This document shows, piece by piece, positions 1 through 64,000 of a stretch of DNA of 64,000 bases. The number at the start of each line of letters is the position of its first letter. Within the stretch, counting starts at the first letter, position 1. The position numbers and the translations under genes were made by a program. The notes beneath the pieces were generated by a model. That model was not told where the DNA came from and made no database searches. It was given only the letters and a program-made list of their open reading frames with translations. Origin of the DNA: a bacterium (GTDB lineage: Bacteria; Patescibacteriota; Minisyncoccia; Phycocordibacterales; UBA1006); the NCBI GenBank assembly GCA_030433255.1, contig JAUIMI010000001.1, positions 23,378 to 87,377 of the forward strand, given 5' to 3'.

Positions 1-41
1 CTTGTTTGGGATTTTAGTAATTATCTCTATAATAGAATTAT

Positions 42-236
42 ATGAATACAGAACTAAAACGACCATCATGGGATGAATATTTTATTGAAATCATGTATAT
101 GGTTGGGAAACGTGGAACCTGCGATCGTGGTCAGGTTGGATCAGTTATCACCCGTGATAATCGTATATTGGCAACAGGGTATGCTGGAGCTCCATCAGGC
201 ATTGCACATTGTGATGATGTCGGGCATGAAATGCAT
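42..236 (+). pseudogene. dCMP deaminase (ComEB-like) 5' fragment, interrupted after ~64 codons; the ORF runs on to 335 through element-derived sequence
   Basis: N-terminal RPSWDEYF...GTCDRGQVGSVI..ILATGYAGAP.G.AHCDDVGHEM matches the dCMP/cytidine deaminase N-terminus. Similarity stops after HEM at ~233 and the zinc motifs HAE/PCxxC are missing from this ORF. Confidence 0.6.
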
Positions 237-303
237 ATGGTTACGCATGACGGTGGAAGTACATCCAAATCTTTGATGAAGTTCGACAATATTATATCAA
301 ATG

Positions 304-329
304 AAAACCCTTCAAAAGAAGGGTTTTTT
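304..329. terminator. Hairpin AAAACCC-n10-GGGTTTTTT, bidirectional terminator-like
   Basis: Perfect 7-bp GC-containing stem with flanking A/T runs at the end of the minus-strand lipoprotein gene. Confidence 0.45.
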
Positions 330-344
330 AATTAAAATTTTAGA

Positions 345-1469
345 CTACTTATACCAAGTATCAGTACCAGGAACTGAAATTGGCCATCCAGAACCAAATG
401 GTCGCACACTAGGAACTACATTATCAATATCTACCACTAACACTCCACTTACATAGAAATCATCATTAAAAACTGACCACGTGTTATACACATTTGCAGG
501 CCATCTTTGACCTCGTTGAAAAACTACCTGAGCATTATCTTGATCTGCATTACCTTCATCAGTAACAATATAATTTTTATACTGCTTGAATGATTTAATT
601 TCGGCAGCATCAGCACAGCCAATGGTAAAAGTTTTAATATGATTAGGGTCAGTATCCCTGGTATCTAAGTACGCTCTAGGTAAACTAGATGCAGCATAGT
701 GGACATTTGGGACTCCATTAATATATTCACTATCATCTAGATATGTTCCTGGACCAAGGCTAGAATTTGAAGAATTATTCAAATTAAAATCAGGTTCAAA
801 CGTTACATTATCAGACCACTCACCAAATGGATCATTTGTAATCCAAATCATAGCTGTTAGTAGGTAACGTTTGCCAGGATAAGAAGTAGACTCTTTAATA
901 CGATAACCATAAGCATCTGGAATCCATGAATCAGAAGATCCATTTCTTTGAGAAAAATTATTTGATTCTCTTCTTACATCTGGAATACTCTGTTTCTCTG
1001 AACGAATCACCTTGGATGATGAAAAAATCTCATTTACCTTGTTCTCATCAAGAGAAACATTTGTAATCATCATTTCCGATATATTATAAAGTTCTTGACT
1101 TCGAGAAACTGAACCGCTTGATTTTGATACATATTTTCCTATTTGTATCTCAGGCTCACTTTCTAAACCACTAATGCCCTTGTTAATTGTCTCATTAAAG
1201 GTAATTTGATTAGAATTTTCTGTTAACGGAACAAAGCCACGAAATGGTGTTCCTCCTAGTGAAAAATTATGTGTCACAACAATCGAGGATTTACTAATAC
1301 CCAATTGATTTATTTGTGACTCTAATTCCGAATAAGAAATAGGTTTTTCAAATAAAACTTGAAAATTAGATTCAGTATCAACTGCTGATTGCTCTTGCGA
1401 GAGGTCTTCATCTTTTGAACAAGAAGTTATCATTGCTGAAATTGCAATGATCATAAGAAATTTTTTCAT
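345..1469 (-). CDS. Hypothetical lipoprotein (signal peptide + lipobox ITSC)
   Basis: The N-terminus MKKFLMIIAISAMITSCSKDE is typical of a lipoprotein signal. No recognisable catalytic motif. Lies within the inserted element. Confidence 0.5.
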   Translation of the reverse strand: MKKFLMIIAISAMITSCSKDEDLSQEQSAVDTESNFQVLFEKPISYSELESQINQLGISKSSIVVTHNFSLGGTPFRGFVPLTENSNQITFNETINKGISGLESEPEIQIGKYVSKSSGSVSRSQELYNISEMMITNVSLDENKVNEIFSSSKVIRSEKQSIPDVRRESNNFSQRNGSSDSWIPDAYGYRIKESTSYPGKRYLLTAMIWITNDPFGEWSDNVTFEPDFNLNNSSNSSLGPGTYLDDSEYINGVPNVHYAASSLPRAYLDTRDTDPNHIKTFTIGCADAAEIKSFKQYKNYIVTDEGNADQDNAQVVFQRGQRWPANVYNTWSVFNDDFYVSGVLVVDIDNVVPSVRPFGSGWPISVPGTDTWYK

Positions 1470-1549
1470 AAAAAAGTATTTAATTGTTTATAGAACAAAA
1501 TTGTTCGAAGTAAGATTAACTTATTTCTTTAAAAATGTAAAATAATAAC

Positions 1550-2005
1550 ATGAAAATTTTACGAACTTATTTAAAGAAAATTATCATCTCTTTAATTGTA
1601 TATATAATACTAAGATATATTCTCCTTAATATAATAGGATATAGCCATCTTATTAACTCTGATTATCTAACACTTATATTAATTTTTATTAGTCCGCTTT
1701 TACATATATTTTCATATCTATTTCTTATAAAAAAGATATTCAAAAAAGACATATTATCTAATATAATTCTATATCTATTTAACAATAACATTTACTTCTT
1801 ATATTCATATCTTTCATATCATCTCATTTATGAGTCTTTTTACGTATATCAGCCATTTTTTACAGGCAACCCTCCTGAAGATTTTATACTAGTTGATGCT
1901 TTTAGTAGTGTTCATTTTATGAGTAAGATGAGTTTTATATTATTTATTACAAGTTTTTTTCTTCTTATATTATTTATTACTATAAGAAGAAAATATTTTA
2001 AATAG
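1550..2005 (+). CDS. Hypothetical small membrane protein (very hydrophobic, I/L/F/Y-rich)
   Basis: ORF in an extremely AT-rich stretch with several predicted TM helices. It could be spurious. Confidence 0.3.
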   Translation: MKILRTYLKKIIISLIVYIILRYILLNIIGYSHLINSDYLTLILIFISPLLHIFSYLFLIKKIFKKDILSNIILYLFNNNIYFLYSYLSYHLIYESFYVYQPFFTGNPPEDFILVDAFSSVHFMSKMSFILFITSFFLLILFITIRRKYFK

Positions 2006-2516
2006 CATTAATTGTATTCAAAATATCTTGGATCTTTTTTGAATACAACTCCCCAACCTTCACTCTATAAAACTTAATACCAACTGAATTCAAAATATCA
2101 TCCTTAATCTTGTCATACTTTCCTTGTTTTTCTGTATCATGTGATTTTCCGTCAAGCTCAATAACTGCAAGGATATTTCCATAATGATTATCTAAAATTA
2201 CAAAATCAAGATGTTTTGATTTAATATAATTTCTTTTAATACCTTTCTCTTTCCAATCAAGTGATTTCTTTGCACTAACGATATCTTCCAATCTTACTTT
2301 TGAAAGAATCGTATATTGATTATTATTTTGTTTCACTAATTCATTGAAAAAAGTTTTCTCTGATTGAGTAAAGAAATATTTTTTAAGGGTGAAATATGGA
2401 CCAATATTATCTATTGGTTTTTTATCTATTTCAGAGTTATTTTCTGAAGATTTTAATTTCTGAATAACGATGTATGCAATGAATACAAGAGCAACAAGAA
2501 TAAATAGTGATTTCAT
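1998..2516 (-). CDS. DUF2726-like (restriction-endonuclease-fold/NERD-like) domain protein with N-terminal TM helix
   Basis: Pattern HLDFVILD...ILAVIELDGKSH...KDDILNSVGIKFYRV resembles the DUF2726 signature (DFVI.D..xxAIELDxxxH...D..L...GI...R). Confidence 0.4.
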   Translation of the reverse strand: MKSLFILVALVFIAYIVIQKLKSSENNSEIDKKPIDNIGPYFTLKKYFFTQSEKTFFNELVKQNNNQYTILSKVRLEDIVSAKKSLDWKEKGIKRNYIKSKHLDFVILDNHYGNILAVIELDGKSHDTEKQGKYDKIKDDILNSVGIKFYRVKVGELYSKKIQDILNTINAI

Positions 2517-2744
2517 AATATAACTGGATTATTTGATAAATGAACCCAGCACAAAACTCCCCACAGAGAGTTCTGAGCAAAGCTCACATATCCGTTTCCA
2601 GATACGACCAGACGAAAGCGAAAAGTGAACCCCTATGAGGAGTTTTCTACTTTCGTCTGGAATTTTTACACCATACCTCTTTCAAGGGTTAGGTTTATCA
2701 ATTTCGTATTTAATTACCTATATTTTAATATATAATTTTTATAT

Positions 2745-3584
2745 ATGGAAATAACTCCTGAAAATAAACAAATACTTAAAGTCATTAATGCACTTATTGA
2801 AAAACGACATAACTCTAAATACATCAATGAATGCCCATTTTCTGTTGTAACTCTTAAGCACCTAGAATTAATAGATCTTGATTGTTTTGAAGCATCACGA
2901 CTTTTTAATGATTTAAAAAATTACGAAGCTATTGAATTAACCAATGAAGAAGAATTTAAGAAAGTGGTCGAAATGATCGGTGAAGAAATAATGATAAAAG
3001 TTGATGAGAAGATTAAAAAAGGAAAAAGCTCATATAAACAAGTACAAAAGAATCTTGAAAATATGATGAAATATGTAGGAATTGAACCTACTAAAGAAGA
3101 ACTTAAAAAAGATATCACCCTAAAGGAATTAGAATCTTTTAAAAAACGAGTAACAAATACCATTGATGAGGAACTTCTGAAATCAAAAGAAATTGGTATT
3201 TATAAGATCAAGAAAGATCTCCATAAGATGCGAAGATATATCTTAGGTGGGCGTGATTTCTATAATATGGATAAAGAGTTTTTAAGTTTAGATGTAGAAA
3301 CTCAAATTATTGATTTAAACGGTAGACTTATTTCAATTAAACAAAATCCTCCCCTGAAAGGACAATATCTCCTTGAATACATTTTAAAAAATGATGCAAA
3401 GAAAAAATATCCTCTTGATGAACTTGTAGAAGATAATGTTATTCCAGACGGAAACAAAAGGACATATATTGATGCTGTGATCAATTTAAATAAACGAGTT
3501 AAAAAAGAAACTCACGGAGACATCAATGACTTACTTAAAAAATCAGGAGATTATTATTTCATCAAAGATCAATATACTATGTAG
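2745..3584 (+). CDS. Hypothetical protein (element cargo)
   Basis: Clean 279-aa ORF, K/E-rich, no recognised motif. Followed by hairpin AACTCGCAG-n15-CTGCGAGTT at ~3637-3670. Confidence 0.45.
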   Translation: MEITPENKQILKVINALIEKRHNSKYINECPFSVVTLKHLELIDLDCFEASRLFNDLKNYEAIELTNEEEFKKVVEMIGEEIMIKVDEKIKKGKSSYKQVQKNLENMMKYVGIEPTKEELKKDITLKELESFKKRVTNTIDEELLKSKEIGIYKIKKDLHKMRRYILGGRDFYNMDKEFLSLDVETQIIDLNGRLISIKQNPPLKGQYLLEYILKNDAKKKYPLDELVEDNVIPDGNKRTYIDAVINLNKRVKKETHGDINDLLKKSGDYYFIKDQYTM

Positions 3585-3964
3585 TTGAGTAAAATACTCA
3601 ACTAAGCTCAACAAGTGAAATGAAAAAATAAAACTCGCAGGGACGCCTCTGGCTGCTGCGAGTTTTATCATGCACAATTACTCACAACAACTCATGAAAA
3701 AATATCAAGACTACATGAAAACAACTCATGGGATTTTTGTTGATGATGATACGGCTCAAATATACCTCGAAAGTTTCGCCACCGTCTTCCTTGCATTACG
3801 AAAACTAATCACAGACGAATAGACTTTTCTTTCGTGGTACTTGTAAATCAAAACTATGAATATCGTCAATGAGCGAAGCGAAATTGATGATGTGAATAGT
3901 TTTGATACAAGTACATGCACAGAAGAAAGTCTATGTGATTACTTTTATTAATCTAATATTATTT

Positions 3965-3995
3965 GTTGCCGTAGTATAGTATTACCTACGGCAAC
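3965..3995 (+). other. Putative rolling-circle origin stem-loop: GTTGCCGTAG-[TATAGTATTAC]-CTACGGCAAC, loop containing nonanucleotide TAGTATTAC
   Basis: Perfect 10-bp inverted repeat with an 11-nt loop. The loop contains the exact circovirus/nanovirus nonanucleotide (nick site), 21 bp upstream of the rep start codon. Confidence 0.7.
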
Positions 3996-4016
3996 TTCTG
4001 GTAACACAAAAACTAT

Positions 4017-4940
4017 ATGACCAATAAAACATCACGAAATTACATATTTACCGTGAACAATTATACGCACAGAATGTTGAAAAAATTTAAACAAATAGCC
4101 AAGTCTTTAGACAAGCATAAATATATTTGCTTTGGACTTGAAGTAGCCCCTGAAACTGGAAACAAACATATTCAGGGATACATTCAATTAAAAGATAGGA
4201 AGAAATTTACCTTCCTTCATGATTATTTTGATCTCCACAAAAAAGGAAAGCAGGATAAATTCCATATTGAATATGCCAATGGCAGTGTTAAGCAAAATCA
4301 ACAATACACCTCTAAAACAAGAGATGAGGACGAAGTACCTAATAAGGTATGGCTTGAATACGGAACACCTACAAAACAAGGTAAACGAACAGATCTTACA
4401 GACCTGAAAGAAAAATTACGAAAAGATCCAAAATCTTTGAGAGAACTTATGAAAGAAGATGTAGTAAGTACACAACAAATGAGATTTGTTGAGGGAATGC
4501 AAAAATATATGTTCTCACACAGAGACCCTAAAAAACCACCAAAGGTGTTTTGGATTTATGGATCAACAGGAAAAGGAAAAACAAAATTAATTTACGACTC
4601 ATTTGAAAGTGTTTGTCCGGTATCAGATTTTAAATGGCCTGGAAATTTCTACTTTCAAGAAGAGTGCCTGTTATTTGATGACTTTCGAGCAGGAGATATT
4701 CCATTCCATACCCTACTTAAGATAGTTGATAGGTATCCTTATACCTTAGCTGTAAAAGGAAGTTTTGTACCACTTAATTCTCCATTCATTGTTATTACTA
4801 GTCCGAAATCAATCAGAAAAACTTTTAACGAATTTCATGAAGACTTAAAACAACTTGAACGAAGAATTAAGGCTGAGATTAATATTGATGCTGAAGAAAT
4901 TGAAAACCTTAAAGAATACATAGGACTAGAAGATTTCTAG
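4017..4940 (+). CDS. rep: Rolling-circle replication initiator Rep, CRESS-DNA/circovirus-like (HUH endonuclease + SF3 helicase)
   Basis: Motif I FTVNNY, motif II KHIQGY (HxQ), motif III YTSK, GTPTKQGKRTDLTDL (cf. circoviral G.P..QGKRSDL), Walker A GSTGKGKT, Walker B LLFDDF, motif C ITSP. Confidence 0.85.
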   Translation: MTNKTSRNYIFTVNNYTHRMLKKFKQIAKSLDKHKYICFGLEVAPETGNKHIQGYIQLKDRKKFTFLHDYFDLHKKGKQDKFHIEYANGSVKQNQQYTSKTRDEDEVPNKVWLEYGTPTKQGKRTDLTDLKEKLRKDPKSLRELMKEDVVSTQQMRFVEGMQKYMFSHRDPKKPPKVFWIYGSTGKGKTKLIYDSFESVCPVSDFKWPGNFYFQEECLLFDDFRAGDIPFHTLLKIVDRYPYTLAVKGSFVPLNSPFIVITSPKSIRKTFNEFHEDLKQLERRIKAEINIDAEEIENLKEYIGLEDF

Positions 4941-4966
4941 TTTTTTATTCACTATTATTAATTTTA

Positions 4967-6574
4967 TTGTATAGTCAAAATATGAAGTATATAATCTACG
5001 CACGTAAATCAACCGATGACTCAGGGAAACAACAATTATCTCTTGAATCTCAAATTACTGAAATGCGTGGACTCGCAAAAATGAATCATCTTGAAATAGT
5101 AAAAGAATTTCAAGAATCACAATCAGCAAAAACTGCAGGACGACCAATCTTTGCAGAAATGTTGCAATACATTCAGGATGGACATGCTGATGCTATTTTA
5201 TGTTGGAAATTAGATAGATTATCACGTAACCCTATTGATACCGGAACTATAACCAGTTTGTTACAAAATAACATCATCAAAGAAATCAAAACCTACCAAA
5301 AGACTTACTACCCTGGTGATAATGCTATTGTAATGGCAGTTGAGCTTGCTATGGCTAATCAATACTCACGTGATCTTTCTACAAATGTAAAACGTGGACT
5401 ACGTACGAAACTCAAAAATGGAGATTGGCCATGGGTTGCACCAATTGGGTACTTAAATGACACAATTAACAAAAGTATTGTGATTGATCCAAAATCATCA
5501 AAATATATCAAGAAGGCTTTTGAGATGTATGCAACTGGGAACTATTCGTATAAAGATATTGAAAAGATTCTCTATGAAAAAGGATTCCGAAGTAAATCAG
5601 GTAAAAAAGTAAGCCATGCCCTTCTCCATCATTCACTAACTAATACTTTCTATTATGGAATTATGGAGCGCCAAGGAGAATATTTTAAAGGAAAGCATAA
5701 ACCAATCATTTCAAAGAAATTATTTGATGAATGTGAAAAGATCCGACTAGGTCATAACAAACCACGACGCAAGAAGCATGTATTCCCCCTGCGAGGTCTT
5801 TTAACTTGTGAGGTATGTGGTTGCCTCATTACTGCTGAGAAACAACGAGGAATTGATTACTATCACTGTACCAATGGAAAAGGTATTTGTGACCAAAAGA
5901 AAAAATTTGTTAGAGGAGAAGAATTAGAAAAACAAATCTTCAATGCCGTGGAAGATGTATGTTTCGATGAAGATATGATTGAAATTATCCATGAAGCAGC
6001 CTTAGAAAAATTCTACTCAGAAAATAAGAATAGAAATGATCATAAGGAAGAGTTAGAGCAGGAGTTACATTTACTTAAATTAAAAGAAGACAAATTATTA
6101 GATTCTATGTTAGATGGAAAAGTTGATAATGATATCTATGAAAAGAAATCAAAATCACTGAAACTAGAACGTCTTGATTTAGAACAAAGAATCGCTCGAA
6201 ATAGTGTAAATATTAAAAAAGAGCTATCTACTTTCGAACAAGCTAAAAATGCTCTAAAAACCTTATATACCTTCAAGATAGCCTATTCTGATGCTGAACC
6301 CATCAAAAAACGTGAGATTTCTTTTGAGTTACTTTCGAATATGACTCTAAAAGACCGAAAAGTCCTTACTGTACAACACAAAAGCCCCTATTCACTACTC
6401 GTAAATAAGGGTAAAAACGTTAGTTTTTCTGAAATGCTCACAACACTGTATTCGAACAACACATGCAGAACAAAATGCTATTGTTTCTGCAGCACGACAT
6501 GGCGTAGCTGTCGAAGGTGGAACATTGTATTGCAAAATGACACCATGTTATACCTGCGCAAAACTTATTATTAA
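4967..6574 (+). CDS. Large serine recombinase (resolvase/invertase catalytic domain + recombinase domain + zinc ribbon); the last ~45 codons are read from host DNA across the right junction
   Basis: Catalytic Ser motif IYARKSTDDSGKQQLSLESQ; Zn ribbon CEVCGC...YYHCTNGKGIC; C-terminal coiled-coil region. The ORF tail overlaps the dCMP deaminase 3' fragment in another frame. Confidence 0.85.
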   Translation: MYSQNMKYIIYARKSTDDSGKQQLSLESQITEMRGLAKMNHLEIVKEFQESQSAKTAGRPIFAEMLQYIQDGHADAILCWKLDRLSRNPIDTGTITSLLQNNIIKEIKTYQKTYYPGDNAIVMAVELAMANQYSRDLSTNVKRGLRTKLKNGDWPWVAPIGYLNDTINKSIVIDPKSSKYIKKAFEMYATGNYSYKDIEKILYEKGFRSKSGKKVSHALLHHSLTNTFYYGIMERQGEYFKGKHKPIISKKLFDECEKIRLGHNKPRRKKHVFPLRGLLTCEVCGCLITAEKQRGIDYYHCTNGKGICDQKKKFVRGEELEKQIFNAVEDVCFDEDMIEIIHEAALEKFYSENKNRNDHKEELEQELHLLKLKEDKLLDSMLDGKVDNDIYEKKSKSLKLERLDLEQRIARNSVNIKKELSTFEQAKNALKTLYTFKIAYSDAEPIKKREISFELLSNMTLKDRKVLTVQHKSPYSLLVNKGKNVSFSEMLTTLYSNNTCRTKCYCFCSTTWRSCRRWNIVLQNDTMLYLRKTYY

Positions 6575-6704
6575 CGCAGGGATAAGGCGAGTGGTAGCAG
6601 CAAAAGATTATCATGCCGGGGCACGTAGTAAAGAAATTTTTACCGAAGCAGGTATCGCATACGAATTACTTGATTCAAATATTGAATCATATGATAACCA
6701 ATAA
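6423..6704 (+). pseudogene. dCMP deaminase 3' fragment (zinc-binding HAEQNAI and PCYTCAKLIINAGIRRV motifs); no start codon of its own
   Basis: Translating codon phase 0 from 6423 gives VFLKCSQHCIRTTHAEQNAIVSAARHGVAVEGGTLYCKMTPCYTCAKLIINAGIRRVVAAKDYH...*. Together with 42..233 this makes a full-length (~150 aa) ComEB-like deaminase. Confidence 0.65.
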
Positions 6705-6709
6705 TATTT

Positions 6710-7039
6710 ATGATTGATTTACAACAATTACAAAAAGAAACCTATCAAAATAAATTAGACAAAGGTTTCAATACAACTGATATTGCTTTGGAGTTTTGTC
6801 GTGCCCACGAAGAATTATCAGAAGCATTTAAAAAATACAACCAAGATGAAGACGGAGTAGGTGAAGAGTTGGCTGATGTAGCTATTTTTCTATTAGGTAT
6901 TTCTGAAATTATGGGGTTTGATTTAGAAACAGAATTAGTAAATAAAATGGAAAAAAACAAAAAACGAAAATACACCACACACATCAATAAAGATGGAAAA
7001 AAAGTATTCATGCGCGTAGCAACAGAAGAAGATAAATAA
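6710..7039 (+). CDS. MazG-like nucleoside triphosphate pyrophosphohydrolase (small all-alpha NTP-PPase)
   Basis: EExxE...EELADVAIFLL metal-binding motif arrangement of MazG/HisE-type NTP-PPases. Confidence 0.6.
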   Translation: MIDLQQLQKETYQNKLDKGFNTTDIALEFCRAHEELSEAFKKYNQDEDGVGEELADVAIFLLGISEIMGFDLETELVNKMEKNKKRKYTTHINKDGKKVFMRVATEEDK

Positions 7040-7064
7040 AAAACCAGCAATTACTGGTTTTTTA
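7039..7064 (+). terminator. Rho-independent terminator AAAACCAG-caatta-CTGGTTTTTT
   Basis: Stem plus T-run immediately after the stop. Confidence 0.6.
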
Positions 7065-7117
7065 TTTTATTTATGATTAAATTAATAAAAAGAAGTTTAA
7101 TTAAAAAAGAATAAAAT

Positions 7118-7453
7118 ATGCCGTTTATTAGAATTATTTCTCAAGATAAATTATCTGATCTAAATAGAAAATTATCTATTAAAAAATTAATAAAAAGAAT
7201 AAAATACTATACTTCACAGGAATTAAAGGTAAATACTTTTTCTGTTGAAGTTACTGAAGCTGGTTTATATGACGAACTCGCAAGTGAGATTGAAATTCGA
7301 ATCACAGCAGATCAAAATCCTATAAGAAATCCTCGAGTGGATATGTATGCTTCAAATATTGAAAAAGATTTAAGTTCTCATACTGAGTATAGAACTAAAT
7401 GTAGAGTTTTTCTTTTTTTAGAAAGAATTGGTTTTGATCAAGAGAAAGGGTAA
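7118..7453 (+). CDS. Hypothetical small protein
   Basis: 111-aa ORF followed by a strong terminator. No recognised motif (begins MPF..., a tautomerase-like start is speculation). Confidence 0.35.
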   Translation: MPFIRIISQDKLSDLNRKLSIKKLIKRIKYYTSQELKVNTFSVEVTEAGLYDELASEIEIRITADQNPIRNPRVDMYASNIEKDLSSHTEYRTKCRVFLFLERIGFDQEKG

Positions 7454-7458
7454 TTATA

Positions 7459-7494
7459 AGAGCCAATTTTGCAAAACAAAATTGGCTCTTTTTA
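7459..7494 (+). terminator. Rho-independent terminator AAGAGCCAATTTTG-caaaac-AAAATTGGCTCTTTTT
   Basis: Perfect 14-bp inverted repeat followed by a T-run. Confidence 0.65.
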
Positions 7495-7553
7495 AATCTC
7501 AAAAAATAAATTTAACAAGTCTTTTTGTCGTTATGATTTGGTATACTAAAAAC

Positions 7554-8765
7554 ATGAAAGATACAAAGATAAAAAATCTACTCGCGGCAGAAAAAAAACG
7601 TCAAAAAAAAGTGGTTAATTTGATTGCATCAGAGAACTATGTATCTGATGATGTGCTCAAGGCTCTTGGTTCAGAAACGACAAACAAATATGCGGAAGGA
7701 TATCCAGGAAAACGATACTATGCAGGAAATGTTATTGTAGACCAAATTGAAACCTTGGCGCAGGAACGTGCATTAACATTATTTAAACTTAATCCTAAAA
7801 AATGGGGGGTTAACGTACAACCACTTTCAGGTTCACCAGCAAATATTGCTGTGTACCAAGCGTTAATAACACCAGGTGCAAAAATTATGGGAATGGATTT
7901 AGCTCAAGGAGGACACCTTACTCATGGACACAATGTGTCATTTTCTGGAAAATTCTGGAAACAAGTCCCATATACCTTGGACAAGAAAACAGAAAAATTA
8001 GACTATGATGCACTGCTTACATTAGCTAAAAAAGAAAAACCAGCCATTATTGTCGCAGGGTACACCGCTTATTCACGAAAAATTAGCTGGAAAAAAATGC
8101 GCGAAATTGCAGACACCGTTGGTGCATATTTATTGGTTGATATGTCACATATTGCAGGGTTAGTTGCAGGTGGAGAACATCCAGCACCATTCAAATATGC
8201 GCACGTTGTTACCACAACAACCCACAAAACATTACGTGGTCCACGTGGAGGAATGATTTTTGCACCAAAAGATGTTTTTATAGAACGAACCTTAAAAAAT
8301 GGAACGCTAAAAAAAGAAAGTATTTTTGATCTCATTCAAAAATCAGTTTTTCCTGGTATGCAAGGCGGACCACACATTAACCAAATTGCAGGAATTGCTG
8401 TGGCACTAAAGGAAGCAAACACGGCATCATTTAAAAAATATGCTGGGCAGGTGGTAAAGAATACTAAAACTTTAGCAAATGAATTAAAAAAACTTGGTTG
8501 GAGAATTATTTCTGGTGGAACTGATAATCATGTATTTTTAATGGATGTATGGAATGATGGGAAAGGTCTTACAGGAAAAGAAGCTTCAGATATATTAGAA
8601 GCTGCCGGAATTATTGTAAATATGAATACGATTCCATATGACGCGCGGTCCCCATTTAATCCTTCTGGTATCCGTATTGGTTGTGCAGCTGAAACAACGC
8701 GTGGTAAAAAAGAAAAAGATATGCTACAACTTGCTCGCCAAATTGATAAAATTTTGCGAAAATAG
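7554..8765 (+). CDS. glyA: Serine hydroxymethyltransferase
   Basis: YAEGYPGKRYYAGN and the PLP-lysine region VVTTTTHKTLRGPRGG. The start is taken at MKDTKIKNLL (7554), not the upstream ORF start 7428, which lies inside the terminator. Confidence 0.9.
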   Translation: MKDTKIKNLLAAEKKRQKKVVNLIASENYVSDDVLKALGSETTNKYAEGYPGKRYYAGNVIVDQIETLAQERALTLFKLNPKKWGVNVQPLSGSPANIAVYQALITPGAKIMGMDLAQGGHLTHGHNVSFSGKFWKQVPYTLDKKTEKLDYDALLTLAKKEKPAIIVAGYTAYSRKISWKKMREIADTVGAYLLVDMSHIAGLVAGGEHPAPFKYAHVVTTTTHKTLRGPRGGMIFAPKDVFIERTLKNGTLKKESIFDLIQKSVFPGMQGGPHINQIAGIAVALKEANTASFKKYAGQVVKNTKTLANELKKLGWRIISGGTDNHVFLMDVWNDGKGLTGKEASDILEAAGIIVNMNTIPYDARSPFNPSGIRIGCAAETTRGKKEKDMLQLARQIDKILRK

Positions 8766-8769
8766 AATT

Positions 8770-9876
<1,107 letters not shown>

Positions 9877-9896
9877 GGTTTTTTGGTAGATGTTTT

Positions 9897-10748
9897 TTAT
9901 ACTGATATTGGTGCAGAAATTTTATCATGAGGATTGTATCTTTCAAGAGTAAAATCATCAAACGTAAAATCATCAATATTTGTGATATCAGGATTAATTT
10001 TCATTATAGGCATTTCTCTGATATCATTTTCCCGTGATAATTGAAGCTCAACCTGATCAAAGTGATTATTGTAAATATGCATATCTCCAAAAGTATGAAT
10101 GAATTCACCTGGCTGGTAACCGCATACTTGGGCCATCATCATGGTGAACAGTGCATATGATGCAATGTTAAAAGGTACTCCTAAAAATGTGTCAGCGCTT
10201 CGTTGGTATAGTTGGCATGATAGTTTTCCATCAGCTACATAAAACTGAAAGAATGCATGGCAGGGAGGAAGTGCTGCTTTACCATTTGCTACATTTTCAC
10301 TAAAACTTTTTGAAGTATCAGGCATAACACTAGGGTTCCATGCAGAAACTAACATTCTTCGTGAATTTGGATTATTTTTTAAGGTATCAATAACTTCTTT
10401 TAATTGATCGATATCATCATCATTCCAATTACGCCATTGTTTCCCATACACAGGCCCCAGGTTTCCATGTTCATCAGCCCATTCATTCCAGATACGGACA
10501 TTATTTTCTTTTAAGTAATTAATATTCGTATCTCCTTTTATAAACCATAATAGTTCGTAAATAATAGATTTTAGATGAACTTTTTTACCTGAGATTAATG
10601 GAAAACCTTTTGATAAATCAAAACGCATTTGATATCCAAAAATACTTTTTGTTCCTGTCCCTGTCCGGTCACCTTTTTGATGTCCATTTTCAACAATATA
10701 TCTCAATGCGTTATTATAGATAACATCTACATTTTTTAAATCTTTCAT
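9897..10748 (-). CDS. thyA: Thymidylate synthase
   Basis: [19 protein letters not shown], folate-binding region, active-site region [12 protein letters not shown]. Confidence 0.92.
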
Positions 10749-10805
10749 AATTATTTTAGTTTTAAGGTTTATTTTTAATAATAAAATTTAAAAAATAAAA
10801 GTCAA

Positions 10806-11207
10806 TTATTTCTCAATTTTACAATGATTAAAATTGGCAACATATTGTTGAGCATTTACATCTTTTACAAATTTTCCATCGATTAATGTTCCAGTTCGAG
10901 AGTTAATTTCTCGAAACCCTTCATCCATTACACAGCTCGGATCATATCCTAATTTTGCCATTGCTCCTGTTGAGAAGATAATAATATCAAACAGCGCATC
11001 AATAATCTTATCAGCATCTTCTGTGCTATCTTTAGTAATTTCAGAAGCGAGTTGTTCAGCACGTTCTCGAGCACTTATGCTGTCATAGTTTCCAGTGCTT
11101 TCTAATAACTCTTCAAGAATAAATGAAACTTCTTTTTGGTGATTGAATCCCTTTTCAATAAGTCCACGTTCATTATTCCATGCAACAATTTTTTCAAACA
11201 TATTCAT
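10806..11207 (-). CDS. Hypothetical protein, possibly MazG/dimeric-dUTPase-like all-alpha NTP pyrophosphatase
   Basis: ILEELLEST and DALFDIIIF acidic motifs reminiscent of the MazG family. Weak. Confidence 0.3.
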   Translation of the reverse strand: MNMFEKIVAWNNERGLIEKGFNHQKEVSFILEELLESTGNYDSISARERAEQLASEITKDSTEDADKIIDALFDIIIFSTGAMAKLGYDPSCVMDEGFREINSRTGTLIDGKFVKDVNAQQYVANFNHCKIEK

Positions 11208-11269
11208 ATTTTAATTATATCAAATTTGATATAATTATGTTATATTTAAAAAAACTTAAATTATAAATT

Positions 11270-11965
11270 ATGTCAAATTATAAAAATGGAAAACTCATAG
11301 TTATTGATGGTACAGATGGTTCAGGAAAAGCAACCCAAGTACGAGCAACAAAAGAACGTTTTGAAAAAGAAGGTTTTTTAGTAGAAACGCTCGATTTTCC
11401 GCGTTACTATGATAATTTTTTTGGAAAAGAAATTGGAAATGCTCTTGCTGGTAAATATGGAGATTGGGCAGGAACCCATCCTAAAATAGCATCTGTGTTA
11501 TATGCCGCTGATAGATTTGAATCATCACAGCAAATTAGAACATGGATTGAAGAAGGAAAAATTGTCATTCTTGATAGGTATGTTTCTTCAAACCAAATCC
11601 ACCAAGGTGGAAAAATCGATGATGAGCATGAGCGAAAAAATTTCCTAGGATGGCTTGATACTATGGAGCACGAAATTTTTGGTATTCCACGACCAGACCT
11701 TATTTTATATCTCAATGTTCCTTTAAAAATAACCCAAGAATTATTAATTCAAAAGGGGAATAAGGAATCAAAAAAATACCTTGAAGGACGCGGTGATCAA
11801 CATGAAGATAATATTGAACATTTAGAAGCAGCAAAAGAATCTGGGCTTAAAATGATTGCCGAAACAAATAATTGGCATAAAATTGAATGTACAGAAAATA
11901 ATCAACTCCAATCAGTCGAAGAGATTAACAATAAAATTTATGCAAAAATAAAAGAGCTTCTTTAG
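11270..11965 (+). CDS. tmk: Thymidylate (dTMP) kinase
   Basis: P-loop LIVIDGTDGSGKATQ and the DRY motif region. Confidence 0.85.
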   Translation: MSNYKNGKLIVIDGTDGSGKATQVRATKERFEKEGFLVETLDFPRYYDNFFGKEIGNALAGKYGDWAGTHPKIASVLYAADRFESSQQIRTWIEEGKIVILDRYVSSNQIHQGGKIDDEHERKNFLGWLDTMEHEIFGIPRPDLILYLNVPLKITQELLIQKGNKESKKYLEGRGDQHEDNIEHLEAAKESGLKMIAETNNWHKIECTENNQLQSVEEINNKIYAKIKELL

Positions 11966-11988
11966 GCTCTTTTTGTTATACTAAAATT

Positions 11989-12522
11989 ATGAAGAACATA
12001 ATTTTAGCCATTGTCATAATTTTTATTTTAGGTATTGGATGGTACCTAATATCACCGGTGTTTATTGATAATACCGTTAATGAATCAATTCCTATTCAAG
12101 ACATATCTGTTGAGTATAATGATTCTGATACCGTAGATATTACCAGCGATATTATTATTGGAAATGATATTGTTATGAATGAACCTATGATGGAAATGGA
12201 ACCAACAACCAGCGTAGAAACACGTGGTTCATTTGTTGATGCTGATAATTTCCATAAAGGATCAGGAGAAGTAAAAATAATCAAAGATGGAGAACAAACA
12301 TTTCTTCGTTTTGAAAATTTTTCAGTTACCAATGGTCCAGATTTATTTGTGACTTTAAATAAAGGAGATTCTCCAAAAGATGACTATATTATTGTTGAAC
12401 CTCTCAAGGGAAATAAGGGAGATCAAAATTATGATATTTCAAAATACAATATTAATGACTATCAATCAGTCTCAATCTACTGTAAAGCATTTTCGGTAGA
12501 ATTTGCTACAGCACAATTATAA
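11989..12522 (+). CDS. DM13-domain protein with N-terminal TM anchor
   Basis: GSGEVKII.DGEQTFLRFENFSVTNGPDLFVTL...LKGNKGDQNYDI matches the DM13 domain signature (F.NF.v.nGPDL.V.L). Confidence 0.5.
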   Translation: MKNIILAIVIIFILGIGWYLISPVFIDNTVNESIPIQDISVEYNDSDTVDITSDIIIGNDIVMNEPMMEMEPTTSVETRGSFVDADNFHKGSGEVKIIKDGEQTFLRFENFSVTNGPDLFVTLNKGDSPKDDYIIVEPLKGNKGDQNYDISKYNINDYQSVSIYCKAFSVEFATAQL

Positions 12523-12562
12523 AAAACCTTATCGGTTTTTTATTTTAGGTTATACTGCACAT

Positions 12563-13270
12563 ATGAATTCGACACTTATACTTTCTGATACACACATAGG
12601 GTCAGTTTTTTTTGAAAAACGTTGCAGAGCCTTGTGTGATCTCATTTCAAAGTTCGATCAAATTATTCTTAATGGGGATTTTTTAGATGATTTTTGGGAT
12701 TATGAAAAAACCATTCATTCATCATGGTTTGAGCTATTTACTATTCTCAAAGATAAAAAAGTTATATATCTTTTTGGTAATCACGATAGAGATACCGATG
12801 AAATACGACGAGCAACCGAAGATTTTGTAGATATATATTCTGATAGCTATAGTATTTCAGTTGCTGATAAGGAATTATATATCATGCATGGACATACTAT
12901 CTATCCACGTCCTGACGGTATTCTTTATGAAGAACAAAAAACCTCTATGGGTAAAATCATGCAAAAAATTGCTCGCAGTATATGGCGTTGGCTATATCCA
13001 TTAATTTTAAAGATTCGTTTTATTATTGAACAATACCCAAAAACATTGGCAAAATTACAACGGCCAATTATTCAACATCAGAATGAGCGCATGAAAGAGT
13101 ATGCCAAGAAGCACTTATTACCACATCAGATTCTCGTTTGTGGACACAGTCACTACAGAGAGGATGCACGTGAAGAACAATTTATTAACACCGGAGCAAA
13201 TTGTTATGAACGTTTAGAGTATGTTTCTATTATTGATGCAGAAATTAAGCTAAAAACCCAAGATTTGTAA
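12563..13270 (+). CDS. Calcineurin-like metallophosphoesterase
   Basis: LILSDTHIG, GNHD and MHGH motifs. Confidence 0.65.
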   Translation: MNSTLILSDTHIGSVFFEKRCRALCDLISKFDQIILNGDFLDDFWDYEKTIHSSWFELFTILKDKKVIYLFGNHDRDTDEIRRATEDFVDIYSDSYSISVADKELYIMHGHTIYPRPDGILYEEQKTSMGKIMQKIARSIWRWLYPLILKIRFIIEQYPKTLAKLQRPIIQHQNERMKEYAKKHLLPHQILVCGHSHYREDAREEQFINTGANCYERLEYVSIIDAEIKLKTQDL

Positions 13271-13283
13271 TCTTGGGTTTTTA
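13253..13283 (+). terminator. Terminator AAAACCCAAGAT-ttgta-ATCTTGGGTTTTT
   Basis: Perfect 12-bp stem plus T-run. Confidence 0.6.
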
Positions 13284-13364
13284 CTGAAAATTCATGTTAT
13301 GATTCGTTTTATGTTTGTTAAAAAAATAAAAAACTATTCTCTTGTTAAAAAATTAGATGTACTC

Positions 13365-14675
13365 ATGAATAATTTTTTTACTTATCTCGATACTAAAAAA
13401 TATACTTTAAAAAGTGCCCAAGAATTAGAACAGAAATTGCACGATACTCTTTCGTTAGACACACCTCTGGATAATAAATCAGATTTTATTGAGGCGGTTG
13501 CTGGTGTTTTTAATGCGACGCGCCCAACACGTGGGAAAAATTTTCATAATCTTCTTTTTGGTGGTGCTGATACTTCTTCGGTTCTTGCTGATATGTTAAC
13601 ACCTGTTATGAATGTAACGATGCACACCTATAAATCAGGAGGTGTACATATTTTATTGGAAAATGAAATTGTTCAAAAAATGATACAAAAAATTGGTTGG
13701 ACTAATGGAGATGGTGTTATTACATCTGGTGGTTCTATTTCTAATTTATATGGAATGTTATTAGCTCGAAATAATGCTGACCCTTTGTTTCAAGAGCAAG
13801 GTAAAACGAAAGAATTATCTTGCTATGCTTCAGAACTATCACATTACTCAGTTGTTAAAAATGCATCTGTAAGTGGTATTGGTAAACAATCTATTCATTT
13901 TATTCCAACTGATGATGCAGGTAGAATGGATTCAATAGCGCTTGAGGAGTCTATTAAAAAAGATATAAAAGAAGGGAAAAAACCATCATTACTTCATATT
14001 ACCTCTGGGACTACTGTTCGTGGTTCTTTCGATAATATTAAGGTGTTATTAAATATTGCTCGAGCATATGGTATGTGGGTTCATGTTGATATTACATGGG
14101 GATCTGGAGTGTTTTTTAACTCCCAACTTCGACGTCTTATTGATGGAATAGATGCTGTTGATTCTGTTGCATGGAATCCACATAAATTTATGGGGATTCC
14201 GTTAACCGCTTCTGTATTTTTAACACAGAAGAAGCATGCACTTAAAGATGCTTTTCGTGTTGATTCCGAGTATCTATTTCAAACAGAATCCATAACCTAC
14301 AACCCTGGTTTAAAAACATTACAATGTGGTAGGAGAAATGATGCATTTAAAATTTGGGCAGCTTGGAAGCAAGGTGGAGACAAAAAATTTGAAGAAAAGA
14401 TGGATGCACTTCTAGCGCTTCGTAACTATATGCTTGGAATCATTAAGAATAATAAAGAAATTATTTTATTTGAAGAGCCGCAGTATCTAAATGTATGTTT
14501 TCGATTAGAGCATGAAAATGCAAAAGAAAGTTGTCTTCGTTTAGAGAGCGAATACGGAATTCGAGTAAGTCATGCTCATATTGATGGGCAAGATTATATT
14601 CGTTTTATTTTTGTAAATAACACGATAACAAAGAAAGATATTGATTTTTTTATCTCATCACTATTAAAAAAATAA
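13365..14675 (+). CDS. PLP-dependent group II amino-acid decarboxylase (GAD/DDC family)
   Basis: SGGSISNLYGML and the PLP-lysine motif AWNPHKFMG. Confidence 0.7.
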   Translation: MNNFFTYLDTKKYTLKSAQELEQKLHDTLSLDTPLDNKSDFIEAVAGVFNATRPTRGKNFHNLLFGGADTSSVLADMLTPVMNVTMHTYKSGGVHILLENEIVQKMIQKIGWTNGDGVITSGGSISNLYGMLLARNNADPLFQEQGKTKELSCYASELSHYSVVKNASVSGIGKQSIHFIPTDDAGRMDSIALEESIKKDIKEGKKPSLLHITSGTTVRGSFDNIKVLLNIARAYGMWVHVDITWGSGVFFNSQLRRLIDGIDAVDSVAWNPHKFMGIPLTASVFLTQKKHALKDAFRVDSEYLFQTESITYNPGLKTLQCGRRNDAFKIWAAWKQGGDKKFEEKMDALLALRNYMLGIIKNNKEIILFEEPQYLNVCFRLEHENAKESCLRLESEYGIRVSHAHIDGQDYIRFIFVNNTITKKDIDFFISSLLKK

Positions 14676-14678
14676 CAG

Positions 14679-14981
14679 TTAAACTGTTATTTTTTTAAAT
14701 AGAAAATACTTAGTTTCTTGCTCAACTTGCACTTTTCGTGCGTGTGAAATATGTAACACCTTAAAGGGCTGTTTTGAATCGAATTCATTCACATCACCTT
14801 CTTCTAAGGTAAACTCTTCTGTAAAATCTACACCATAATGAGTGTTATATCGAGAGATAATAAATACATTGTTTTCTTTATGTTCGATATGAAACCAAGC
14901 ACCACAACCTTCTCCATAGAGCCACTGTGCAGTAGTTGGGATATTCTTTCCTTTTTTGGGTTCTATTGTTCTTCCGTGCAT
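14679..14981 (-). CDS. Hypothetical protein
   Basis: ORF only. Overlaps the next ORF by 19 nt in another frame. Confidence 0.3.
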   Translation of the reverse strand: MHGRTIEPKKGKNIPTTAQWLYGEGCGAWFHIEHKENNVFIISRYNTHYGVDFTEEFTLEEGDVNEFDSKQPFKVLHISHARKVQVEQETKYFLFKKITV

Positions 14982-15727
14982 AATTTTTTCTTTGAAAAAT
15001 GAATACTGTTTTTAATATGTAGTTTTCCATCATATTTATAATAATGGGCATAAGAGTTAATAACTCGTACGTTTGAAATTGGTGTTGGAGTAACAGTGTA
15101 TGGGATTCGTAAGAGAAATTTTTTCCACCATCCAATATTTCCACGTAAGCTTACTTGGGCAACATAACGAGAACAATTGGTCCCAGGAAAAGCAAAAGGC
15201 CCATAAGGAATAGCGTCTTGTTCATGCATCGCTAATGATTTTTCATGGCATTCTGTAAAATTATCTATATGCTGAAGAGCCGCAATAACATATCCTTCAC
15301 CGTGGTTAGCTTCATGAATATAGAGATAATCTAAAATCTCTTCTATATTTGCGACGGTTCCGTCTTGGTTAAAAATTGCAGTAATTGGTATTTTGATATC
15401 AGGATCAGAATCTTCTATGCGAACTCGTCCATGTTTATGTGGTGTATGGTATCGACCAAAATCAGAATAGTAAATAGCACCAGTACTTTTTTGTATTAAG
15501 AGCATTGCTGCATGTCCAAGGTGCCAAAAACCATTTTTGATAAAGCCTAATTTTTCCATTGGGTAGTCGTACCATTTACCTTCTTTTATTGCTTTTGTTT
15601 CTGGCCATGCGAGTGGCACAATAATCCCGTCATCATGTGTCATATGATTGTATACTATCAACTCACACCATGAAGTCCAGAAGTACTCTTTTTGTTTTAT
15701 AAAAACGAAATGGTATATTTGGTGCAT
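14963..15727 (-). CDS. Hypothetical protein
   Basis: 254-aa ORF, no recognised motif. Confidence 0.35.
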   Translation of the reverse strand: MHQIYHFVFIKQKEYFWTSWCELIVYNHMTHDDGIIVPLAWPETKAIKEGKWYDYPMEKLGFIKNGFWHLGHAAMLLIQKSTGAIYYSDFGRYHTPHKHGRVRIEDSDPDIKIPITAIFNQDGTVANIEEILDYLYIHEANHGEGYVIAALQHIDNFTECHEKSLAMHEQDAIPYGPFAFPGTNCSRYVAQVSLRGNIGWWKKFLLRIPYTVTPTPISNVRVINSYAHYYKYDGKLHIKNSIHFSKKKLCTEEQ

Positions 15728-17519
15728 GAAATTACAAACACAGTGGAATTTATCAGCGCTCGGTTCAGGAATTAACGACCCTGTATTCGCTCAAGAACGA
15801 ACACTCGTTGAAAAAAAATACGCAGCATTTGCTCGCAAATGGAAAAAAGATCAAAGTTTTTTACATGATGAAAAAAGTCTTAAAAAAGCTCTCGATACCT
15901 ACCAAACAATAACAGAATTAGGGACGAAAGAGTTAACGTATATTTATCTTATGCGGCAGGTTCATTCAACTGATATTGCGCTTCAAAAAGCCGAAAAAAA
16001 AGCCGAAGAATTTTATCAAGAGCAAGCCCAAGTTATTCGTTTTTTTGTTTTGACATTAGGAACCATAGAAAAAAAATATCAAAAAAAATTCCTATCTTCA
16101 AAAGAACTCGAAACCTATCATCATTTTTTGAAGGGAATTTTTGATAATGCAGAATTTCTTCTTTCAGAGAAGGAAGAGTATATTTTGTCATTGAAATCTG
16201 GTGTTGCTCATGGAAACTGGCAATCAATGTTGGCAGAATTCCTTTCAAAACAATCACGAGAGGTATTTGTTATGGATGGTAAAAAAACAGTTAAAAAACG
16301 GCAAACCTTTGCTGAAATTCAATCACTTACTCACCATACGAATAAACGTGTACGCAGTGCGGCAGCAACAGCAGTACATGAGATTCTAGCTGAATTTGCA
16401 CCACTTGCAGAAAAAGAATTCAACAGCATTCTCGAAAATAAAAAAATCAATGATAATTTGCGTGGTTACACAAGACCAGATCATGCACGTATTCTTTCTG
16501 ATGATATTAATTTTGAAATTGTTGATACCATGACTGGTGTTGTTACCAATAACTTCAAGCTTGCAAAAGACTACTATACATTAAAATCTCAGTTACTAAA
16601 AACAGAGAAACTAGCCTATCATGAACGAAATGTTCCGGTTGGAAATATTACGTCAAAGCACAGCTACGAACAGTCAGTTGATTTGGTTCGTCAGACACTC
16701 GAACGTATTGATAATGAATTTGTAGAAATTTACAATGATATGATTTATGGTGGACGTATTGATGTATACCCACGAGAAGGGAAACGAGGTGGAGCATTTT
16801 GTATGTATTGGGGATATTCGGATCCAGTGTATGTAATGTTGAACCATACGAATCGTATTACTGATACGACAACACTAGCTCATGAAATTGGTCATGCCAT
16901 TCATGGAACACTTACCAAAAAAGAAGCACCTATCAATTATGATACACCAATGTTTGTTGCAGAAATTGCATCTAATTTTTGTGAAGAATACGTATTTGAT
17001 TTAATTAACGAAGAGCTATCAGACAAAGAACGATTAATCCTCAATATGGAAAAAATTGGTGGAGCTGTTTCATCTATTATGCGTCAGGTTGCAGGATATA
17101 ATTTTGAACGAGAAATTCATGACGTATTTAGAGCTGAAGGATACCTTTCTAAAGAACAGATTGGAACTATCTTCTCAAAACACATGAAATCATATATGGG
17201 TACCTCAGTTACCCAGGATGCAGGTTCAGAAAACTGGTGGGTATACTGGAGTCATTTCCGTAGTCCATTTTACGTGTATACCTACGCGTCTGGGTTACTG
17301 TTAGCAAATGCGATGCGTGCATATGTCAAAGAAAATCCAGCATACATTGATTCAGTTAAAAAATTCTTTTCAACGGGAACGAGTATGTCACCACAAGAGC
17401 TGTTTGATTCTATTGGTATTGATATTACTGATGCAGCGTTTTGGCAATCAGGAATTGATGAGATTAAGGATTTGTTAAAAGAAACTAAAAAATTAGCAAA
17501 GAAGTTAGGGAAAATATAA
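15726..17519 (+). CDS. pepF: Oligoendopeptidase F (M3B family)
   Basis: Zinc motif HEIGHAIHG and the overall length and architecture of M3B peptidases. The start is taken at MKLQTQW. Confidence 0.8.
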   Translation: MKLQTQWNLSALGSGINDPVFAQERTLVEKKYAAFARKWKKDQSFLHDEKSLKKALDTYQTITELGTKELTYIYLMRQVHSTDIALQKAEKKAEEFYQEQAQVIRFFVLTLGTIEKKYQKKFLSSKELETYHHFLKGIFDNAEFLLSEKEEYILSLKSGVAHGNWQSMLAEFLSKQSREVFVMDGKKTVKKRQTFAEIQSLTHHTNKRVRSAAATAVHEILAEFAPLAEKEFNSILENKKINDNLRGYTRPDHARILSDDINFEIVDTMTGVVTNNFKLAKDYYTLKSQLLKTEKLAYHERNVPVGNITSKHSYEQSVDLVRQTLERIDNEFVEIYNDMIYGGRIDVYPREGKRGGAFCMYWGYSDPVYVMLNHTNRITDTTTLAHEIGHAIHGTLTKKEAPINYDTPMFVAEIASNFCEEYVFDLINEELSDKERLILNMEKIGGAVSSIMRQVAGYNFEREIHDVFRAEGYLSKEQIGTIFSKHMKSYMGTSVTQDAGSENWWVYWSHFRSPFYVYTYASGLLLANAMRAYVKENPAYIDSVKKFFSTGTSMSPQELFDSIGIDITDAAFWQSGIDEIKDLLKETKKLAKKLGKI

Positions 17520-17552
17520 AAACACTATTTAGTGTTTTTATATTGTTAAATT

Positions 17553-17599
17553 ATTTTATTGTGTTTTAATTATATTAAATAATTAAAACACAATAAAAT
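17553..17599. repeat. Perfect 20-bp inverted repeat (ATTTTATTGTGTTTTAATTA / TAATTAAAACACAATAAAAT) with a 7-nt spacer, overlapping the start codon of the next ORF
   Basis: Direct reading of both arms. Confidence 0.9.
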
Positions 17600-18281
17600 G
17601 GAATTACTTACTGATAAACCCTTAAGAAATGTTTGCACTTTGGAGTTGCGAAAAATATATGAAGAAATTTTTTACTCCATTGGTTATGGAGAGATAAATA
17701 CATTTGGAAATCCATACCATAAAAATCATGATTATTCTTCAATTCTTAATATTTTTAGAGATAAGTTTGAGGACAAAAGGTTTGGATATAGTATGACAAT
17801 ATTAGAAGAAACCGAAAAGCAATCACATATAGTTTTCGGTTTAAATACCTCAAATGGAGACTGGTCTGCTCTTGTTCGTCTTCGACTTAAATTAATCAAT
17901 AATAAGAAGATTTATTCATTTAATCATTTAAACTTAAGAGGAAAACTTTCTTCGGATGATCAATATTTAATGAATACCAAGGCTGTTACAATTTTTTTTA
18001 ATGAATTACAGAAAGTTTTAGAAAAAAAATCGAAAGAATATGATTTAATAGATAAAGGTTTCTTACGTTTAGATTTGAAAGAGCCACCCAAAGATTTATT
18101 AAAACAAGGATATAGTAAGCCACTAAAGGTAGAGTATTTTACTCGAAACTCATGGGTTGCTACAAATTGTCGTTATTTTTTTGAAACAAAAAGGTTGCGT
18201 GTTTTTGGTAACAATGACGTTGTAAAAGGTTCACTTGAACCACAATTAAATAATGATAGGTTTTTTTGGAAAACTATCTAA
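17598..18281 (+). CDS. Hypothetical protein
   Basis: 227-aa ORF, no recognised motif. Confidence 0.4.
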   Translation: MELLTDKPLRNVCTLELRKIYEEIFYSIGYGEINTFGNPYHKNHDYSSILNIFRDKFEDKRFGYSMTILEETEKQSHIVFGLNTSNGDWSALVRLRLKLINNKKIYSFNHLNLRGKLSSDDQYLMNTKAVTIFFNELQKVLEKKSKEYDLIDKGFLRLDLKEPPKDLLKQGYSKPLKVEYFTRNSWVATNCRYFFETKRLRVFGNNDVVKGSLEPQLNNDRFFWKTI

Positions 18282-18286
18282 AAATA

Positions 18287-18312
18287 AAAGAGCGTTATTT
18301 CGCTCTTTTTTT
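18287..18312 (+). terminator. Terminator AAAAGAGCG-ttattt-CGCTCTTTTTTT
   Basis: Stem plus T-run. Confidence 0.6.
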
Positions 18313-18324
18313 GTTTGCTCAAAA

Positions 18325-20055
18325 ATGTACAATAAACCTATGACGATTTCAGAAAAAATCATAACAGCTATTCAATCAGCACTGTCTGAATTAGAGATTT
18401 CCTACAAGGGAACTATTACGATTGAACATCCACGTGAACTATCACATGGAGATTTTGCTACTAATATTGCAATGGTATTAGCAAAAACAGAAAATAAAAA
18501 TCCTCGAGAACTTGCCGAAGCTATTGCAAATAAAATTAGCACACCAGAAATATCATCAGTGGAGGTTGCTGGTCCAGGGTTTATTAATATTCAATTATCT
18601 AATGAATTTCTCTCAAATGAATTAAAGGTGATTTATGAAAAAGGAGATTTCTATGGGTGGAATAATTCACACATTGGTAAAAAAATCCTCGTAGAACATT
18701 CATCACCAAACTTGTTTAAACCATTTCACATTGGGCACATGATGAATAACACTGTTGGTGAATCAATGGCTCGTTTATGTAAAACATCAGGAGCAGAGGT
18801 ATCAGTTATTTCATATCCATCTGATGTTTCGCTTGGTATTGGAAAGGCAGTATGGCAATTACTACAATACGGTACTGACAAAATAGACGAGTTTGAAACG
18901 CTTGGTGAAAAAATGTCATTTCTGGGACGTTGTTATGCCGAGGGAACACAAGCATTCATTGACGATGAAAACATTGAACCACGTGTCCGAGAAATAACCC
19001 AAGATATCTACGAACATCGTGATACAAATGCCTATGATGCTTATAAAATTGGTCGTGATTTAAACCTTGAATATTTTATTCGTATGACAGCACGATTAGG
19101 TTCTTCATTCGATGGGTTTATTTTTGAATCAGAAGCTGGGGTAATAGGGAAACAACTTGTTCTCGACAATACACCATCAGTGTATACACAATCAGGTACT
19201 TCGTTTATTTTTGAACCTTCGGAAGAAGACCTTGAAACGAATAAATCATTACATACGCGAGTCTTTATTAACAAAGATGGTAATCCAACCTACGAAGCAA
19301 AAGACACTGGGTTACTACAATTAAAATTCGATAGGTACACACCTGATACTTCAATATTTGTAACTGATTCTGAACAAGGTCCATATTTTGAAGTAGTCAA
19401 AACTGCTGCAGGAAAAATAAACAAAGAGTGGCAGGAAAAAACAATTCACAAAACCCATGGACGCATGCAATTCAAGGGAGAAAAAATGTCATCACGGTTA
19501 GGAAACACACCAATCGTTTCTGATATTTTAGACGCGGTAAACGAAGAAGTGTATACGCGAGCAGGGGAACGAGAACTATCACAACAACAAGCTGACATGA
19601 TTTCTATTGCTGCGGTAAAATATGCTGTCTTGCGAACACAGGCTGGAAAAAATATTAATTTTGATCCAGAAACATCACTGTCGTTTGAAGGAGATTCTGG
19701 TCCATATTTGCAATATACCTATGCACGTTCACAATCAATGTTGCAAAAGGCAGAAACAGAGAATATCTCACTATCACATACACAACCACAGGAATGGGTA
19801 ACGACTGATATTGAACGATATTTATATCGATTCCCAAGTATTGTAGAAATAGCATTTACTGAATTGGCACCACATATGGTAGTAACCTATGTTACCGAGT
19901 TAGCACAGTTGTTTAATAGTTGGTATGGAAATACTAAAATTGTTGATGTAAATAACGAAACGAGTCCATATAAGCTAGCAATTACTGATGCTGTTGCTCA
20001 GGTGATAAAAAACGGTTTATGGATATTAGGAATTGAAGCACCAAAAGAAATGTAA
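18325..20055 (+). CDS. argS: Arginyl-tRNA synthetase
   Basis: Class I HIGH variant FKPFHIGHM. C-terminal anticodon-binding region. The start is at 18325 or 18340; the upstream ORF start is excluded by the terminator. Confidence 0.85.
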   Translation: MYNKPMTISEKIITAIQSALSELEISYKGTITIEHPRELSHGDFATNIAMVLAKTENKNPRELAEAIANKISTPEISSVEVAGPGFINIQLSNEFLSNELKVIYEKGDFYGWNNSHIGKKILVEHSSPNLFKPFHIGHMMNNTVGESMARLCKTSGAEVSVISYPSDVSLGIGKAVWQLLQYGTDKIDEFETLGEKMSFLGRCYAEGTQAFIDDENIEPRVREITQDIYEHRDTNAYDAYKIGRDLNLEYFIRMTARLGSSFDGFIFESEAGVIGKQLVLDNTPSVYTQSGTSFIFEPSEEDLETNKSLHTRVFINKDGNPTYEAKDTGLLQLKFDRYTPDTSIFVTDSEQGPYFEVVKTAAGKINKEWQEKTIHKTHGRMQFKGEKMSSRLGNTPIVSDILDAVNEEVYTRAGERELSQQQADMISIAAVKYAVLRTQAGKNINFDPETSLSFEGDSGPYLQYTYARSQSMLQKAETENISLSHTQPQEWVTTDIERYLYRFPSIVEIAFTELAPHMVVTYVTELAQLFNSWYGNTKIVDVNNETSPYKLAITDAVAQVIKNGLWILGIEAPKEM

Positions 20056-20077
20056 CAACCAGAGCGTTGTTTTTTTC
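20055..20077 (+). terminator. Terminator AACAAC-cagagc-GTTGTTTTTTT
   Basis: Short stem plus long T-run. Confidence 0.45.
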
Positions 20078-20133
20078 TTTACTTATTTTTTAAATTTGTT
20101 TTAATAAATAAAACTTAAAAATAATTATATAGT

Positions 20134-20694
20134 ATGACTAAAGAAATCACTATCGATAGCGACCTCCGTGATCAATTCATAGGTTTATTTTTCGCCCACT
20201 TACAAGGTTTTGGACTTGAACCAAATAGCGTAATGCTGAAATGTGTTCAAGATTCAGGTAATTTTGACCATATGATTAATCATTTACTAGAGGTTTCTGA
20301 TTTGAAATCGTTATGGTTACGTTTTGGTACTGAAAACCCAGATTTTGTTCAAGAAGGTGGCACATTACATTTTCCATATATATTAGGGAAAAGATTGAGT
20401 TCACTTGAACTTAAAGAAATATTAGAAACGAAAGGATTTTTTGAGCACAATGTCTATCCAAAAGATTACAATATTCAATCTATCGTTGAAAATCGTCGAA
20501 ACATGGAATTACAATCTGGTATTCATTTCCATGGAAGGTATTTATTTTTTCTTGATACTGATGATGGTATTTGTGTACATTCGTATTTTTTTGCTTTTGA
20601 TAAATGGAATCAGACACGAGAGTATCTTAATGACACCCATGGAGAATGGACGAATGGTTCAATACTTTTTTTACGCCAAACACTTACATTTTAA
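20134..20694 (+). CDS. Hypothetical protein
   Basis: 186-aa ORF followed by a terminator. Confidence 0.4.
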   Translation: MTKEITIDSDLRDQFIGLFFAHLQGFGLEPNSVMLKCVQDSGNFDHMINHLLEVSDLKSLWLRFGTENPDFVQEGGTLHFPYILGKRLSSLELKEILETKGFFEHNVYPKDYNIQSIVENRRNMELQSGIHFHGRYLFFLDTDDGICVHSYFFAFDKWNQTREYLNDTHGEWTNGSILFLRQTLTF

Positions 20695-20700
20695 TACGAT

Positions 20701-20730
20701 AAAACCACTGTTATCAAACAGTGGTTTTTC
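20701..20730 (+). terminator. Terminator AAAACCACTGTT-atcaa-ACAGTGGTTTTT
   Basis: Perfect stem plus T-run. Confidence 0.6.
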
Positions 20731-20747
20731 TTTGCTATAATAAGGGT

Positions 20748-22463
20748 ATGAAAAAATTGATTCAAGCTACCCTTATTATTTGTGCTGTTTTTATTTCGAG
20801 TAATAGTTTTGCTGCCGAGCAAATATCTGATTATTCAGTTGAGATTACTCTCAATCAAGATTCATCAATGGATGTGGTTGAAACTATTAACTACGATTTT
20901 GGAGGTTATCATCGTCATGGAATTTTTCGATTTATACCAGTTCATTTTGATGTTGATGGTCAGAAGAAATTATTTGGATTACTTACGCGTAAATTAACAT
21001 TTGATAATATCCAGGTACTACGTGATGGACAACCAGAGCCTTTTACAACAGAGAAAAAAGATTCTAATGGAAATTATTTTTTGAAAATTGGAAACGCAAA
21101 TGAGACTATTACTGGGTTACACACCTATACTATTTCATACCGCGTTCATGGTTCTCTTCGTTATTTTGAAAATTATGACGAGATATATTGGAATGCTATT
21201 GGTTTAGATTGGCAGGTTCCTATTGAAAGAGCAGACATAACAATTACTTCTGATGCGGTACGTTTTAATGAATCTTCATGTTACGTAGGAGCATTAGAGT
21301 CAAATAAGCCTTGTAGTTTCTCTCAATTTGATGGAAATCAATCATTGGTATTTTCACATCAAAATTTACAAGCATACGAAGGTCTAACCGTAGCAGCTTC
21401 GTTTGATAAAGGTCTCGTAGAGAAAAAGGAATTAGTTGGATTATCTTTATTCGGTATTTTGGGTTCAATCGCAACATCGTTGGTTGCATTGGGTGGTTTT
21501 ATTCATTTGATGATTCGTAAGTATCAACGAAAATATTTTGTTCATGATCCGATTCATGCACGATATTCACCACCAGAGAATTTACATCCACTATTGGTAG
21601 GAAAAATGGTTGATAAGACAATCCACCCACGAGATATTTCTGCAGGTATTATTCAGCTTGCTATAGATGGGTATATTACTATTGAAAAAACAGAAAAAAA
21701 AGGATTCCTTGGTTCTTCTGATGATTATATTTTTACTTTGAAAAAAGAGACAGCAGAGAATGATGCTGGTATTAATACTATTCTCAAGGATATTTTGTTT
21801 GGTGATATTTTTAAATTAAACCCAACTGAGATTAGGGAAAAGAAAATGAGTGATATTTCTCCTAATTTTATTTCTGTATATATTCGAAAACTACGAAATC
21901 AGGTAAATACTTTTTTGTTTGATAATGATTACCTTGAAAAAAGAGGAATGTCTGGAAATTGGATTATTCTCATACCGTTTTTATTTGCCTTTGGTTTCTT
22001 TGCGGTACAGATGGTTATTCCTGGAATAGTTTCGTTTTTTGCTACCTTCTTTGTGGGAATATTTATGGGTATGATTGATAGTCGCTATACACAGAAAGGA
22101 TGGAGAACAAAGCATGCCATAGAAGGGTTTAAACGTTTTCTCGAGATGACTGAAAAAGAACGATATACATTTCACAATGCTCCTGAAAAAAACCCTCAAG
22201 AATTTATGCACTATTTACCATACGCAATAGCGCTTGGTGTTGAGAAACAATGGGCAGAACAATTTAAAAACATAACCATTGAGCAACCAGATTGGTACAA
22301 AGGGGATTCTCTCTTTGTTGCGTCACATTTTGTAGATGATATGTCTGCGTTTACTCAATCGGTTTCTTCTAAATCAGCTACCCGTAGCTCAAGTAGTTCT
22401 GGTTCATCAGGTGGTGGATTCTCTGGAGGAGGTTCCGGAGGAGGAGGTGGCGGAAGCTGGTAA
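20748..22463 (+). CDS. DUF2207-like membrane protein (signal peptide, extracytoplasmic N-domain, TM helices, C-terminal Gly/Ser-rich tail)
   Basis: Architecture and the terminal SSSSGSSGGGFSGGGSGGGGGGSW are typical of DUF2207. Confidence 0.5.
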   Translation: MKKLIQATLIICAVFISSNSFAAEQISDYSVEITLNQDSSMDVVETINYDFGGYHRHGIFRFIPVHFDVDGQKKLFGLLTRKLTFDNIQVLRDGQPEPFTTEKKDSNGNYFLKIGNANETITGLHTYTISYRVHGSLRYFENYDEIYWNAIGLDWQVPIERADITITSDAVRFNESSCYVGALESNKPCSFSQFDGNQSLVFSHQNLQAYEGLTVAASFDKGLVEKKELVGLSLFGILGSIATSLVALGGFIHLMIRKYQRKYFVHDPIHARYSPPENLHPLLVGKMVDKTIHPRDISAGIIQLAIDGYITIEKTEKKGFLGSSDDYIFTLKKETAENDAGINTILKDILFGDIFKLNPTEIREKKMSDISPNFISVYIRKLRNQVNTFLFDNDYLEKRGMSGNWIILIPFLFAFGFFAVQMVIPGIVSFFATFFVGIFMGMIDSRYTQKGWRTKHAIEGFKRFLEMTEKERYTFHNAPEKNPQEFMHYLPYAIALGVEKQWAEQFKNITIEQPDWYKGDSLFVASHFVDDMSAFTQSVSSKSATRSSSSSGSSGGGFSGGGSGGGGGGSW

Positions 22464-22501
22464 GACAATCTGAAAAGGTTGTTTTTTGTTATAATGTTTT
22501 T

Positions 22502-23344
22502 ATGTTAAAGCTTGAACATGTTTTCCCTAATATAGATTTTTTTTATTTTGAATACCTTATTGCTGTTACTTTCTTTTGTATATTTCTAATTTTAGCTTTT
22601 AAATTAAAAAGGTTTAAAGAAAAAGGTTTTGCCGAAACAGTCGACTATGTAGAATACCAGCCTCCAAAAGATTTATACGCTTATGAAATAGGGTATCTAG
22701 TTGATGGAGTTTTCCAAAAATATGACATTGGTGCAGCAGCAATTTCTTTTTACAAAAAAGGAATTCTTACCATAAAACCGTCACAGGCATTTTCACCTTA
22801 TAATAATTATTTTGAACTTAATATGGAGCATGGAATAGATAATGACCATGAAATTTTTTATATCTTATCTAATAATTTATTTAACAACACTCATTATGTA
22901 AGAATGAACATTACACCAAAAAGCATGAAGAGACGACAAAAAAGAATTGAAAATCACTTATTTGATTTAGGTTATTTGCAAAAAGATTTTCTTTTCAAAA
23001 AAACTTTCACCATAATTCTTTTTTCTTTCTTATTTATTTTTTATCTTTATTTCGTAATTAAAAACCCACTTTCCTTTGATACAGAATTATTATTTAAAAC
23101 ATCATATTTTATGATTCCTGTTTTTTCTGTTTTGTTTTATAAACATAAAACCTTTAATAATAAGGGTATTAAGGTTAGAAGAGAGCTTCGTGGGTATAAA
23201 GAATATTTAAAAAAAGTGGAAAAACCTCGAGTAGAAAGATTGTTAAATGAATTTAAAACTCCACAAGAAAAGATACAAAAAATTCCTCATTTAGAATATT
23301 TTGTCGCATTTGGTTTAATTTCTCTAGAAGATATTTTGAATTAA
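22502..23344 (+). CDS. Hypothetical membrane protein
   Basis: ORF with TM helices immediately downstream of the DUF2207 gene. Confidence 0.4.
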   Translation: MLKLEHVFPNIDFFYFEYLIAVTFFCIFLILAFKLKRFKEKGFAETVDYVEYQPPKDLYAYEIGYLVDGVFQKYDIGAAAISFYKKGILTIKPSQAFSPYNNYFELNMEHGIDNDHEIFYILSNNLFNNTHYVRMNITPKSMKRRQKRIENHLFDLGYLQKDFLFKKTFTIILFSFLFIFYLYFVIKNPLSFDTELLFKTSYFMIPVFSVLFYKHKTFNNKGIKVRRELRGYKEYLKKVEKPRVERLLNEFKTPQEKIQKIPHLEYFVAFGLISLEDILN

Positions 23345-23468
23345 ATTTTATTTACACAAAAACAAATCCTGATACGATAGAGGTATGCATATAAACGCAA
23401 TTATTATTACTATTATTGAAACAACCGCATAGTATTCGGGTTTCTTTTAATAATTAATAGTAATTGTT

Positions 23469-23500
23469 GGAGCGCCCATAGTATGGGCGCTCCTTTTGTT
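23469..23500 (+). terminator. GC-rich hairpin GGAGCGCCCATA/TATGGGCGCTCC plus TTTTGTTT, 35 bp upstream of ileS
   Basis: 12-bp perfect stem. Could be a terminator of the upstream unit or an attenuator. Confidence 0.5.
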
Positions 23501-23533
23501 TAGTATGGTAAAATACATAGCATATTTAACATT

Positions 23534-26500
23534 ATGAATACAGAAAAAAACAACACGTCGAAAAAATCAAAAACAGCTCAATCAGAGGAATCTATTCTTT
23601 CTTTTTGGCAGGAACATAATATTTTTGAAAAATCTTTAGACAATAAAACTAAAGGTGATTTTGTCTTTTACGATGGACCTCCTTTTGCAACTGGGTTACC
23701 ACACTATGGACACCTCCTTGCAGGAACGATTAAAGACATTATTCCACGATATAAAACCATGCAGGGATACCGCGTGCCACGAAAATGGGGATGGGACTGT
23801 CACGGATTACCAATTGAAAACCTGATTGAAAAAGAACTCGGGCTTGAAACCAAAAAAGATATCGAAGAGTACGGTATCGAAAAATTCAATGAAGCTGCAC
23901 GAAACTCAGTGTTACGTTATGAATCAGAGTGGAAAAAATATGTTCCACGTTCTGGACGTTTTGTTGATATGGATAATGCATACATGGCAATGGATCCATC
24001 GTACATGGAATCTATTTGGTGGGTATTTTCACAGTTGTATAAAAAAGACCTCACCAAAGAAGGATTCAAGGCAATGCATTTATGTCCTCGGTGTGAAACG
24101 ACTCTTGCAAATTTTGAGGTTAACCAAGGGTACAAAGATGTTACTGATATTTCAGTAACAGCAAAATTCGAATTAAAAGATGAACCTGGAACATACGTTT
24201 TGGCATGGACGACGACTCCGTGGACTCTGCCGGGGAACGTTGCCTTAGCGGTTGGTGCTGATATTGAATATGTAAAAATTCAAGATATGGGAGAAATAAC
24301 AACTAACACACCTCCATCTGGTGAATATAACTCTCCAAGTCTTGATTTTTACTATGTTTCCAAAGAGATTTTTTTAAAAAATTCTTCTGATGATTTAAAT
24401 GATGGTTTTTATTCTTGGAAAGAAAAACCGAATAATACTTTTAAAATAATTGAAGAAATTAAAGGTTCTGAATTAGTTGGTAAATCATACGTCGCACCTT
24501 TTGATTACTATCAAAATGACCCAGAAGTTGAAAATAGTGAAAATGGATGGAAAATTCTCGCAGCAGATTTCGTAACCACCGAAGATGGAACGGGAATCGT
24601 ACACATTGCACCAGCGTTTGGTACTGATGATATGCAGTTAGGGCAAGATAATGCACTACCATTTATTCAACATGTAGCTAAATCAGGAGCTTTTAAACAT
24701 GTGTTTGCTGAAACCATTGATGGCGGTGATTTTGCGGGCATGTTGGTAAAACAAAAAAACGATCTCATGTCGACTGACATCGAAATCATTAAACGACTCG
24801 CACACGATGGGAAACTCTTTTCAAAGAAAAAATTAGTTCACAGCTATCCACACTGTTGGCGTTGTGATACTCCACTGTTAAATTATGCGACATCATCATG
24901 GTATGTTGATGTACCTAAAATTAAAGACCAATTAATTGAATCAAATAACAAGGTACATTGGGTCCCACAGCACGTTGGGCAAGGGCGTTTTGGAAAATGG
25001 CTTGATGGTGCACGTGATTGGGCGCTTTCTCGTTCTCGATTTTGGGGAACACCACTCCCTATTTGGCAATCACAAGACGGAGAAGAAACCTTTGTTGCTG
25101 GTTCATTCGAAGAATTACTTTCTCGTATTCAAACATCTGGAAATACCTATATTGGATTACGTCACGGTGAATCAGAATCAAACGTAAAAGGAATTATTAA
25201 TGCCCAATTAGGAATTCATAACCCTCTTACTGAAAAAGGACGTCAACAGGTTACAGATGCGCTTTCAGAAATTCCAACAGATATTGATTATATTTTTGTT
25301 TCTCCAATGCAGAGAACACAAGAAACAGCAGATATTATTAAAAACCACTTAAAATTGTCAGATGATGCTGTGATTACTGATGAGCGCATCACAGAAACAA
25401 ATCTTGGTTCACAGTGGGAAGGTAAATTATGGGAAGATGCACACAACCGAGAGTACTTTGCCAGCAATGCAGATTTCATTGATTTAAAATTAGATGAAGA
25501 TGCAGAATCTATTAATGATGTATATAAACGCTCAATGAGTTTTCTCTTTGAATTAGAAGAAAAGTATCACAATAAAAAAATATTAATCATTTCTCATGGT
25601 GGTATTTTACGAGCTATGGAATTTGCTAATTATCGATATGGACGACCGAATATGGCTCATGCATTTTGGGATGAGTATCGATTACCAAAAAATGCACATC
25701 CGTTACTCTTTAATTTTAAACCGTTTCCGCATAATGAGGATTTCGTTATTGATATACATAAACCATATATTGATAATGTTACCGTTGTTTCTGAATCAGG
25801 CGAAAAACTCAGAAGAGTTCCAGATGTATTTGATGTATGGTTTGATTCCGCATCAATGCCGTATGCACAACAACACTATCCATTTGAAAACAAAGAATCA
25901 TTTGAATCCGCCTTTCCTGCACAGTTTATTGCAGAAGGGTTAGATCAAACACGTGGATGGTTTTATGTTATGACCGTAATTGGTAATGCTCTCTTTGATA
26001 AAACTCCTTTTGAAAATGTAATTGTGAATGGATTAATTTTGGCAGAAGATGGTAAAAAAATGTCAAAATCACTCAAAAATTATCCTGACCCATATGATAT
26101 GTTCGATTCGGTTGGGGCAGATGCAATTCGGTTGTACATGATTAACTCACCTGTGGTGCGTGCCGAAGAATTTGCTTTTTCGGAAAAAGGTGTACGTGAA
26201 GTTTCATCAAAGGTAATGGGGCGCTTACGAAATATCGTCTCACTCTATGAGATGTATAAAAATGAAGTTGAACACGATACGATTTCAGATTCAAAAAACA
26301 TTCTTGATGAATGGATTGTGGCTCGACTGACTGAATTAGAAAACGAGGTACGGAAAGGGCTCGAAAGTTACGAACTTGACCGAGCAGCACGACCAATTTT
26401 TGATTTTGTTGATGATTTCTCAACATGGTACATTCGTCGTTCACGTGATCGATTCAAAGGTGATGACAATGAAGATAAGATATTAGCATTAGGTACAACA

Positions 26501-27109
26501 CGCTACGTGTTAATAGAAACAGCAAAAATTATTGCACCATTTACTCCGTTTGTTGCTGAAGAGATTTGGCAGACACTAAAAAATGATGAAATGGAAGAAT
26601 CAGTACATTTAGCACAGTGGACTGAAATGGATATTCATAACACTCAAGGTATTGAAACCATGAAGAATATACGTGAACTTATCACCCAAGGTTTGCAGTT
26701 ACGTAGTGACGCTGGAATTAAAGTTCGGCAACCATTACAATCGTTTACTTGTGATCTAAATAACATAGAAAGAGATTACTCTGAACTGATTGCTGATGAA
26801 CTAAACGTAAAAGACGTCCTCGATGGTGAATTACGTTTAGACACAACAATTACCCCTGAACTTCAAGCTGAAGGAAATATGCGTGAATTATTGCGTCAGA
26901 TTCAGTCTTTGCGAAAAAGCGCAGGGCTAGAGCCACATGATGTTATCAATTTACACATTCAAACGAGCAGAGAAGGGCAGGTGTTAATGGAAACCTTTAG
27001 TGATGAAATTAAATCAACCGCTGGAATTAATGAATTTAATTTTACCCATAATGATGGTGATGAAATTACTGTTGAAGATTTAGTATTTATTATTGCTATT
27101 GAGAAATAA
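23534..27109 (+). CDS. ileS: Isoleucyl-tRNA synthetase with an inserted histidine-phosphatase domain
   Basis: HYGH, WTTTPWTLPGN, WRCDTP, RVPDVFDVWFDS, KMSKS. The 1191-aa length exceeds typical IleRS because of an insertion at ~aa 537-730. Confidence 0.9.
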   Translation: MNTEKNNTSKKSKTAQSEESILSFWQEHNIFEKSLDNKTKGDFVFYDGPPFATGLPHYGHLLAGTIKDIIPRYKTMQGYRVPRKWGWDCHGLPIENLIEKELGLETKKDIEEYGIEKFNEAARNSVLRYESEWKKYVPRSGRFVDMDNAYMAMDPSYMESIWWVFSQLYKKDLTKEGFKAMHLCPRCETTLANFEVNQGYKDVTDISVTAKFELKDEPGTYVLAWTTTPWTLPGNVALAVGADIEYVKIQDMGEITTNTPPSGEYNSPSLDFYYVSKEIFLKNSSDDLNDGFYSWKEKPNNTFKIIEEIKGSELVGKSYVAPFDYYQNDPEVENSENGWKILAADFVTTEDGTGIVHIAPAFGTDDMQLGQDNALPFIQHVAKSGAFKHVFAETIDGGDFAGMLVKQKNDLMSTDIEIIKRLAHDGKLFSKKKLVHSYPHCWRCDTPLLNYATSSWYVDVPKIKDQLIESNNKVHWVPQHVGQGRFGKWLDGARDWALSRSRFWGTPLPIWQSQDGEETFVAGSFEELLSRIQTSGNTYIGLRHGESESNVKGIINAQLGIHNPLTEKGRQQVTDALSEIPTDIDYIFVSPMQRTQETADIIKNHLKLSDDAVITDERITETNLGSQWEGKLWEDAHNREYFASNADFIDLKLDEDAESINDVYKRSMSFLFELEEKYHNKKILIISHGGILRAMEFANYRYGRPNMAHAFWDEYRLPKNAHPLLFNFKPFPHNEDFVIDIHKPYIDNVTVVSESGEKLRRVPDVFDVWFDSASMPYAQQHYPFENKESFESAFPAQFIAEGLDQTRGWFYVMTVIGNALFDKTPFENVIVNGLILAEDGKKMSKSLKNYPDPYDMFDSVGADAIRLYMINSPVVRAEEFAFSEKGVREVSSKVMGRLRNIVSLYEMYKNEVEHDTISDSKNILDEWIVARLTELENEVRKGLESYELDRAARPIFDFVDDFSTWYIRRSRDRFKGDDNEDKILALGTTRYVLIETAKIIAPFTPFVAEEIWQTLKNDEMEESVHLAQWTEMDIHNTQGIETMKNIRELITQGLQLRSDAGIKVRQPLQSFTCDLNNIERDYSELIADELNVKDVLDGELRLDTTITPELQAEGNMRELLRQIQSLRKSAGLEPHDVINLHIQTSREGQVLMETFSDEIKSTAGINEFNFTHNDGDEITVEDLVFIIAIEK
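25142..25723 (+). other. In-frame histidine phosphatase (phosphoglycerate-mutase-like) domain inserted within ileS
   Basis: YIGLRHGESESN (RHG catalytic motif) ... ILIISHGGILRA (second catalytic His), between the IleRS LSRSRFWGTPLPIW and DIHKPYID segments. Confidence 0.65.
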
Positions 27110-27141
27110 AAAAAACGATTCAAAGATGAATCGTTTTTTGT
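27110..27141 (+). terminator. Terminator AACGATTCA-aaga-TGAATCGTTTTTTGTTTTT
   Basis: Stem plus T-run after the ileS stop. Confidence 0.6.
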
Positions 27142-27157
27142 TTTTCATTTTTAACTG

Positions 27158-27523
27158 TTAGGCATAGGTTAGTTTAGAAATACCTTCTGTAAATTGAGAT
27201 AAATCATATTTTTTGATTTTCCCACATTGTTGCTTGGTCTTCATTAGTTTACCTGTTGTTTTACCTTTTTTACAACGAAAGCCGTTTTGTACTACTGTCG
27301 TGCGACTTAAATCAATACCGCCTTGTGCATTAATTTTTTGAATCAACCCATCAGAGCCATGTAATTCTTTTGCCTTATAGAAAGACACTTCTTTTACTAC
27401 GGTTTTTGTTTTTTTATCAATTTCAACAAGAGAAGCTCTGTACTCTTGGCTCCCTTTTGCCATCTGGCAAACAAGTAATTCACGAACATTTTCCGGTTTT
27501 CTTTCAGTTGCTTTTACATGCAT
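27158..27523 (-). CDS. Hypothetical basic protein
   Basis: 121-aa ORF, K-rich, no recognised motif. Confidence 0.35.
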   Translation of the reverse strand: MHVKATERKPENVRELLVCQMAKGSQEYRASLVEIDKKTKTVVKEVSFYKAKELHGSDGLIQKINAQGGIDLSRTTVVQNGFRCKKGKTTGKLMKTKQQCGKIKKYDLSQFTEGISKLTYA

Positions 27524-27642
27524 AATCTATTTGGTTTTTAATTTAACTTATTTCTTTTTAAAATAACACACATTCGTTTAAATGCAAATATTAATGAAAC
27601 AAGATGCTTGTTACTTGCCATTTCAAAACGTATACTTTATCT

Positions 27643-28221
27643 ATGTCGCACGCAATATATCAAACTCCCGCAATAATTCTTAAGACAAAAAATATGCGTG
27701 AATCTAATAAACTCGTTCTGTTGTATACAGAACGATTTGGTTTAATATATGGAACCTTACAATCTATTAGAGAGCTAAAGTCTAAAATGAAATTCCACAC
27801 TCAAACGCTCTCTTTGGTTGATGTTGATATTATTCAGGGTCGAGATATTTGGCGTATCGTCGGTATACACGAAAGAGAGCCATCTCTTGGTTTTGTTGAG
27901 ACATCTTTTTACCCTTTTATGAATAACATTGCTGATTTACTCTTGCGAATGCTTCAGGGAGAAGAATCACATACAGAAATATGGGATGACCTACTTTTTC
28001 TCTATACGACAGCAAAAGATACGTTAACTGAGAGTGATTATCAGGCTCTAGAAATTATTGTTGTAGTTCGTTTGTTGTATTATTTGGGATATTGGAATGG
28101 TGATACCGAATGCATAGAGCCTAAAAATTTTTTAACTACTGAGTTATTTAATACCGTTTTGAATAATAGAAAAAAATACATACAGAGTATTAATCAGGGA
28201 ATTAAAGATTCTCAGTTATAG
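27643..28221 (+). CDS. recO: RecO-like recombination protein (short form)
   Basis: The N-terminus AIILKTKNMRESNKLVLLYTERFGL resembles the RecO OB-fold start. Weak. Confidence 0.4.
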   Translation: MSHAIYQTPAIILKTKNMRESNKLVLLYTERFGLIYGTLQSIRELKSKMKFHTQTLSLVDVDIIQGRDIWRIVGIHEREPSLGFVETSFYPFMNNIADLLLRMLQGEESHTEIWDDLLFLYTTAKDTLTESDYQALEIIVVVRLLYYLGYWNGDTECIEPKNFLTTELFNTVLNNRKKYIQSINQGIKDSQL

Positions 28222-28263
28222 TATTGGCTTTTACTCATTTTCTTGTTGAAGTATACTATAAGT

Positions 28264-30183
28264 ATGAACGATGATATTAAACCCAAAAATCCTAACGAAA
28301 GAATTGATGCGCTAGAACGTGATCTCTATGACCCTCAGAAAAAACATGACCAACGAGACCGTCGAAAAATTCATGATAGAGATATTGATCTTGAAAAGGA
28401 TTTTACTGATGATGAATATGAACGTTTAATAAATGCTCGTGCAAAATATAAACTTCCTACCTCATTATTCAAAAAGATTTTTCTTGCCATATCTGCTTTT
28501 TTCTTGATTACGGTTGCTATTGCGGCTATTTCCCTATACGAAGGGAAAACCACGGTATCAAGTGATCTAATTGCGCTTGAGATACTTGGTCAGCCATTCG
28601 TGGATGGAGGTGAAGAGTTGGAATTACAAGTACGTATTCAAAATTTTAATGAACAAGCACTTGAATCAACTGATATTGTAATTTCATATCCAAAAGATTC
28701 AGGAATTGATTCAGAACGGGTATTTTTACGACGATCATTACAAGACGTCGATCCACAAGAGCAAATAACTGAAGAATTTGATATGATTCTCTTTGGTCAA
28801 GAGGGTGACGTTCGAGATATTCAAGCTGTTTTTGAATATAGAATAGAAGGTTCAAGTTCGATTTTTGTTAAAGAAGCTAACCATGAAGTAATCATACGAT
28901 CAACACCAACTCAGGTTGCGATTAATGCACCTGATTCTATTGTTCGTAACCAAGAAGTAACCGTTTCTGTTGATATTGCTTCAAACTCAAATAAACAAGT
29001 AAATAACACCCTGTTGAAAGTACAATACCCTCGAGGTTTTGAATTTCTCAGTGCAAATGTTACACCTGATTTTAGTGATAATACATGGTATTTTGATACC
29101 ATTGCTGATTACACTGAATCCATAGAAATTACAGGAAGATTGGCGGCTCTCGAAGGGCAAGGTCAATCGTTTAATGTTGAGTTTGGTAAACAAAGCCAAC
29201 TCAATCAAAATCAATTTGAAACAATTTTTAATGCTCTTACTCACACTATTGAAGTTCAAAAGTCATTTATTGAAACTATTTTGACCGTAAATGGATCGTC
29301 AGAACAAACGAGTACACTTCGTGGTGGTTCTGATGTAAATGTACGATTACAATACAAAAACACTTTAGAAGAAGCATTAGAGAACGCTATTATTCGTGTT
29401 CACCTTGATGGTGATTTGTATAACAAGGATAGTATTAATGCAAACAATGGGTACTATAACTCAAGCCAAAACACTATTGTCTACGACCAAACAACAAGCG
29501 ATAGATTGCAATTACTACAACCAGGTGAAGAAGGAACATTTAACTTTACAATTAAAACACATGATCTCGTATCATCTTCTGGGGTTTTGACGAACCCAAC
29601 TATTGAGTTGCGTGTTGATGTTGAAGGAACAGAAATTAACGGTAATGATCGACAGGCACTGTCTGTTGCAAGTCATACCGTGAGCGCAAACTCTGATATT
29701 TCTATTGTACCGAAAACATTACATTATGAAGGTCCATTTAATAACTCAGGGACTATGCCACCGCGTGCGGGAGCTATGACTGAATATACCTTGGTATTCC
29801 AAGTTTCAAACTCTTCAAACACAGTGAATGATGCTGAGTTAACAACATTTTTACCGCCATACGTAGAATGGTTAAACAATGTTTCACCTTCAGTAGAGCG
29901 AAATACTGTTTCCTATGATACGGTTACCCGTAAACTCACATGGGATTTAAATACTCTACGTTCAGGGTTAGGGGTTGGTGATAGTCAACCACGTCAGGTG
30001 TCTGTTCAGGTTGCGGTGACTCCGTCTGCGGTCCATGTTGGAGAGATTCTTGATATTACTGATGATGTTATTCTTACTGGAGTTGATGAATTTACCGGAA
30101 CAACACTTACCTTCAAAAAAATTCCAATGACGACACGATTATTGAATACCAAAAAAGATGGTTATGACGGACGTATTCAATAA
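28264..30183 (+). CDS. Large membrane-anchored protein with a charged N-terminal cytoplasmic segment and a large extracytoplasmic domain (hypothetical)
   Basis: Single TM helix IFLAISAFFLITVAIAAISL followed by a beta-rich ~550-aa region. Confidence 0.45.
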   Translation: MNDDIKPKNPNERIDALERDLYDPQKKHDQRDRRKIHDRDIDLEKDFTDDEYERLINARAKYKLPTSLFKKIFLAISAFFLITVAIAAISLYEGKTTVSSDLIALEILGQPFVDGGEELELQVRIQNFNEQALESTDIVISYPKDSGIDSERVFLRRSLQDVDPQEQITEEFDMILFGQEGDVRDIQAVFEYRIEGSSSIFVKEANHEVIIRSTPTQVAINAPDSIVRNQEVTVSVDIASNSNKQVNNTLLKVQYPRGFEFLSANVTPDFSDNTWYFDTIADYTESIEITGRLAALEGQGQSFNVEFGKQSQLNQNQFETIFNALTHTIEVQKSFIETILTVNGSSEQTSTLRGGSDVNVRLQYKNTLEEALENAIIRVHLDGDLYNKDSINANNGYYNSSQNTIVYDQTTSDRLQLLQPGEEGTFNFTIKTHDLVSSSGVLTNPTIELRVDVEGTEINGNDRQALSVASHTVSANSDISIVPKTLHYEGPFNNSGTMPPRAGAMTEYTLVFQVSNSSNTVNDAELTTFLPPYVEWLNNVSPSVERNTVSYDTVTRKLTWDLNTLRSGLGVGDSQPRQVSVQVAVTPSAVHVGEILDITDDVILTGVDEFTGTTLTFKKIPMTTRLLNTKKDGYDGRIQ

Positions 30184-30195
30184 TGTATATATTTT

Positions 30196-30226
30196 AAAAA
30201 CTACTTTTATAGGGTAGTTTTTTTTG
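30196..30226 (+). terminator. Terminator AAAACTAC-ttttatagg-GTAGTTTTTTTT
   Basis: Stem plus T-run. Confidence 0.55.
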
Positions 30227-30257
30227 AATATTTTATTCCTTCAGGTACACTAGTTCT

Positions 30258-31646
30258 ATGAATAATGATGAGCAATTAATGGAAAAAATTATTTCACTAT
30301 GTAAAACACGTGGATTTATTTTTCAAGCAGGAGAATTATATGGAGGTACAGCAGGAATTTATGATTACGGGCCTCTAGGTTCACTGTTAAAGAACAATAT
30401 TAAAAACCTTTGGATTAAAAAATTTGTTGAAGAACGTCGTGATACCTATTTGTTAGATTCAGCAATTGTAATGGGAGAAAAACCATTAACTGCTTCTGGT
30501 CACGTTGGTGGATTTTCTGATCCATTAGTTTCTGATGTTAAAACAAATAAAGAATACCGTGCCGATCATTTATTAGAGGAGGTTGGAATTAATCCAGAAG
30601 GAATGACTATTGAACAAATGACAGAATCGTTGCAAGAAAACAATATTCTTTCTCCAGACGGTAATTCACTTGGGGAAGTTCGTGAGTTTAACCTCATGTT
30701 GAAAACACAATTAGGTTCATCATCTGATTCATCGTCAACTGCATACTTGCGTCCTGAGACAGCTCAGGGAATTTTTGTAAATTACAAAAACATCATGGAT
30801 TCGATGCATCCAAAGGTACCCTTTGGAGTGGCTCAAATAGGGAAGGCGTATCGAAACGAAATTACTCCACGAAACTTTATTTTTCGATTACGAGAACTGG
30901 AGCAAATGGAAATTGAATATTTTATTCACCCAGAGAGTTGGGAATCAGAATTTGAGTACTGGAAAGATGAAATGAACGAGTGGGCTGAAATGATTGGTTT
31001 AGATATGAATAAGCTTCACGAAGTAGAAATCGGCGAAGAAGATCGTGCGCATTACTCAGAGAGAACTATTGATTTTGAATTTGAGTATCCATTTGGTCAG
31101 AAAGAGCTATATGGATTAGCGTATCGTGGTGATTATGATTTAAAAAAACATGCTGAATATTCAAAAACAAAATTACAGTATACTGACCCACAAAAAAACG
31201 AAACATATACTCCTCATGTAATTGAACCGTCTATGGGATTAGATAGAACTATTTTAGCTATTTTAGTGTCTGCGTATCGAGAAGATGAAATTGATGGAAA
31301 TATGCGTTCGTATCTAGCACTAACGCCACAAGTTGCTCCGTATAAAATTGCCGTTTCTCCATTAGTTAAAAACAAAGAACATATCGTAGAAAAAGCGAAT
31401 GAAGTCTTTGGAACACTTAAGGCAGAATTTGGAAATATCACATGGGATGATAACGGAAATGTCGGAAAACGATATCGTCGGCAAGATGAAATTGGTACAC
31501 CGTTTTGTGTGGTTGTTGATTACGACACCTTAGAAGAAGGACATGTTGATTTCGGTACCGTTTCTATTCGTCATCGTGATACTGGAGAACAGGAACGTAT
31601 AGCTATTTCAGATTTATCTACTTATTTTACGAATAAACTCTCTTAA
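30258..31646 (+). CDS. glyQS: Glycyl-tRNA synthetase (class II, alpha2 type)
   Basis: ELYGGTAGIYDYGPLG and class II motifs; length fits the dimeric type. Confidence 0.85.
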   Translation: MNNDEQLMEKIISLCKTRGFIFQAGELYGGTAGIYDYGPLGSLLKNNIKNLWIKKFVEERRDTYLLDSAIVMGEKPLTASGHVGGFSDPLVSDVKTNKEYRADHLLEEVGINPEGMTIEQMTESLQENNILSPDGNSLGEVREFNLMLKTQLGSSSDSSSTAYLRPETAQGIFVNYKNIMDSMHPKVPFGVAQIGKAYRNEITPRNFIFRLRELEQMEIEYFIHPESWESEFEYWKDEMNEWAEMIGLDMNKLHEVEIGEEDRAHYSERTIDFEFEYPFGQKELYGLAYRGDYDLKKHAEYSKTKLQYTDPQKNETYTPHVIEPSMGLDRTILAILVSAYREDEIDGNMRSYLALTPQVAPYKIAVSPLVKNKEHIVEKANEVFGTLKAEFGNITWDDNGNVGKRYRRQDEIGTPFCVVVDYDTLEEGHVDFGTVSIRHRDTGEQERIAISDLSTYFTNKLS

Positions 31647-31668
31647 AACACCTTGGGTGTTTTTTTCT
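31645..31668 (+). terminator. Terminator AAAACACC-ttgg-GTGTTTTTTT
   Basis: Stem plus T-run. Confidence 0.55.
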
Positions 31669-31687
31669 TTTTGGTTACAATAACTAT

Positions 31688-32323
31688 ATGATTAGCTATC
31701 GAAAATTTTTCTCGATAATAGGTCCATGGATTGTTCTCGCGTTACTCATGAATGGTACTCGTTATTTTATTGCTGAGGTACCTTCATATATTTATATGAA
31801 TTGGAATTTATTCTTGGCTCTTGTTCCTTTGTTCTTAACATGGTTGTTTTTGATGAGTAATAATATTTTTTTTAAAACTTTGATATTTTTTGCATGGCTA
31901 CTGTTCCTACCAAATGCCCCTTATCTGGTATCTGATTTAATTCATTTGCGAGATGTTGGAATCCAATCAATGTTGTGGTTTGATGGGATGATGATTTTTG
32001 CATACGCTCTGGTTGGAAGTATGGTAACAGCGTATTCTCTTATACTTTTTAAAAAAAATTTATTTATAAAGAAAAATTCACAATATATTTTTCTCTTTGC
32101 TGTTTCACTTGCTTCTGCTCTTGGGGTTTATATAGGACGACACATACGATTTAATTCTTGGGATGTTATTACTGCTCCTGTTGAGCTTGCTACTGCAATC
32201 ATAAAAGTTATTACAGAGCATTATCATGATCCTGTATTCTTTATGACATTGATATTCTTTACCTTATTTATCTTTTTGGGAACCTACTCCTTTGAACAGT
32301 TGTATAAAAAAACCACTACGTAG
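31688..32323 (+). CDS. Integral membrane protein, DUF1361-like
   Basis: Multiple TM helices and a LPNAPYLVSDLIHL motif reminiscent of DUF1361. Confidence 0.35.
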   Translation: MISYRKFFSIIGPWIVLALLMNGTRYFIAEVPSYIYMNWNLFLALVPLFLTWLFLMSNNIFFKTLIFFAWLLFLPNAPYLVSDLIHLRDVGIQSMLWFDGMMIFAYALVGSMVTAYSLILFKKNLFIKKNSQYIFLFAVSLASALGVYIGRHIRFNSWDVITAPVELATAIIKVITEHYHDPVFFMTLIFFTLFIFLGTYSFEQLYKKTTT

Positions 32324-32332
32324 TGGTTTTTT
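32306..32332. terminator. Bidirectional terminator, palindrome AACCACTACGTAGTGGTT flanked by A and T runs
   Basis: Perfect 18-bp palindrome between convergent genes. Confidence 0.6.
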
Positions 32333-33689
32333 CTTTTGCATCTAAATATGCTTGCTGTCGTAGATATTGTGGCTTGTACCAATACATAAATAAGGATGTA
32401 ATTACATTGATAATAAAAATTGTTAAAATAATTGTAATTACAAATTTTCCTTCAGTTCCAATTAGTCCTGTTTGGTTTGCAATACCAAGTACGACAAAGG
32501 CAATAATATCATAAGGGAGCATCCCTAGACCCAGTAGAGTTGCTTCATGTTCTGGTAATTTCGATGTTTTGATACCTGCAAAATACGCTGACCAAAATTG
32601 AAAAAATGCTATAAATACACCAGCAATTATTGCCATGATAATAACATTTCCTGCTTCAGACCAGTCGGCAACAAGTTGTGATCCTAGGTGAATGAAAAAA
32701 ATTGGACCAATCCATTCCTGAACAAAATAGAAAAATACCCCTAAATTTTTATGAGTAATTGGAGTTTCTTCGTGGGTAATATCACTGATTTTTGTTTCAT
32801 GATACATCTCAACATGTAATATTAATCCCGTAAGATATGCGGTAATAGCTGGATGCAGACCCATATTGTGGGCCAACCATGCTAATCCAAAAATAAGTAA
32901 TAATGTCATTGGTATACCAATCCTTGTTTTTTCCAGTTTTTTTGAAATTTCATAAAATCCTGGAGCCTTACGAATTTTGTAAACCATATACGTAAGCCTC
33001 GACATTAATCCATTTTTTTGGAACACATCAGGAACATTCATTCGCATATGCATACGAGCATCGGGTAAAATAAATAAACCAAGAATTCCAAAAATACCAA
33101 AGACTGCAAAGATAAGACCTATTTGTTTAAATAAATCAAACCAGATAGTTGTAAAAGAAATATCTCCTGTGGTATTACTCACAAGAAGGGCATAGGCAGG
33201 CAGTATTCCAATAGCAAGCAGAACTGATAAAAAATTATCGGCAACAGAAGAAGAAGTGGCAGCCTTCGCAGCTTTTGTTTTATCTAACCCAAGACTACGT
33301 AATACACCAATAGTATATGGTATTGCCGTTGATGTAAAAACAAATCCGGCAACTATTGCTTCTGTTGTTGAAAAATTTAAAAGCTTATAGGCAATCAACC
33401 CTCCAAGAAACGGACCAACGGCTCCTGTTAATGCAATCCACTTGTTTTTCCATAAATCTTCCATGAAAACAAGTAAATCTTCACGCCATCCGGTATAAAA
33501 CATTATAAAAATAACACCAAGTGTTGCCCAATTTTCGAGTTGTACTGGGTCAATATGAAAAACATACTGCGTTCCAATAAGTCCTAATATAATATACCAA
33601 AGAATATCAACGGTTTTTGTTATGTTAGCAATTACCTTTGAAGTAAAAATAATTGCGACAAGCATTGTAAGTAATTCAATAAATTCCAT
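32316..33689 (-). CDS. Cation:proton antiporter (CPA family) membrane protein
   Basis: ~12 TM helices; glycine-rich helices typical of Na+/H+ exchanger-like transporters. Confidence 0.5.
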   Translation of the reverse strand: MEFIELLTMLVAIIFTSKVIANITKTVDILWYIILGLIGTQYVFHIDPVQLENWATLGVIFIMFYTGWREDLLVFMEDLWKNKWIALTGAVGPFLGGLIAYKLLNFSTTEAIVAGFVFTSTAIPYTIGVLRSLGLDKTKAAKAATSSSVADNFLSVLLAIGILPAYALLVSNTTGDISFTTIWFDLFKQIGLIFAVFGIFGILGLFILPDARMHMRMNVPDVFQKNGLMSRLTYMVYKIRKAPGFYEISKKLEKTRIGIPMTLLLIFGLAWLAHNMGLHPAITAYLTGLILHVEMYHETKISDITHEETPITHKNLGVFFYFVQEWIGPIFFIHLGSQLVADWSEAGNVIIMAIIAGVFIAFFQFWSAYFAGIKTSKLPEHEATLLGLGMLPYDIIAFVVLGIANQTGLIGTEGKFVITIILTIFIINVITSLFMYWYKPQYLRQQAYLDAKEKTTT

Positions 33690-33757
33690 GCTGCCATTGT
33701 ACCATTTCTTGCATTCAAGTATATCGAGAAAAAATCGTAAAAGATATAGGCTGTGCT

Positions 33758-34825
33758 ATGATTGTATATATGAAAGATGTACGTATTCATTTTGATAAAC
33801 ATAACTTATTCGAGGTTGCACTTATCGGTGCTATTATTTACGCTCTGTGGACTATAGGAGATTTTCTTCTTGTTCTTGGGGCAGCATTAATTCTCTCAAC
33901 TTTTATTGAGGACTTTGTTGTGCGAGCACAAAAGTATAAGATTCCTCGAGTAGTTTCTGTTATTATTTTTTATATTTTAACCATCATTGTTTTTGGAGCC
34001 GTGTTGCTATTTGTTCTTCCTGTACTAGGTCGTGAGATCGGAGAATTAGCACTTGTGTATCCTGAAATTCAAACCTTCATTGAAACAAACACCTTTTTAA
34101 CCCAATCAACTGACACTATTACCATTAGTAATATATTTGATCAGTTACAAGATACAGCGGTACGAGAACAAATTTTTGATGGAGCTTTGAATTTCTTTGG
34201 AGGTCTTATTAATATACTAGTTATTTTCGTTGTTTCATTTTATCTCAGTGTAAATACTCAAGGTATTGATTCTATGTTACGAATTTTTACTCCTTTAAGG
34301 TATGAAGAAATGGTTTTGTCTCTCTGGCATCGCGTCCAAACAAAAGTAGGATCATGGTTTCGAGGGCAGCTTATTATTGCTCTTATTTTAACAGTCATTA
34401 CGTATGCAGGTCTTGCATTAGCAGGTATACCATATGCATTTATCCTTGGTTTATTGGCTGGTGTATTTGGTTTAGTCCCATACGGTATTTTCTTGGCCGT
34501 TATTCCGGCTATTGCTATTGCAATTGGTCATGGAGGTATTTGGGCTGGGATTGGTGTTGTTGTTGGGTATGTTTTACTACAACAAGTTCTTGATTTAGGA
34601 TTACAACCACTCATTGTAAAAAAAATGACAGGTGTTCCATCTCTTGTTGTTATTATCTCAGTATTTATTGGTGCTAAGTTATTTGGATTATATGGGCTAC
34701 TTCTTGCCATGCCTTTAGCACTCTTTGTTATGGAGCTTGTTGCTGAATCAGAAAAGCAAAAAAAGGCACTCCGTGATCCTATTATTGATACAGAAGAAGA
34801 GGTAACTATTTCACTTTCAAATTAA
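33758..34825 (+). CDS. AI-2E family transporter (PerM/UPF0118-like)
   Basis: Topology and conserved C-terminal glycine-rich helices. Confidence 0.5.
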   Translation: MIVYMKDVRIHFDKHNLFEVALIGAIIYALWTIGDFLLVLGAALILSTFIEDFVVRAQKYKIPRVVSVIIFYILTIIVFGAVLLFVLPVLGREIGELALVYPEIQTFIETNTFLTQSTDTITISNIFDQLQDTAVREQIFDGALNFFGGLINILVIFVVSFYLSVNTQGIDSMLRIFTPLRYEEMVLSLWHRVQTKVGSWFRGQLIIALILTVITYAGLALAGIPYAFILGLLAGVFGLVPYGIFLAVIPAIAIAIGHGGIWAGIGVVVGYVLLQQVLDLGLQPLIVKKMTGVPSLVVIISVFIGAKLFGLYGLLLAMPLALFVMELVAESEKQKKALRDPIIDTEEEVTISLSN

Positions 34826-34833
34826 TTAATCTT

Positions 34834-36279
34834 ATGCAACCAAAAAAATATATTACAACTACATTACCTTACGTGAATTCAAAACCTCATGTTGGTTTTG
34901 CTATGGAAATTATTCGTGCAGATAGTTTGGCTCGGTATTACAAGCTCCAGGGGTATGATGTATTTTTAAATACTGGAACCGATGAGCATGGTACAAAGAT
35001 ATGGGAAACTGCTCAGGAACAAGGTATTAATACACAAGAATACGTTGATTCATTATCTATTGAATTTAAGGGGCTTGCTAAAGTACTACACCTTTCAAAG
35101 GATATTCATTTTGTCCGTACAACTGATAAAAATCATATTGCGGCTGCACAAGAATTTTGGAAACGTTGCAATGATAATGGATATATCTATAAAAAAAATT
35201 ACCAAGCAAAATATTGTGTTGGCTGTGAATTAACGAAAACAGATTCAGAGCTTGTTAATGGTAGATGTGAAATTCACCCAAACCGTGAACTAGAACTTAT
35301 TGATGAAGAAAACTATTTCTTTAAATTTTCTGCATGTCAGGAATTTTTAGAAAATTTTTATTCACAAAACTCAGATTTTGTTATTCCAAGTTTCCGCTTT
35401 AATGAAATTAAACGTTTCGTTTCTGATGGCTTACAGGATTTTTCAATTTCACGTTTACGTACAAAAATGCCATGGGGAATACCTGTTCCTGGTGATGAGG
35501 AGCATGTGATGTACGTATGGTTTGATGCCCTGGTGAATTATATTTCAACTACAGGGTGGCCACATAATTTAGATTCATTTGAAACGTATTGGACAGAAGG
35601 AAAACCAGTGCAGTATGCAGGGAAGGATAATCTACGACAACAATCAGCAATGTGGCAAGCAATGCTCTATGCTGCAGGTTTACCAAACACACATCAAGTT
35701 ATTATTAATGGGTTTATTAATTCTGGAGGACAGAAAATGTCCAAATCGTTAGGAAATGTTATCAATCCTTATGATATCGTTGATGAATATGGGGCTGAAG
35801 CATTACGTTATTATCTTCTTCGTCATATGCATTCATTTGAAGATTCAGATATGACCATGGAAAAGTTTCATGAGGCATATAACGCAAATCTTGCGAATGG
35901 GTTAGGGAACCTTGTTCAGCGAATTATGAAGATGATTATTTCATACGATGTTGATATTGCTGATATTAACTTTGACCATGCTCCCATACTTTCTTTTCAT
36001 AAAAAACACATTGAGGAAGAATATGATTTCAATAAAATGATGAATGAAATCTGGCGATTGATTGGAGATATGGACCAATTTATTGCAGTTAATAAACCAT
36101 TTAAAAAGGTAAAAGAAGATAAGGATGCTGCGCACAAGGATCTACATTATCTTGCTGGTGAATTATCACGATTGGCTATTAGTTTATATCCAGTAATGCC
36201 AGAAACAGCAGAGAAGATTCAATCGTGTTTAACGAATGTTGAGCTACCAAAAGAGCCTTTGTTCGCACGAAAAGATTAA
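34834..36279 (+). CDS. metG: Methionyl-tRNA synthetase (short form)
   Basis: N-terminal class I motif region; CxxC zinc knuckle CVGCE...C; KMSKS. Confidence 0.85.
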   Translation: MQPKKYITTTLPYVNSKPHVGFAMEIIRADSLARYYKLQGYDVFLNTGTDEHGTKIWETAQEQGINTQEYVDSLSIEFKGLAKVLHLSKDIHFVRTTDKNHIAAAQEFWKRCNDNGYIYKKNYQAKYCVGCELTKTDSELVNGRCEIHPNRELELIDEENYFFKFSACQEFLENFYSQNSDFVIPSFRFNEIKRFVSDGLQDFSISRLRTKMPWGIPVPGDEEHVMYVWFDALVNYISTTGWPHNLDSFETYWTEGKPVQYAGKDNLRQQSAMWQAMLYAAGLPNTHQVIINGFINSGGQKMSKSLGNVINPYDIVDEYGAEALRYYLLRHMHSFEDSDMTMEKFHEAYNANLANGLGNLVQRIMKMIISYDVDIADINFDHAPILSFHKKHIEEEYDFNKMMNEIWRLIGDMDQFIAVNKPFKKVKEDKDAAHKDLHYLAGELSRLAISLYPVMPETAEKIQSCLTNVELPKEPLFARKD

Positions 36280-36283
36280 ATAA

Positions 36284-36310
36284 AAAATAACCTATTCAGG
36301 TTATTTTTTA
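36284..36310. terminator. Bidirectional terminator AAAATAACCT-attc-AGGTTATTTT
   Basis: Perfect 10-bp stem. Confidence 0.55.
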
Positions 36311-37593
36311 TTTCGCATTTTCGTTGTTTCAATGTGTATCATTTTTTCTAGTTTTCGTTTATCTTCGATGAATTGCGCTTTATTTTCGTTAAATAAGGTA
36401 ATTCTAAAAATATATGTACCTCCATTTTTTGCAAACCGTGCCCTATCTCCTTTTTTGAGTTGTTGAACAGTTTCAATAAAACTCGGTAGTTTTTCTGCTT
36501 TTTTGATTCCTGTAATTTTTGTAATAATCCCTTCTTCTTTTGCAAAAAATTTAATAACTGAAGTATACCCTTTTTTCTTTCTAGGTAAATTTACAGGTCG
36601 TCCAAGGTGGATTTTGATATCTTGAATATCAAGATTAATACCAAATGATTTTTTATACATCATTGATCTAAAACCACCCATACGAGGGCCAATTTCAACA
36701 ATTTTCCATTCTCCTTCTTTTCGGATAAGTTCAATGTGTGCTATGGAGTTTCTTAATCCAAGTGCATTTAGTCCTTTTATGCAAACCACCTTTGCATTTT
36801 GTGCCGAGTCTTTTGAAATAGTTGCAGGGGTTGTTTGTTCGTAGCTGAAAAAATCATCAAAACCTTTTTGACCACTTGTTATGTATTTCACGAATGGACA
36901 AAAGTGGACATTACCAATATCATCAACAAAGGCTTCTACAGAATACTGGTCTCCATCAATAATCTCTTCAATGAGAATTGTAGGTTTGCCTCGACCTTTC
37001 ATTTCCTTATAAGTCTTTTTTATATACTTTTGCATTTTAAGTAAAATTTCTTTAAGCTCAGCAGGATAATGTGCAGCTTGAACAAGAACAGCTTGAGCTA
37101 GACCAGATGGTTTTACGATAACGGGAAATTCAAGGCGTTTATTTATACGTGTAATTTCTTCGTCAGAAATTTCAGTTAAAATTTCAAATTTTGGAGTAAT
37201 TGATTTATCATATTTCCAAAATGCCTTACGCATTTCGGTTTTTTCTGTTGCTTTTTTAAGTGCATCAACAGTTGGTACACGGATATGAGATGGAAGATAC
37301 GGTATTATTTTTTGAAATAAGGGAATATTTCTTTCTCCACGATTTACCACAGCTATAAGTGATGGAGCTAAGGTGTTAATTACTTCTTTTATTTTTTCTG
37401 GTTTTTCAAAATCAACAATAATTTCCTTAAAAAAAATCGTTTCTTCTTTTTCTACTATTCCCCTTTTTTTAGGTACAAGTGAAATTATTTTCCATGGAAG
37501 TTTTTTTGCCTGAATATGATTTTCCAAATTTTCACGCCATGATTTTATACTTCCAACGTAGAGAATATATTTTTGTTTTTTTTGTTTTTCCAT
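36301..37593 (-). CDS. ATP-grasp domain protein (substrate unknown)
   Basis: Central region typical of the ATP-grasp fold (EFPVIVKPSG... and an E/N-containing Mg-binding segment). Confidence 0.4.
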   Translation of the reverse strand: MEKQKKQKYILYVGSIKSWRENLENHIQAKKLPWKIISLVPKKRGIVEKEETIFFKEIIVDFEKPEKIKEVINTLAPSLIAVVNRGERNIPLFQKIIPYLPSHIRVPTVDALKKATEKTEMRKAFWKYDKSITPKFEILTEISDEEITRINKRLEFPVIVKPSGLAQAVLVQAAHYPAELKEILLKMQKYIKKTYKEMKGRGKPTILIEEIIDGDQYSVEAFVDDIGNVHFCPFVKYITSGQKGFDDFFSYEQTTPATISKDSAQNAKVVCIKGLNALGLRNSIAHIELIRKEGEWKIVEIGPRMGGFRSMMYKKSFGINLDIQDIKIHLGRPVNLPRKKKGYTSVIKFFAKEEGIITKITGIKKAEKLPSFIETVQQLKKGDRARFAKNGGTYIFRITLFNENKAQFIEDKRKLEKMIHIETTKMRNKK

Positions 37594-37686
37594 AAGAAAT
37601 ATTGAATATCAAAATATTGTACATAAATGCATATTTTTTCATAGTATTTTCTTGCTCAAAATTTTAAACTACATACACTGTTATAT

Positions 37687-38526
37687 ATGAAATATATAGA
37701 TACTCATGCACATATGAATTTTGTTATCTACGATGACGATAGGCTAGATGTTATCGAGCGCACAAAACAAGATGATGTAATGGTGATTAATGTTGGAACA
37801 GGGCAAGAGACCTCACAAAGAGCAGTAGAATTGGCTGAAAAGTATGATCATTTGTATGCTATTATTGGTCTTCACCCTATTCATACTACAAAATCATTCC
37901 ATAACGATGATGAAGTAGGTGAAGACAGCAATGAGTCTGCTTCACCTGCTGAGATTTTTGATGTCAATTACTATCGAGAGCTTGCCAATTCATCATACAA
38001 AGTCGTTGGAATTGGAGAATGTGGTTTAGACTATTATCGTAATACTGCAGAATCACGAGTAGCCCAAGAAAAAGCTTTTCGAGACCAAATTGAAATCGCA
38101 CTTGAATTAGACTTACCGTTAATGTTACATATTAGACCATCTGAAGGTTCAATGGATGCTTACTATGATGTATTATCAATTTTAGATGAATACGCTGGTA
38201 ATCCAAGGTTACGTGGACAAGCTCATTTTTTTGCAGGAACCAAAGAAATTGCACAAGAATTTCTTGATTTAGGTTTTTATATTTCATTCACAGGTGTTAT
38301 TACTTTTGCAGGAATGTATGAAAAATTAGTTAAATCAGTTCCGGTGGACAGAATTCTTTCTGAGACAGACGCTCCCTATGTAACACCGCATCCGTTTCGC
38401 GGTCAACGTAATGAACCATCACATGTAAGGGAGGTGTTAGGAAAAATTGCTCGAATCAAAAAAATAGACGAAGAAGAAATGGCAAGGCAGGTCATGGAAA
38501 ATGCAAAAAGACTATACCAGATATAG
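37687..38526 (+). CDS. tatD: TatD-family metal-dependent DNase/hydrolase
   Basis: IDTHAH, GECGLDY and LHIR motifs. Confidence 0.8.
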   Translation: MKYIDTHAHMNFVIYDDDRLDVIERTKQDDVMVINVGTGQETSQRAVELAEKYDHLYAIIGLHPIHTTKSFHNDDEVGEDSNESASPAEIFDVNYYRELANSSYKVVGIGECGLDYYRNTAESRVAQEKAFRDQIEIALELDLPLMLHIRPSEGSMDAYYDVLSILDEYAGNPRLRGQAHFFAGTKEIAQEFLDLGFYISFTGVITFAGMYEKLVKSVPVDRILSETDAPYVTPHPFRGQRNEPSHVREVLGKIARIKKIDEEEMARQVMENAKRLYQI

Positions 38527-38590
38527 TCTTTTTGATTTTACTATTATGTATGATATGATTATTTTAAATCTAATGTAAACGAATAGTATT

Positions 38591-38896
38591 ATGAATGTAC
38601 TAATAATTGGTATAGGTTCTCTTGCTGGGATAAGTGCTGCACAACTTGCTGCAAAAACACATGCTCACGAAATGCCTGCAACCATTATTATTGCAGACAT
38701 AACAGAACAAAAAGAAATACAAAAACATCATCAAGATATATTTTTGATATATGAACACCCAATACTCGTTGAAGAAGTGTACAAAGTAACTGTTCCTTTG
38801 CTGGTAAATAACATTGGAACGTCAACGGGTATGTCTAAATGTAATTATAATCTGGTAATTCTGCCAATGAGGCAATTGGCGTGGACGTATGGTTAG
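38591..38896 (+). CDS. Hypothetical protein
   Basis: ORF only. Confidence 0.3.
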   Translation: MNVLIIGIGSLAGISAAQLAAKTHAHEMPATIIIADITEQKEIQKHHQDIFLIYEHPILVEEVYKVTVPLLVNNIGTSTGMSKCNYNLVILPMRQLAWTYG

Positions 38897-38930
38897 CTTT
38901 TCTGTAATAACTAAATGTAATTATTAATTC

Positions 38931-38961
38931 CAACACACCTTTCCTAAAGGTGTGTTTTTTA
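38931..38961 (+). terminator. Terminator AACACACCTTT-ccta-AAGGTGTGTTTTTT
   Basis: Stem plus T-run. Confidence 0.6.
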
Positions 38962-38998
38962 TTGCTATTTATTTAAAAATCCGTAGTATACGTAGCGT

Positions 38999-39769
38999 AT
39001 GAATAATAAAGATACACAGAGTTCTCAAGACGGTGTTTATACACCAGAGCCACGTGTTTACGAATTGGGATATTTACTTATGCCAAGCGTAAATGAAGAG
39101 AACCTAGAAACAGAGCGCGATGCGCTTGTGGCTCTTATTACTAAATTTAAAGGAATTGTTATTTCAGAAGGGCAACCTCAGTTGATTGATTTGGCATATG
39201 ATATGTCAAAAGTTATCAACAACAAGAAGCAAACATATACTCAAGCATACTTTGGTTGGATTAAGTTTGACGTAACTCCAGATGCAATTGATTCTCTTAT
39301 TGAAGAAGTTGAAGAAGGCGAATCATTAATTCGCTCAATCATGACAAAGACAGTTCGAGAAAATACTCTTACTTCTGATCAACCATTCAAATTAGCTAAA
39401 TTAAATAAAAGCTTAGATGATTCAGATGAAGAAGATTTCGGAGGGGCTGAATTAGTTGATGAACCAGATACTGATGATTCATCAGAAGATTCTGAGGAAT
39501 CACCAGCACCACAATCAATTTCTGATGATTTAACAAAAATTGAAGGTATTGGTCCAGTTATTGCTGAACTATTAAATAAAAAAGGAATCCACACCTATGC
39601 TGATTTATCATCATCAAAGGTTGGAGACTTACGTGATTATCTTGCAGATGCAGGTCTTTCAGGTCATGATCCAAAAACTTGGTCAAAACAAGGAACATTG
39701 GCTAAGAATGAAAAATGGGATGATCTTGCAAAACTCCAAGATGAATTAATAGGTGGAAAAGAAGCATAG
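38999..39769 (+). CDS. rpsF: Ribosomal protein S6 with an acidic linker and a C-terminal helix-hairpin-helix-like extension
   Basis: S6-like N-terminal ~110 aa and the S6-ssb-S18 gene order; the C-terminus IEGIGPVIAELLNKKGIHTYADL is HhH-like. Confidence 0.7.
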   Translation: MNNKDTQSSQDGVYTPEPRVYELGYLLMPSVNEENLETERDALVALITKFKGIVISEGQPQLIDLAYDMSKVINNKKQTYTQAYFGWIKFDVTPDAIDSLIEEVEEGESLIRSIMTKTVRENTLTSDQPFKLAKLNKSLDDSDEEDFGGAELVDEPDTDDSSEDSEESPAPQSISDDLTKIEGIGPVIAELLNKKGIHTYADLSSSKVGDLRDYLADAGLSGHDPKTWSKQGTLAKNEKWDDLAKLQDELIGGKEA

Positions 39770-39838
39770 TACTCTCATATTGATACCATCGTAAAAATGG
39801 TATACTGCATATAGTTATTATCTAATTATTTTTTACCT

Positions 39839-40288
39839 ATGTATTTAAACAAAGCAACACTTATTGGAAATCTTACAAGAGATCCAGAACTAAAAACTCT
39901 TCCTTCAGGAATCAAGGTTACTAATTTTTCATTAGCAACGAATCGTGTTTGGACAAAAGACGGTCAACGACAAGAAGCGGTAGACTATCACAATGTTGTT
40001 GTGTTTGGTCGTCAAGCTGAAACATCTGCTCAATACCTTAAAAAAGGTTCACAAGCTATGGTAGAAGGGCGAATGCAAACACGTTCATGGGACGATGCCG
40101 GAACGGGTAAAAAAATGTACCGTACTGAAGTTATTGCGGATAGTGTACAATTTGGAAATCGACCACAAGGAGTTGGAAATATGTCACCACAGTCTGAAAA
40201 TCCAGTTTCAGCACCAACAGATGATACTCCAATTGATTCTATTGATTATCCAGAAGAAGATATTAACCCAGAAGATATTCCTTTTTAG
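39839..40288 (+). CDS. ssb: Single-stranded DNA-binding protein
   Basis: OB-fold N-terminus MYLNKATLIGNLTRDPEL; acidic C-terminal tail ending DIPF. Confidence 0.8.
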   Translation: MYLNKATLIGNLTRDPELKTLPSGIKVTNFSLATNRVWTKDGQRQEAVDYHNVVVFGRQAETSAQYLKKGSQAMVEGRMQTRSWDDAGTGKKMYRTEVIADSVQFGNRPQGVGNMSPQSENPVSAPTDDTPIDSIDYPEEDINPEDIPF

Positions 40289-40346
40289 GCATTCACCTGC
40301 TTAAGGGTAACAATTTACTTTTTATTAAAAATTAACCTATACTTGT

Positions 40347-40550
40347 ATGAAACAACACTGCTATTTCAAGCAAAACAACATCAAGCATATTGATTATAAA
40401 GATACTGAGCTGTTAAAGAAATTTTTAACCCCAAACGCTCGTATCATGGGTCGCAAACGAACAGGTACATCTGCAAAGATGCAACGTCAATTGGCTCAAG
40501 CAATCAAACGTGCACGATTTATGGGACTTCTTCCATATATTCGATCATAA
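40347..40550 (+). CDS. rpsR: Ribosomal protein S18
   Basis: IDYKD...LKKF...G.I..RR.TG......QR.L..AIKRAR.M.LLPY. Confidence 0.8.
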
Positions 40551-40577
40551 AAAACACTCTTAATAGTGTTTTTTATT
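40549..40577 (+). terminator. Terminator AACACTC-ttaat-AGTGTTTTTTATTT
   Basis: Stem plus T-run. Confidence 0.5.
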
Positions 40578-40593
40578 TGGTATAATCCTATAT

Positions 40594-40851
40594 ATGGAAA
40601 ATTTTATTTCAAAAATTAAAAAAACCACTCAAGTTATTAAACAAGCTCCTGTTAATTTACACAAAGAATTTATCAAAAAAACTTCCTTAGGTTTAGATAG
40701 ATCTATTCCACAACCAAACCCTATGGATAATACTATTGATGAAGTAAAAACATACTACGATAATCATGAAGTAGAAAATAACAAAACACCAGAACTAGAA
40801 ACCGGTTCAGTTAAAAATAGTAATACAAATGATATTAATCTTGCCGCATAA
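40594..40851 (+). CDS. Hypothetical small protein
   Basis: ORF only. Confidence 0.3.
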   Translation: MENFISKIKKTTQVIKQAPVNLHKEFIKKTSLGLDRSIPQPNPMDNTIDEVKTYYDNHEVENNKTPELETGSVKNSNTNDINLAA

Positions 40852-40853
40852 TA

Positions 40854-40889
40854 AAAAATAACAACCATGAACATGGTTGTTATTTTTTA
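40854..40889. terminator. Bidirectional terminator AATAACAACCATG-aa-CATGGTTGTTATT
   Basis: Perfect 13-bp stem between convergent genes. Confidence 0.6.
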
Positions 40890-41471
40890 TGCCTTACTTA
40901 CTCGTTCAGTATATTCTCCTGTATCAGTATTTACTGCAATAATATCTCCAACATTAATAAACAAAGGTACGGTAACCTTTAATCCTGTTTTTGTAGTAAC
41001 GAGTTTATCTCCACCTGTTGCAGTATTTCCTTTAACAGCAGGTGGTGCTTCGGTAACTTCTAATTCAATTTTAATTGGAAGGTTTACTCCTGTAATAACC
41101 TCTTCATCGTTATCATTGGTAAAGATTGAAAATTCAACAGTATCTCCTTCTAATATATAATTAATAGCGTTTCCAATCACCTCACTATCTATAGGGAATC
41201 TATCTGACTTATCGCCTTCAGCATGGAACCAGAGTTCAGTGCCTTTTGAATAAATATACACGTAATTCTTTTTAGACATGTCGGCTTCATCAACCTTATC
41301 TGACATGTGGAAGGTGTGTTCAACAACACGACCATTCATCAGTGATTTTAGTTTTGTTTTATTAACAGGTTTATTGGCTTGTTTTCGCGATACTTGTGCT
41401 GATATTACCTCATACGGTTCATCATCCAGTAATATATATTTTCTTTCTTTGATTTCATTATAGTTCAACAT
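40887..41471 (-). CDS. efp: Elongation factor P
   Basis: Typical EF-P N-terminus, length and three-domain layout. Confidence 0.8.
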   Translation of the reverse strand: MLNYNEIKERKYILLDDEPYEVISAQVSRKQANKPVNKTKLKSLMNGRVVEHTFHMSDKVDEADMSKKNYVYIYSKGTELWFHAEGDKSDRFPIDSEVIGNAINYILEGDTVEFSIFTNDNDEEVITGVNLPIKIELEVTEAPPAVKGNTATGGDKLVTTKTGLKVTVPLFINVGDIIAVNTDTGEYTERVSKA

Positions 41472-41538
41472 ATAAGTGTATAGTAATAGGGAAGTATATT
41501 TTTCGCAAGAAAAAATACGAACACGTCGTTCGTATTTT

Positions 41539-41868
41539 TTAAATTGTTTTTATGTATTGTTGAGGTATTTGACCTCTTTCTTCAAAATAGGCAATTTTTT
41601 TAAATACTGAAAAAGATTTTTGAGAAAACATTGTCCATGTATTTTTAAAGAAAAAATTACCTTGCCAGTATCTTGGTTCTTTATTGAACACAGTAACCGT
41701 GTATACTTTCCCTTTTAAAATTTTTCTAAAGGTGAAAGATACAATCCACCAATTATTATCATCATCTTTTTTTAAAATAGCGTATTGAGAGATGTCTTTG
41801 ATAAAAACGCTTATGATATTTTTTGTATGCACATTATGAAGAGTACATACGTGAGTTTTATTCTTCAT
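41539..41868 (-). CDS. Hypothetical protein
   Basis: ORF only; preceded by the hairpin ATACGAAC-acgtc-GTTCGTAT at 41517-41537. Confidence 0.3.
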   Translation of the reverse strand: MKNKTHVCTLHNVHTKNIISVFIKDISQYAILKKDDDNNWWIVSFTFRKILKGKVYTVTVFNKEPRYWQGNFFFKNTWTMFSQKSFSVFKKIAYFEERGQIPQQYIKTI

Positions 41869-42195
41869 AATATATGTCTTATTTTTTTATTATTATTACA
41901 GTTTTTCAAAAAAAATCTATTTTAAAACCGCTCTTTATATTATATAAAAAGCGGTCTGAGGTTTTTACATAGGAAAGCGAATTTCTTTTCCTTCTAAAAG
42001 AAAGTTACCTTGTTCATCAAAGAATAGTTCTTTTCTAAGTTTTTGGTACTTTTTTTCTTGTCTTGCAAAGTATGCTCTTAACAAGATAATTGAAATAATG
42101 AATAGTAATCCAGTTGCTGTTAATGCCATAATCAATTTATTTTGAATGTTAACTTAATATTATTAAACACTTTTATTTTTTAAAAGTCAATTTTT

Positions 42196-43929
42196 TTAAA
42201 GTGTAGAAATAATATCTACTATTTTAATCCTCATTTCATGTTTACCCATAAATACTGAGTGTTCTATGTGACCAACAAGATGTATAGGCTGACCTCTTTT
42301 GGGTGCACAAGGGTAATCATCTGGTTGTTTAAAGAAAGCAATTGCTCTCACTTCTTTTCCAAAATTATTTTTAAATCGAATATCAATATGCTCCTTTGTT
42401 TTTCCAAATTGGTTAACACCTGTTGGGATAACATCTTTCCAGATAAATAATGGTTTTTCATTTGCCACACCAAATGGAGCAAGCTTTTGTATTTCGTTAA
42501 ATGTTTTTTTGGTTATGCTATCTAAGAGCATTTCTGTATCAATCGTTATTGTTTTTTTATTTTCTATTGTTTTCTTGGTTGAAACCGCAATAAGTGCTTT
42601 CTCTAATCGTTCTTGTAGGAAATGAATTTCTTTTTTATCACAGCTAAATCCACCAGCCTCAGCATGACCACCGAATTGCAAAAACGAACCTGTTTCAGCT
42701 GCATTCATGATGTCTAATAGGTGTATTCCATTCCACGTTCTACATGATCCTTTAATTTCACCATGCTCTTCACTCCAAACAAAAACAGGAACATGATATT
42801 TTTCTACGAGTTTTGATGCAACAAGCCCTAGTATACCTGCCTGCCAATCAGGAGAACCTATTACTAGAACATCCCCAACGGTTCGGTTCGACAATTTTGC
42901 ATAGGCTTGTTTCATTGTTTGTGCGACTAGTTTTTTTCGTTTGTTATTTAAATCAACAAGGTGCCTAACTGCTGTTTCTGCTTCAATATCATTGTGTGCT
43001 CGAAAAACTGCTACAGCATCCTCTGGGTGACTCATACGTGACGCAGCGTTTATTTTAGGAGTAATACCAAAAGCAATATCTTCTGCGTTCATGTGGTTGA
43101 TACTTATTCCTGCGTCCCAAATAAGTTTTTTAAGTCCAGGCCGCTTTGTTTTTTGTATTACTTGCATCCCATATTTTGCAAGTATTCTATTTTCATTTTG
43201 CAGTGGTACTAAATCAGATATTGTTGAAATACCAACCATATCAAGTTGCCATTTTTCCCAACCAGTATGAATGTCGTATTGTTGGTTGTATTTTTGAACG
43301 AATGCTTGGATTAACTTATATATTACACCGCACCCACATAACATAGGGTCTGGATAACGACATTCATTTCGCTTTGGGTTAATGAGTGAGAATGAGTTTG
43401 GTAATCTCTCGTCTCCATTACTATCTTTTCCGGGTAGGTGGTGGTCGGTAATAATTAAATCAATGTGATTTTTCATACACCAATCAGCAGCATCATAACC
43501 AGTAATTCCTACATCAATTGTAATAATAAGCGATGTCCCAGATTCTTTTATTTTTTTTAATGCATCAACATGAATTCCGTATCCTTCATCATGGCGGTGG
43601 GGAATATAGATATCATAATTTGTAAATGTAATCTTATCAAAAAGAGATGCAAGAATTACTGAACCAGGAATTCCATCTGCATCATAATCAGCATAAATCG
43701 TTATTTTTTCATTTGATTGGATTGCGGTATGTATTCTTTCTAGACTCTTTTTCATATCATATAACAAGAAAGGGTCATAGTTATTCTCGTAATCAGGATG
43801 AATAAACGCGTTGGCTTGCTGTAGTGTTTCAAGATTACGATTTAATAGTAATTGCGAAAGAAGAGGAGAGAAGTGGTTTAATAATTCATGTTCTTTTGGA
43901 ATTTTTTTTGCAAGAGAGTAATGATTCAT
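42196..43929 (-). CDS. recJ: Single-stranded-DNA-specific exonuclease RecJ
   Basis: DHH motifs (DYDADGI, ITDHH), DHHA1 region GGHAEAGG. Confidence 0.85.
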   Translation of the reverse strand: MNHYSLAKKIPKEHELLNHFSPLLSQLLLNRNLETLQQANAFIHPDYENNYDPFLLYDMKKSLERIHTAIQSNEKITIYADYDADGIPGSVILASLFDKITFTNYDIYIPHRHDEGYGIHVDALKKIKESGTSLIITIDVGITGYDAADWCMKNHIDLIITDHHLPGKDSNGDERLPNSFSLINPKRNECRYPDPMLCGCGVIYKLIQAFVQKYNQQYDIHTGWEKWQLDMVGISTISDLVPLQNENRILAKYGMQVIQKTKRPGLKKLIWDAGISINHMNAEDIAFGITPKINAASRMSHPEDAVAVFRAHNDIEAETAVRHLVDLNNKRKKLVAQTMKQAYAKLSNRTVGDVLVIGSPDWQAGILGLVASKLVEKYHVPVFVWSEEHGEIKGSCRTWNGIHLLDIMNAAETGSFLQFGGHAEAGGFSCDKKEIHFLQERLEKALIAVSTKKTIENKKTITIDTEMLLDSITKKTFNEIQKLAPFGVANEKPLFIWKDVIPTGVNQFGKTKEHIDIRFKNNFGKEVRAIAFFKQPDDYPCAPKRGQPIHLVGHIEHSVFMGKHEMRIKIVDIISTL

Positions 43930-44012
43930 GTGTCATAGTATACCATGCTGTAATTTTGCTTATTTAAAAATAGTTGGTATACTGAAAACTAATCTAAAAT
44001 TTAATATATACT

Positions 44013-44540
44013 ATGGGACTAACTGAACTACCAATCAAAAGAAGAAGACAAGAATTAGAAAAGCAGAAGTTAAAAATTATTTTGGAAAAAATTCAGGAAG
44101 GTAAAGTTTTTGAAGACTTATACTCTTTATTTGATTCAATACAAACTCAAGAACTTTTAGAGGGCAAGAATAGAGCTATTGATAATATAACCTTAGATAG
44201 ATATATTTTCTTATCTCTTGATCTCGAAAAAACTAAAAAATATCGAGAATTTTCATCTGACTTTATTGAATTTTTATCATTTTCAAGCGAAAAAATTAGT
44301 GCGTTTAATCTTCGCAAAAAAACTTCGCAAAAAATGATGTCTAATGCTTTAAATATTATCCTCTTAGAAAAAAGGATACCTGCTCTTGTTGAGGCGTGGT
44401 TTACTGCTCCTGACGGATCATTAATTAAAATATTAATTATGAGAAAAATTTTACAAAATTTCTTTCAAGTTGACCCAGGAGGCAAAAATATTAGTTCTCT
44501 GAAACAAGAGGTTCATAACCGTAAAAAACAATTAGCTTAA
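44013..44540 (+). CDS. Hypothetical protein
   Basis: ORF only. Confidence 0.35.
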   Translation: MGLTELPIKRRRQELEKQKLKIILEKIQEGKVFEDLYSLFDSIQTQELLEGKNRAIDNITLDRYIFLSLDLEKTKKYREFSSDFIEFLSFSSEKISAFNLRKKTSQKMMSNALNIILLEKRIPALVEAWFTAPDGSLIKILIMRKILQNFFQVDPGGKNISSLKQEVHNRKKQLA

Positions 44541-44602
44541 TTCTTGTGCATGCTTATATTCTGAGCATGCACTTTTTAAATGGTAAGTGTTATGATGTTA
44601 TT

Positions 44603-44968
44603 ATGTTAGAAAAAACAGTATTTAAAAAAATAATTGATGGTGAAATCCCATGTCATAAAATTTATGAAGATGAACATTTTCTTGTATTTTTAGATGCCTT
44701 TCCTAAAAACCCAGGTCACACCCTTGTTATACCGAAACAAGAAACATTATGGGTATGGGATGTTAATTTATATGATGAATATTTCAAGCTTGTTCGAACA
44801 ATTGCCAGGGCACAACAAAAAGCATTTGATATTGATATGATACTTATGTTGGTTCATGGAGAAGAAGTACCCCATGCACACGTGCATTTACGTCCACAAA
44901 TTGAAAATGACGGAACTGAAAAAGATTTTGAATATATAGCCGATAAAATTAAAAAAGCCCTTAGCTAG
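44603..44968 (+). CDS. HIT-family nucleotide hydrolase
   Basis: Histidine triad HAHVHL and N-terminal FKKIIDGEIP. Confidence 0.75.
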   Translation: MLEKTVFKKIIDGEIPCHKIYEDEHFLVFLDAFPKNPGHTLVIPKQETLWVWDVNLYDEYFKLVRTIARAQQKAFDIDMILMLVHGEEVPHAHVHLRPQIENDGTEKDFEYIADKIKKALS

Positions 44969-44980
44969 GGCTTTTGTTTA

Positions 44981-45361
44981 TTATTTTTTCTCGAAAACGT
45001 TTAATTCAATTAAAACATTTTTTAAGTCATTGTATGCCATACTTGCTCCTTCAGCAAAGGTATACCCCATTACGATAGGATATATACTCATTGCATTTTC
45101 ACTTATAATCTCCTTTTTAAAGGTGATCATAATGTCTTGAAATTCAGCTTTTAGTTTATTGAATTCAATATTTCTCAGTGCGTTTGCGATTGCAATTTGT
45201 TCATTCAACATAATTCCTGCTTCGACCTTATTGTTTTCAGCAGCGTTTTTTAATTTTTCTGCGTTTATTTTAAGGTATTTAATTTTTTCTACTTCCTTAA
45301 AATAATCAGAAAATACTTTTTTTTGTGCTTCACTAAGTGCTAATAAGTTTGTTGTTCTCAT
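44981..45361 (-). CDS. Hypothetical protein
   Basis: ORF only. Confidence 0.35.
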   Translation of the reverse strand: MRTTNLLALSEAQKKVFSDYFKEVEKIKYLKINAEKLKNAAENNKVEAGIMLNEQIAIANALRNIEFNKLKAEFQDIMITFKKEIISENAMSIYPIVMGYTFAEGASMAYNDLKNVLIELNVFEKK

Positions 45362-45449
45362 ATCGTATCGTGTATTAAATTTTAGATTTCCAATGTAGCA
45401 TATTTTTTATAAATGAAAAGCCAGAAATTCTGGCTTGTTGTTTGTTTAT

Positions 45450-45899
45450 TTATGAAAATAATTCTGTTTCAAGAAGTGCCGTAATTCGCTTAGTGAGATT
45501 TTGTATACCGCCTAATTCAATAATTCTAGCATCAATTTTCCCATTGAATTTTTGGTTTTCAAAATTATAAAATAGATTTAATAAATCTCTACTAACCCTA
45601 CTTGCACCAATGTATTTTTGACAGTTTTCAAAATGTTTGAGAGTTTCTCTTGTTACATTAAATTTCTCAAAAAGTTTTTGAATATGGGTAAAACGTTGCA
45701 CCGTCCTTTTTTTAAAAAGCGTGTATTGTCGTTTAATTGATGGTGGAGTATCTTCACGCAGCTGTGTTTTATCTTCCGATACATATGGCATTGCTACTTT
45801 TTTTAAGAAATCATGGTATTTCATAATTGCTTGTACGTTTTCTTTATATTGTTGTGTATGTACTATTGCATACAAAGATATAAAAATATGTTCATTCAT
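45450..45899 (-). CDS. Hypothetical protein
   Basis: ORF only. Confidence 0.35.
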   Translation of the reverse strand: MNEHIFISLYAIVHTQQYKENVQAIMKYHDFLKKVAMPYVSEDKTQLREDTPPSIKRQYTLFKKRTVQRFTHIQKLFEKFNVTRETLKHFENCQKYIGASRVSRDLLNLFYNFENQKFNGKIDARIIELGGIQNLTKRITALLETELFS

Positions 45900-45923
45900 A
45901 ATTTGCTATTAATTTTTTAGTTA

Positions 45924-47447
45924 TTGTTCATTATTCATACTATAATGAAATACATGTTGGTCAAGACCTTAACGTCAATTGCTATTGGATTTCTTTCTGG
46001 TGTTTTTGCTCATTCTATATTTTTCTCGGAGCAGTTTTCTTTAATAATTATGACAACCATTATTGCCATTGGAGTTATTTTATCTTTGTTTAAAAAACAT
46101 ATTATTATTTTGATAGGTGTTTTTATTATTGGTTTTTCCTTGGGTTGTTTGAGGTTTTCTTCTTCAATAAACACTAATCAGGCTGATATTTTTGATGTAT
46201 TTGTTTCTGAAAATCAGGACATTGCTGTTCGCGGAAGTATTACATCAGATCCCATTAATACCCCCTCGTATACTCAGTTTTATCTTGATGTTGAGGGAAT
46301 TATAACAAGAGAAGGTAATTTATTATCCGCACCAACTCGTGTGTTAATTACTACAGATAATTATACTCAGTATGGGTATGGTCAAATAGTTGAGGTATAT
46401 GGGACTATTCAAAAACCAGATTCATTTATTACTGATACGAATAGAGTTTTTAATTACGAATCTTATTTATCAAAAGATGGTGTATATTACGTAATTCGTT
46501 TTGCAGAAACAAACATCATAAATAATGGTCCACAGAGTATCCAGAGAATTTTGTTTTCTTTTAAGAAAAAATTTCTCTATCAAATATATCGATATATCCC
46601 AGAACCAGAATCGGGACTTCTCGCTGGTATACTGTTTGGTGAAAAATCTGCATTGAGTAATGAACTCGAAGAAAAATTTAGAATTGTTGGATTGATGCAT
46701 ATTGTCGTACTCTCTGGATATAATGTGTCGTTAGTTATTCAAATTTTTACAAAAGCCTTAAGGTTCTTACCACGAGGGATACGTTCTTTTTTGGCGGTGA
46801 TCAGTATTGCAGGGTTTGCACTATTGGTTGGTGCAGGACCTACGGTTATTCGTGCTTCTATTATGGCAGTATTTATTGTTCTTGCTGATGTATTGGGGGC
46901 ACGTTACCATATCACTCGTGCCTTATTTGTTGCAGGAGTATGTATGGTTATCTGGAATCCTATGATTCTCTACTTTGATATTTCATTTCAACTCTCGTTT
47001 TTGGCAACATACGGCTTAATTGTCGTGTCTCCTATTGTTGAACGTTGGTTACAGCGATTACCTCAATTTTTAGCTATTCGAGAAAGTGCTGTTGCTACCG
47101 TTTCTGCACAAATCATGGTTGCACCTCTGATTATTTATAGTATTGGTGAATTTTCATTAATTTCTCCTGTGGTTAATGTACTTGTGTTGTTTGCAGTACC
47201 TATAGCTATGCTTATTGGTTTTATCACCGCAGTAAGTGGGATGATTGTTCCATCTCTTGCCAATGTATTAGCAGTTATTTCTACCTATCTCTTGAAATAT
47301 CAATTATGGGTTGTTGAAATATTTGCAGATATACCTTTTGCACATATTACTATTCCTCCTTTTCATTGGGTAATCATGTTGGTTTTATACGTTGGAATTT
47401 TTTGGTGGGTTTTTAAAATACATAATTCATATACTCATAAAATATGA
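45924..47447 (+). CDS. comEC: ComEC/Rec2 competence channel, membrane (DUF4131 + competence) portion, lacking a fused MBL domain
   Basis: Many TM helices and conserved GLMHIVVLSGYNVS / LLVGAGPTVIRA segments. Confidence 0.7.
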   Translation: MFIIHTIMKYMLVKTLTSIAIGFLSGVFAHSIFFSEQFSLIIMTTIIAIGVILSLFKKHIIILIGVFIIGFSLGCLRFSSSINTNQADIFDVFVSENQDIAVRGSITSDPINTPSYTQFYLDVEGIITREGNLLSAPTRVLITTDNYTQYGYGQIVEVYGTIQKPDSFITDTNRVFNYESYLSKDGVYYVIRFAETNIINNGPQSIQRILFSFKKKFLYQIYRYIPEPESGLLAGILFGEKSALSNELEEKFRIVGLMHIVVLSGYNVSLVIQIFTKALRFLPRGIRSFLAVISIAGFALLVGAGPTVIRASIMAVFIVLADVLGARYHITRALFVAGVCMVIWNPMILYFDISFQLSFLATYGLIVVSPIVERWLQRLPQFLAIRESAVATVSAQIMVAPLIIYSIGEFSLISPVVNVLVLFAVPIAMLIGFITAVSGMIVPSLANVLAVISTYLLKYQLWVVEIFADIPFAHITIPPFHWVIMLVLYVGIFWWVFKIHNSYTHKI

Positions 47448-47459
47448 TATGATACGGCA

Positions 47460-48041
47460 ATGGAAGTATCTAATAAAATTATTACTATTGCTGGAAAACT
47501 AGGTAGTGGTAAAAGTAGTGCTGCAAAACAAGTTGCAAAGATGCTAAATTTGCAGCATTTTTCTTCAGGAGATTTTTTGCGTCAAGTTGCGACAGAGCGA
47601 GGAATGAATATAAAAGAACTTATGATTGCAGCTGAAACCGACCCTCAGATTGATTATGATATTGATGCTGTTTTACAGAGTAAGTCTAATGAAGAAAATT
47701 TGATTATTGATTCTCGATTGGCTTTTCATTGGATACCAAAATCATTTAAGGTGTATCTTGAAATAGATCCTGATATTGCAGCAGAACGTATGCTTATTGA
47801 TTTAGATACTAATGAAAGTCGTCAACAATCTGAACATGCAAAAAACCTCTCAGAAATGAAACAAAATATGATAGAACGACATGAAAGTGATATTAAGCGC
47901 TATCAAAATCTATATCAATTGAATCATACTGATCACGCACATTTTGATTTAGTTATTAATACTGGAGATCCAAAAAATAATCTTGATGAGGTTGTTAAGC
48001 AAATTATTAATGGCTATCTAGAACATATAAAAAACACATAA
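47460..48041 (+). CDS. cmk: Cytidylate kinase-like P-loop kinase
   Basis: IITIAGKLGSGKSSAAKQVAKML P-loop; size and NMP-kinase layout. Confidence 0.65.
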   Translation: MEVSNKIITIAGKLGSGKSSAAKQVAKMLNLQHFSSGDFLRQVATERGMNIKELMIAAETDPQIDYDIDAVLQSKSNEENLIIDSRLAFHWIPKSFKVYLEIDPDIAAERMLIDLDTNESRQQSEHAKNLSEMKQNMIERHESDIKRYQNLYQLNHTDHAHFDLVINTGDPKNNLDEVVKQIINGYLEHIKNT

Positions 48042-48049
48042 ATACAAAT

Positions 48050-48934
48050 ATGTGTTTTTTATGTGACATAATAGATAGTATGAATACATGGATACGAGAA
48101 AATATTTTTTATATAAGTATCATTACTCTTATTATATCTAGTGTTTGGTTAGGATACCGTGCTCTTTATATATCATCAAACCTTGAAATAGTATTTCTTG
48201 ATGTTGGGCAGGGTGATGCGATATTAATTACAACGCCTCATGGACGACAGGTTGTTGTCGATACAGGGGCTAAAAATAATCTTGGTGTAAAATTAGCACC
48301 ATACATGTCGGTATCTGATAGGTCGATTGATATGGTTGTTATGACACATCCTGATTTGGACCATGTTGGTGGTATGATTTCTCTTTTAGATCGTTATGAT
48401 ATTGATGTAATTATGCACTCTGGTTTATTGGCAGGTGCACCAATATATTCTGCTATTGCAGAGAAGGTGAAACAACATACTATCCCAACGATTACAGGAG
48501 AAGCAGGTCAAGTAATTACCTTGGATAAAAATGTGTATCTTGAGATATATTCACCTCATATTAATTTAGCTTCATTTGAAGCAAATGATTATTCTATTGT
48601 TATGAGATTGGTGTACGGGAATACTTCGGTACTTTTGACTGGTGATGCAACAAAATCAATTGAATATGAGTTAGTTAATACATATGGAAACATATTAACT
48701 TCAGATATTCTTAAGGTAGGGCACCATGGTTCACAGACTTCGACGAGTGATTTATTTATTCAAACAGTGTCCCCTCAATACGGAATCATTTCTGCTGGAT
48801 GTGACAATCGGTTTGGTCATCCACATGGCAATGTATTGGCTACACTGTTTTCTGCACAAGTTCAGGTTTTAGATACTTGTAATGAGGGAGATATTATTTT
48901 TGAGAGTAATGGAGAAGGGTGGCAAAAGAAATAA
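48050..48934 (+). CDS. Metallo-beta-lactamase-fold protein corresponding to the ComEC C-terminal domain, with its own N-terminal TM helix
   Basis: MTHPDLDHVGG (HxHxDH) and GDAILI...; this is the ComEC-type MBL domain as a separate ORF. Confidence 0.7.
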   Translation: MCFLCDIIDSMNTWIRENIFYISIITLIISSVWLGYRALYISSNLEIVFLDVGQGDAILITTPHGRQVVVDTGAKNNLGVKLAPYMSVSDRSIDMVVMTHPDLDHVGGMISLLDRYDIDVIMHSGLLAGAPIYSAIAEKVKQHTIPTITGEAGQVITLDKNVYLEIYSPHINLASFEANDYSIVMRLVYGNTSVLLTGDATKSIEYELVNTYGNILTSDILKVGHHGSQTSTSDLFIQTVSPQYGIISAGCDNRFGHPHGNVLATLFSAQVQVLDTCNEGDIIFESNGEGWQKK

Positions 48935-48940
48935 CTTTAT

Positions 48941-48979
48941 AAGTAAAAAGCGAAGTATTTAATACTTCGCTTTTTACTT
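48941..48979. terminator. Bidirectional terminator, 19-bp near-perfect palindrome AAGTAAAAAGCGAAGTATT/AATACTTCGCTTTTTACTT
   Basis: Visible palindrome between convergent genes. Confidence 0.6.
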
Positions 48980-49223
48980 ATTTAATAACACCTGCTTTCT
49001 TGAGTGTTTTGTATGCTCCGTTCTTTTTGATGTTCTTGATTGCTTCAGTTGAAATTTTCATAACAAATGTTTGATCAAGTTCTGGAACGTATACACGTTT
49101 TTTTTGTAGGTTAGGGAACCGTCGTCGTTTTCCTGTTGGGTTAAACTCAGTAGCACGGGTTCGGTTACTGTAACCTCCACCAACTTGCGATCCTTTTCCT
49201 GTTATTGGACATGTTCGTGACAT
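48978..49223 (-). CDS. rpmB: Ribosomal protein L28
   Basis: MSRTCPITGKGSQVG...RRFPNL pattern. Confidence 0.75.
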   Translation of the reverse strand: MSRTCPITGKGSQVGGGYSNRTRATEFNPTGKRRRFPNLQKKRVYVPELDQTFVMKISTEAIKNIKKNGAYKTLKKAGVIK

Positions 49224-49350
49224 AATACTTTTTATGATTACAGGCCTTTTGTGACCCGCTTATAATGTTTCTGATATTAGCATAGGTTTTTAACTATGCA
49301 AGTGGTTTATGTAACTTTTAATTCTCATCGAACTGTCATATACTTTTTCT

Positions 49351-49947
49351 ATGAATATTGAAAATATTATTTTTGTTGTCGTGTTGGTTATCTCGATTAT
49401 TTTGCATGAGATTGCGCATGGATATGCTGCAGATAAACTAGGTGACCCAACAGCACGACTACAGGGTCGACTATCGTTAAATCCGCTTGTTCATATAGAT
49501 TGGATTGGATCAGTTATTTTGCCATTTTTTTTGGTACTATCAGGTGCTCCATTTGTATTAGGGTGGGCAAAGCCAGTCCCTTTTAATCCATATAATATGA
49601 AAAATCCTCGCACAGGTGCAATGATTGTTGCTATCGTTGGGCCACTTACTAATTTACTCTTAGCTATTATGGGGTCTTTATTACTTCATGTTGGTATTTT
49701 TGGAGCAGGTGGAAATTATTTTTTGATGAGTCTTATTATTACTAATATCGCTCTTGCTGTATTTAATCTTGTTCCTATACCGCCGCTGGATGGTCATCAT
49801 TTATTATTTGGTATAATCCCTACACGATTCAACCATATTAAAAATTTTCTTAGGAAATACTCTTTTATTATATTAATTATCTTTGTAATGTATGGATGGG
49901 AGTTTATTTCTCCTATTATTATGGGGCTCGCTAATATTCTTTTATAG
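49351..49947 (+). CDS. M50-family (site-2 protease-like) membrane metalloprotease
   Basis: HEIAHG zinc motif inside a TM helix; ~5 TM helices. Confidence 0.6.
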   Translation: MNIENIIFVVVLVISIILHEIAHGYAADKLGDPTARLQGRLSLNPLVHIDWIGSVILPFFLVLSGAPFVLGWAKPVPFNPYNMKNPRTGAMIVAIVGPLTNLLLAIMGSLLLHVGIFGAGGNYFLMSLIITNIALAVFNLVPIPPLDGHHLLFGIIPTRFNHIKNFLRKYSFIILIIFVMYGWEFISPIIMGLANILL

Positions 49948-50028
49948 CTCTTGCATTTTTTATTGATTGTAGTAATGTCCTAAGCATAAACGCACTGTAT
50001 ATTTGCAGTGCTTTTCATTAGATTTTAT

Positions 50029-50445
50029 ATGGCAAGAATTAATCAATTAATTAGAAAAGGTCGCAAGAAAACGACTACCAAACCAAAGGCAGTTGCGCTT
50101 CGTCGAGGATTTAATTCATTAAAGAATCATCCAACACGATATCCATCTCCATTTAAACGTGGAGTATGTACAAAAGTAACAACCATGACACCTAAAAAAC
50201 CTAACTCTGCGCTTCGAAAAATTGCGCGTGTACGGTTAACGAATGGTATGGAAGTTACTGCGTATATTCCAGGTATGGGTCACTCATTACAAGAACACTC
50301 AGTAGTATTATTGCGAGGTGGTCGTGTAAAGGACCTTATTGGGGTACGATATACTGTTGTTCGAGGAGTTCTTGATGCAACAGGGGTAGATGGACGAAAG
50401 AAATCTCGTTCACGTTACGGAGTTAAAAAGCCTAAAGGCGAATAG
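50029..50445 (+). CDS. rpsL: Ribosomal protein S12
   Basis: [12 protein letters not shown]...[10 protein letters not shown]. Confidence 0.9.
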
Positions 50446-50461
50446 ATATAAATAAAACATT

Positions 50462-50932
50462 ATGCGAAGACCAGTAAAAAACCGAAGACAACCAGGGCCA
50501 GACTCAGTCTATAATTCAGTTGTGTTAGCTAAATTTATTAATAACATTATGTTAGACGGTAAAAAAGAAACAGCACGAAAAATTGTATACGGAGCTCTTG
50601 ATATTATTAAGGAAAAACAACCTGATAAAGAAGCTCTAGAAGTTTTTGAAGCCGCGTTAAAAAACGCAGGTCCATCTACCGAAGTTCGATCACGACGTGT
50701 CGGAGGTGCAAATTACCAAGTTCCAGTTCCAGTTCGACCAGAACGTCAATTAGCACTTGCTATGCGGTGGATTATTAACGGAGCTCGATCAAAAAAAGGT
50801 AAAGAAATGAAAGAATTCTTAGCTGATGAACTATTACTTGCAGCAGCAGGAGAAGGAGAAGCAGTTAAAAAGAAAGAAAACGTACTCAAAATGGCAGAAG
50901 CGAACAAAGCATTTGCACATTTTGCTTGGTAA
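50462..50932 (+). CDS. rpsG: Ribosomal protein S7
   Basis: Typical S7 sequence (VRSRRVGGANYQVP). Confidence 0.9.
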   Translation: MRRPVKNRRQPGPDSVYNSVVLAKFINNIMLDGKKETARKIVYGALDIIKEKQPDKEALEVFEAALKNAGPSTEVRSRRVGGANYQVPVPVRPERQLALAMRWIINGARSKKGKEMKEFLADELLLAAAGEGEAVKKKENVLKMAEANKAFAHFAW

Positions 50933-50962
50933 TAAAAATCCCCTTTGGGATTTTTATTTTTT
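50933..50962 (+). terminator. Terminator AAATCCC-ttt-GGGATTTTTATTTTTT
   Basis: Stem plus T-run. Confidence 0.55.
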
Positions 50963-51037
50963 GAAATACCTTATATAATATGTTTAGCAGAGCTATCTGT
51001 TGCTAAATGATTAATAAATTAATTACCGAATGATATT

Positions 51038-51307
51038 ATGACAGAACCACAAGAATTTCTTGAATACCTTGTAAAAGGATTAGTAGATAACCCAGATGAT
51101 GTTGCAGTAACAAAAACTATTGATGACATGGGGGTACTCCTTACTTTAGATGTGAACCCAGAAGATATGGGACAAATTATTGGAAGACAAGGTGCAACCG
51201 CTAAAGCCATTCGTACTCTTGTTCGTGTATGTGGAATGAAGGGACAAGCACGCGTGAATGTAAAAATTAACGAACCAAATAAAGAAAAAGAAGAAGTTGC
51301 CGAATAG
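51038..51307 (+). CDS. KH-domain RNA-binding protein (KhpA/UPF0109-like)
   Basis: GxxG-type KH core IIGRQGATAKAIR. Confidence 0.6.
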   Translation: MTEPQEFLEYLVKGLVDNPDDVAVTKTIDDMGVLLTLDVNPEDMGQIIGRQGATAKAIRTLVRVCGMKGQARVNVKINEPNKEKEEVAE

Positions 51308-51395
51308 GGCTTTTTTTCTTGATTTTTTCACAAAGAGTACTGTACCCATAACTTTTTTTGTTGTTTTAAAATGTCTTTGGTATACTCTCTGTGGC

Positions 51396-51995
51396 ATGAA
51401 TGCAAACGATACAATTATAGTAATGGGACGGTCTGGTTCGGGAAAGGGAACACAGATTAATCTTTTAAAAGAATACTTACAAACAGAACACCCCGAATTC
51501 AATATTTTCCATTTTGAGTCAGGAAAACACTTTCGAAATTTTATTAAAGACGAAGGATATACAAGCGAAATAATGCGTGAAGTTATTGCTGAGGGTACAC
51601 TTGCACCTGATTTTATTACTGAGTGGTTACTGTCCGATGCTTTTGTGAAAAATATGACAAAAGAAGAACAGTTATTGATTCTTGATGGTTTTCCTCGAAC
51701 AAAAAATCAAGCATACACTTTAGATTCAGCAATGGATTATTATAAAAGAACTAATATTTATGTTATTCATATTGATGTTTCGGAAGATGAAGTAAGGAGA
51801 CGTATGATTGAACGTGGACGAAGTGATGATACCAATATTGATGTAATAAACAGCCGTATTCAGTGGTACAACGATAATGTTATCCCAACATTAAAATATT
51901 TTGAATCTCAAGACCAATATCATGTAGTACACATAAATGGGGAACAGGAAATTGAGTCTGTTCATAATGATATTATTAGCGCTTTTAATTTATAA
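51396..51995 (+). CDS. adk: Adenylate kinase
   Basis: P-loop GRSGSGKGTQ and LDGFPRTKNQA. Confidence 0.75.
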   Translation: MNANDTIIVMGRSGSGKGTQINLLKEYLQTEHPEFNIFHFESGKHFRNFIKDEGYTSEIMREVIAEGTLAPDFITEWLLSDAFVKNMTKEEQLLILDGFPRTKNQAYTLDSAMDYYKRTNIYVIHIDVSEDEVRRRMIERGRSDDTNIDVINSRIQWYNDNVIPTLKYFESQDQYHVVHINGEQEIESVHNDIISAFNL

Positions 51996-52008
51996 CTTAT
52001 AAAGAAGT

Positions 52009-52698
52009 ATGTCAGATTTCAAAGAGACTATTGTTATAGCAATGGGTGGGTCACTTTTAATCCCAGAGACCATTGATGTCTCCTTTATTAAATCATTAAA
52101 AGAAATGGTTAATTATTTTACCAATGAAGGATATCAAATTGTTCTTGTTGTTGGAGGAGGAAAAACATGTCGTTATTATCAAGCAGCAGCAAAAGAATTT
52201 AATCATGTGACCAATACTGATTTGGATTGGATTGGTATTAAAACTATCCGCCTGAATTGTGAATTATTATTACGTATTTTTTCCGATAGTGATGTACACA
52301 GTGAAGTTATTGAAAAATGGCAAGATGTTGTTGGGATTAGTAATTCATTAATTATTGTGGGGGCTTGGGAGCCTGGATGTTCTTCTGATAAAGATGCTGT
52401 TGAAATGGCACGTGTATTGAATGCTCGTCGTGTTATTAATTTTTCAAACACATCACATGTATATAGCAAAGACCCTCGTATACATTCAGACGCACAACGT
52501 TTTAATACGCTTTCTTGGTCTGAGTATAGAAATATTATTCCGCAAGAATGGACCCCTGGAATGTCAGCACCATTTGACCCTGTGGCAGCAGAACTTGCTG
52601 AGGAATCAAACATTACCGTTGCGATTTTAGGAGCTTCTGTTCAAAACCTTGAAAACTATCTTAATGGAAATGAATTTGAAGGAACGATTATTCAATAA
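52009..52698 (+). CDS. pyrH: Uridylate kinase-like amino-acid-kinase family protein
   Basis: IVIAMGGSLL, VVGGG, and a C-terminal region like UMP kinases. Confidence 0.6.
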   Translation: MSDFKETIVIAMGGSLLIPETIDVSFIKSLKEMVNYFTNEGYQIVLVVGGGKTCRYYQAAAKEFNHVTNTDLDWIGIKTIRLNCELLLRIFSDSDVHSEVIEKWQDVVGISNSLIIVGAWEPGCSSDKDAVEMARVLNARRVINFSNTSHVYSKDPRIHSDAQRFNTLSWSEYRNIIPQEWTPGMSAPFDPVAAELAEESNITVAILGASVQNLENYLNGNEFEGTIIQ

Positions 52699-52735
52699 TC
52701 GTTTTTTTATTTTTTAAATTTGATAGAGTATTATC

Positions 52736-53503
52736 ATGTCAATTACGATAAAAACACCAGAACAAATCACAATATTACGAGAAGCAGGAAAACACCACGC
52801 ACGTATATTAAACGAACTTGAAAAAATGGTTGTACCAGGGGTAACAGCCATTGAATTGGATGCTATTGCTGAAGAAAAAGTTCGAGCTATTGGAGCTGAG
52901 CCTTCTTTTTTACATTATCAACCTGACCATACCTACCCACTCTATCCAGCATCATTATGTGTTTCTATAAACGAAGAAATTGTACATGGTATTCCTACAG
53001 CAGAAATGATTGTTAAAGATGGTGATATTGTTTCTATTGATTTAGGTTTAAAATACAAAGGAATGTTTACTGATTCAGCTCGAACTGTCATTGTTGGTAA
53101 TACTTCAAAAGAAAAAAAACAACTGGTATATGATACCCGTGAAGCCCTTATGCGTGGTATTGAGGCAGCACAAGTAGGTAATACAGTTGGTGATATTGGG
53201 TACGCAATTGAATCATTTAATAACAAACGATATGGAAATGTACGTGAACTATCAGGGCATGGTGTAGGGTTAGCAGTTCATGAAGATCCATACGTACCTA
53301 ACTATGGGAAAAAAGGAAGTGGTGCTAAGCTTAAACCAGGAATGGTATTAGCTATTGAACCTATGTTTAATTTAGGAGCCTCAGATGTTGTTTTTCATGA
53401 TGATGGGTACACTGTTTCAACACGTGATGGCATGGTTTCAGCACATGTTGAACATACTGTATTAATTACTGAACAGGGTCCAGAAATATTAACAGAATTG
53501 TAA
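52736..53503 (+). CDS. map: Methionine aminopeptidase type I
   Basis: Metal-ligand pattern D..D..H..E..E in the pita-bread fold (SIDLGLKYKG, HGVGLAVHE, LAIEPM, EHTVLIT). Confidence 0.85.
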   Translation: MSITIKTPEQITILREAGKHHARILNELEKMVVPGVTAIELDAIAEEKVRAIGAEPSFLHYQPDHTYPLYPASLCVSINEEIVHGIPTAEMIVKDGDIVSIDLGLKYKGMFTDSARTVIVGNTSKEKKQLVYDTREALMRGIEAAQVGNTVGDIGYAIESFNNKRYGNVRELSGHGVGLAVHEDPYVPNYGKKGSGAKLKPGMVLAIEPMFNLGASDVVFHDDGYTVSTRDGMVSAHVEHTVLITEQGPEILTEL

Positions 53504-53632
53504 AATTCTGTTTTTTTCTTTATATAATAAGGTATTAACAAGGACATTTTTGAAAATAAAAAATGTCCTTTATAAAAGACAATAAATGTCCTTGAAAACC
53601 TTATTTTACAAGGGTTTTTTGGGGAAAAACCC

Positions 53633-53663
53633 TTGACAGAAATACCCAAAAAATTAGTATATT
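53633..53663 (+). promoter_or_regulatory. Candidate sigma70-like promoter for tuf: TTGACA-16nt-TAGTAT (alternatively TATATT)
   Basis: Consensus -35 hexamer at 53633-53638 and a -10-like hexamer at 53655-53660, ~190 bp upstream of tuf. Confidence 0.35.
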
Positions 53664-53850
53664 TACTATCACAGCTTGTGTTGTTGTGATTTTTTCTTTG
53701 CGTTAAAAATGCATTGAAAAATTATTACTTAACGAGAAAAGTACCACTAGATGGATGCAACACATACTTCACGTATTTAGCGCGCACTAAATCACAATCA
53801 TTGAAGTAGCCGTCGATTTATGTACTTCTCAATTTATTTAATCAAACAAC

Positions 53851-55047
53851 ATGTCAGAATTTAACCGAGAAAAAACTCACGTAAACGTGGGAACTATTGG
53901 TCACGTTGACCACGGAAAAACAACTCTTACTGCTGCTATCTCTTATGTCTCACACATGATGGATCCAGAACATAACAAACTACGTGATGTTAAGGATATT
54001 GATAACGCACCAGAAGAACGAGAACGAGGAATTACTATTGCGATTTCTCACAATGAATACGAAACAGCAAACCGACACTATGCTCACATCGATGCTCCAG
54101 GTCACGCTGATTACATTAAAAACATGATTACTGGTGCAGCTCAAATGGACGGTGCTATCATCGTATGTGCTGCAACAGATGGTCCAATGCCACAAACACG
54201 AGAACACATTCTTCTTGCAAAACAAGTTGGTGTTCCAAACATTATTGTTTTCATCAACAAGATGGACTTAATGGCTGGAGAAGAAGAAATGGTTGACCTT
54301 GTAGAAATGGAAATGCGAGATCTTCTTACAAAATACGAATTTGATGGAGATAACGCACCAGTTATTAAAGGTTCAGCTGTTAAGGCTCTTGAAGCATCTT
54401 CAGTAGAAGATGAATGGGCACAAAAAATTGTTGAACTTCTTAATGCAATGGACACATACTTCCCAGATCCAGTTCGAGAACTTGATAAACCATTCCTTAT
54501 GCCAGTAGAAGATATCTTCTCAATTGAAGGGCGAGGAACAGTAGTTACAGGAAAAATTGAACAAGGAAAAGTTACTGTTGGACAAGAAATTGAAATTGTT
54601 GGAATTAACCCAACAAAACCAGCAACAGTTACAGGAGTTGAAATGTTTAACAAACAACTTCAAGAAGGTCTTGCTGGAGATAACGCAGGAATTCTATTAC
54701 GAGGTCTTAAAAAAGATGAAATTACTCGTGGGCAAGTTCTTGCTGCAAAAGGGTCAATTACTCCACATACTGAATTCGAAGCTGAAATTTATGTTTTGAA
54801 AAAAGAAGAAGGAGGACGACACACACCATTCTTTAAAGGATACAAACCACAGTTCTACATCCGAACTACTGATGTAACAGGAGAAATCGAACTTCCAGAA
54901 GGAACTGAAATGGTAATGCCAGGAGATACAGTAACTCTTAAGGTAAAACTTGGAGTACCTGTAGCGCTTAATGACAACGCACGATTTGCGGTTCGAGAAG
55001 GAGGGCGAACAGTTGGAGCAGGAGTTGTTACTAAAATTATTGCTTAA
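53851..55047 (+). CDS. tuf: Elongation factor Tu
   Basis: [19 protein letters not shown] and the full-length EF-Tu sequence. Confidence 0.95.
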
Positions 55048-55076
55048 GCTTCGGCTCGAGTAATAATTGCGCCACT

Positions 55077-55403
55077 ATGGCAGCTGAAAAAAAAGCAGGA
55101 TCGACATTACGCATTCGCGTTCGTGCATACGAAAGCAAAATACTTGATACATCAGTAAAACAAATTATGGATACTGCTGCATCGTATGAAGCTGAAACAC
55201 GAGGTCCAATCCCGCTTCCAACAGAAATTAAAAAATATACTGTTAACCGAGCATCATTTGTTTACAAAGATGCACGTGAACAGTTTGAAACGCGAGTACA
55301 CAAACGATTGATTGATATTATCAATCCAACTCCTAAAGTTGTAGAAGCGTTAACAAATATGAATTTACCATCTGGAGTCGATATTGACGTAAAGATGATG
55401 TAA
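55077..55403 (+). CDS. rpsJ: Ribosomal protein S10
   Basis: LRIRVRAYES..LD; typical S10. Confidence 0.9.
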   Translation: MAAEKKAGSTLRIRVRAYESKILDTSVKQIMDTAASYEAETRGPIPLPTEIKKYTVNRASFVYKDAREQFETRVHKRLIDIINPTPKVVEALTNMNLPSGVDIDVKMM

Positions 55404-55503
55404 TTTATTTCTATACTTATTCACTAATGTTGGTTTTTACCAACCACTTAGATGTTCCACTACCGAGAACTTCTTCGTTCTCGGTATGAACATATATACG
55501 AAC

Positions 55504-56121
55504 ATGAAATTTATTCTAGGAACAAAGGAATCAATGACACAATTCTTTACTGAAGAAGGTGTTGTTGTTCCTGCGACAATTATTTCTGTTCCACAAGCGA
55601 CCGTAACACAAGTAAAATCAGTTGATTCTGATGGATACAATGCGGTGCAAATTGCGAGTGGAGATAGAAAAGAAAAAAACATTAACAAAGCCCAACGTGG
55701 ACATTTTGCGGGGAAAGGAAATTTCCGATTTGTAAAAGAATTTCGTTTAAAAAACGATGAAACTTCTGAACTACAAGTAGGTGACACATTTGATGCTTCA
55801 TTATTTGAAGCAGGAGATGTTGTTGCGGTATCTGGTACTTCAAAAGGTAAGGGGTTCCAAGGTGTTGTAAAACGACATAATTTCTCAGGAGCACCAACGT
55901 CACATGGACACCGACACGATACACGTCGTCCGGGTTCTATTGGTGCAACAGGTCCACAACGAGTATTTAAAGGTACTCGTATGGCAGGTCGAACAGGTTC
56001 AGATAGAATCACAGTAAAAAATCTTGAGATTGTTGCTGTTGATTCAAAAAATGGACAATTATTGGTAAAAGGAGCACTACCTGGACGGCGAGGAACCTTG
56101 CTTGAGGTAGTTTCTGCTTAA
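55504..56121 (+). CDS. rplC: Ribosomal protein L3
   Basis: LGTKESMTQFF...FQGVVKRHNFSG. Confidence 0.85.
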   Translation: MKFILGTKESMTQFFTEEGVVVPATIISVPQATVTQVKSVDSDGYNAVQIASGDRKEKNINKAQRGHFAGKGNFRFVKEFRLKNDETSELQVGDTFDASLFEAGDVVAVSGTSKGKGFQGVVKRHNFSGAPTSHGHRHDTRRPGSIGATGPQRVFKGTRMAGRTGSDRITVKNLEIVAVDSKNGQLLVKGALPGRRGTLLEVVSA

Positions 56122-56135
56122 GTTCAAAAACGATT

Positions 56136-56804
56136 ATGAAAACGAAAGTATACGATCACAAGGGGAAAGAAACGCGCACAATTGATCTTCCTGAAAATAT
56201 CTTTGGACTTAACTGGAACGCTGATCTCGTTCATCAGGTAGTTGTTGGTATGCAGTCAAATGCACGTGCCAATACTGCTCACACCAAAGACCGTTCAGAA
56301 GTACGCGGAGGAGGTAAAAAACCTTGGCGACAAAAAGGAACTGGACAAGCACGTCACGGTTCAAAAAGATCTCCAATTTGGGTTGGAGGAGGTATTACAT
56401 TTGGTCCACGGAGCGAACGTAATTACGATAAAAAAATCAACACTAAAATGCGACGTAAAGCACTTCTTGTAGCCTTATCACAAAAATTGCGAGACGGACA
56501 AATTCTATTTGTTGATGGGTTTGAAGGAATAAGTGGAAAAACTAAAGATATGAAAGACGTATTTGAAGCATTTGCTCATGTTGATGGTTTTGAAACACTT
56601 AATACTAAAAAACATAACAATGCATTTATGATTTCATCAGAAGTTAATGAAGAAATAAAACAAGGAACAGACAACCTTTTCCATGTTTCACTTCGAGCTC
56701 CTGAAAATATAAACGTAGTTGATATTCTCAATCATCGATATATTGTTATGGCAAACCCAGAAAAAACGGTCGAATTTTTACAAACAAAACTAACTAACAA
56801 ATAA
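56136..56804 (+). CDS. rplD: Ribosomal protein L4
   Basis: GGGKKPWRQKGTGQARHGS. Confidence 0.85.
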   Translation: MKTKVYDHKGKETRTIDLPENIFGLNWNADLVHQVVVGMQSNARANTAHTKDRSEVRGGGKKPWRQKGTGQARHGSKRSPIWVGGGITFGPRSERNYDKKINTKMRRKALLVALSQKLRDGQILFVDGFEGISGKTKDMKDVFEAFAHVDGFETLNTKKHNNAFMISSEVNEEIKQGTDNLFHVSLRAPENINVVDILNHRYIVMANPEKTVEFLQTKLTNK

Positions 56805-56806
56805 GT

Positions 56807-57133
56807 ATGGCATTGTTTAAAAAAGATTCGAAAAAAGAAGTAGCAACTGGTGGATCACAAGACCTTTCATGGGTAATTATTGCTCCACGTATTACAGAAA
56901 AAGCTGCAATGGTTTCAGGGAATAACGTATTTACTTTTGATGTGGCAACACGTTCAAATAAAATTCAGATTAAACAAGCAATTATTGAAAAATATGGAGT
57001 TACTCCAGTTTCAGTAAATGTTATTAATCAACAAGCTCGAAAAACTATTAAACGTGGACGAAAAGTTCATGAAAAAGGAACAAAGAAAGCAATGGTAACC
57101 TTGAAGCAAGGAGATACTATTGAATTAGCTTAA
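56807..57133 (+). CDS. rplW: Ribosomal protein L23
   Basis: Position after L4 and typical L23 core. Confidence 0.8.
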   Translation: MALFKKDSKKEVATGGSQDLSWVIIAPRITEKAAMVSGNNVFTFDVATRSNKIQIKQAIIEKYGVTPVSVNVINQQARKTIKRGRKVHEKGTKKAMVTLKQGDTIELA

Positions 57134-57224
57134 TTTCTTTACATTAAAAATTATAGTTCTCAATAGCTGATACATATTGAATTAACTATGGTTACGACAG
57201 CCGATAAATGTCGAGGTACTATTT

Positions 57225-58067
57225 ATGAAAACATATAAACCAACATCTCCATCACGACGTAATATGGTGACTCTTGATTACCGTAAATCACTTACCGCTT
57301 CAAAACCTCACAAGGCTTTAACAAAAGGCGGTAAACGTAACGTAGGGAGAAATAATCAAGGGCGAATTACAACTCGTCACAAAGGTGGAGGAAACAAGCG
57401 ATTATATCGAGATATTGACTTCTTGTACAATAAAAAAGATATCCCAGCAAAAATTGAAACGGTTGAGTATGATCCTAATCGATCTGCATTTATTTCACTG
57501 GTTTGTTATGCTGATGGTGAACGACGGTATGTTGTTATGCCAAAAGGGGTAAAAGTTGGAGATACATTTCTTATTTCAGAAAAGGCTCCACTTACACCAG
57601 GAAATCGATTACCGTTATATAAAATTCCAGTAGGAACATTTATCTATAACATTGAGCTAAAACTAAATGGAGGAGCTAAAATGGTTCGTTCTGCAGGTTC
57701 ATATGCTCAGGTTACAGCGCATGATAATGGATACACTAATATTAAACTTCCTTCAGGGGAAGTACGAAAGGTTGTAGACCAATGTTTTGCATGTGTTGGG
57801 GAAGTCTCTAACTCTGACCATAAATTAATTAAAGGAGGAAAAGCAGGACGTTCACGATGGCGAGGAATTCGACCAACGGTTCGAGGTACCGCTATGAACC
57901 CTGTTGATCACCCACATGGAGGAGGAGAAGGACGACAAGGTATTGGATTACGACGAGGTCCAAAAACACGACAAGGTAAGCAAGCTTACGGAGTTAAAAC
58001 TCGTCGTTCAAAGAAATACTCAAATAATACAATTGTTACACGACGAAAGTCAAAACGACAAGGGTAA
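57225..58067 (+). CDS. rplB: Ribosomal protein L2
   Basis: GGGNKRLYR...HPHGGGEGR. Confidence 0.9.
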   Translation: MKTYKPTSPSRRNMVTLDYRKSLTASKPHKALTKGGKRNVGRNNQGRITTRHKGGGNKRLYRDIDFLYNKKDIPAKIETVEYDPNRSAFISLVCYADGERRYVVMPKGVKVGDTFLISEKAPLTPGNRLPLYKIPVGTFIYNIELKLNGGAKMVRSAGSYAQVTAHDNGYTNIKLPSGEVRKVVDQCFACVGEVSNSDHKLIKGGKAGRSRWRGIRPTVRGTAMNPVDHPHGGGEGRQGIGLRRGPKTRQGKQAYGVKTRRSKKYSNNTIVTRRKSKRQG

Positions 58068-58069
58068 CC

Positions 58070-58097
58070 AAAAAAACACCATATGGTGTTTTTTTTG
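58070..58097 (+). terminator. Terminator AAACACCAT-a-ATGGTGTTTTTTTT
   Basis: Stem plus T-run after rplB. Confidence 0.6.
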
Positions 58098-58111
58098 TTA
58101 TACTATGATTT

Positions 58112-58912
58112 ATGTTTGAATCTTTTATTCTTGGTGCTGTACAAGGGGTAGCAGAATGGTTACCAGTTTCATCAGAAGCAATGATTATTTTGGTAAAGAG
58201 TAATTTTTTCCCAACAGGAATGAGTTTTTCTGAGATGGTTTCTTTTGCTATTTTTCTTCATTTAGGAACACTATTGGCAGTTGTTGTCTACTATTGGAAA
58301 AAGATTGCAAATTTATTTCATCAAGTTTTTTCATATCGCTCTTTGGAAAAAAGTAATAAACAATATATTAATTTTATTATAATTGCAACGATTATTTCTG
58401 GTACTGTTGGGTTATTTTTTTTTAATCTCGTTGAAAAATATGATGGTTTTTTTAGTAATGAAATTCGTATTAATTATATTGTTGCTGGGTTTCTAATTAT
58501 TACTGCCATTCTTTTATTTATATCTGAAACAAGAAAAATCTCTAAAAAAGTATCGCTCAATCCAGGAAGAAGTATTGTTACTGGTTTATTCCAAGGGTTT
58601 GCTGCAATACCTGGTATCTCTCGTTCTGGATCAACAATTGCTGGTATGGGCTTGCTTGGAATTGATAAGGAACGTGCACTTGAGCTCTCATTTATTCTTT
58701 CTATACCTATTGTGTTATTAGCAAATATTATTCTAAATTATTCAGAATTTGCTCAATTTACATGGAATCATCTTATTGCGCTATCTTCTGCATTCATTTT
58801 TGGGTTACTCACAATTGAATTACTACTTCGCTTTGTTCAAAGAGTTAGATTTAGCTATTTTGTTGCTTTTTTTGCATTGTTATTGCTTATACTAACAAAT
58901 ATGTTATCGTAA
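58112..58912 (+). CDS. uppP: Undecaprenyl-diphosphatase
   Basis: BacA motifs; PGISRSGSTIAG. Confidence 0.8.
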   Translation: MFESFILGAVQGVAEWLPVSSEAMIILVKSNFFPTGMSFSEMVSFAIFLHLGTLLAVVVYYWKKIANLFHQVFSYRSLEKSNKQYINFIIIATIISGTVGLFFFNLVEKYDGFFSNEIRINYIVAGFLIITAILLFISETRKISKKVSLNPGRSIVTGLFQGFAAIPGISRSGSTIAGMGLLGIDKERALELSFILSIPIVLLANIILNYSEFAQFTWNHLIALSSAFIFGLLTIELLLRFVQRVRFSYFVAFFALLLLILTNMLS

Positions 58913-58987
58913 ATATATATTTGAGTCTTTTTTATATCTCGTTTTATAGATATTTTTATTTTTATGTAGACTCAAATTCCTAATATA

Positions 58988-60502
58988 ATGACTACATTTA
59001 AAGATTTTAATTTCAAATCGCGATTAGCGTATGCTATTTCGCGTGCTGGTTTTGTTGAACCATCACCAATTCAACAACAATCAATCCCAATTATTTTAGA
59101 GGGAAAAGATATGGTAGGGCAAGCACATACAGGAACTGGTAAAACAGCAGCTTTTGCGCTTCCAATTTTACAAAAAATTACACAGAAAGATGGTGTCGGT
59201 GCTGTTGTTATCGTACCAACAAGAGAACTTGCAACTCAGGTTGCTGATGAGTTTTATAAATTTTCACGAAACTTAAATATTCGAACTGCAACGGTATATG
59301 GAGGAACGTCATACAAGCGACAGATTGAACATATTGCTAATGCTGGTGTGGTAGTTGCTACACCTGGGCGATTCCTTGATTTATTGTCTCGTGGAAAAAT
59401 AGATATTCATCCAAAATTTATTGTACTCGATGAAGCCGATGAAATGTTAAATATGGGATTCTTAGAAGATATCCGTCGTATTTTTACTTATTTTGAGGAT
59501 CGAGAGCAGACTCTTATGTTTTCGGCCACCATGCCTGATGAGATAAAAGAATTAGCACATACTATTCTAAGAGACCCTCAATTTATCCGAGTCGAAAAAG
59601 AGGCGGTTACAAATAATAATATCAAGCAGTATTATTACGTTGTTGATGAACATGAGCGTGATGATGCTATGTTGCGACTTATTGACACTTCAAACCCTAA
59701 AAAAGCTATTGTTTTTTGTCGTACGAAAAGAGAAACAGCACGACTATCAGAATACCTCTCTGGGCAAGGGTATAAGACAGCCGCACTTCATGGTGATATG
59801 GAACAATGGGATAGACAAAAAACAATGAAATCATTTCGTCGTAATGAGTACCGTATCTTAGTGGCAACTGATGTTGCAGCTCGTGGATTAGATGTTCGGG
59901 ATGTATCTCATGTGTTTAATTACCATATTCCATTTGAAGCTGAATCATATGTTCACCGTATTGGTCGAACCGGACGCGCAAAACGTGATGGTATCGCTAT
60001 GATGTTGGTAACACCACATGAGTTACGTGAATTAAAGCGTATTCAAAAAGATGTAGGTTCAGAGCTTCAGTTTTCTACTATCCCTCAAAAAAATAGTACC
60101 CTTGAAGATCGTATGAAAACCTTATTTTCTATGGTTAAGGGACAACGAACTAAAAAAACATCAGATGTTATTTTAGAGGCACTTACAAAAAATTCTGATA
60201 CTAATACTGTTGCAAATAAACTTGTCTCTCTGTTAGAAAAAACACTTATTGAAACATCAGGGATAGGAAAAACAGATGAAGAGGTGTTGCTGCTTCTTAA
60301 TGATATTGGAAATGATGTTGAATCTGAAAATAAAAAATCATCACGAAAATACAAAGAGCGAAACAGTAAAAAATCATCACGACATGGTAAACAACGGCGT
60401 GATGGTGGAAAAATTAAACGTGGAACAGGTCGAGGAGAGATACCAATTCCAACTATTGAAAAAGTTGGGAATTCTCGCATCGTTGCACGTAAACTTTTTT
60501 AA
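58988..60502 (+). CDS. DEAD-box ATP-dependent RNA helicase with a basic C-terminal tail
   Basis: Q-motif, AHTGTGKT, DEAD, SAT, HRIGRTGR. Confidence 0.85.
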   Translation: MTTFKDFNFKSRLAYAISRAGFVEPSPIQQQSIPIILEGKDMVGQAHTGTGKTAAFALPILQKITQKDGVGAVVIVPTRELATQVADEFYKFSRNLNIRTATVYGGTSYKRQIEHIANAGVVVATPGRFLDLLSRGKIDIHPKFIVLDEADEMLNMGFLEDIRRIFTYFEDREQTLMFSATMPDEIKELAHTILRDPQFIRVEKEAVTNNNIKQYYYVVDEHERDDAMLRLIDTSNPKKAIVFCRTKRETARLSEYLSGQGYKTAALHGDMEQWDRQKTMKSFRRNEYRILVATDVAARGLDVRDVSHVFNYHIPFEAESYVHRIGRTGRAKRDGIAMMLVTPHELRELKRIQKDVGSELQFSTIPQKNSTLEDRMKTLFSMVKGQRTKKTSDVILEALTKNSDTNTVANKLVSLLEKTLIETSGIGKTDEEVLLLLNDIGNDVESENKKSSRKYKERNSKKSSRHGKQRRDGGKIKRGTGRGEIPIPTIEKVGNSRIVARKLF

Positions 60503-60667
60503 GACTTTTAAAATTAACGAACTTCTGCGTTAAAAAGTACGCTCGTGTCATCACTGTAGGAAACTACAGCTCAGACACTTGCGTGCTTTTTGCCTTGAAT
60601 TTCATTTAATTTAAAAAGTCTATTTTCTAGTTTCTAATTTTACTATTTTTAATGCTACAATATTTTT

Positions 60668-62434
60668 ATGAAAAAAATACTTATAATTTTAATCATTGCT
60701 TTTATCACAGGTTTTTTTCTTATAAAAGAGTCTAGAAAAGATATATCATATAATTTTAACTCAGAAGCTATTGATGTAATTGAATCCTTTTCTTTTGAAA
60801 ATAAAATTAAAGATATTTCCATAGATAAACCAATGCCCTTTAGGTTAAATAACAAATGGGCATTAATTTCTCCCGAAAAAGAATTTTTGACAGAATTTAA
60901 ATATGATGTAATAGATCCTAAATATTATGATTTATATCTATTTAAAAAGGATGGAAAATGGGGGTTTCTAGATAAGGATGGGAAAGAGGTTATTAAAGAG
61001 CAATTCGAAGTAAGACCACGATACTATCCAATTAAATATAAAAATTTTGATTATCATATTGTGACAGGTGATTTTTTTCAAACATTTGATAAAAATTTCT
61101 TATTTAGTTCTCAGTCAAGAACTTTAGAAAAAATTGAATTACCTAAATTTGGTAAAAATTTTGACTTTTTTACTTCTGAAAAGTGTAAAAATAATGCACT
61201 TGTGATTTATAACACTGGAAGGGTTTCATTATATAATGATTTGAATGTTATCTATGGTTCTAGTAGTCGTATTACTCAAGATAATAAGATTGTTTTCGAA
61301 AATATTTATACTGGTAAAAAAGGAATTATGGATTGTCATGAAAACATTATTCTTTCTGCTGAAAAATATGTTCAATTTAGACCACATAAAGATGGGACAC
61401 TTGCTGTGATAGAATTAAATACAAGTAACCAAATTCAACAAAGTGAAATTATTAATATTGATGTGAAATTAGGGCTTAATAATCCTGAACGTACAACTTC
61501 TTTGGAATTAAGTTTTGAAAAAGATGAAAATAATAAAATAATTACAACCAACTATATAAACAAAAACATACATTCTGGAGAGATATTAATGGAAAAAAAA
61601 TTAGAACAACCTTATACAATTAACTCAAATTTTCCTTATGGAAACGGTATATTAAGTTTTTATAATAATAAAAGATTTCAAGGTTACTTAGATCAATATG
61701 GAAATGAATTATTTTTTGGTGAGACTGATATCGATGAAGGTATAAGATATAGTAAAAATTTTATTTCAAATAAAGAGAAAAAAGAATCTGTTAGAAATGA
61801 TAATGATATAACACTTCAAAATTTACTTATTAATGGTTTTTCAGTTAAATTTGATAGTGAATATTATGACTATAATGAAAGTTTGTTAAGTAATCTCAAT
61901 AATAAAAAAGCGATTGTTGAATGCAACAATATTGAATATGATAATTGTCGTTCTTGGTATTTTGCAGATAAATTTTGGGAAATTAAAGGAACTGATTATA
62001 TAGTTGTTTCAGGTTCAGGATACAAGGATCCAGTTACTATTTATATTTTTAAGAAAAACACACATTCTAAATTAGAATTTATTGATTATATAATTTTTGG
62101 TAATTCACGAGGTTTGACTGATGTGCGACTTTCTGGTGATGATATTTTATTTACAATTCAAGGCGGTTTTGGTGATGAATGTTATTATGAAAATGCTATA
62201 GATATTATTAGTATTGATAAAAATTTTGTAGGAGAATATATAAATTTATTTACTGATAATCGCATTTATGATTGTGGTAATGGAGGGTCAATTATATCTA
62301 CTATTTCTGACGATAACTTAATTTTAAATTATGATGTATATAATTGTGGTAATAATAATTATGATGGTTGTGACCCTGAATTTGAAAAAACACAAATTTT
62401 TTCTTATACAAAAAAACAGTTAATTTCAGAATAA
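60668..62434 (+). CDS. Secreted or membrane-anchored WG-repeat protein (hypothetical)
   Basis: Signal/TM N-terminus; repeated KWG(F)LDKDGKEVI-type WG-containing beta repeats. Confidence 0.45.
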   Translation: MKKILIILIIAFITGFFLIKESRKDISYNFNSEAIDVIESFSFENKIKDISIDKPMPFRLNNKWALISPEKEFLTEFKYDVIDPKYYDLYLFKKDGKWGFLDKDGKEVIKEQFEVRPRYYPIKYKNFDYHIVTGDFFQTFDKNFLFSSQSRTLEKIELPKFGKNFDFFTSEKCKNNALVIYNTGRVSLYNDLNVIYGSSSRITQDNKIVFENIYTGKKGIMDCHENIILSAEKYVQFRPHKDGTLAVIELNTSNQIQQSEIINIDVKLGLNNPERTTSLELSFEKDENNKIITTNYINKNIHSGEILMEKKLEQPYTINSNFPYGNGILSFYNNKRFQGYLDQYGNELFFGETDIDEGIRYSKNFISNKEKKESVRNDNDITLQNLLINGFSVKFDSEYYDYNESLLSNLNNKKAIVECNNIEYDNCRSWYFADKFWEIKGTDYIVVSGSGYKDPVTIYIFKKNTHSKLEFIDYIIFGNSRGLTDVRLSGDDILFTIQGGFGDECYYENAIDIISIDKNFVGEYINLFTDNRIYDCGNGGSIISTISDDNLILNYDVYNCGNNNYDGCDPEFEKTQIFSYTKKQLISE

Positions 62435-62458
62435 AAAAGAGCCTACATAGGTTCTTTT

Positions 62459-64000
62459 TTATTCTAAAAATAACATTGCACATTTAATATCATCATATGA
62501 AATTTTTTCATCCAATTTTTCAAATATGCTGCGTAGACGAATACTTCCATTTTCAAGGTAATCTTCTGGACTTCTTTTTTTCTCTATTGCATGAATGGTA
62601 TTTTCAACAAGTTCAATGATATTGCTGTCAGGTTGCAGGTACGTGATATCAAATTCAGGATCATCATCTAATATGTCGTATAAGTGCTTCCAAATAGTTG
62701 CCTCTGTTACATCTCGAATTTTAGCAATTTCACTAATAGATAATGCTCGCTTAAAGTATTTCTTTGACTCTAAGAATGATTTTATTTTTGGTTTTTGTTG
62801 TTTATGTTCTTCTTCTTTTTTATTCCCCTTTTCAGTGCTTCCACCAAGTTTTTGTAAAAAGACTGCATGAGATTGTTCTAGTGACTCCGTATCTGTATTT
62901 TCTATATATAAATGGAGTTCTTCTGAGTTCTTTCGCATATGTATATCTTTTTCGAGCACAGTCTTATTAACAGCTAATGCTTGCGCATTAAGACCCATAA
63001 GTTTAAGGCCTTTAATATCTTGAATTCGTGAAAGAGCAACATATCCTTGTCCTGGTTCAAAAGATTGCGATAAATCAATTTCAGCTGATTCAAGTGTCAT
63101 TCCTTGTGATTTGTGAATAGTTATTGCCCACGCAAGTCGAAGCGGTATTTGTTTTATTGTTGCTAAGGCTTTTCCATCATTGTCAGTATAGGTCCACTCA
63201 ATACGTTCAGCTTTAATATGTCGACCATCACGTGTTTCAACAACAGGGGTACCAAAGACATCAAAATCAATAATTGTCCCAAGTGTCCCATTAATATAAT
63301 CTTTTTCATAATTATTTTTAATAAAAAAAACAAGCGCCCCTTTTTTTAATTCAAGTTTTGGTAAGAAGAGTGAATTATTAAATATTCGCTCAACCCATTT
63401 TTTTTGCCCTGTAGTATGGGCTTCAAATATTTGTAATGGAGCATCAAGAAGTCGAAGTGATTGATTATTGATGGCATCAACATCTACATTATGAGTGTAT
63501 AGTTTTGTTATCTGCTCGTTGTTTTTAGGTTCTTTTTTGTATCTTTCTCGAAAGTGATTCATTGAACTCTCTGATACAAAACCGCTACGCATTTCGTTTA
63601 GTATGTTTAACAGAATTTCATCTGTATGACGAAATGAATTTGTTAAATAACAAATACCAAGATCAAGTTCATTCCAAACAGGAGATTGAAATATAAATCT
63701 CTTTTCTTCTTGGTTTTTCATTACGGGCGGCAGTTGAAAAAAATCCCCAACAAGGATTACTTGTACTCCACCAAATGGTTCGTGGTTAAATTTAAATGTT
63801 TGTAGAAGCTGGTTAATTGATTCAAATAACTGAGGGGAGAGCATAGATACCTCATCAATAATTAAAACCTGAAGGTGTTTCATTCGATCCCAAAGATATT
63901 TTTTTTCCGTGAGATTTTCAATATCATATTGAGACAAACTATCACGAATTCCTGTTCCAAAAAAACTCTGGAGTGTTACTCCATTGATATGACTTGCCGC
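62459..64000 (-). CDS. PIF1/RecD-family (AAA_30) DNA helicase with a C-terminal HTH domain; the 5' end runs off the window
   Basis: LIIDEVSMLS (Walker B-like), ILVGDFFQLPPV, WAITIHKSQGMTL (motif V/VI-like); C-terminal HTH LSISEIAKIRDVTEATIWKHL. Confidence 0.6.
   Translation of the reverse strand, partial: AASHINGVTLQSFFGTGIRDSLSQYDIENLTEKKYLWDRMKHLQVLIIDEVSMLSPQLFESINQLLQTFKFNHEPFGGVQVILVGDFFQLPPVMKNQEEKRFIFQSPVWNELDLGICYLTNSFRHTDEILLNILNEMRSGFVSESSMNHFRERYKKEPKNNEQITKLYTHNVDVDAINNQSLRLLDAPLQIFEAHTTGQKKWVERIFNNSLFLPKLELKKGALVFFIKNNYEKDYINGTLGTIIDFDVFGTPVVETRDGRHIKAERIEWTYTDNDGKALATIKQIPLRLAWAITIHKSQGMTLESAEIDLSQSFEPGQGYVALSRIQDIKGLKLMGLNAQALAVNKTVLEKDIHMRKNSEELHLYIENTDTESLEQSHAVFLQKLGGSTEKGNKKEEEHKQQKPKIKSFLESKKYFKRALSISEIAKIRDVTEATIWKHLYDILDDDPEFDITYLQPDSNIIELVENTIHAIEKKRSPEDYLENGSIRLRSIFEKLDEKISYDDIKCAMLFLE

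What the first reader, a model, noticed from the sequence alone, without database searches (positions are those of the whole stretch)
234..6432. Integrated CRESS-DNA-like (circovirus-type Rep) element with a large serine recombinase, inserted within a dCMP deaminase gene
A ~6.2 kb block separates the two halves of a ComEB-like dCMP deaminase gene. It encodes a Rep with the full set of CRESS-DNA virus/pCRESS-plasmid HUH and SF3 helicase motifs. Upstream of rep is a canonical nonanucleotide origin stem-loop. At the right end is a large serine recombinase. Cargo includes a lipoprotein, a small membrane protein, a DUF2726-like nuclease-fold protein and a hypothetical protein. This combination suggests a circular rolling-circle ssDNA replicon (plasmid or virus-like) that integrates and excises through a serine recombinase. 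If the host is indeed a reduced-genome bacterium, an integrated circovirus-like replicon would be unusual. No capsid gene is recognisable, so an integrative pCRESS-type plasmid is at least as likely as a provirus.
Basis: partly seen in the sequence, partly recalled or inferred. Interest (0 to 1): 0.9.

Follow-up and report, generated by a model that had tools for sequence, protein, structure and literature searches.

The report
Integrative circovirus-type Rep plasmid in Patescibacteria
A 6.2-kb mobile element that carries a circovirus-type rolling-circle replication gene and a large serine integrase has inserted into, and split, a dCMP deaminase gene of an ultra-small (candidate phyla radiation) bacterium, and it belongs to a large family of such elements that I could not find described in the literature.

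Summary
Window 266-6439 (6174 bp) is an insertion that splits a dCMP deaminase gene. Two contigs that are 97.7% identical in the flanks carry the intact gene, and the junctions overlap by only 2 nt (TC). This is the footprint of a large serine recombinase (LSR).

The element encodes:
- an intact HUH/SF3 Rep (Pfam Viral_Rep and RNA_helicase; best solved structure PCV2 Rep);
- a 10-bp stem with TAGTATTAC in the loop, 22 nt upstream of rep;
- an LSR whose ORF runs across attR.

It is one member of a distinct Rep clade (44-84% identity) found on contigs mostly labelled Patescibacteria. In about 40 loci with sequence downstream of rep (a few redundant), an LSR always follows, sometimes after 1-2 small ORFs. 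In 35 of 38 loci the origin hairpin is conserved and its stems covary. Most relatives sit at the 3' ends of tRNA genes. The deaminase site copies the tRNA T-loop motif ATTCGAAC in the same register.

No capsid was found, so an integrative rolling-circle plasmid is the best reading. Integrated pCRESS plasmids are known (Kazlauskas 2019), but they use tyrosine recombinases in other phyla. I therefore call this a new variant of a known kind. The element also carries a LOOT RNA just upstream of a nuclease gene.

The parts
42..265 (+). dCMP deaminase, N-terminal half (host gene, interrupted). In the integrated state the ORF continues to 335 with 23 element-encoded residues.
   Evidence: PF00383 positions 2-50. 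97.7% identical to L004 4206-4469, which continues as an intact gene.
264..265 (+). attL crossover dinucleotide TC
   Evidence: 2-nt overlap of the two alignments of empty-site contigs L004/L005 with the window.
266..301 (+). P' arm of attP. It holds GTTCGAC at +16..+22 from the core and encodes the last 12 codons plus stop of the LSR in the circular form (QIFDEVRQYYIK*).
   Evidence: The motif sits in the same register in L003. The attP ZD-motif position agrees with PMC3783163.
304..327 (.). Hairpin AAAACCCTTC/GAAGGGTTTT followed by a T run. Likely a bidirectional terminator between the LSR tail (circular form) and the convergent lipoprotein gene.
345..1469 (-). Cargo: 374-aa lipoprotein (signal peptide ending in Cys) with an N-terminal alpha/beta domain and a C-terminal beta-sandwich. 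Surface or adhesin-like, not a capsid.
1550..2005 (+). Cargo: 151-aa hydrophobic ORF (GC about 20%), function unknown.
   Evidence: No family in Pfam, PHROGs, NCBIfam or PADLOC.
1998..2516 (-). Cargo: DUF2726 protein with an N-terminal TM helix and a PD-(D/E)xK-like nuclease fold.
   Evidence: PF10881 at 8e-25, with weaker hits to DUF559 and MTES_1575.
2574..2695 (-). LOOT RNA (Rfam RF03000), 57 nt upstream of the DUF2726 gene and in the same orientation.
   Evidence: 63.9 bits against a gathering score of 46.4, full-length match. The same arrangement recurs in relatives.
2745..3584 (+). Core gene: 279-aa protein conserved upstream of rep across the family (fam4/fam5). Predicted mostly helical. 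Possible OmpR-like winged helix at the C-terminus (weak support).
   Evidence: The AF2 model was unusable, pLDDT 37.
3628..3668 (.). Perfect 13-bp hairpin with flanking A and T runs, between the 279-aa ORF and the 50-aa ORF. Terminator-like.
   Evidence: (inverted repeat I6).
3670..3822 (+). Core gene: 50-aa ORF conserved immediately upstream of the origin and rep in most relatives. Possible regulator or recombination directionality factor (inferred).
   Evidence: tblastn hits in many loci.
3847..3906 (.). Imperfect 24-nt inverted repeat between the 50-aa ORF and the origin, function unknown. Candidate single-strand origin or regulatory site (inferred).
   Evidence: inverted repeat I1.
3965..3995 (+). 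Rolling-circle origin: 10-bp stem with an 11-nt loop holding TAGTATTAC (3977-3985).
   Evidence: Equivalent hairpins with covarying stems occur in 35 of 38 related loci.
4017..4940 (+). Rep: HUH endonuclease plus SF3 helicase, 307 aa.
   Evidence: Pfam. PCV2 Rep 7LAR at 2e-18 over residues 7-268. About 110 homologues at 44-84% identity.
4967..6574 (+). Large serine recombinase. The probable start is the ATG at 4982. The element-encoded part ends at 6439. Codons 6440-6574 are read from host deaminase DNA in another frame.
6395..6437 (+). P arm of attP, inside the 3' end of the LSR gene. Conserved in relatives.
   Evidence: Junction alignment.
6438..6439 (+). attR crossover dinucleotide TC
6438..6704 (+). 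dCMP deaminase, C-terminal half (host). The B' arm holds ATTCGAAC at +11..+18 from the core.
   Evidence: PF00383 positions 51-101..

Best explanation
Window 266-6439 is an integrated, probably still mobile, plasmid-like replicon of a Patescibacteria (candidate phyla radiation) bacterium.

In its circular double-stranded form, the large serine recombinase (LSR) recombines attP with an attB inside the host dCMP deaminase gene. attP lies inside the last codons of the LSR's own gene. The exchange takes place at a TC dinucleotide. It splits the deaminase gene and replaces the last 12 LSR codons with 44 host-derived codons.

After LSR-mediated excision, Rep would nick the TAGTATT/AC loop of the origin hairpin 22 nt upstream of its gene. 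It would then drive rolling-circle replication through a single-stranded intermediate, as in circoviruses and pCRESS plasmids. Excision presumably needs a directionality factor, which was not identified.

What is shown: the insertion, its exact borders, the 2-nt core, the empty site, the domain content, and the family-wide conservation of the 285-aa ORF, small ORF, origin, rep and LSR. What is inferred: replication, excision and the circular form.

The remaining genes are cargo: a surface lipoprotein, a membrane protein and a LOOT-RNA/DUF2726 nuclease cassette.
For: **Insertion and empty site**
- L004 and L005 are 97.7% identical to both flanks.
- They join window 265 to window 6438 with a 2-nt overlap, and they encode an intact 162-aa deaminase that is 96-97% identical.
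- The same integrated copy, 100% identical, occurs in two independent read sets.

**Replication module**
- Rep passes Pfam thresholds, and its best solved relative is full-length PCV2 Rep.
- The origin hairpin is stable, z = -4.9.
- It is conserved with covarying stems and an (T)AGTATTAC loop in 35 of 38 loci.

**Integration module**
- The LSR has the Resolvase + Recombinase + Zn-ribbon architecture.
- An LSR follows rep in all of about 40 loci that have downstream sequence, a few of them redundant.
- LSR homology ends exactly at the junction in every locus. The sequence beyond it is usually the 3' end of a tRNA gene.
- The deaminase B' arm has ATTCGAAC at +11..+18. This is the same register as the T-loop of tRNA-Asn in L006, L007 and L102, whose LSRs are 73-76% identical.
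- The P' arm has GTTCGAC at +16..+22, a 5-bp outward shift. This matches the attP/attB rule for serine integrases (PMC3783163).

**Possible free form**
- L003 has Rep 83% and LSR 85% identical (tblastn).
- It carries P arm, TC and a P'-like arm with GTTCGAAC at +16..+23, with different cargo.

**No capsid:**
Against: - No circular or attP junction of this exact element was found. No related contig had terminal overlaps, and the attP junction is absent from IMG/VR.
- L003 is not closed, and reading it as attP rests on a single half-site motif.
- The other half-sites (B and P arms) do not show the motif clearly (read directly from the sequences).
- No recombination directionality factor and no single-strand origin were identified.
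- The 279-aa core protein has no assigned fold, so a structural role is not formally excluded.
- The host assignment rests only on the names of best-hit proteins and of MAG records. One close relative is labelled Crocinitomicaceae.
Confidence: 0.8

Rival explanations
1. It is a provirus of a CRESS-type single-stranded DNA virus that infects Patescibacteria. One of the unassigned proteins, most plausibly the conserved 279-aa family, would be a novel capsid protein.
For: Outside its own clade, the nearest Rep relatives are 2-2.5 kb circular IMG/VR contigs (27-36% identity). Of the seven examined, most carry a second ORF with a basic, mostly Arg-rich N-terminus, as CRESS capsid genes do, and five show terminal overlaps. 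These are closer than any plasmid in PLSDB, where the only hit is p4M at 30% over 66% of the query. The 279-aa protein is a core gene of unknown fold.
Against: The 279-aa protein has no Arg-rich N-terminus and is predicted mostly helical, though the model is of low confidence. One member weakly matches Trans_reg_C. The lipoprotein is adhesin-like and has no viral match. PHROGs gives no structural hit. Cargo of relatives shows no virion genes. Cargo is variable, as in plasmids. The integrated pCRESS elements described so far also lack capsids (PMC6668415).
Confidence: 0.08
2. Rep works mainly as a relaxase-like initiator for horizontal transfer of the excised element as single-stranded DNA, as in an integrative mobilisable element. 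Transfer would use host competence or pilus machinery or another element, rather than Rep maintaining a plasmid copy number.
For: HUH Reps and relaxases share their chemistry (established knowledge). The element has no partition or copy-control genes recognisable in Pfam. It was seen integrated in all three sources that hold this exact element.
Against: No coupling protein, FtsK/Tra or type IV secretion gene occurs in the element or in the cargo scanned in relatives. The SF3 helicase domain and the origin next to rep are the replication arrangement of circoviruses and pCRESS plasmids. This reading does not exclude the main one.
Confidence: 0.1
3. It is an immobile remnant: a decayed island fixed in this lineage, whose Rep and LSR no longer function.
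For: No circular form of this element was observed. In the integrated state the LSR C-terminus is replaced by 44 host-derived residues.
Against: All core ORFs are intact. The origin hairpin is perfect. Presence and absence are polymorphic among strains that are 97.7% identical. The copies are 100% identical across samples. Both deaminase halves still match the intact homologue closely, with 100% tblastn identity over the C-terminal 88 residues to a query rebuilt from the window's own halves, which is itself 96-97% identical to the intact P0121. That suggests a recent insertion.
Confidence: 0.05

Closest known systems
Integrated pCRESS plasmids (pCRESS1-6, 8; Kazlauskas et al. 2019, PMC6668415)
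   Same: Both are bacterial elements encoding a circovirus-like HUH + SF3 Rep. Both integrate site-specifically into the chromosome, often in tRNA genes but sometimes in protein genes. Both carry variable cargo and no capsid gene. Among PLSDB plasmids, the only hit to this Rep is p4M, the namesake of the pCRESS1-3 cluster.
   Different: The described elements use tyrosine recombinases and are flanked by direct-repeat att sites. They were reported from four other phyla. The supplements held as text (one file truncated) do not mention a serine recombinase or Parcubacteria; other CPR names were not searched. Here the integrase is a large serine recombinase with a 2-nt core, attP lies inside the 3' end of the integrase gene, and the labelled hosts are mostly Patescibacteria. 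Rep identity to p4M is only 30% over 66% of the protein. Placement among pCRESS1-9 was not tested.
CRESS-DNA viruses (Cressdnaviricota; e.g. Circoviridae, PCV2 Rep, PDB 7LAR)
   Same: Same Rep domain order and motifs. Same TAGTATTAC nonanucleotide in a stem-loop just upstream of rep. The best solved-structure match is PCV2 Rep. The nearest relatives outside the clade are 2-2.5 kb circular contigs, most with a second ORF that has a basic N-terminus.
   Different: No capsid gene was found. The element is 6.2 kb and carries bacterial cargo. It encodes an integrase, sits in a bacterial chromosome, and has a lipoprotein with a bacterial signal peptide.
Serine-integrase prophages and excisable elements that interrupt host genes (Listeria A118 in comK, Bacillus SPbeta in spsM, the skin element in sigK, the Anabaena fdxN element with XisF)
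   Same: Same LSR architecture. NCBIfam shows similarity to CcrA/B/C and XisF, all far below the equivalog cut-offs. Insertion lies within a protein-coding gene, the core is 2 nt, there are no long direct repeats, and the ZD-motif offset between attP and attB is as in PMC3783163. The named examples are from my own knowledge.
   Different: Those elements are double-stranded DNA phages or developmental excision elements. None carries a circovirus-type Rep and origin. Here most family members target tRNA 3' ends, and this member targets a tRNA-like sequence inside a coding gene.
Actinomycete integrative elements of the pSAM2 type (AICEs)
   Same: They work alike: site-specific integration (often in tRNA genes), excision, then rolling-circle replication by an element-encoded HUH Rep (from my own knowledge).
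   Different: AICEs use tyrosine integrases, a Rep of a different family without the SF3 helicase, and an FtsK-like Tra protein for transfer. None of these was found here.

Membership tests
CRESS-type Rep (HUH endonuclease + SF3 helicase) | N-terminal HUH nuclease with motifs I (FTxNN), II (HxQ) and III (YxxK) | tested here: met
   PF02407 at 46.6 bits against a cut-off of 26. FTVNN, HIQGY and YTSK are read from the sequence. H51, Q53 and Y97 are invariant in a 38-sequence alignment.
CRESS-type Rep (HUH endonuclease + SF3 helicase) | C-terminal SF3 helicase with Walker A, Walker B and motif C | tested here: met
   PF00910 at 24.9 bits against a cut-off of 21.5. GSTGKGKT and LLFDDF are present. 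The match to PCV2 Rep runs over residues 7-268.
CRESS-type replicon | Origin: nonanucleotide (T/n)A(G/t)TATTAC in the loop of a stem-loop next to rep | tested here: met
   3965-3995, loop TATAGTATTAC, 22 nt upstream of rep. Found in 35 of 38 relatives with covarying stems.
Cressdnaviricota (viruses) | A capsid protein gene (jelly-roll, usually with a basic N-terminus) | tested here: not met
   No Pfam or PHROGs structural hit. The lipoprotein model has no BFVD match and resembles pilins/adhesins. The 279-aa ORF could not be modelled, so this negative is incomplete.
Cressdnaviricota / pCRESS | A small circular molecule is demonstrable | tested here: inconclusive
   No contig has terminal overlaps. 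The attP junction is not in IMG/VR. The related contig L003 shows an attP-like junction but is not closed.
Integrated pCRESS plasmids (Kazlauskas 2019) | Site-specific chromosomal integration with definable att borders | tested here: met
   Empty site in L004 and L005, and exact borders.
Integrated pCRESS plasmids (Kazlauskas 2019) | Tyrosine-recombinase integrase and flanking direct repeats | tested here: not met
   The integrase is a serine recombinase. The junctions share only 2 nt.
Integrated pCRESS plasmids (Kazlauskas 2019) | Rep falls within one of the clades pCRESS1-9 | tested here: inconclusive
   The only plasmid hit is p4M, at 30% identity, 66% coverage and E 6e-8. No phylogeny with reference sequences could be built here.
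Large serine recombinases (serine integrases) | Resolvase catalytic domain + recombinase domain + zinc ribbon domain | tested here: met
   PF00239 at 4e-24, PF07508 at 1e-15, PF13408 at 2e-7. phrog_95 integrase at 1e-84.
Large serine recombinases (serine integrases) | Crossover at a 2-bp core without long att identity | tested here: met
   TC is the only overlap between the left and right junction alignments.
Large serine recombinases (serine integrases) | ZD-binding motif 5 bp closer to the core in attB than in attP (PMC3783163) | tested here: inconclusive
   Seen for one half-site pair: B' has ATTCGAAC at +11..18, P' has GTTCGAC at +16..22, and L003 has GTTCGAAC at +16..23. The B and P arms show no clear motif.
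Large serine recombinases (serine integrases) | A recombination directionality factor for excision | not testable with these tools
   Directionality factors have no common signature. The conserved 50-aa ORF (3670-3822) is only a candidate.
LOOT RNA (Rfam RF03000) | Score at or above Rfam's gathering threshold over the full model | tested here: met
   63.9 bits against 46.4, model positions 1-121. Further hits of 51-82 bits occur in related loci.
AICE (pSAM2-like) | FtsK-like Tra protein and a tyrosine integrase | tested here: not met
   Neither domain appears in any ORF of the element.

The most novel reading that the evidence does not exclude
The Patescibacteria rep-LSR elements may be the closest bacterial relatives, or even the source lineage, of the circovirus/nanovirus/smacovirus-type Reps. 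Some of them might package single-stranded DNA with a still unrecognised structural protein. That would make them the first CRESS-type viruses, or virus precursors, of bacteria, living in episymbionts that are often associated with eukaryotic and other cells. Separately, the LOOT RNA plus nuclease cassette may be a new RNA-controlled nuclease module, either toxin-antitoxin or defence.
Probability: 0.12. Interest if true: 0.9.

Novelty: new variant of a known kind. Interest (0 to 1): 0.6.

Why it matters
- **Few known elements in this host group.** Mobile elements of candidate phyla radiation bacteria are, to my knowledge, poorly known, and genetic tools for them are scarce (cf. PMC10633639, listed, not read). 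This family offers natural origin/Rep replicons and a panel of serine integrases. Their attP sites and their tRNA or gene attB sites can be read directly from the sequence.
- **Wider range for circovirus-like replicons.** The family extends circovirus-like Rep replicons to a fifth bacterial phylum and to a second, unrelated integration machinery. That bears on the proposal that CRESS-DNA viruses arose from bacterial plasmids (PMC6668415).
- **How an integrase lineage changes target.** The deaminase site reproduces a tRNA T-loop motif in the correct register. This is a clear example of how an integrase lineage can jump from tRNA genes to a coding gene.
- **First context for LOOT RNA.** LOOT is an orphan Rfam family. 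Here it gains a genomic and taxonomic context: it lies just upstream of small nuclease genes on these elements.

Tried and rejected
- **Exact look-up of the 307-aa Rep:** not on record. A 288-aa call of the same gene was found instead.
- **Source organism name:** not obtainable. Two cluster look-ups returned no names.
- **Circular form:** none of the 29 metagenome loci tested (L099-L127) has terminal overlaps. L003 has none either. Joining the L003 ends does not restore its NERD gene. The attP 22-mer is not in IMG/VR.
- **279-aa core protein:**
  - only 2 word-index homologues;
  - a profile search against PDB found nothing;
  - the AF2 model was unusable, pLDDT 37;
  - the OmpR-like winged-helix idea has only weak support: hhalign E 0.019, probability 2.5%, and one member matches Trans_reg_C at E 0.003.
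- **Lipoprotein as capsid:** rejected.
- **LOOT as a single-strand origin of the replicon:** rejected. Its orientation relative to rep and the origin varies, while its orientation and 40-57 nt spacing relative to the nuclease gene are constant.
- **PADLOC:** no defence-system hit for any gene of the element.
- **Literature:** searches for Patescibacteria or CPR combined with CRESS, Rep or serine recombinase found no description of such elements. Subscription journals are not covered.
- **Rep-mediated transposition (IS91/Helitron-like):** rejected because of the precise LSR-type junction and the empty site.

Full report

Yes.

- The ORF at 42-335 matches the cytidine/deoxycytidylate deaminase model PF00383 over profile positions 2-50. 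The frame at 6405-6704 matches positions 51-101. These are the two complementary halves of one domain.
- The Rep ORF (4017-4940) passes Pfam's curated cut-offs for Viral_Rep (46.6 bits against 26) and RNA_helicase (24.9 bits against 21.5).
- Rep carries FTVNN, HIQGY, YTSK, GSTGKGKT and LLFDDF. Its best match among solved structures is full-length porcine circovirus 2 Rep (7LAR, 2e-18, residues 7-268).
- Twenty-two nucleotides upstream of rep there is a perfect 10-bp stem (3965-3974 / 3986-3995). Its 11-nt loop is TATAGTATTAC. As single-stranded DNA it folds at -10.4 kcal/mol, z = -4.9 against shuffles.
- The nonamer occurs once in the 64 kb. That alone is not significant, since 43 of 100 shuffles have at least one. 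Its placement and conservation carry the weight (section 3).
- The ORF at 4967-6574 is a large serine recombinase (LSR): Resolvase + Recombinase + Zn_ribbon_recom, and phrog_95 'integrase' at 1e-84.

**2. Exact borders and the empty site**

I joined the two deaminase halves and searched with the result.

- This found an intact 162-aa dCMP deaminase that is 96% identical (P0121). Thousands of single-gene homologues read ...HDDGSTSQHCIRTTHAE... across the break.
- The contigs that encode P0121 are L004 (ENA ERZ27309150, 14.4 kb) and L005 (Logan SRR6747776). Both are about 97.7% identical to the window on both sides.
- L004 4206-4469 aligns to window 2-265. L004 4468-5071 aligns to window 6438-7041. 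The two alignments overlap by exactly 2 nt, TC.
- The insertion is therefore window 266-6439 (6174 bp). The crossover dinucleotide sits at 264-265 (attL) and 6438-6439 (attR).
- The gene order DHFR, dCMP deaminase, MazG-like, SHMT, ThyA is otherwise the same.
- A 100% identical integrated copy is present in two further read sets: L001 from ERR3428547 and L002 from SRR15635858.

A 2-nt shared core without longer direct repeats is what serine recombinases leave behind.

**3. It is one member of a large, coherent family**

- Rep has about 110 homologues at 44-84% identity. Identity then drops sharply to 36% or less.
- Many of the homologues lie on long contigs, up to 380 kb. The records that carry a name are labelled Candidatus Paceibacterota or Patescibacteria.
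- A scan of one genome per GTDB species found 13 loci. They are in MAGs labelled Paceibacteria, Nomurabacteria, Kaiserbacteria, Minisyncoccia and Saccharibacteria, plus one unlabelled 'uncultured bacterium' MAG and one 'Crocinitomicaceae' MAG that I suspect is mis-binned.
- The named best hits of the host deaminase are mostly Patescibacteria as well. I take this as the host assignment, but it rests only on names.
- In about 40 loci with sequence downstream of rep (a few redundant), an LSR gene follows. In a few loci 1-2 small ORFs intervene.
- Upstream of rep, most loci have a small ORF homologous to window 3670-3822. Upstream of that lies a protein of about 285 aa homologous to window 2745-3584. 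It forms two sub-families that align end to end.
- In 35 of 38 loci a hairpin lies 12-46 nt upstream of rep with (T)AGTATTAC in its loop. The stems differ but stay paired: gttgccgtag, agggtcgagg, tggttgccta, gaagtcggg, tatgtcgtg. I read this as covariation that supports function.
- To the left of this core, the cargo is variable.

**4. Integration mechanism and target choice**

I aligned the junctions at the end of LSR homology.

- The P arm is conserved and lies inside the last codons of the LSR gene. A core dinucleotide follows: TC in the window's sub-family, TG or TA in the others. Unrelated sequence comes next.
- In most loci that sequence is the 3' end of a tRNA gene in antisense orientation. 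It is tRNA-Asn in L006 (ARAGORN) and, by sequence similarity of the B' arm, in L007 and L102. It is tRNA-Gln in five genome loci, and tRNA-Ser in L008.
- So attP sits at the 3' end of the integrase gene throughout the family. The usual attB is the tip of a tRNA gene, which stays intact after integration.
- The LSRs of L006, L007 and L102 are 73-76% identical to the window's. Their B' arm reads ccccggtaggATTCGAACctacg, with the T-loop motif at +11..+18 from the core.
- The deaminase B' arm reads acaacactgtATTCGAACaacac, with the same octamer in the same register. The codons for CIRTTHAE thus mimic the tRNA half-site. This explains how a tRNA-targeting integrase lineage came to insert into a coding gene.
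- On the element side, the P' arm (window 266 onward) has GTTCGAC at +16..+22, which is 5 bp further out.
- Rutherford et al. (PMC3783163) showed that serine integrases read a zinc-ribbon-domain motif at half-site positions 16-24 in attP and 11-19 in attB, a 5-bp shift. The pair seen here fits that rule.
- The other two half-sites show no clear motif, so I rate this feature as only partly met.

**5. Consequence for the integrase gene**

- Rejoining 6439 to 266 gives a 498-aa LSR (from the ATG at 4982) that ends ...SEML-QIFDEVRQYYIK*.
- A hairpin with a T run at 304-327 follows immediately. It would terminate both the LSR gene and the convergent lipoprotein gene.
- In the integrated state the ORF instead runs 44 codons into the deaminase gene in another frame, giving 530 aa.
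- Whether this change of tail affects activity is unknown.

**6. A probable unintegrated relative**

- L003 (JGI 3300041950, 6521 bp) has Rep 83% and LSR 85% identical (tblastn).
- It is 80% identical at the DNA level from window 3663 to exactly 6439.
- Beyond the TC core, similarity collapses except for GAAGTTCGA in the same register as the window's P' arm. The LSR tail keeps '..EVR..'.
- The motif position (+16..+23) is that of an attP half-site, not an attB half-site.
- I therefore think L003 carries attP and represents a free form with different cargo: a 329-aa and a 222-aa protein, and a NERD nuclease in place of DUF2726. I put this at roughly 70%.
- The contig is not closed. Joining its ends does not restore the NERD gene.

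**7. Virus or plasmid?**

- The 374-aa lipoprotein gave a confident model: pLDDT 85, pTM 0.84.
- It has no match in the viral structure library at E <= 0.001, and all TM-scores are below 0.2.
- It has 205 homologues, some fused to Ig-like, BACON or PKD domains. I read it as a surface protein.
- The 279-aa core protein could not be modelled (pLDDT 37) and has no profile hit. It lacks a basic N-terminus and is predicted helical. Its C-terminus weakly resembles an OmpR-type winged helix.
- Cargo of relatives includes an EcoRI-type methyltransferase and a DnaJ protein, with no virion genes.
- The nearest Reps outside the clade lie on 2-2.5 kb IMG/VR contigs at 27-36% identity. Of the seven examined, five have terminal overlaps and most carry a second ORF with a basic, mostly Arg-rich N-terminus, as CRESS capsid genes do.
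- Among 72,556 plasmids, only Bifidobacterium p4M matches, at 30% identity, 66% coverage and E 6e-8.
- Best reading: an integrative rolling-circle plasmid whose Rep is close to viral Reps. A provirus with an unrecognised capsid remains possible at about 8%.

**8. Comparison with what is known**

- Kazlauskas et al. 2019 (PMC6668415) defined nine groups of bacterial plasmids with circovirus-like Reps (pCRESS1-9).
- They showed that 97.5% of the Reps outside groups 7 and 9 lie in elements integrated site-specifically. Most are in tRNA genes and some in protein genes. The integrases are tyrosine recombinases with direct-repeat att sites, and there are no capsid genes. The hosts span four phyla.
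- The present element works the same way but differs in four respects:
  - its integration module is an LSR with a 2-nt core;
  - its attP lies within the integrase gene;
  - its labelled hosts are mostly Patescibacteria;
  - its Rep clade is distinct.
- Full-text searches found no description of such elements. Subscription journals are not covered, so this negative is soft.
- Functionally it also parallels pSAM2-type actinomycete integrative elements and gene-interrupting serine-integrase prophages. That comparison is from my own knowledge.
- I file it as a new variant of a known kind.

**9. LOOT RNA**

- Rfam's LOOT family (RF03000) matches window 2574-2695 on the minus strand, at 63.9 bits against a gathering score of 46.4 and over the full model. 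From memory, LOOT is an orphan known only from metagenomes.
- It matches six other loci of this element family: L003, L015, L100, L110, L114 and L119. L015 and L119 hold the same element.
- In 6 of the 7 hits, a small nuclease-fold gene starts 40-57 nt downstream in the same orientation. The gene is DUF2726 in the window and L110, NERD in L003, and a 105-aa DUF559-like protein in L015/L119 and L114.
- The cassette occurs in either orientation relative to rep. It is therefore an RNA-plus-nuclease cargo module, not a replicon element such as a single-strand origin.
- Its function (5' leader, antitoxin or guide) is unknown.

**10. Verdict**

It is larger in other respects:
- a Patescibacteria-wide family with an obligatory rep-serine integrase pair;
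- att sites that can be read from the sequence;
- a documented switch of target from a tRNA gene to a coding gene;
- a home for LOOT RNA.

Interest 0.6.

Noticed in passing
window 2574-2695 (-); also L003 336-451, L015 8297-8413, L100 1773-1887, L110 4469-4584, L114 269-382, L119 1027-1143: LOOT RNA (Rfam RF03000) recurs in this element family. In 6 of 7 hits it lies 40-57 nt upstream of, and co-oriented with, a small PD-(D/E)xK-type nuclease gene (DUF2726, NERD or DUF559-like). Its orientation relative to rep varies. This looks like an RNA + nuclease cassette of unknown function, and it gives this orphan RNA family a genomic context.
   Followed up: partly
window 7042-7473: A second, 432-bp insertion relative to the empty-site contigs L004 and L005, between the MazG-like gene and SHMT. 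It holds one 111-aa ORF (7118-7453) with no family match and is bounded by terminator-like hairpins. The flanking alignments overlap by 8 nt. No mobility gene is present.
   Followed up: partly
window 1-10750 and L004 3629-9507: The insertion site lies inside a compact thymidylate-synthesis cluster: DHFR, dCMP deaminase, MazG-like, SHMT, thymidylate synthase and dNK/thymidylate kinase. The element therefore inactivates one step of dTTP supply while it is integrated. Whether that benefits a replicon that needs dNTPs is unknown.
   Followed up: no
window 6440-6574 and 266-301: Integration swaps the last 12 codons of the integrase (QIFDEVRQYYIK) for 44 codons read from the deaminase gene in another frame. 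In the tRNA-targeting relatives, the integrase ORF similarly runs antisense into the tRNA. This is a possible built-in difference between the episomal and integrated forms of the enzyme.
   Followed up: partly
L110 7624-7907: A group I intron (RF00028, 78.6 bits) lies 25 nt beyond the end of the serine recombinase gene in a related element, where other relatives have a tRNA gene. The nearest tRNA is 500 nt further on.
   Followed up: no
L008 12393-12480: The tRNA that abuts the recombinase gene is called tRNA-Ser with the unusual anticodon ACT, and a normal tRNA-Ser(GCT) lies 270 nt away. It may be a chimeric or duplicated tRNA created by integration.
   Followed up: no
L006 (JBLIKX010000007.1) and protein P0127: A MAG labelled Crocinitomicaceae (Bacteroidota) carries a close relative of the element (LSR 73% identical). 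A protein labelled Crocinitomicaceae is a dCMP deaminase 81% identical to the host's (same MAG not verified), while nearly all other named relatives are Patescibacteria. This is probably a mis-binned contig or a mislabelled MAG. The lipoprotein's CSKDED sequence after the signal peptide does, however, resemble a Bacteroidota surface-export signal.
   Followed up: no
window 345-1469 (-): The cargo lipoprotein belongs to a family of about 205 proteins that has no Pfam model. They share a conserved C-terminal beta-sandwich (residues about 178-338), and some are fused to Ig-like, BACON or PKD domains. This is a new surface-protein domain family.
   Followed up: partly
window 8638-9876: The listed ORF contains a run of (PE) repeats (PEPEPEPE...) in a protein downstream of SHMT. 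Relative to the window, the homologous gene in L004 is shorter (364 aa).
   Followed up: no
L015 6333-7454 (-): A related element carries an EcoRI-type adenine methyltransferase (PF13651, 4e-125) among its cargo, next to the LOOT/DUF559-like nuclease cassette. It may be a restriction-modification cargo.
   Followed up: no

Follow-up and report, generated by a model that had tools for sequence, protein, structure and literature searches.

A LOOT RNA gene at the head of a cargo gene in an integrated serine-recombinase/Rep element: extended structure, genomic niche and a possible leader function

The window analysed here, a stretch of 64,000 nucleotides, harbours a mobile element of about 6.2 kb that is inserted in a dCMP-deaminase gene, the reading frame of which is interrupted at about 255-262 and taken up again at about 6436-6447 with ...HCIRTTHAEQNAI... 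The element encodes a Rep protein of the HUH, CRESS-like kind (Viral_Rep and RNA_helicase domains in Pfam), the gene of which lies on the plus strand and is preceded on that strand by a hairpin at 3964-3994 with TAGTATTAC in its loop, as well as a large serine recombinase, whose ORF crosses the right junction, and three cargo-like genes, namely those at 345-1469 and 1550-2005 and a gene for a DUF2726 protein (Pfam, E 8e-25, with weaker matches to MTES_1575 and DUF559). PADLOC gave no match for this DUF2726 gene, and neither PHROGs nor PADLOC returned anything useful for the uncharacterised proteins of the element. A gap of 228 nt (2517-2744) separates the start codon of an ORF on the minus strand (1998-2516) from that of a divergent ORF on the plus strand (2745-3584); the first-pass annotation had described it as a GC-richer non-coding island between two element genes. 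This description is borne out by the GC content, which is 0.385 for 2501-2700 versus 0.19-0.31 in the adjoining 200-nt windows. The same annotation had pointed to a perfect 11-bp inverted repeat, CCAGACGAAAG at 2608-2618 and CTTTCGTCTGG at 2650-2660, and the sequence confirms its coordinates, its perfect pairing and the 31 nt that separate its arms; the island was accordingly proposed to be a structured non-coding RNA, a second-strand origin or a recombination site.

Upon folding of 2520-2744, none of 200 dinucleotide shuffles matched the native fold on either strand, the minus strand exceeding the shuffles far more strongly (z = -6.72) than the plus strand (z = -3.96). A search of Rfam 15 with cmscan identified this structure: the minus strand matches the LOOT family (RF03000) over the full length of the model (positions 1-121 of 121) with 63.9 bits versus a gathering threshold of 46.4 (E 1.4e-10). 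This is the sole gathering-level Rfam match in the 64-kb window, where neither tRNA nor tmRNA was found; the remaining Rfam families gave only sub-threshold chance matches. The assignment is secure: the island is a LOOT RNA gene on the minus strand, and the inverted repeat is its helix P3. The folding strand is thus the minus strand, and the structured unit spans about 150 nt (2695 to 2546), with the inverted repeat as one of six helices. The features of this copy and its immediate surroundings are as follows (R1 is the covariance model described below; the promoter-like sites come from a consensus scan, which is not functional evidence).

2546-2695, minus strand: LOOT with its 3' extension, from P1 to the U-rich tract (model R1, 69.9 bits, E 2e-14, full length)
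2574-2695, minus strand: span of the Rfam LOOT model RF03000 (cmscan)
2669-2695, minus strand: P1/P2 hairpin, with internal loop CCUAAC / UAUGG corresponding to the 11-nt GAAA-tetraloop receptor (Rfam consensus alignment)
2661-2668, minus strand: A-rich linker UAAAAAUU (three A's invariant, the fourth in at least 90% of the 101 listed relatives)
2650-2660, minus strand: 5' strand of P3, CCAGACGAAAG, one arm of the inverted repeat (sequence, Rfam alignment, fold)
2630-2646, minus strand: 5' strand of helix T, AAAACUCCUCAUAGGGG, within the P3 loop (17 contiguous pairs with 2553-2569)
2608-2618, minus strand: 3' strand of P3, CUUUCGUCUGG, the second arm of the inverted repeat (sequence, Rfam alignment, fold)
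2587-2606, minus strand: hairpin P4, capped by the invariant GAAA tetraloop (2595-2598; Rfam alignment, 8 of 8 aligned pairs covarying)
2574-2586, minus strand: P5 hairpin UGAGC-UUU-GCUCA (Rfam alignment)
2553-2569, minus strand: helix T, 3' strand UCUCUGUGGGGAGUUUU, closing with a run of U's, then GUG (duplex search)
2517-2552, minus strand: 36-nt spacer from T to the AUG of the downstream gene (measured distance)
1998-2516, minus strand: cargo gene for a 172-aa DUF2726 protein, restriction-endonuclease-like, with an N-terminal hydrophobic segment (Pfam)
2696-2751, both strands: AT-rich region with overlapping divergent promoter-like sites (consensus scan only)
-35 at 2751-2746 and -10 at 2727-2722, minus strand: promoter-like (consensus scan)
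-35 at 2695-2700 and -10 at 2719-2724, plus strand: promoter-like (consensus scan)
4982-6574, plus strand: large serine recombinase (Pfam Resolvase, Recombinase and Zn_ribbon_recom)

The window copy has the P1-P5 helices of the family, its CCUAA, AUGG, AAAA and GAAA nucleotides and its strand logic. Specifically, the internal loop reads AACCUAAC...GUAUGGUG and is followed by UAAAAAUU, these columns being invariant in 101 relatives; the first P1 pair is an A-G mismatch, P3 is a perfect helix of 11 bp, P4 has 8 bp capped by GAAA, and P5 has 5 bp with a UUU loop at a place where the relatives usually carry a GNRA-type loop (GCAA or GAAA). The nested repeats TTCCAGA (2596-2602) and TCTGGAA (2656-2662) noticed in the first pass find their place here as, respectively, the 5' strand and loop of P4 and the base of P3. 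For the window itself this is an ordinary annotation, with strand and borders, of a new member of a known RNA family.

The LOOT RNA was among the 224 candidate RNAs reported by Weinberg et al. (2017, NAR 45:10811; PMC5737381); it was subsequently named as a 'metagenomic-based' family (PMC7779021) and cited as an extreme case for its many cross-covariations (PMC7657543), and two base pairs were added to it in Rfam 15 (PMC11701678). Its Rfam type is 'Gene; sRNA'. In the searchable literature, which does not include the supplement of the 2017 paper, LOOT is merely listed, and we found there no function, host or partner for it, nor any mention of the features that are described below, namely a 3' helix T trailed by U's, an occurrence in Patescibacteria, a fixed place in front of an ORF and an association with serine recombinases.

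Relatives were gathered with a DNA pattern made from the conserved LOOT nucleotides, which was run over viral contigs, genomes (one per GTDB species) and metagenome contigs; about 220 other LOOTs from the listed matches were compared. The viral contigs gave 28 pattern matches with a single true LOOT among them, on a phage-like contig (L003), and the genomes at least 120 matching loci. All 17 pattern-derived relatives that were re-tested are RF03000 matches (71-106 bits). Where does this RNA occur? Among the genome matches listed, 61 of the 77 true LOOTs carry Patescibacteria/CPR names (Saccharibacteria, Paceibacterota, Microgenomates, Doudna-, Gracili- and Dojkabacteria, and WWE3); the other 16 comprise 6 unclassified sequences and 10 with other labels, taken as given. 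Many of the metagenome contigs listed come from groundwater samples. Hence, as judged from the matches listed, LOOT is found mostly in Patescibacteria. This distribution, together with the low GC of the window, suggests a CPR bacterium as the host of the present copy. Exact-protein look-ups of both genes flanking the window copy led to one and the same 7-kb contig and to nothing else.

The sequence similarity among the relatives runs past the 3' end of the Rfam model, which stops at P5, and the tail that follows P5 pairs with the apical loop of P3. We refer to this pairing as helix T. In an alignment-free duplex search, the mean contiguous duplex was 11.8 bp versus 6.7 in shuffled loops (n = 109 listed), and it was 12.5 bp in 105 independent metagenome copies listed; in the window, T comprises 17 bp (2630-2646 with 2553-2569) versus 7.4 for shuffled loops. 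In a plain MAFFT alignment of 101 extended LOOT sequences from the matches listed (A1), RNAalifold picked helix T unaided, two-sided changes were seen at 11 of its 11 pairs, and 93.9% of its cells were paired. For the structure as a whole, 93.8% of cells were paired, versus 69.7% in shuffles and 38-46% with slid partners; P4 covaries at 8 of 8 aligned pairs with 96.2% of cells paired. Together with the full-length match above the curated threshold, covarying helices in about 100 relatives bear out the suggestion of a structured RNA. The covariance model R1, which was built from A1 and comprises P1, P2, T, P4 and P5, recovers the window copy over its full length, as the weakest true member among the loci listed. 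Helix T is followed by a U-rich tract, with a mean of 5.5 U per 10 nt in the relatives listed, whereas a U frequency of 0.235 per base in the body of the RNA would predict 2.35; the window copy has both T and the tract, the latter as UUUU followed by GUG.

The base pairs of helix T also specify the strand. Two of its positions are U-G in 66-69 of the 101 sequences of A1, and the folding strand of LOOT is therefore the minus strand; the window copy itself has four G-U pairs in T when read on this strand. This bears directly on the proposal of a second-strand origin, that is, a single-strand (lagging-strand) origin serving the rolling-circle Rep of the element. Such an origin would fit the HUH Rep with its helicase domain and the hairpin with TAGTATTAC, and P3 could fold in the DNA of either strand; moreover, LOOT and ssoA origins are alike in being non-coding, structured and richer in GC, and in belonging to an element with a HUH Rep. 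In rolling-circle replication, however, the nicked strand is the displaced one, and this would be the wrong strand for the LOOT fold because the nick motif TAGTATTAC and rep are on the plus strand whereas helix T and P4 require the G-U pairs of the minus strand. Furthermore, 1-8303 of the window contains no CS-6 motif (TAGCGT/A, TAGCGW), which ssoA origins carry in a terminal loop, and the family occurs without Rep genes: tblastn with Rep and with the other element proteins apart from the recombinase found nothing at the 121 genome loci listed, and no relatives of Rep were found at any of the 241 further loci listed from the LOOT pattern (genome and metagenome) or in the viral contigs. We therefore consider an origin function of LOOT extremely improbable, and this part of the first-pass annotation is not supported.

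Few nucleotides are invariant in the 101 relatives: CCUAA and AUGG in the internal loop of P1/P2, the A-linker, GGU where P3 meets P4, and the GAAA loop that caps P4. The internal loop agrees with the residues C1 C2 U3 A4 A5 / A8 U9 G10 G11 of the 11ntR motif as given in PMC10243134, positions 6/7 being A/C in 60, C/U in 32 and C/C in 9 of the relatives. Since CCUAA and AUGG make up the core of the classic 11-nt GAAA-tetraloop receptor, it is very likely that the GAAA loop of P4 docks into P1/P2, a tertiary contact predicted from the alignment. How P3 and T are accommodated in one molecule is a separate matter. A fold with P3 and a fold with T in which P3 is open are near-isoenergetic (on average -59.8 versus -58.2 kcal/mol), the latter being better in 34 of 101 sequences; the linkers have medians of 5 and 6 nt, so that a true pseudoknot holding both helices is possible. 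Pairing of the A-linker with the U tract was considered as a general feature and dropped, as the constrained minimum-energy fold contains it in 24 of 101 sequences only.

What follows the RNA is equally regular in position and irregular in content. An ORF on the same strand begins soon after LOOT in 105 of the 114 genome LOOTs listed, and in 7 of the 9 without such an ORF the locus is truncated no more than about 130 nt from the RNA. The ATG follows the end of T at a median distance of about 40 nt (mostly 15-56 nt) in the loci listed and at 36 nt in the window. We judge this gap to be too short for an independent promoter. The 103 downstream proteins listed fall into 54 Pfam families, none of which occurs more than three times; they include DNA methylases, DUF805, trypsin-like peptidases, SNase, pilin-like proteins, SHOCT, Eco57I/MmeI enzymes, bacterial PH domains, T5orf172 and a superinfection-immunity protein, with DUF2726 being found in this comparison in the window only. 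No common pathway or ligand logic is to be seen in this list, and the diversity of the products disfavours a metabolite riboswitch. Because, in addition, the conservation of LOOT is mostly structural, we assign no ligand to it.

The genes upstream of LOOT are divergent from it at 66 and co-directional at 34 of the 100 loci listed, and by far the commonest family among them is the large serine recombinase (15 of these 100). A tblastn search with the recombinase of the window found relatives at about 45 of the 121 genome loci listed, and 43 of these belong to the 114 LOOT loci that were parsed; overall, 30-37% of the LOOT loci listed contain a recombinase gene within the stretch retrieved. The arrangement is strongly biased: at 35 of the 43 genome loci the recombinase is upstream and on the opposite strand, at a distance of only 150-225 nt in 12 cases, and at none of the 43 is it downstream on the opposite strand. 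The metagenome contigs replicate this picture, with a recombinase at 33 of the 109 loci listed (split 23 / 6 / 4 / 0), upstream and divergent in 23 of the 33. In the window, the recombinase has the same orientation, 2287 nt upstream of LOOT, with the genes for Rep and for an uncharacterised 279-aa protein in between. A more compact case is L101, a unit of about 2.1 kb in which recombinase, LOOT and a single gene are squeezed in among other genes.

Pairs of loci that share both recombinase and LOOT are 65-80% identical over 1-1.6 kb, and the similarity ends between the 3' end of LOOT and the first codons of the downstream ORF; as read from these sequences, the platform of recombinase and LOOT is conserved and the cargo is exchanged. 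Does LOOT then act as DNA, with the P3 palindrome and a third copy of it (see below) being used by the serine recombinase or another enzyme for cargo exchange or inversion? The position of the breakpoints of similarity would suit such a site, as would the avoidance of G-U pairs in P3 and an order of divergent recombinase, promoter, site and cargo that recalls intI-Pc-attI. Against it, the covariation of P1, P2, P4, P5 and T includes many G-U pairs, as is characteristic of an RNA, the third copy is present in about 20% of the loci listed only, and the loci listed have one LOOT each, with no repeated site past the cargo. The att sites of large serine recombinases measure about 40-50 bp, and an att site would lie at an element end and be split by integration; the window LOOT is intact and lies about 2.3 kb and 3.7 kb from the junctions of the element in the split deaminase gene. 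Accordingly, we regard a DNA-level site as very unlikely, and the recombination site envisaged in the first pass is not upheld. Arrays of LOOT-gene cassettes were also sought among the loci listed and rejected, the single exception to one LOOT per locus being a weak match of 29.8 bits in one of them (L125).

Helix P3 differs from the rest of the molecule. It is hypervariable, with 87 different 10-mers in the 114 loci listed, and of its pairs in 1254 cells 1184 are Watson-Crick, 8 are G-U and 14 are A-C; the other helices have 10-60% G-U at many pairs (A1). One explanation for the near-absence of G-U is that P3 must fold on both strands. On the opposite strand, P3 and, behind it, the complement of the invariant A's have, by sequence, the look of a terminator that would stop read-in toward the recombinase operon. 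Moreover, at 21 of the 96 loci listed, the 3' strand of P3 is complementary over at least 10 nt to the leader of the downstream gene, versus 1.2% in controls in which RNAs and leaders were swapped between loci. The complementary site mostly ends 0-5 nt before the AUG, and across the 190 loci listed its pairing partner maps specifically to the P3 3' strand. The window lacks such a copy of the P3 5' strand before the start codon, its sole match, 7 bp long and no better than chance, lying at the 5' end of the leader and away from the AUG; nor are P3 copies enriched elsewhere in the window, for instance at the element ends (20 matches with at most three mismatches versus 17.3 expected). A second downstream copy of the helix T strand ("t2") is weakly enriched (46 of 96 listed versus 31% in swapped controls), and we make no claim on it.

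The copies of P3 at start codons call to mind the 'immunity' RNAs of phages, such as c4 of P1/P7 and CI of P4. In c4, the segments are arranged as a1b1 / a'b' / a2b2. The c4 RNA shares an operon with the genes that it represses (PMC8198154). LOOT could, by analogy, be a free-standing, trans-acting and element-specific sRNA that ends at the U tract; the 3' strand of P3 would then pair with the matching site where the downstream gene begins, be it on read-through transcripts or on incoming copies of the element. Like c4 and CI, LOOT is borne by mobile elements and sits in the leader of the operon that it potentially controls, and about 20% of the LOOTs listed share with them a variable segment complementary to both an upstream copy and a copy at the start of the downstream gene, a triple a / a' / a2 arrangement. 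The Rfam type, the terminator-like 3' end and the hypervariability of P3 would be in keeping with this proposal as well. Unlike in these RNAs, however, the antisense strand of LOOT is locked in an 11-bp helix and not exposed in a loop, 80% of the loci listed, the window included, have no matching target site, and the targets would be unrelated cargo genes with no conserved antirepressor among them; there is no sequence or Rfam kinship either, the Rfam C4 family giving no match at E up to 10. On these grounds, a trans-acting function appears improbable.

We lean, with modest confidence, towards a different view, namely that LOOT is a cis-acting leader, an attenuator of the cargo unit in the integrated serine-recombinase/Rep element. 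Transcription from the minus strand would start at a promoter predicted in the AT-rich stretch that is common with the divergent gene at 2745, and would run from about 2715/2695 to about 2546, both ends being predicted. The body of the RNA would fold compactly, clamped by the tetraloop and its receptor, and helix T with the U tract would form a built-in intrinsic terminator that ends most transcripts. The formation of T may depend on, or compete with, P3 and the tertiary fold, so that the balance between P3 and T, shifted perhaps by Mg2+, temperature or a protein, if by anything, would set the extent of read-through across 36 nt into the DUF2726 gene, the read-through transcript being the cargo mRNA. 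In about one fifth of the relatives, the 3' strand of P3 could, in addition, mask the translation start region of the downstream gene. The promoter is the weak part of this scheme, being a consensus match that overlaps a divergent one: a fixed-register promoter logo upstream of P1 has low information content in the relatives listed, where TAcAAT-like boxes occur at variable distance.

Several observations count against an attenuator. With about 60 nt and two hairpins between its strands, T would be an unusual terminator stem, and the U run of the window is short, UUUU being followed by GUG; the linkers of 5 and 6 nt are compatible with a static pseudoknot of P3 and T; outside the structural modules, conservation is confined to few nucleotides, and no function is common to the downstream genes; and Rfam classes the family as an sRNA. 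In the window, the copy is the weakest one under R1, has a P5 without a GNRA loop and lacks the start-codon copy of P3. LOOT may be no switch at all. It could instead be a constitutive structural module, be it a compact pseudoknotted cap close to the 5' end that shields the cargo mRNA from 5' exonucleases, a two-way insulator, in which T and the U's would stop transcription in sense while P3 and the complement of the A-linker would stop antisense read-in toward the recombinase operon, or a self-cleaving ribozyme. Nearly all the conserved nucleotides are indeed architectural (receptor, GAAA loop, A-linker, U tract), the loop-to-tail helix yields a ring-like topology, and the Watson-Crick bias of P3 would be expected if it folds on both strands. 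Self-cleaving ribozymes typically occupy diverse neighbourhoods rich in mobile elements, and the neighbourhoods of LOOT are of this kind. The near-isoenergetic folds and the start-codon copies, however, suggest dynamics over a static cap, and junction nucleotides with the invariance of a catalytic core are not visible. We thus deem a constitutive module rather unlikely, and retain the attenuating leader as the working scheme.

What would this mean for the biology of Patescibacteria? The LOOT RNA has been an orphan since 2017, and the present comparison supplies a host group, a genomic niche, an extended structure and a testable mechanism of attenuation. The niche is distinct: LOOT sits beside large serine recombinases and heads swapped cargo in integrative elements and on a phage-like contig. 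If the attenuating leader is real, the mobile elements of CPR bacteria, a large and little-understood radiation, would commonly control expression through LOOT, which might also serve as a genetic tool in these bacteria. A bolder version, to which we give little credence, is that recombinase and LOOT form the core of small integrative elements that are widespread in Patescibacteria. LOOT would then be a programmable RNA module in which P3 serves as an address peculiar to each element, with a copy at the beginning of any cargo gene that is inserted. In that case, the address would govern the expression of the cargo or the immunity against related elements, perhaps also the capture of cargo, and the whole would be a functional equivalent of the integron platform, namely its RNA-containing, serine-recombinase counterpart.

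Among the known systems, pseudoknot attenuators and riboswitch platforms, such as ZTP and preQ1, are among the closest to the proposed leader. In common with them, LOOT has the position of a 5' leader, a long-range helix with U's after its 3' strand, alternative folds close to each other in energy and, for a subset, a start region that can be sequestered; it differs in having no coherent regulon and no pocket-like conservation beyond the tetraloop and its receptor. Riboswitches usually have a marginal P1 helix, whereas P3 of LOOT is long and perfect. In its genomic arrangement, LOOT resembles the integron (intI - Pc - attI - cassette): in both, a recombinase diverges from a promoter-bearing non-coding unit (the LOOT promoter being a predicted one) that is followed by a variable gene, and the platform is conserved with the cargo swapped near the start codon. 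The recombinase of the LOOT platform, however, is of the serine and not the tyrosine kind, cassette arrays and attC-like repeats are absent from the loci listed, and the non-coding unit has the hallmarks of an RNA.

Among the matches listed from both sets of LOOT loci, those from one genome per GTDB species (L031-L150) and those from metagenomes (L151-L270), a large serine recombinase gene lies inside the fetched locus in 30-37% of the cases, and in nearly all of these it is located upstream of the LOOT RNA and divergent from it. In these loci, the recombinase and LOOT are kept, and the downstream gene is exchanged, with the switch close to its start codon; the smallest recombinase-LOOT units span only about 2 kb (e.g. 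1207-3350 in L101). In some of the listed LOOT loci, the recombinase gene has tRNA genes adjoining its 3' end or overlapping with it (4905-4975 in L091, 979-1227 in L039, and both 101-172 and 3490-3559 in L031), which suggests that related elements integrate at tRNA genes. The whole 64-kb window (1-64000) contains no tRNA, no rRNA and no Rfam family other than LOOT.

True LOOTs are also found on MAG contigs that are titled Gammaproteobacteria or Bdellovibrionales at NCBI (L036, L051, L068, L083, L087, L088, L093, L095, L107 and L109); these contigs may be either mislabelled bins or a sign of spread outside CPR.

The 11-bp helix P3 of LOOT is hypervariable, yet, over 114 loci among the matches listed, G-U pairs occupy only 8 of 1254 cells, a scarcity that sets P3 apart from every other LOOT helix. 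Furthermore, in approximately 20% of the listed loci, the sequence AAAcC together with the 5' strand of P3 is repeated directly 5' of the downstream gene's start codon (e.g. L063, 2500-2545; L068; L085; L072; L091), and no Shine-Dalgarno-like sequence is visible at these repeat sites.

In the window, an approximately 6.2-kb mobile element (~255-6447) interrupts a dCMP-deaminase gene:

42 to ~260, N-terminal part of the dCMP-deaminase
2745-3584, plus strand, 279-aa gene
3630-3665, A run, stem ACTCGCAG...CTGCGAGT and T run, in that order, 3' of the 279-aa gene
3831-3945, long, imperfect inverted repeat whose core arms (3847-3870 and 3883-3906) are 83% complementary
3964-3994, hairpin GTTGCCGTAG-TATAGTATTAC-CTACGGCAAC with the CRESS-type nonanucleotide TAGTATTAC
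4017-4940, plus strand, Viral_Rep + RNA_helicase gene
4982-6574, plus strand, large serine recombinase
~6440 to 6704, C-terminal part of the dCMP-deaminase

The recombinase ORF overruns the right junction by about 130 nt, so that the C-terminus of the recombinase is altered by integration.

Judging from consensus matches only, the promoter-like sites of LOOT (minus strand) and of the 279-aa, Rep and recombinase genes (plus strand), all within 2695-2751, share the -10 box region 2719-2727; therefore, these two predicted transcription units could exclude each other. The stem at 3630-3665 looks like a two-way terminator; the terminator scan gave no match there because the loop exceeds 8 nt.

The candidate origin hairpin, just upstream of the Rep gene, matches the Rfam family 'ssNA-helicase' weakly (24 bits, under the gathering score). 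The inverted repeat, located between a 50-aa ORF and this hairpin, may belong to the origin, as an iteron-like or accessory structure. A search for Rep relatives in viral contigs found none. The combination of a eukaryotic-virus-like Rep and a serine integrase in one probable CPR genome is an unusual pairing.

Follow-up and report, generated by a model that had tools for sequence, protein, structure and literature searches.

Structure and insertion site of the element

An integrated element of 6,174 bp, counted with one copy of its TC core, occupies positions 266-6439 of the window, by which we mean the whole 64-kb stretch of DNA analyzed here. It divides a host dCMP deaminase gene into a 5′ part (42-265, plus strand; translation MNTELKRPSWDEYF...HCDDVGHEMHMVTHDGGSTS), ending with the attL crossover TC at 264-265, and a 3′ part (6438-6704, plus strand; ...SQHCIRTTHAEQNAI...PCYTCA...YDNQ, then stop), beginning with the attR crossover TC at 6438-6439. 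An intact homologue of the deaminase, P0128, is 96% identical. The empty site was found in a sister genome (locus L133), in which window positions 2-265 and 6438-7041 correspond to 3961-4224 (97.7% identity) and 4223-4826 (97.4%) and are contiguous, with a 2-nt overlap (4223-4224) that reads TC.

The att sequences have TC only as their common part (attB, ...GCACATC/ACAACAC; attL, ...ACATC/CAAATC; attR, ...ATGCTC/ACAACAC; the slash marks the crossover), and the junction expected of an excised circle, attP, is …CTGAAATGCTC/CAAATCTTTG…. Nucleotide similarity to two related elements (L014 and L001) ends precisely at 6439, and the contig of L014 runs beyond the crossover into sequence like the left end of the window element, that is, an attP-like configuration. 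Read from sequence, the insertion is evidently conservative, with a 2-bp TC core and no long target duplication, as a large serine recombinase would produce it. The relatives, of about 6 kb, adjoin tRNA genes, which most of them target, and some show 13-18-nt repeats of the tRNA end. Comparison of these loci puts a small open reading frame (ORF), a long hairpin with a GCGAAGC cap, a putative origin hairpin, rep and the recombinase gene in the conserved core, whereas the remaining genes differ from element to element.

Cargo and the region upstream of rep

The left part of the element carries a predicted lipoprotein of 374 aa (MKKFLMIIAISAMITSC...; 345-1469, minus strand), with signal and lipobox recognized by inspection, which had no Pfam, PHROG or PADLOC match and no tblastn match in the other loci. 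It is followed by a 151-aa hydrophobic ORF (1550-2005, plus strand) without family matches, probably a membrane protein if real, and by a DUF2726 (endonuclease-like) gene (1998-2516, minus strand; Pfam PF10881, 8e-25), which has a homologue in L004 (3968-4504). A full-length LOOT RNA (Rfam RF03000) lies at 2574-2695 on the minus strand, scoring 63.9 bits against a gathering threshold of 46.4 (E 1e-10). LOOT is also present in six related elements (L009, L014, L073, L083, L087 and L091), and we found no described genomic context for it in the accessible literature text. Both LOOT and the ssNA-helicase motif considered below reportedly belong to the set of Weinberg and colleagues from 2017.

A 279-aa ORF (2745-3584, plus strand) is 37-38% identical to its counterparts in L001 and L014. 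Most elements have an ORF of about 285 aa 5′ of the small ORF, and in one CPR locus the equivalent gave a weak match to Trans_reg_C (OmpR-type winged helix). The AF2 model of the 279-aa protein, built on an alignment of two sequences, is unusable (pLDDT 37); the protein is possibly mainly helical and DNA-binding. The small conserved ORF itself encodes 50 aa (3670-3822, plus strand) and was recovered by tblastn in L001, L014, L002, L004, L006, L008 and L009. It is present in most of the related loci that span the upstream region, with the pattern LIxEYQxEMxxxYGVxVxxxxAQxQLxSL and a dN/dS of 0.42. Our guesses for its role are a regulator or, by position only, a recombination directionality factor. 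For the unknown ORFs of the window element, Pfam, PHROGs, NCBIfam and PADLOC were uninformative, and matches among the cargo of related elements were limited to DUF2726, a weak HEPN-like match and the weak OmpR-type winged helix.

Rep and recombinase

The rep gene (4017-4940, plus strand) encodes a protein of 307 aa with an HUH endonuclease and an SF3 helicase domain (Pfam Viral_Rep, 4e-12; RNA_helicase, 3e-5). Its motifs are FTVNN (residues 11-15), HIQ (51-53), Y97xxK100, GSTGKGKT (182-189), DD (221-222) and RR (282-283); motifs I-III, Walker A and B and the arginine pair are invariant in 35 sequences. The dN/dS of rep is 0.09, with synonymous sites close to saturation, a value that indicates purifying selection. 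The closest solved structure is that of the PCV2 Rep (7lar, E 2e-18), which covers both domains, and the DNA-bridging segment KFHIEYANG is similar to RCHIEKAKG of PCV2. Helicase motif C is T-S-P in 31 of the 35 family sequences, with the proline aligned to an asparagine of PCV2 that is stated to be conserved across all CRESS-virus Reps (PMC6668415 supplement). Because motif C lacks this asparagine, helicase activity is assumed rather than certain.

Over its full length, Rep is 33-34% identical to Reps of circular CRESS-virus genomes (E 1e-38), and identities to many circular-genome representatives range from 33% to 41%. The sole plasmid match in PLSDB was RepA of p4M (30% identity over 66% of the query, E 6e-8). 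The family is compact, comprising about five clusters at 50% identity with matches better than E 1e-50.

A large serine recombinase gene (4982-6574, plus strand) is encoded by the element up to 6439; in the integrated state its ORF crosses attR and runs into host sequence as far as 6574. Its domains score above the Pfam cut-offs (PF00239 Resolvase, 4e-24; PF07508 Recombinase, 1e-15; PF13408 Zn_ribbon_recom, 2e-7), the PHROG match is to integrase (1e-84), and among NCBIfam models CcrA/B/C and XisF come closest. In each of the 13 loci that extend far enough, the gene lies 3′ of rep; its dN/dS is 0.08. In the reconstructed circle, the ORF closes 13 codons past the crossover, giving 498 aa and a TGA stop at 302-304. 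A terminator-like hairpin (304-327, plus strand; AAAACCCTTC-AAAA-GAAGGGTTTT, then Ts) would sit immediately 3′ of this stop in the excised circle.

The hairpin upstream of rep

The candidate double-strand origin is a hairpin at 3965-3995 (plus strand), made up of a perfect 10-bp stem (5′ arm GTTGCCGTAG, 3965-3974; 3′ arm CTACGGCAAC, 3986-3995) and an 11-nt loop (TATAGTATTAC, 3975-3985). The loop ends with the nonanucleotide TAGTATTAC (3977-3985), directly abutted by the 3′ arm. Between the hairpin and the rep ATG at 4017 there are 21 nt (3996-4016), and 31 nt separate the nonamer from rep. The stem, the loop and the gap were described exactly in the initial annotation, which also equated the nonamer with that of circoviruses and nanoviruses: it is identical to TAGTATT/AC of the nanovirus FBNYV, and its last eight bases are those of AAGTATT/AC of PCV2 (PMC7826260). 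The CRESS-like placement 5′ of rep, likewise proposed there, is confirmed, but the setting is a 6.2-kb chromosomally integrated element and not a CRESS virus genome. From the cleavage position TAGTATT/AC known for viral Reps (PMC7826260), the predicted Rep nick would fall between T3983 and A3984.

By itself, neither the nonamer nor a perfect 10-bp hairpin is significant in the window. The single copy of TAGTATTAC compares with 0.61 expected, and at least one copy occurred in 43 of 100 shuffles. Perfect hairpins of at least 10 bp number 34, and in a related count that admitted only loops of 8-14 nt, 54 were observed where mononucleotide shuffles had about 0.8. Nearly all of the 34 are A/T-tract, terminator-like structures with loops of 3-6 nt, unlike the hairpin upstream of rep, which has a stem of 60% GC, an 11-nt loop and no T-run. 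When folded as DNA, its 41-nt context reached -10.4 kcal/mol (z = -6.9), equalled by none of 200 shuffles. For the joint event, defined as the nonamer flush against a 10-bp stem with a loop of 10-12 nt, a rough estimate per window is about 5e-6 from composition only and no more than about 1e-3 once the observed surplus of hairpins is taken into account. The hairpin lies directly 5′ of the sole Viral_Rep gene among the ORFs tested (window 1-12,000). A simple promoter and terminator scan of 3550-4100 returned nothing.

A second hairpin with a TATTAC-ended loop occurs at 1957-1993, between convergent genes as a terminator would, and was considered as a possible second origin. Its stem is AT-only, its octamer starts with TT rather than AG, and an equivalent is absent from all related loci scanned.

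Conservation among related loci

A contig search with the single Rep as query gave no matches; with a Rep alignment as query, related loci were recovered. Two independent assemblies (L012 and L013) are 100% identical to the window and show the same arrangement. The close relatives, about 40 elements, are mostly labeled as Patescibacteria (ultra-small "CPR" bacteria) in their metagenome-assembled genomes (MAGs), with one conflicting label, 'Crocinitomicaceae'. Hosts are assigned from the MAG labels that relatives and deaminase homologues carry, because the exact full-length Rep is not on record.

A hairpin with (T/C)AGTATTAC is kept 5′ of rep in 37 of the 38 related loci that have upstream sequence. 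The family hairpins have at least six different stems, with 237 of 240 cells Watson-Crick. In the covariation analysis, seven of eight stem pairs were altered on both sides and 94.6% of cells were paired; the score of 0.918 compares with 0.285 in shuffles (reached by none of 500), and paired cells fell to 34-52% when partners were slid by 1-3 columns. The octamer AGTATTAC is identical in 27 of 30 distinct family hairpins, while the Reps themselves are 44-84% identical. A scan of 43 related loci on both strands, covering TATTAC-ended loops on stems of at least 6 bp, gave one match apiece in 35 scoring loci, always on the rep strand and just 5′ of rep. The seven loci without a match have a variant nonamer, a stem mismatch, missing upstream sequence or a truncated rep, and the only extra match in the whole set is the one at window position 1957.

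We regard this comparative evidence as decisive against a chance occurrence of the hairpin. The view that Rep is functional and paired with a cognate origin, rather than a decayed relic, is supported by the occurrence of the hairpin in 37 of 38 loci, which was the check proposed with it, and by the covariation, the invariant motifs and the dN/dS of 0.09; nicking by Rep at this site is predicted.

The search for iterons, also suggested in the initial annotation, turned up iteron-like repeats in the family and gave little for the window itself. Direct repeats 3′ of the hairpin are present in 21 of 33 distinct family flanks, against 4.9 expected, and relatives have tandem repeats in the same position, such as TGGGAC, GGGAA(A/G)T and GGACA, each twice. 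The window has a weak iteron-like pair (3990-4005, plus strand) formed by GGCAAC (3990-3995), the distal half of the 3′ arm, and GGTAAC (4000-4005), 10 nt apart and with one mismatch; no exact 5-mer repeat was found in its own hairpin flank.

A candidate single-strand origin

Upstream of the origin hairpin, a long imperfect hairpin (3840-3911, plus strand) has the invariant apex GCGAAGC at 3873-3879 and a DNA fold of -23.7 kcal/mol (z -5.4). A single copy of the 12-mer GAGCGAAGCGAA is present, where 0.09 would be expected. Among six distinct loci the structure has 27 pairs, ten of them with compensatory double changes, and its wobbles suit the plus strand only; it reads on what would be the displaced strand. 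GCGNAGC mini-hairpins are known at primase sites of the complementary-strand origins of ssDNA phages (PMC13037366). By this analogy, we propose the long hairpin as a candidate single-strand origin (sso) for complementary-strand synthesis, perhaps of a new type. CPR-type relatives have other hairpins at the candidate sso position, where a perfect-stem search gave a patchy result.

Proposed replication cycle and alternative explanations

In our judgment, the hairpin at 3965-3995 is quite probably the double-strand origin, that is, the nick site, of a 6.2-kb integrative plasmid-like element that replicates by rolling circle. The best reading of the element is that it represents a new serine-recombinase lineage of the "pCRESS" kind, with hosts that are mostly CPR by MAG label. 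We infer a cycle in which the large serine recombinase would cut the element out of the dCMP deaminase gene through exchange at TC, restoring the gene and producing a 6,174-bp circle, in which the recombinase ORF would end 13 codons on, ahead of its own terminator. Rep would presumably bind the 3′ arm and the neighboring repeats, with the hairpin extruded, and Tyr97 of motif III would cut TAGTATT/AC between 3983 and 3984 and remain attached to the 5′ end. A host polymerase could then extend the 3′-OH as the SF3 helicase domain opens the duplex. After one round, Rep would cut and join again at the regenerated nonamer, freeing a circular plus strand, which would become double-stranded from the GCGAAGC-capped hairpin 60-130 nt upstream if this serves as the sso. 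The circle might re-integrate through the recombinase. Several observations weigh against this reading: closed circular contigs were missing among the roughly 40 close-family loci, IMG/VR contained neither the attP junction nor the family hairpins, the window has just one imperfect iteron-like repeat, motif C is T-S-P, and the promoter scan was empty.

The window element is no free virus and lies integrated in the chromosome of a bacterium. One may still ask if such elements are temperate ssDNA viruses or satellites, with a packaged plus strand and a capsid made of an unrecognized element protein (for instance the ORF of about 285 aa) or supplied by a helper. We consider this unlikely, even though Rep is nearer to those of circular CRESS-virus genomes (E 1e-38) than to plasmid Reps (p4M, E 6e-8), several ORFs have no assigned function, and the size of about 6 kb, with an integrase and an own replication module, resembles that of phage satellites. 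Distant relatives do close into circles and have the same nonamer hairpin, which would also suit a virus, whereas no closed circular contig, as recognized by terminal overlaps, was found among about 40 loci of the close family. Against virions stand the absence of any match to capsid or virion families of Pfam, PHROGs and PADLOC in the window element and four related elements and the variation of the other genes among elements. In addition, the family is missing from IMG/VR, where searches with the attP junction and with window-type and CPR-type hairpins returned no match. The ORF of about 285 aa is mainly helical in a low-confidence model and one positional equivalent has the weak winged-helix match, so that a jelly-roll fold is not suggested.

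HUH enzymes also serve conjugative transfer and transposition (PMC7826260), and integrative mobilizable elements reportedly encode their own excision, integration and mobilization functions (reviews PMC5357655, PMC5704250). Rep could accordingly be imagined as relaxase- or transposase-like, with the hairpin as an oriT or a transposition end of an integrative mobilizable or IS91/Helitron-like element. This is very unlikely in our opinion. It is the serine-recombinase crossover that sets the ends, which are 3.7 kb and 2.5 kb from the hairpin; each element has a single hairpin and not two ends, and no coupling protein, mating-pore, Mob or other transfer gene was found. Furthermore, a nuclease joined to an SF3 helicase is the architecture of a replication initiator, with the PCV2 Rep as the best solved relative.

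We attach still less probability to the idea that the main role of the hairpin is to regulate rep through RNA or the promoter, being a leader or operator whose likeness to a nick site is inherited and unused. Its distance of 21 nt from the start codon, which means that it may be transcribed, and the weak match (24 bits) to the candidate ssNA-helicase RNA of Rfam agree with such a role. The invariant catalytic tyrosine and HUQ metal site, kept under purifying selection, would be superfluous for a pure repressor. Moreover, the near-invariant loop octamer on a changeable stem suggests a sequence-specific cleavage site presented by structure, not a mere structural leader. The circovirus Rep binds beside its hairpin and represses its own promoter; regulation and nicking are therefore compatible.

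The explanation with hardly any credit left is that the hairpin arose by chance, or is just a terminator, in a genome rich in A+T and in hairpins, or else that a viral fragment was mis-assembled into a bacterial contig. The expectation of 0.61 nonamers per window and the 34 perfect hairpins would make coincidence conceivable, but the other hairpins are A/T-tract terminators and the one upstream of rep, by its GC content, loop and lack of a T-run, is not. The covarying conservation in 37 loci, the independent assemblies L012 and L013 and the precise junctions against the empty site speak against both versions. Conservation, covariation, the empty-site junctions and the one-per-locus scan refute this reading for practical purposes.

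Implications

Bacterial elements that encode CRESS-like Reps have been proposed as the ancestors from which CRESS-DNA viruses of eukaryotes arose; the published pCRESS groups were compared by protein only (PMC6668415). In the accessible parts of the text and supplements of that study, neither 'nonanucleotide' nor TAGTATTAC occurs. We found no earlier description of a family combining this Rep with a serine recombinase in the openly accessible literature searched. The present family has in common with circoviruses and nanoviruses the architecture of Rep and, in addition, the predicted cis-acting origin, in nonamer, hairpin geometry and repeat position. An origin type of eukaryotic viruses may in this way be closely tied to bacterial mobile DNA, and the elements offer a concrete system for two questions, namely how the viral origin-Rep pair arose and how rolling-circle replication is coupled to integration by a serine recombinase. 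The LOOT RNA gains a genomic home. The practical value is modest: the Rep is a candidate for HUH-tags and studies of Rep specificity, and a small replicon-integrase cassette might be useful in bacteria that are hard to manipulate.

A bolder interpretation, which we think has a small chance of being right, sees in these elements either temperate ssDNA viruses or satellites, belonging to Patescibacteria and endowed with an unrecognized capsid, or the nearest extant sister group among bacteria to the circovirus/nanovirus-type replication module. If the sister-group version were true, the viral origin, with nonamer hairpin, iterons and HUQ Rep, would have been assembled in CPR mobile elements before its capture by eukaryotic viruses, and some of the environmental CRESS diversity termed 'host-less' could belong to bacteria.

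Comparison with known systems

The closest resemblance of the hairpin is to the origins of circoviruses and nanoviruses (Cressdnaviricota), which have a (T/A)AGTATTAC stem-loop and adjacent iterons beside rep; the loop consensus NANTATTAC is matched in the window, on the rep-proximal intergenic side. Viral origins combine stems of 9-11 bp with loops of 10-13 nt and are cleaved at TAGTATT/AC (PMC7826260). Stem and loop of the window hairpin lie within this range, the nonamer is at the 3′ side of the loop, rep follows immediately 3′, the family has repeats 3′ of the stem, and Rep has the two domains with the HUQ variant of motif II. The differences concern the genome: these viruses have circular ssDNA genomes of 1.7-3 kb, whereas ours is an integrated double-stranded element of 6.2 kb in which a serine recombinase gene comes after rep. 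Attributes of Cressdnaviricota viruses that are absent from the window element are the circular ssDNA genome, a match to a capsid gene and the motif C asparagine.

The pCRESS elements share with the window element a CRESS-like nuclease-helicase Rep, site-specific integration, a size from a few kb to about 20 kb and the absence of virion genes (PMC6668415). The HUQ motif II of pCRESS3 is common to circo-, nano- and smacoviruses (PMC6668415). Among the nine clusters pCRESS1-9, the link is through p4M (pCRESS3) alone, at 30% identity over two thirds of the protein. Described pCRESS elements have tyrosine integrases and direct-repeat att sites, in contrast to the large serine recombinase and 2-bp core found here, and their hosts are Firmicutes, Actinobacteria, Tenericutes and Proteobacteria, while the MAG labels of the window family are overwhelmingly Patescibacteria.

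The Rfam family RF03070 (ssNA-helicase), whose consensus is a hairpin with the loop UAGUAUUAC and, after it, two UGUAGCA repeats in tandem, is the same kind of object. The window scored 24.0 bits (E 0.57) against a gathering threshold of 41.5, with a different stem and different repeats, and no match at the gathering score was obtained in 31 related loci.

Actinomycete elements of the pSAM2 type, with their repSA-xis-int operon, also excise and then replicate by rolling circle with their own HUH Rep, and have an operon-like block of replication and recombination genes. They differ in the tyrosine integrase, a Rep family without SF3 helicase, transfer genes and an origin not known to be a viral-type nonanucleotide hairpin. 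Finally, SPbeta, the skin element and the Ccr recombinases of SCCmec have the same combination of Resolvase, Recombinase and zinc-ribbon domains, and the window element is likewise inserted inside a coding gene through a 2-bp crossover. The former extend over tens of kb and are copied passively or as phages, whereas the window element unites, in 6 kb, a serine recombinase of this type with a CRESS-type Rep and its putative origin.

Conservation of the putative origin hairpin

The sequence agrees exactly with the initial annotation, which had placed a circovirus/nanovirus nonanucleotide in the loop of a perfect 10-bp stem, 21 bp before rep. The hairpin (3965-3995; GTTGCCGTAG-TATAGTATTAC-CTACGGCAAC as stem arm, loop and stem arm) has no stem mismatch, the final nine bases of its 11-nt loop (3977-3985) are the nonamer TAGTATTAC, and it ends 21 nt before the rep start codon at 4017. 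It is the centroid structure of the region as single-stranded DNA (-10.4 kcal/mol, z -6.9), and none of 200 shuffles folded as well.

Related loci were collected from a one-genome-per-species collection (11 loci), from metagenome contigs (61 loci, about 29 of them of the close family) and by exact-protein look-ups. The stem-loop and its nonanucleotide are conserved in homologous elements: a hairpin with (T/C)AGTATTAC was found in 37 of the 38 close-family loci with sequence upstream of rep (Rep 44-84% identical), and the exception, L098, has a truncated rep. Loops are 10-12 nt long with the nonamer on their 3' side, hairpin and rep lie 12-58 nt apart, and three loci have single-base variants of the nonamer (TAGTAATAC, TAGTATTGC and CAGTGTTAC). 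The stem differs between subgroups (GTTGCCGTAG, GTTGCCATAG, GGTTGCCTA, GGGTCGGGG, GGGTCGAGG, ATGTCGTG, GAAGTCGGGG), and when the family hairpins are set in structural register Watson-Crick pairs occupy 237 of 240 cells. Among 14 distinct hairpins, 94.6% of cells were paired, with changes on both sides in seven of eight pairs. The covariation score was 0.918; shuffles scored 0.285 ± 0.051, and none of 500 equalled the real hairpins. Pairing fell to 34-52% when partners were slid by 1-3 columns.

We also scanned 43 family loci blindly, on both strands, for TATTAC-ended loops on stems of at least 6 bp. Each of the 35 scoring loci gave exactly one match, always the hairpin before rep; the seven loci without a match had a variant nonamer, a stem mismatch, no upstream sequence or a truncated rep. 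The sole extra match was in the window itself, at 1957-1993 (+), where an 11-nt loop sits on a 13-bp all-AT stem (TTTTCTTCTTATA-TTATTTATTAC-TATAAGAAGAAAA) between convergent cargo genes (1550-2005 and 1998-2516). It has no counterpart among the related loci and could be a chance terminator or a pseudo or secondary nick site.

Iteron-like repeats flanking the stem, which the initial annotation had proposed to look for, are better represented in the family than in the window. Directly 3' of the hairpin, TGGGAC occurs twice in two loci (L074, L100), GGGAA(A/G)T twice in four (L073, L075, L092, L094) and GGACA twice in one (L072), while several loci from Patescibacteria (CPR) have GGACA or AGACA pairs 8 nt apart. 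Direct repeats of at least 5 nt within 12 nt were present in 21 of 33 distinct flanks, against 4.9 expected from shuffles. The window offers a single candidate, a suggestive but weak putative iteron pair spaced by one helical turn: GGCAAC (3990-3995), which makes up the outer half of the 3' arm, and GGTAAC at 4000-4005.

The Rep protein

The 4017-4940 ORF, of 307 codons, matches Pfam Viral_Rep (4e-12) and RNA_helicase/SF3 (3e-5), and its best solved relative is the full-length Rep of porcine circovirus 2 (7lar; E 2e-18), aligned over both domains. Invariant in an alignment of 35 relatives are H51 and Q53 (motif II, in the "HUQ" form), Y97 and K100 (motif III), G187 and K188 (Walker A), D221 and D222 (Walker B), and R282 and R283. 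The segment KFHIEYANG aligns with RCHIEKAKG, the ssDNA bridging motif of PCV2 Rep (PMC7826260). Helicase motif C reads T-S-P, without the Asn reported as universal among CRESS-virus Reps (PMC6668415 supplement). Compared with its two nearest orthologues (79-83% amino-acid identity), rep has a dN/dS of 0.09 with dS above 1, and is therefore under purifying selection. Together with the covariation of the hairpin, this sequence evidence supports the earlier proposal of a functional Rep with a cognate origin, not a decayed relic.

Integration into a host gene

A large serine recombinase gene (Resolvase, Recombinase and zinc ribbon domains; PHROG integrase match 1e-84) lies directly 3' of rep, an adjacency found in 13 of 13 loci of sufficient length. 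The element splits a dCMP deaminase gene, with one half on each side (42-265 and 6438-6704). In L133, a near-identical sister genome whose flanks are 97.4-97.7% identical, the gene is uncut (4001-4489; product 96% identical), in the same neighbourhood of DHFR, deaminase, MazG-like, SHMT and thymidylate synthase genes. Positions 265 and 6438 of the window adjoin there with a 2-nt overlap, TC, and therefore the element spans 266-6439 (6,174 bp) and was conservatively inserted at a TC dinucleotide, as is usual for large serine recombinases. In the reconstructed circle the recombinase ORF stops 13 codons beyond the crossover (498 aa) and is directly followed by a terminator-like hairpin (304-327), while in the integrated state it extends 45 codons into host sequence.

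In most relatives, a tRNA gene lies antisense to the recombinase 3' end and overlaps it, for example at L001 5571-5642, L002 8394-8480, L004 8431-8501, L005 8413-8483, L006 5110-5180, L008 8405-8475, L009 8369-8439 and L072 7397-7467. L004, L005 and L072 have repeats of the tRNA end, 13-18 nt long, some 6 kb upstream; where such a repeat is found, the element too is about 6 kb long. Large serine recombinases do not usually target tRNA genes with repeats of this kind. In another related locus, L083, a group I intron (7448-7731) lies near the tRNA. L014, a 6.5-kb metagenome contig that is not closed, has no recognisable host gene, and its sequence past the crossover (4263-4330) resembles the left end of the element (window 260-330), in that GAAGTTCGA has an identical offset and some 65% of 40 nt match; this likeness is only suggestive of an excised (attP) form.

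The insertion cuts the deaminase gene within a thymidylate-synthesis cluster, and excision would restore it. The element could be a switch on dTTP supply or a plain knock-out of the deaminase. Separately, about 432 bp between the MazG-like gene and SHMT (7042-7473), with a 111-aa ORF (7118-7453), are absent from L133. Two perfect 14-bp hairpins (7034-7067 and 7458-7490) border this stretch and the L133 matches on either side overlap by 8 nt; it may be a small independent insertion.

Gene content, LOOT RNA and a candidate single-strand origin

The element carries an ORF of about 285 aa, a LOOT RNA and a 50-aa ORF, followed in order by a long hairpin, the origin, rep and the recombinase. Cargo on the minus strand is variable. 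The window's cargo consists of a predicted lipoprotein, a hydrophobic ORF and a nuclease-like DUF2726 protein; relatives have a HEPN-like protein and several unassigned proteins. The ORF of about 50 aa (3670-3822), upstream of the hairpin in most loci covering the region, keeps the pattern LIxEYQxEMxxxYGVxVxxxxAQxQLxSL from the window to CPR elements with Reps less than 50% identical, and had no family match. In CPR loci its frame continues through the origin hairpin (e.g. L008 5769-5987). Conceivable roles are those of an excision factor or of a regulator of copy number.

LOOT (RF03000) scored above the gathering threshold (51-82 bits) in seven Rep-recombinase elements, 0.6-1.6 kb upstream of rep and in either orientation: window 2574-2695 (-), L009 4297-4413 (+), L014 336-451 (-), L073 1773-1887 (-), L083 4293-4408 (-), L087 269-382 (-) and L091 1027-1143 (+). 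Between the window and L014 the RNA is 82% identical and the protein of the neighbouring ORF only 37%. In the main text of the paper credited with LOOT we found no description of its genomic context, which Rep-recombinase elements may now provide. Across the 64-kb window, ARAGORN and Rfam detected neither a tRNA gene nor any RNA family besides LOOT.

Separating the small ORF from the origin is the long hairpin (about 3840-3911, +), which is imperfect and has a DNA fold of -23.7 kcal/mol (z -5.4). Of its 27 predicted pairs, 10 show compensatory double changes across six distinct loci of the window's subgroup, and its apex, GC-GAA-GC (3873-3879), is invariant. DNA mini-hairpins of the sequence GCGAAGC are hyper-stable. 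The G·T wobble pairs fit the + strand only, which carries the nonamer and is therefore the one that rolling-circle replication would displace. In the ssDNA phages G4, St-1 and α3, primase start sites of the complementary-strand origin have the "mini-hairpin DNA" motif GCGNAGC, to which a motif in ssiA of RSF1010 is related (PMC13037366). By this analogy we propose the long hairpin as a candidate single-strand origin; it could also act at the RNA level.

Proposed cycle and alternative readings

The origin hairpin is quite probably the origin of an integrative rolling-circle replicon. The anatomy, junctions, empty site, conservation, covariation and selective constraint were observed here, and each enzymatic step of its cycle is inferred. 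The recombinase would excise the element as a 6.2-kb circle; Rep would bind the 3' arm and the repeats, and its Tyr97 would cut TAGTATT/AC at 3983/3984. A host polymerase would then extend while the SF3 domain unwinds, and Rep would re-join the strand after one round, setting free a + circle to be primed at the long hairpin. The double-stranded form could be put back into the chromosome by the recombinase.

Among the proteins of the element and its relatives we recognised no capsid, portal, terminase, Mob relaxase or mating-pore component. A virus or satellite would need an unrecognised or borrowed capsid, and we regard this reading, with a viral-type Rep and origin in its favour, as improbable. 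An origin of transfer or transposition is a good deal less probable still. A purely regulatory structure, to which the position just before rep would be suited, ranks marginally lower; an invariant loop on a freely varying, always paired stem is the pattern that a structure-presented, sequence-specific nick site should have.

Chance or artefact is scarcely credible. The window has one copy of the nonamer against 0.61 expected and 34 perfect hairpins of at least 10 bp (a related count, restricted to 8-14-nt loops, found 54, where shuffles had about 0.8), and either nonamer or hairpin alone could be chance. Going by composition, a nonamer flush with a 10-bp stem would be expected about 5e-6 times in a window, and no more than 1e-3 times once the hairpin excess is allowed for; both figures are rough estimates. 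Nearly all the other perfect hairpins are A/T-tract, terminator-like structures with loops of 3-6 nt, unlike the origin hairpin with its 60% GC stem, 11-nt loop and no T-run. The A-tract/stem/loop/stem/T-tract form of almost all 34 could serve bidirectional transcription termination.

Relation to known systems

The hairpin resembles circovirus and nanovirus origins in stem size, loop size, nonamer identity and position, and in its adjoining cognate Rep; by these structural criteria it would work like them. It is also similar to the Rfam ssNA-helicase motif, with a score below threshold. The element differs from Cressdnaviricota viruses, with no circular ssDNA genome, no capsid found and no motif C Asn, and by these criteria is not one of them. 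Integrative plasmid-like replicon is the term that describes it best, and it fits the concept of pCRESS integrated plasmids (PMC6668415), although their integrase is a tyrosine and this family's a serine recombinase, and the family is distant in sequence from the published clusters.

IMG/VR contains no member of the close family, and its nearest Reps are at most 34% identical; the distant relatives there are closed 2-4-kb circles, with NANTATTAC hairpins in 60 of 88, 39 of these reading TAGTATTAC. Against a library of 1.8 billion representatives, only about five 50%-identity clusters matched Rep better than 1e-50, followed by a continuum at 33-41% identity (112 matches at 1e-30 or better, 5,786 at 1e-10 or better). 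In PLSDB, Rep matches only p4M, a pCRESS3 plasmid from Bifidobacterium (30% identity). Rep is no more distant from viral Reps than from any plasmid Rep so far described.

A further difference from the pCRESS plasmids lies in the host labels, which for this family are Paceibacterota, Nomurabacteria, Kaiserbacteria, Saccharibacteria and Minisyncoccia, plus one Crocinitomicaceae MAG; labelled relatives apart from Crocinitomicaceae are all Patescibacteria. Within the genome collection, the element's closest relative comes from that MAG (L001; Bacteroidota), and one of the closest dCMP deaminases (P0134) is likewise labelled Crocinitomicaceae. Two explanations offer themselves: a family that crosses phyla, or mis-binning of these contigs.

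We found no earlier description of the Rep and serine-recombinase family in the searchable literature, a scope that excludes subscription-only papers. The novelty lies in the context and not in the motif. This compact lineage of integrative elements, mostly of CPR and apparently new to the literature, joins Rep and a serine recombinase to a putatively complete viral-type origin, a LOOT RNA and a candidate single-strand origin.
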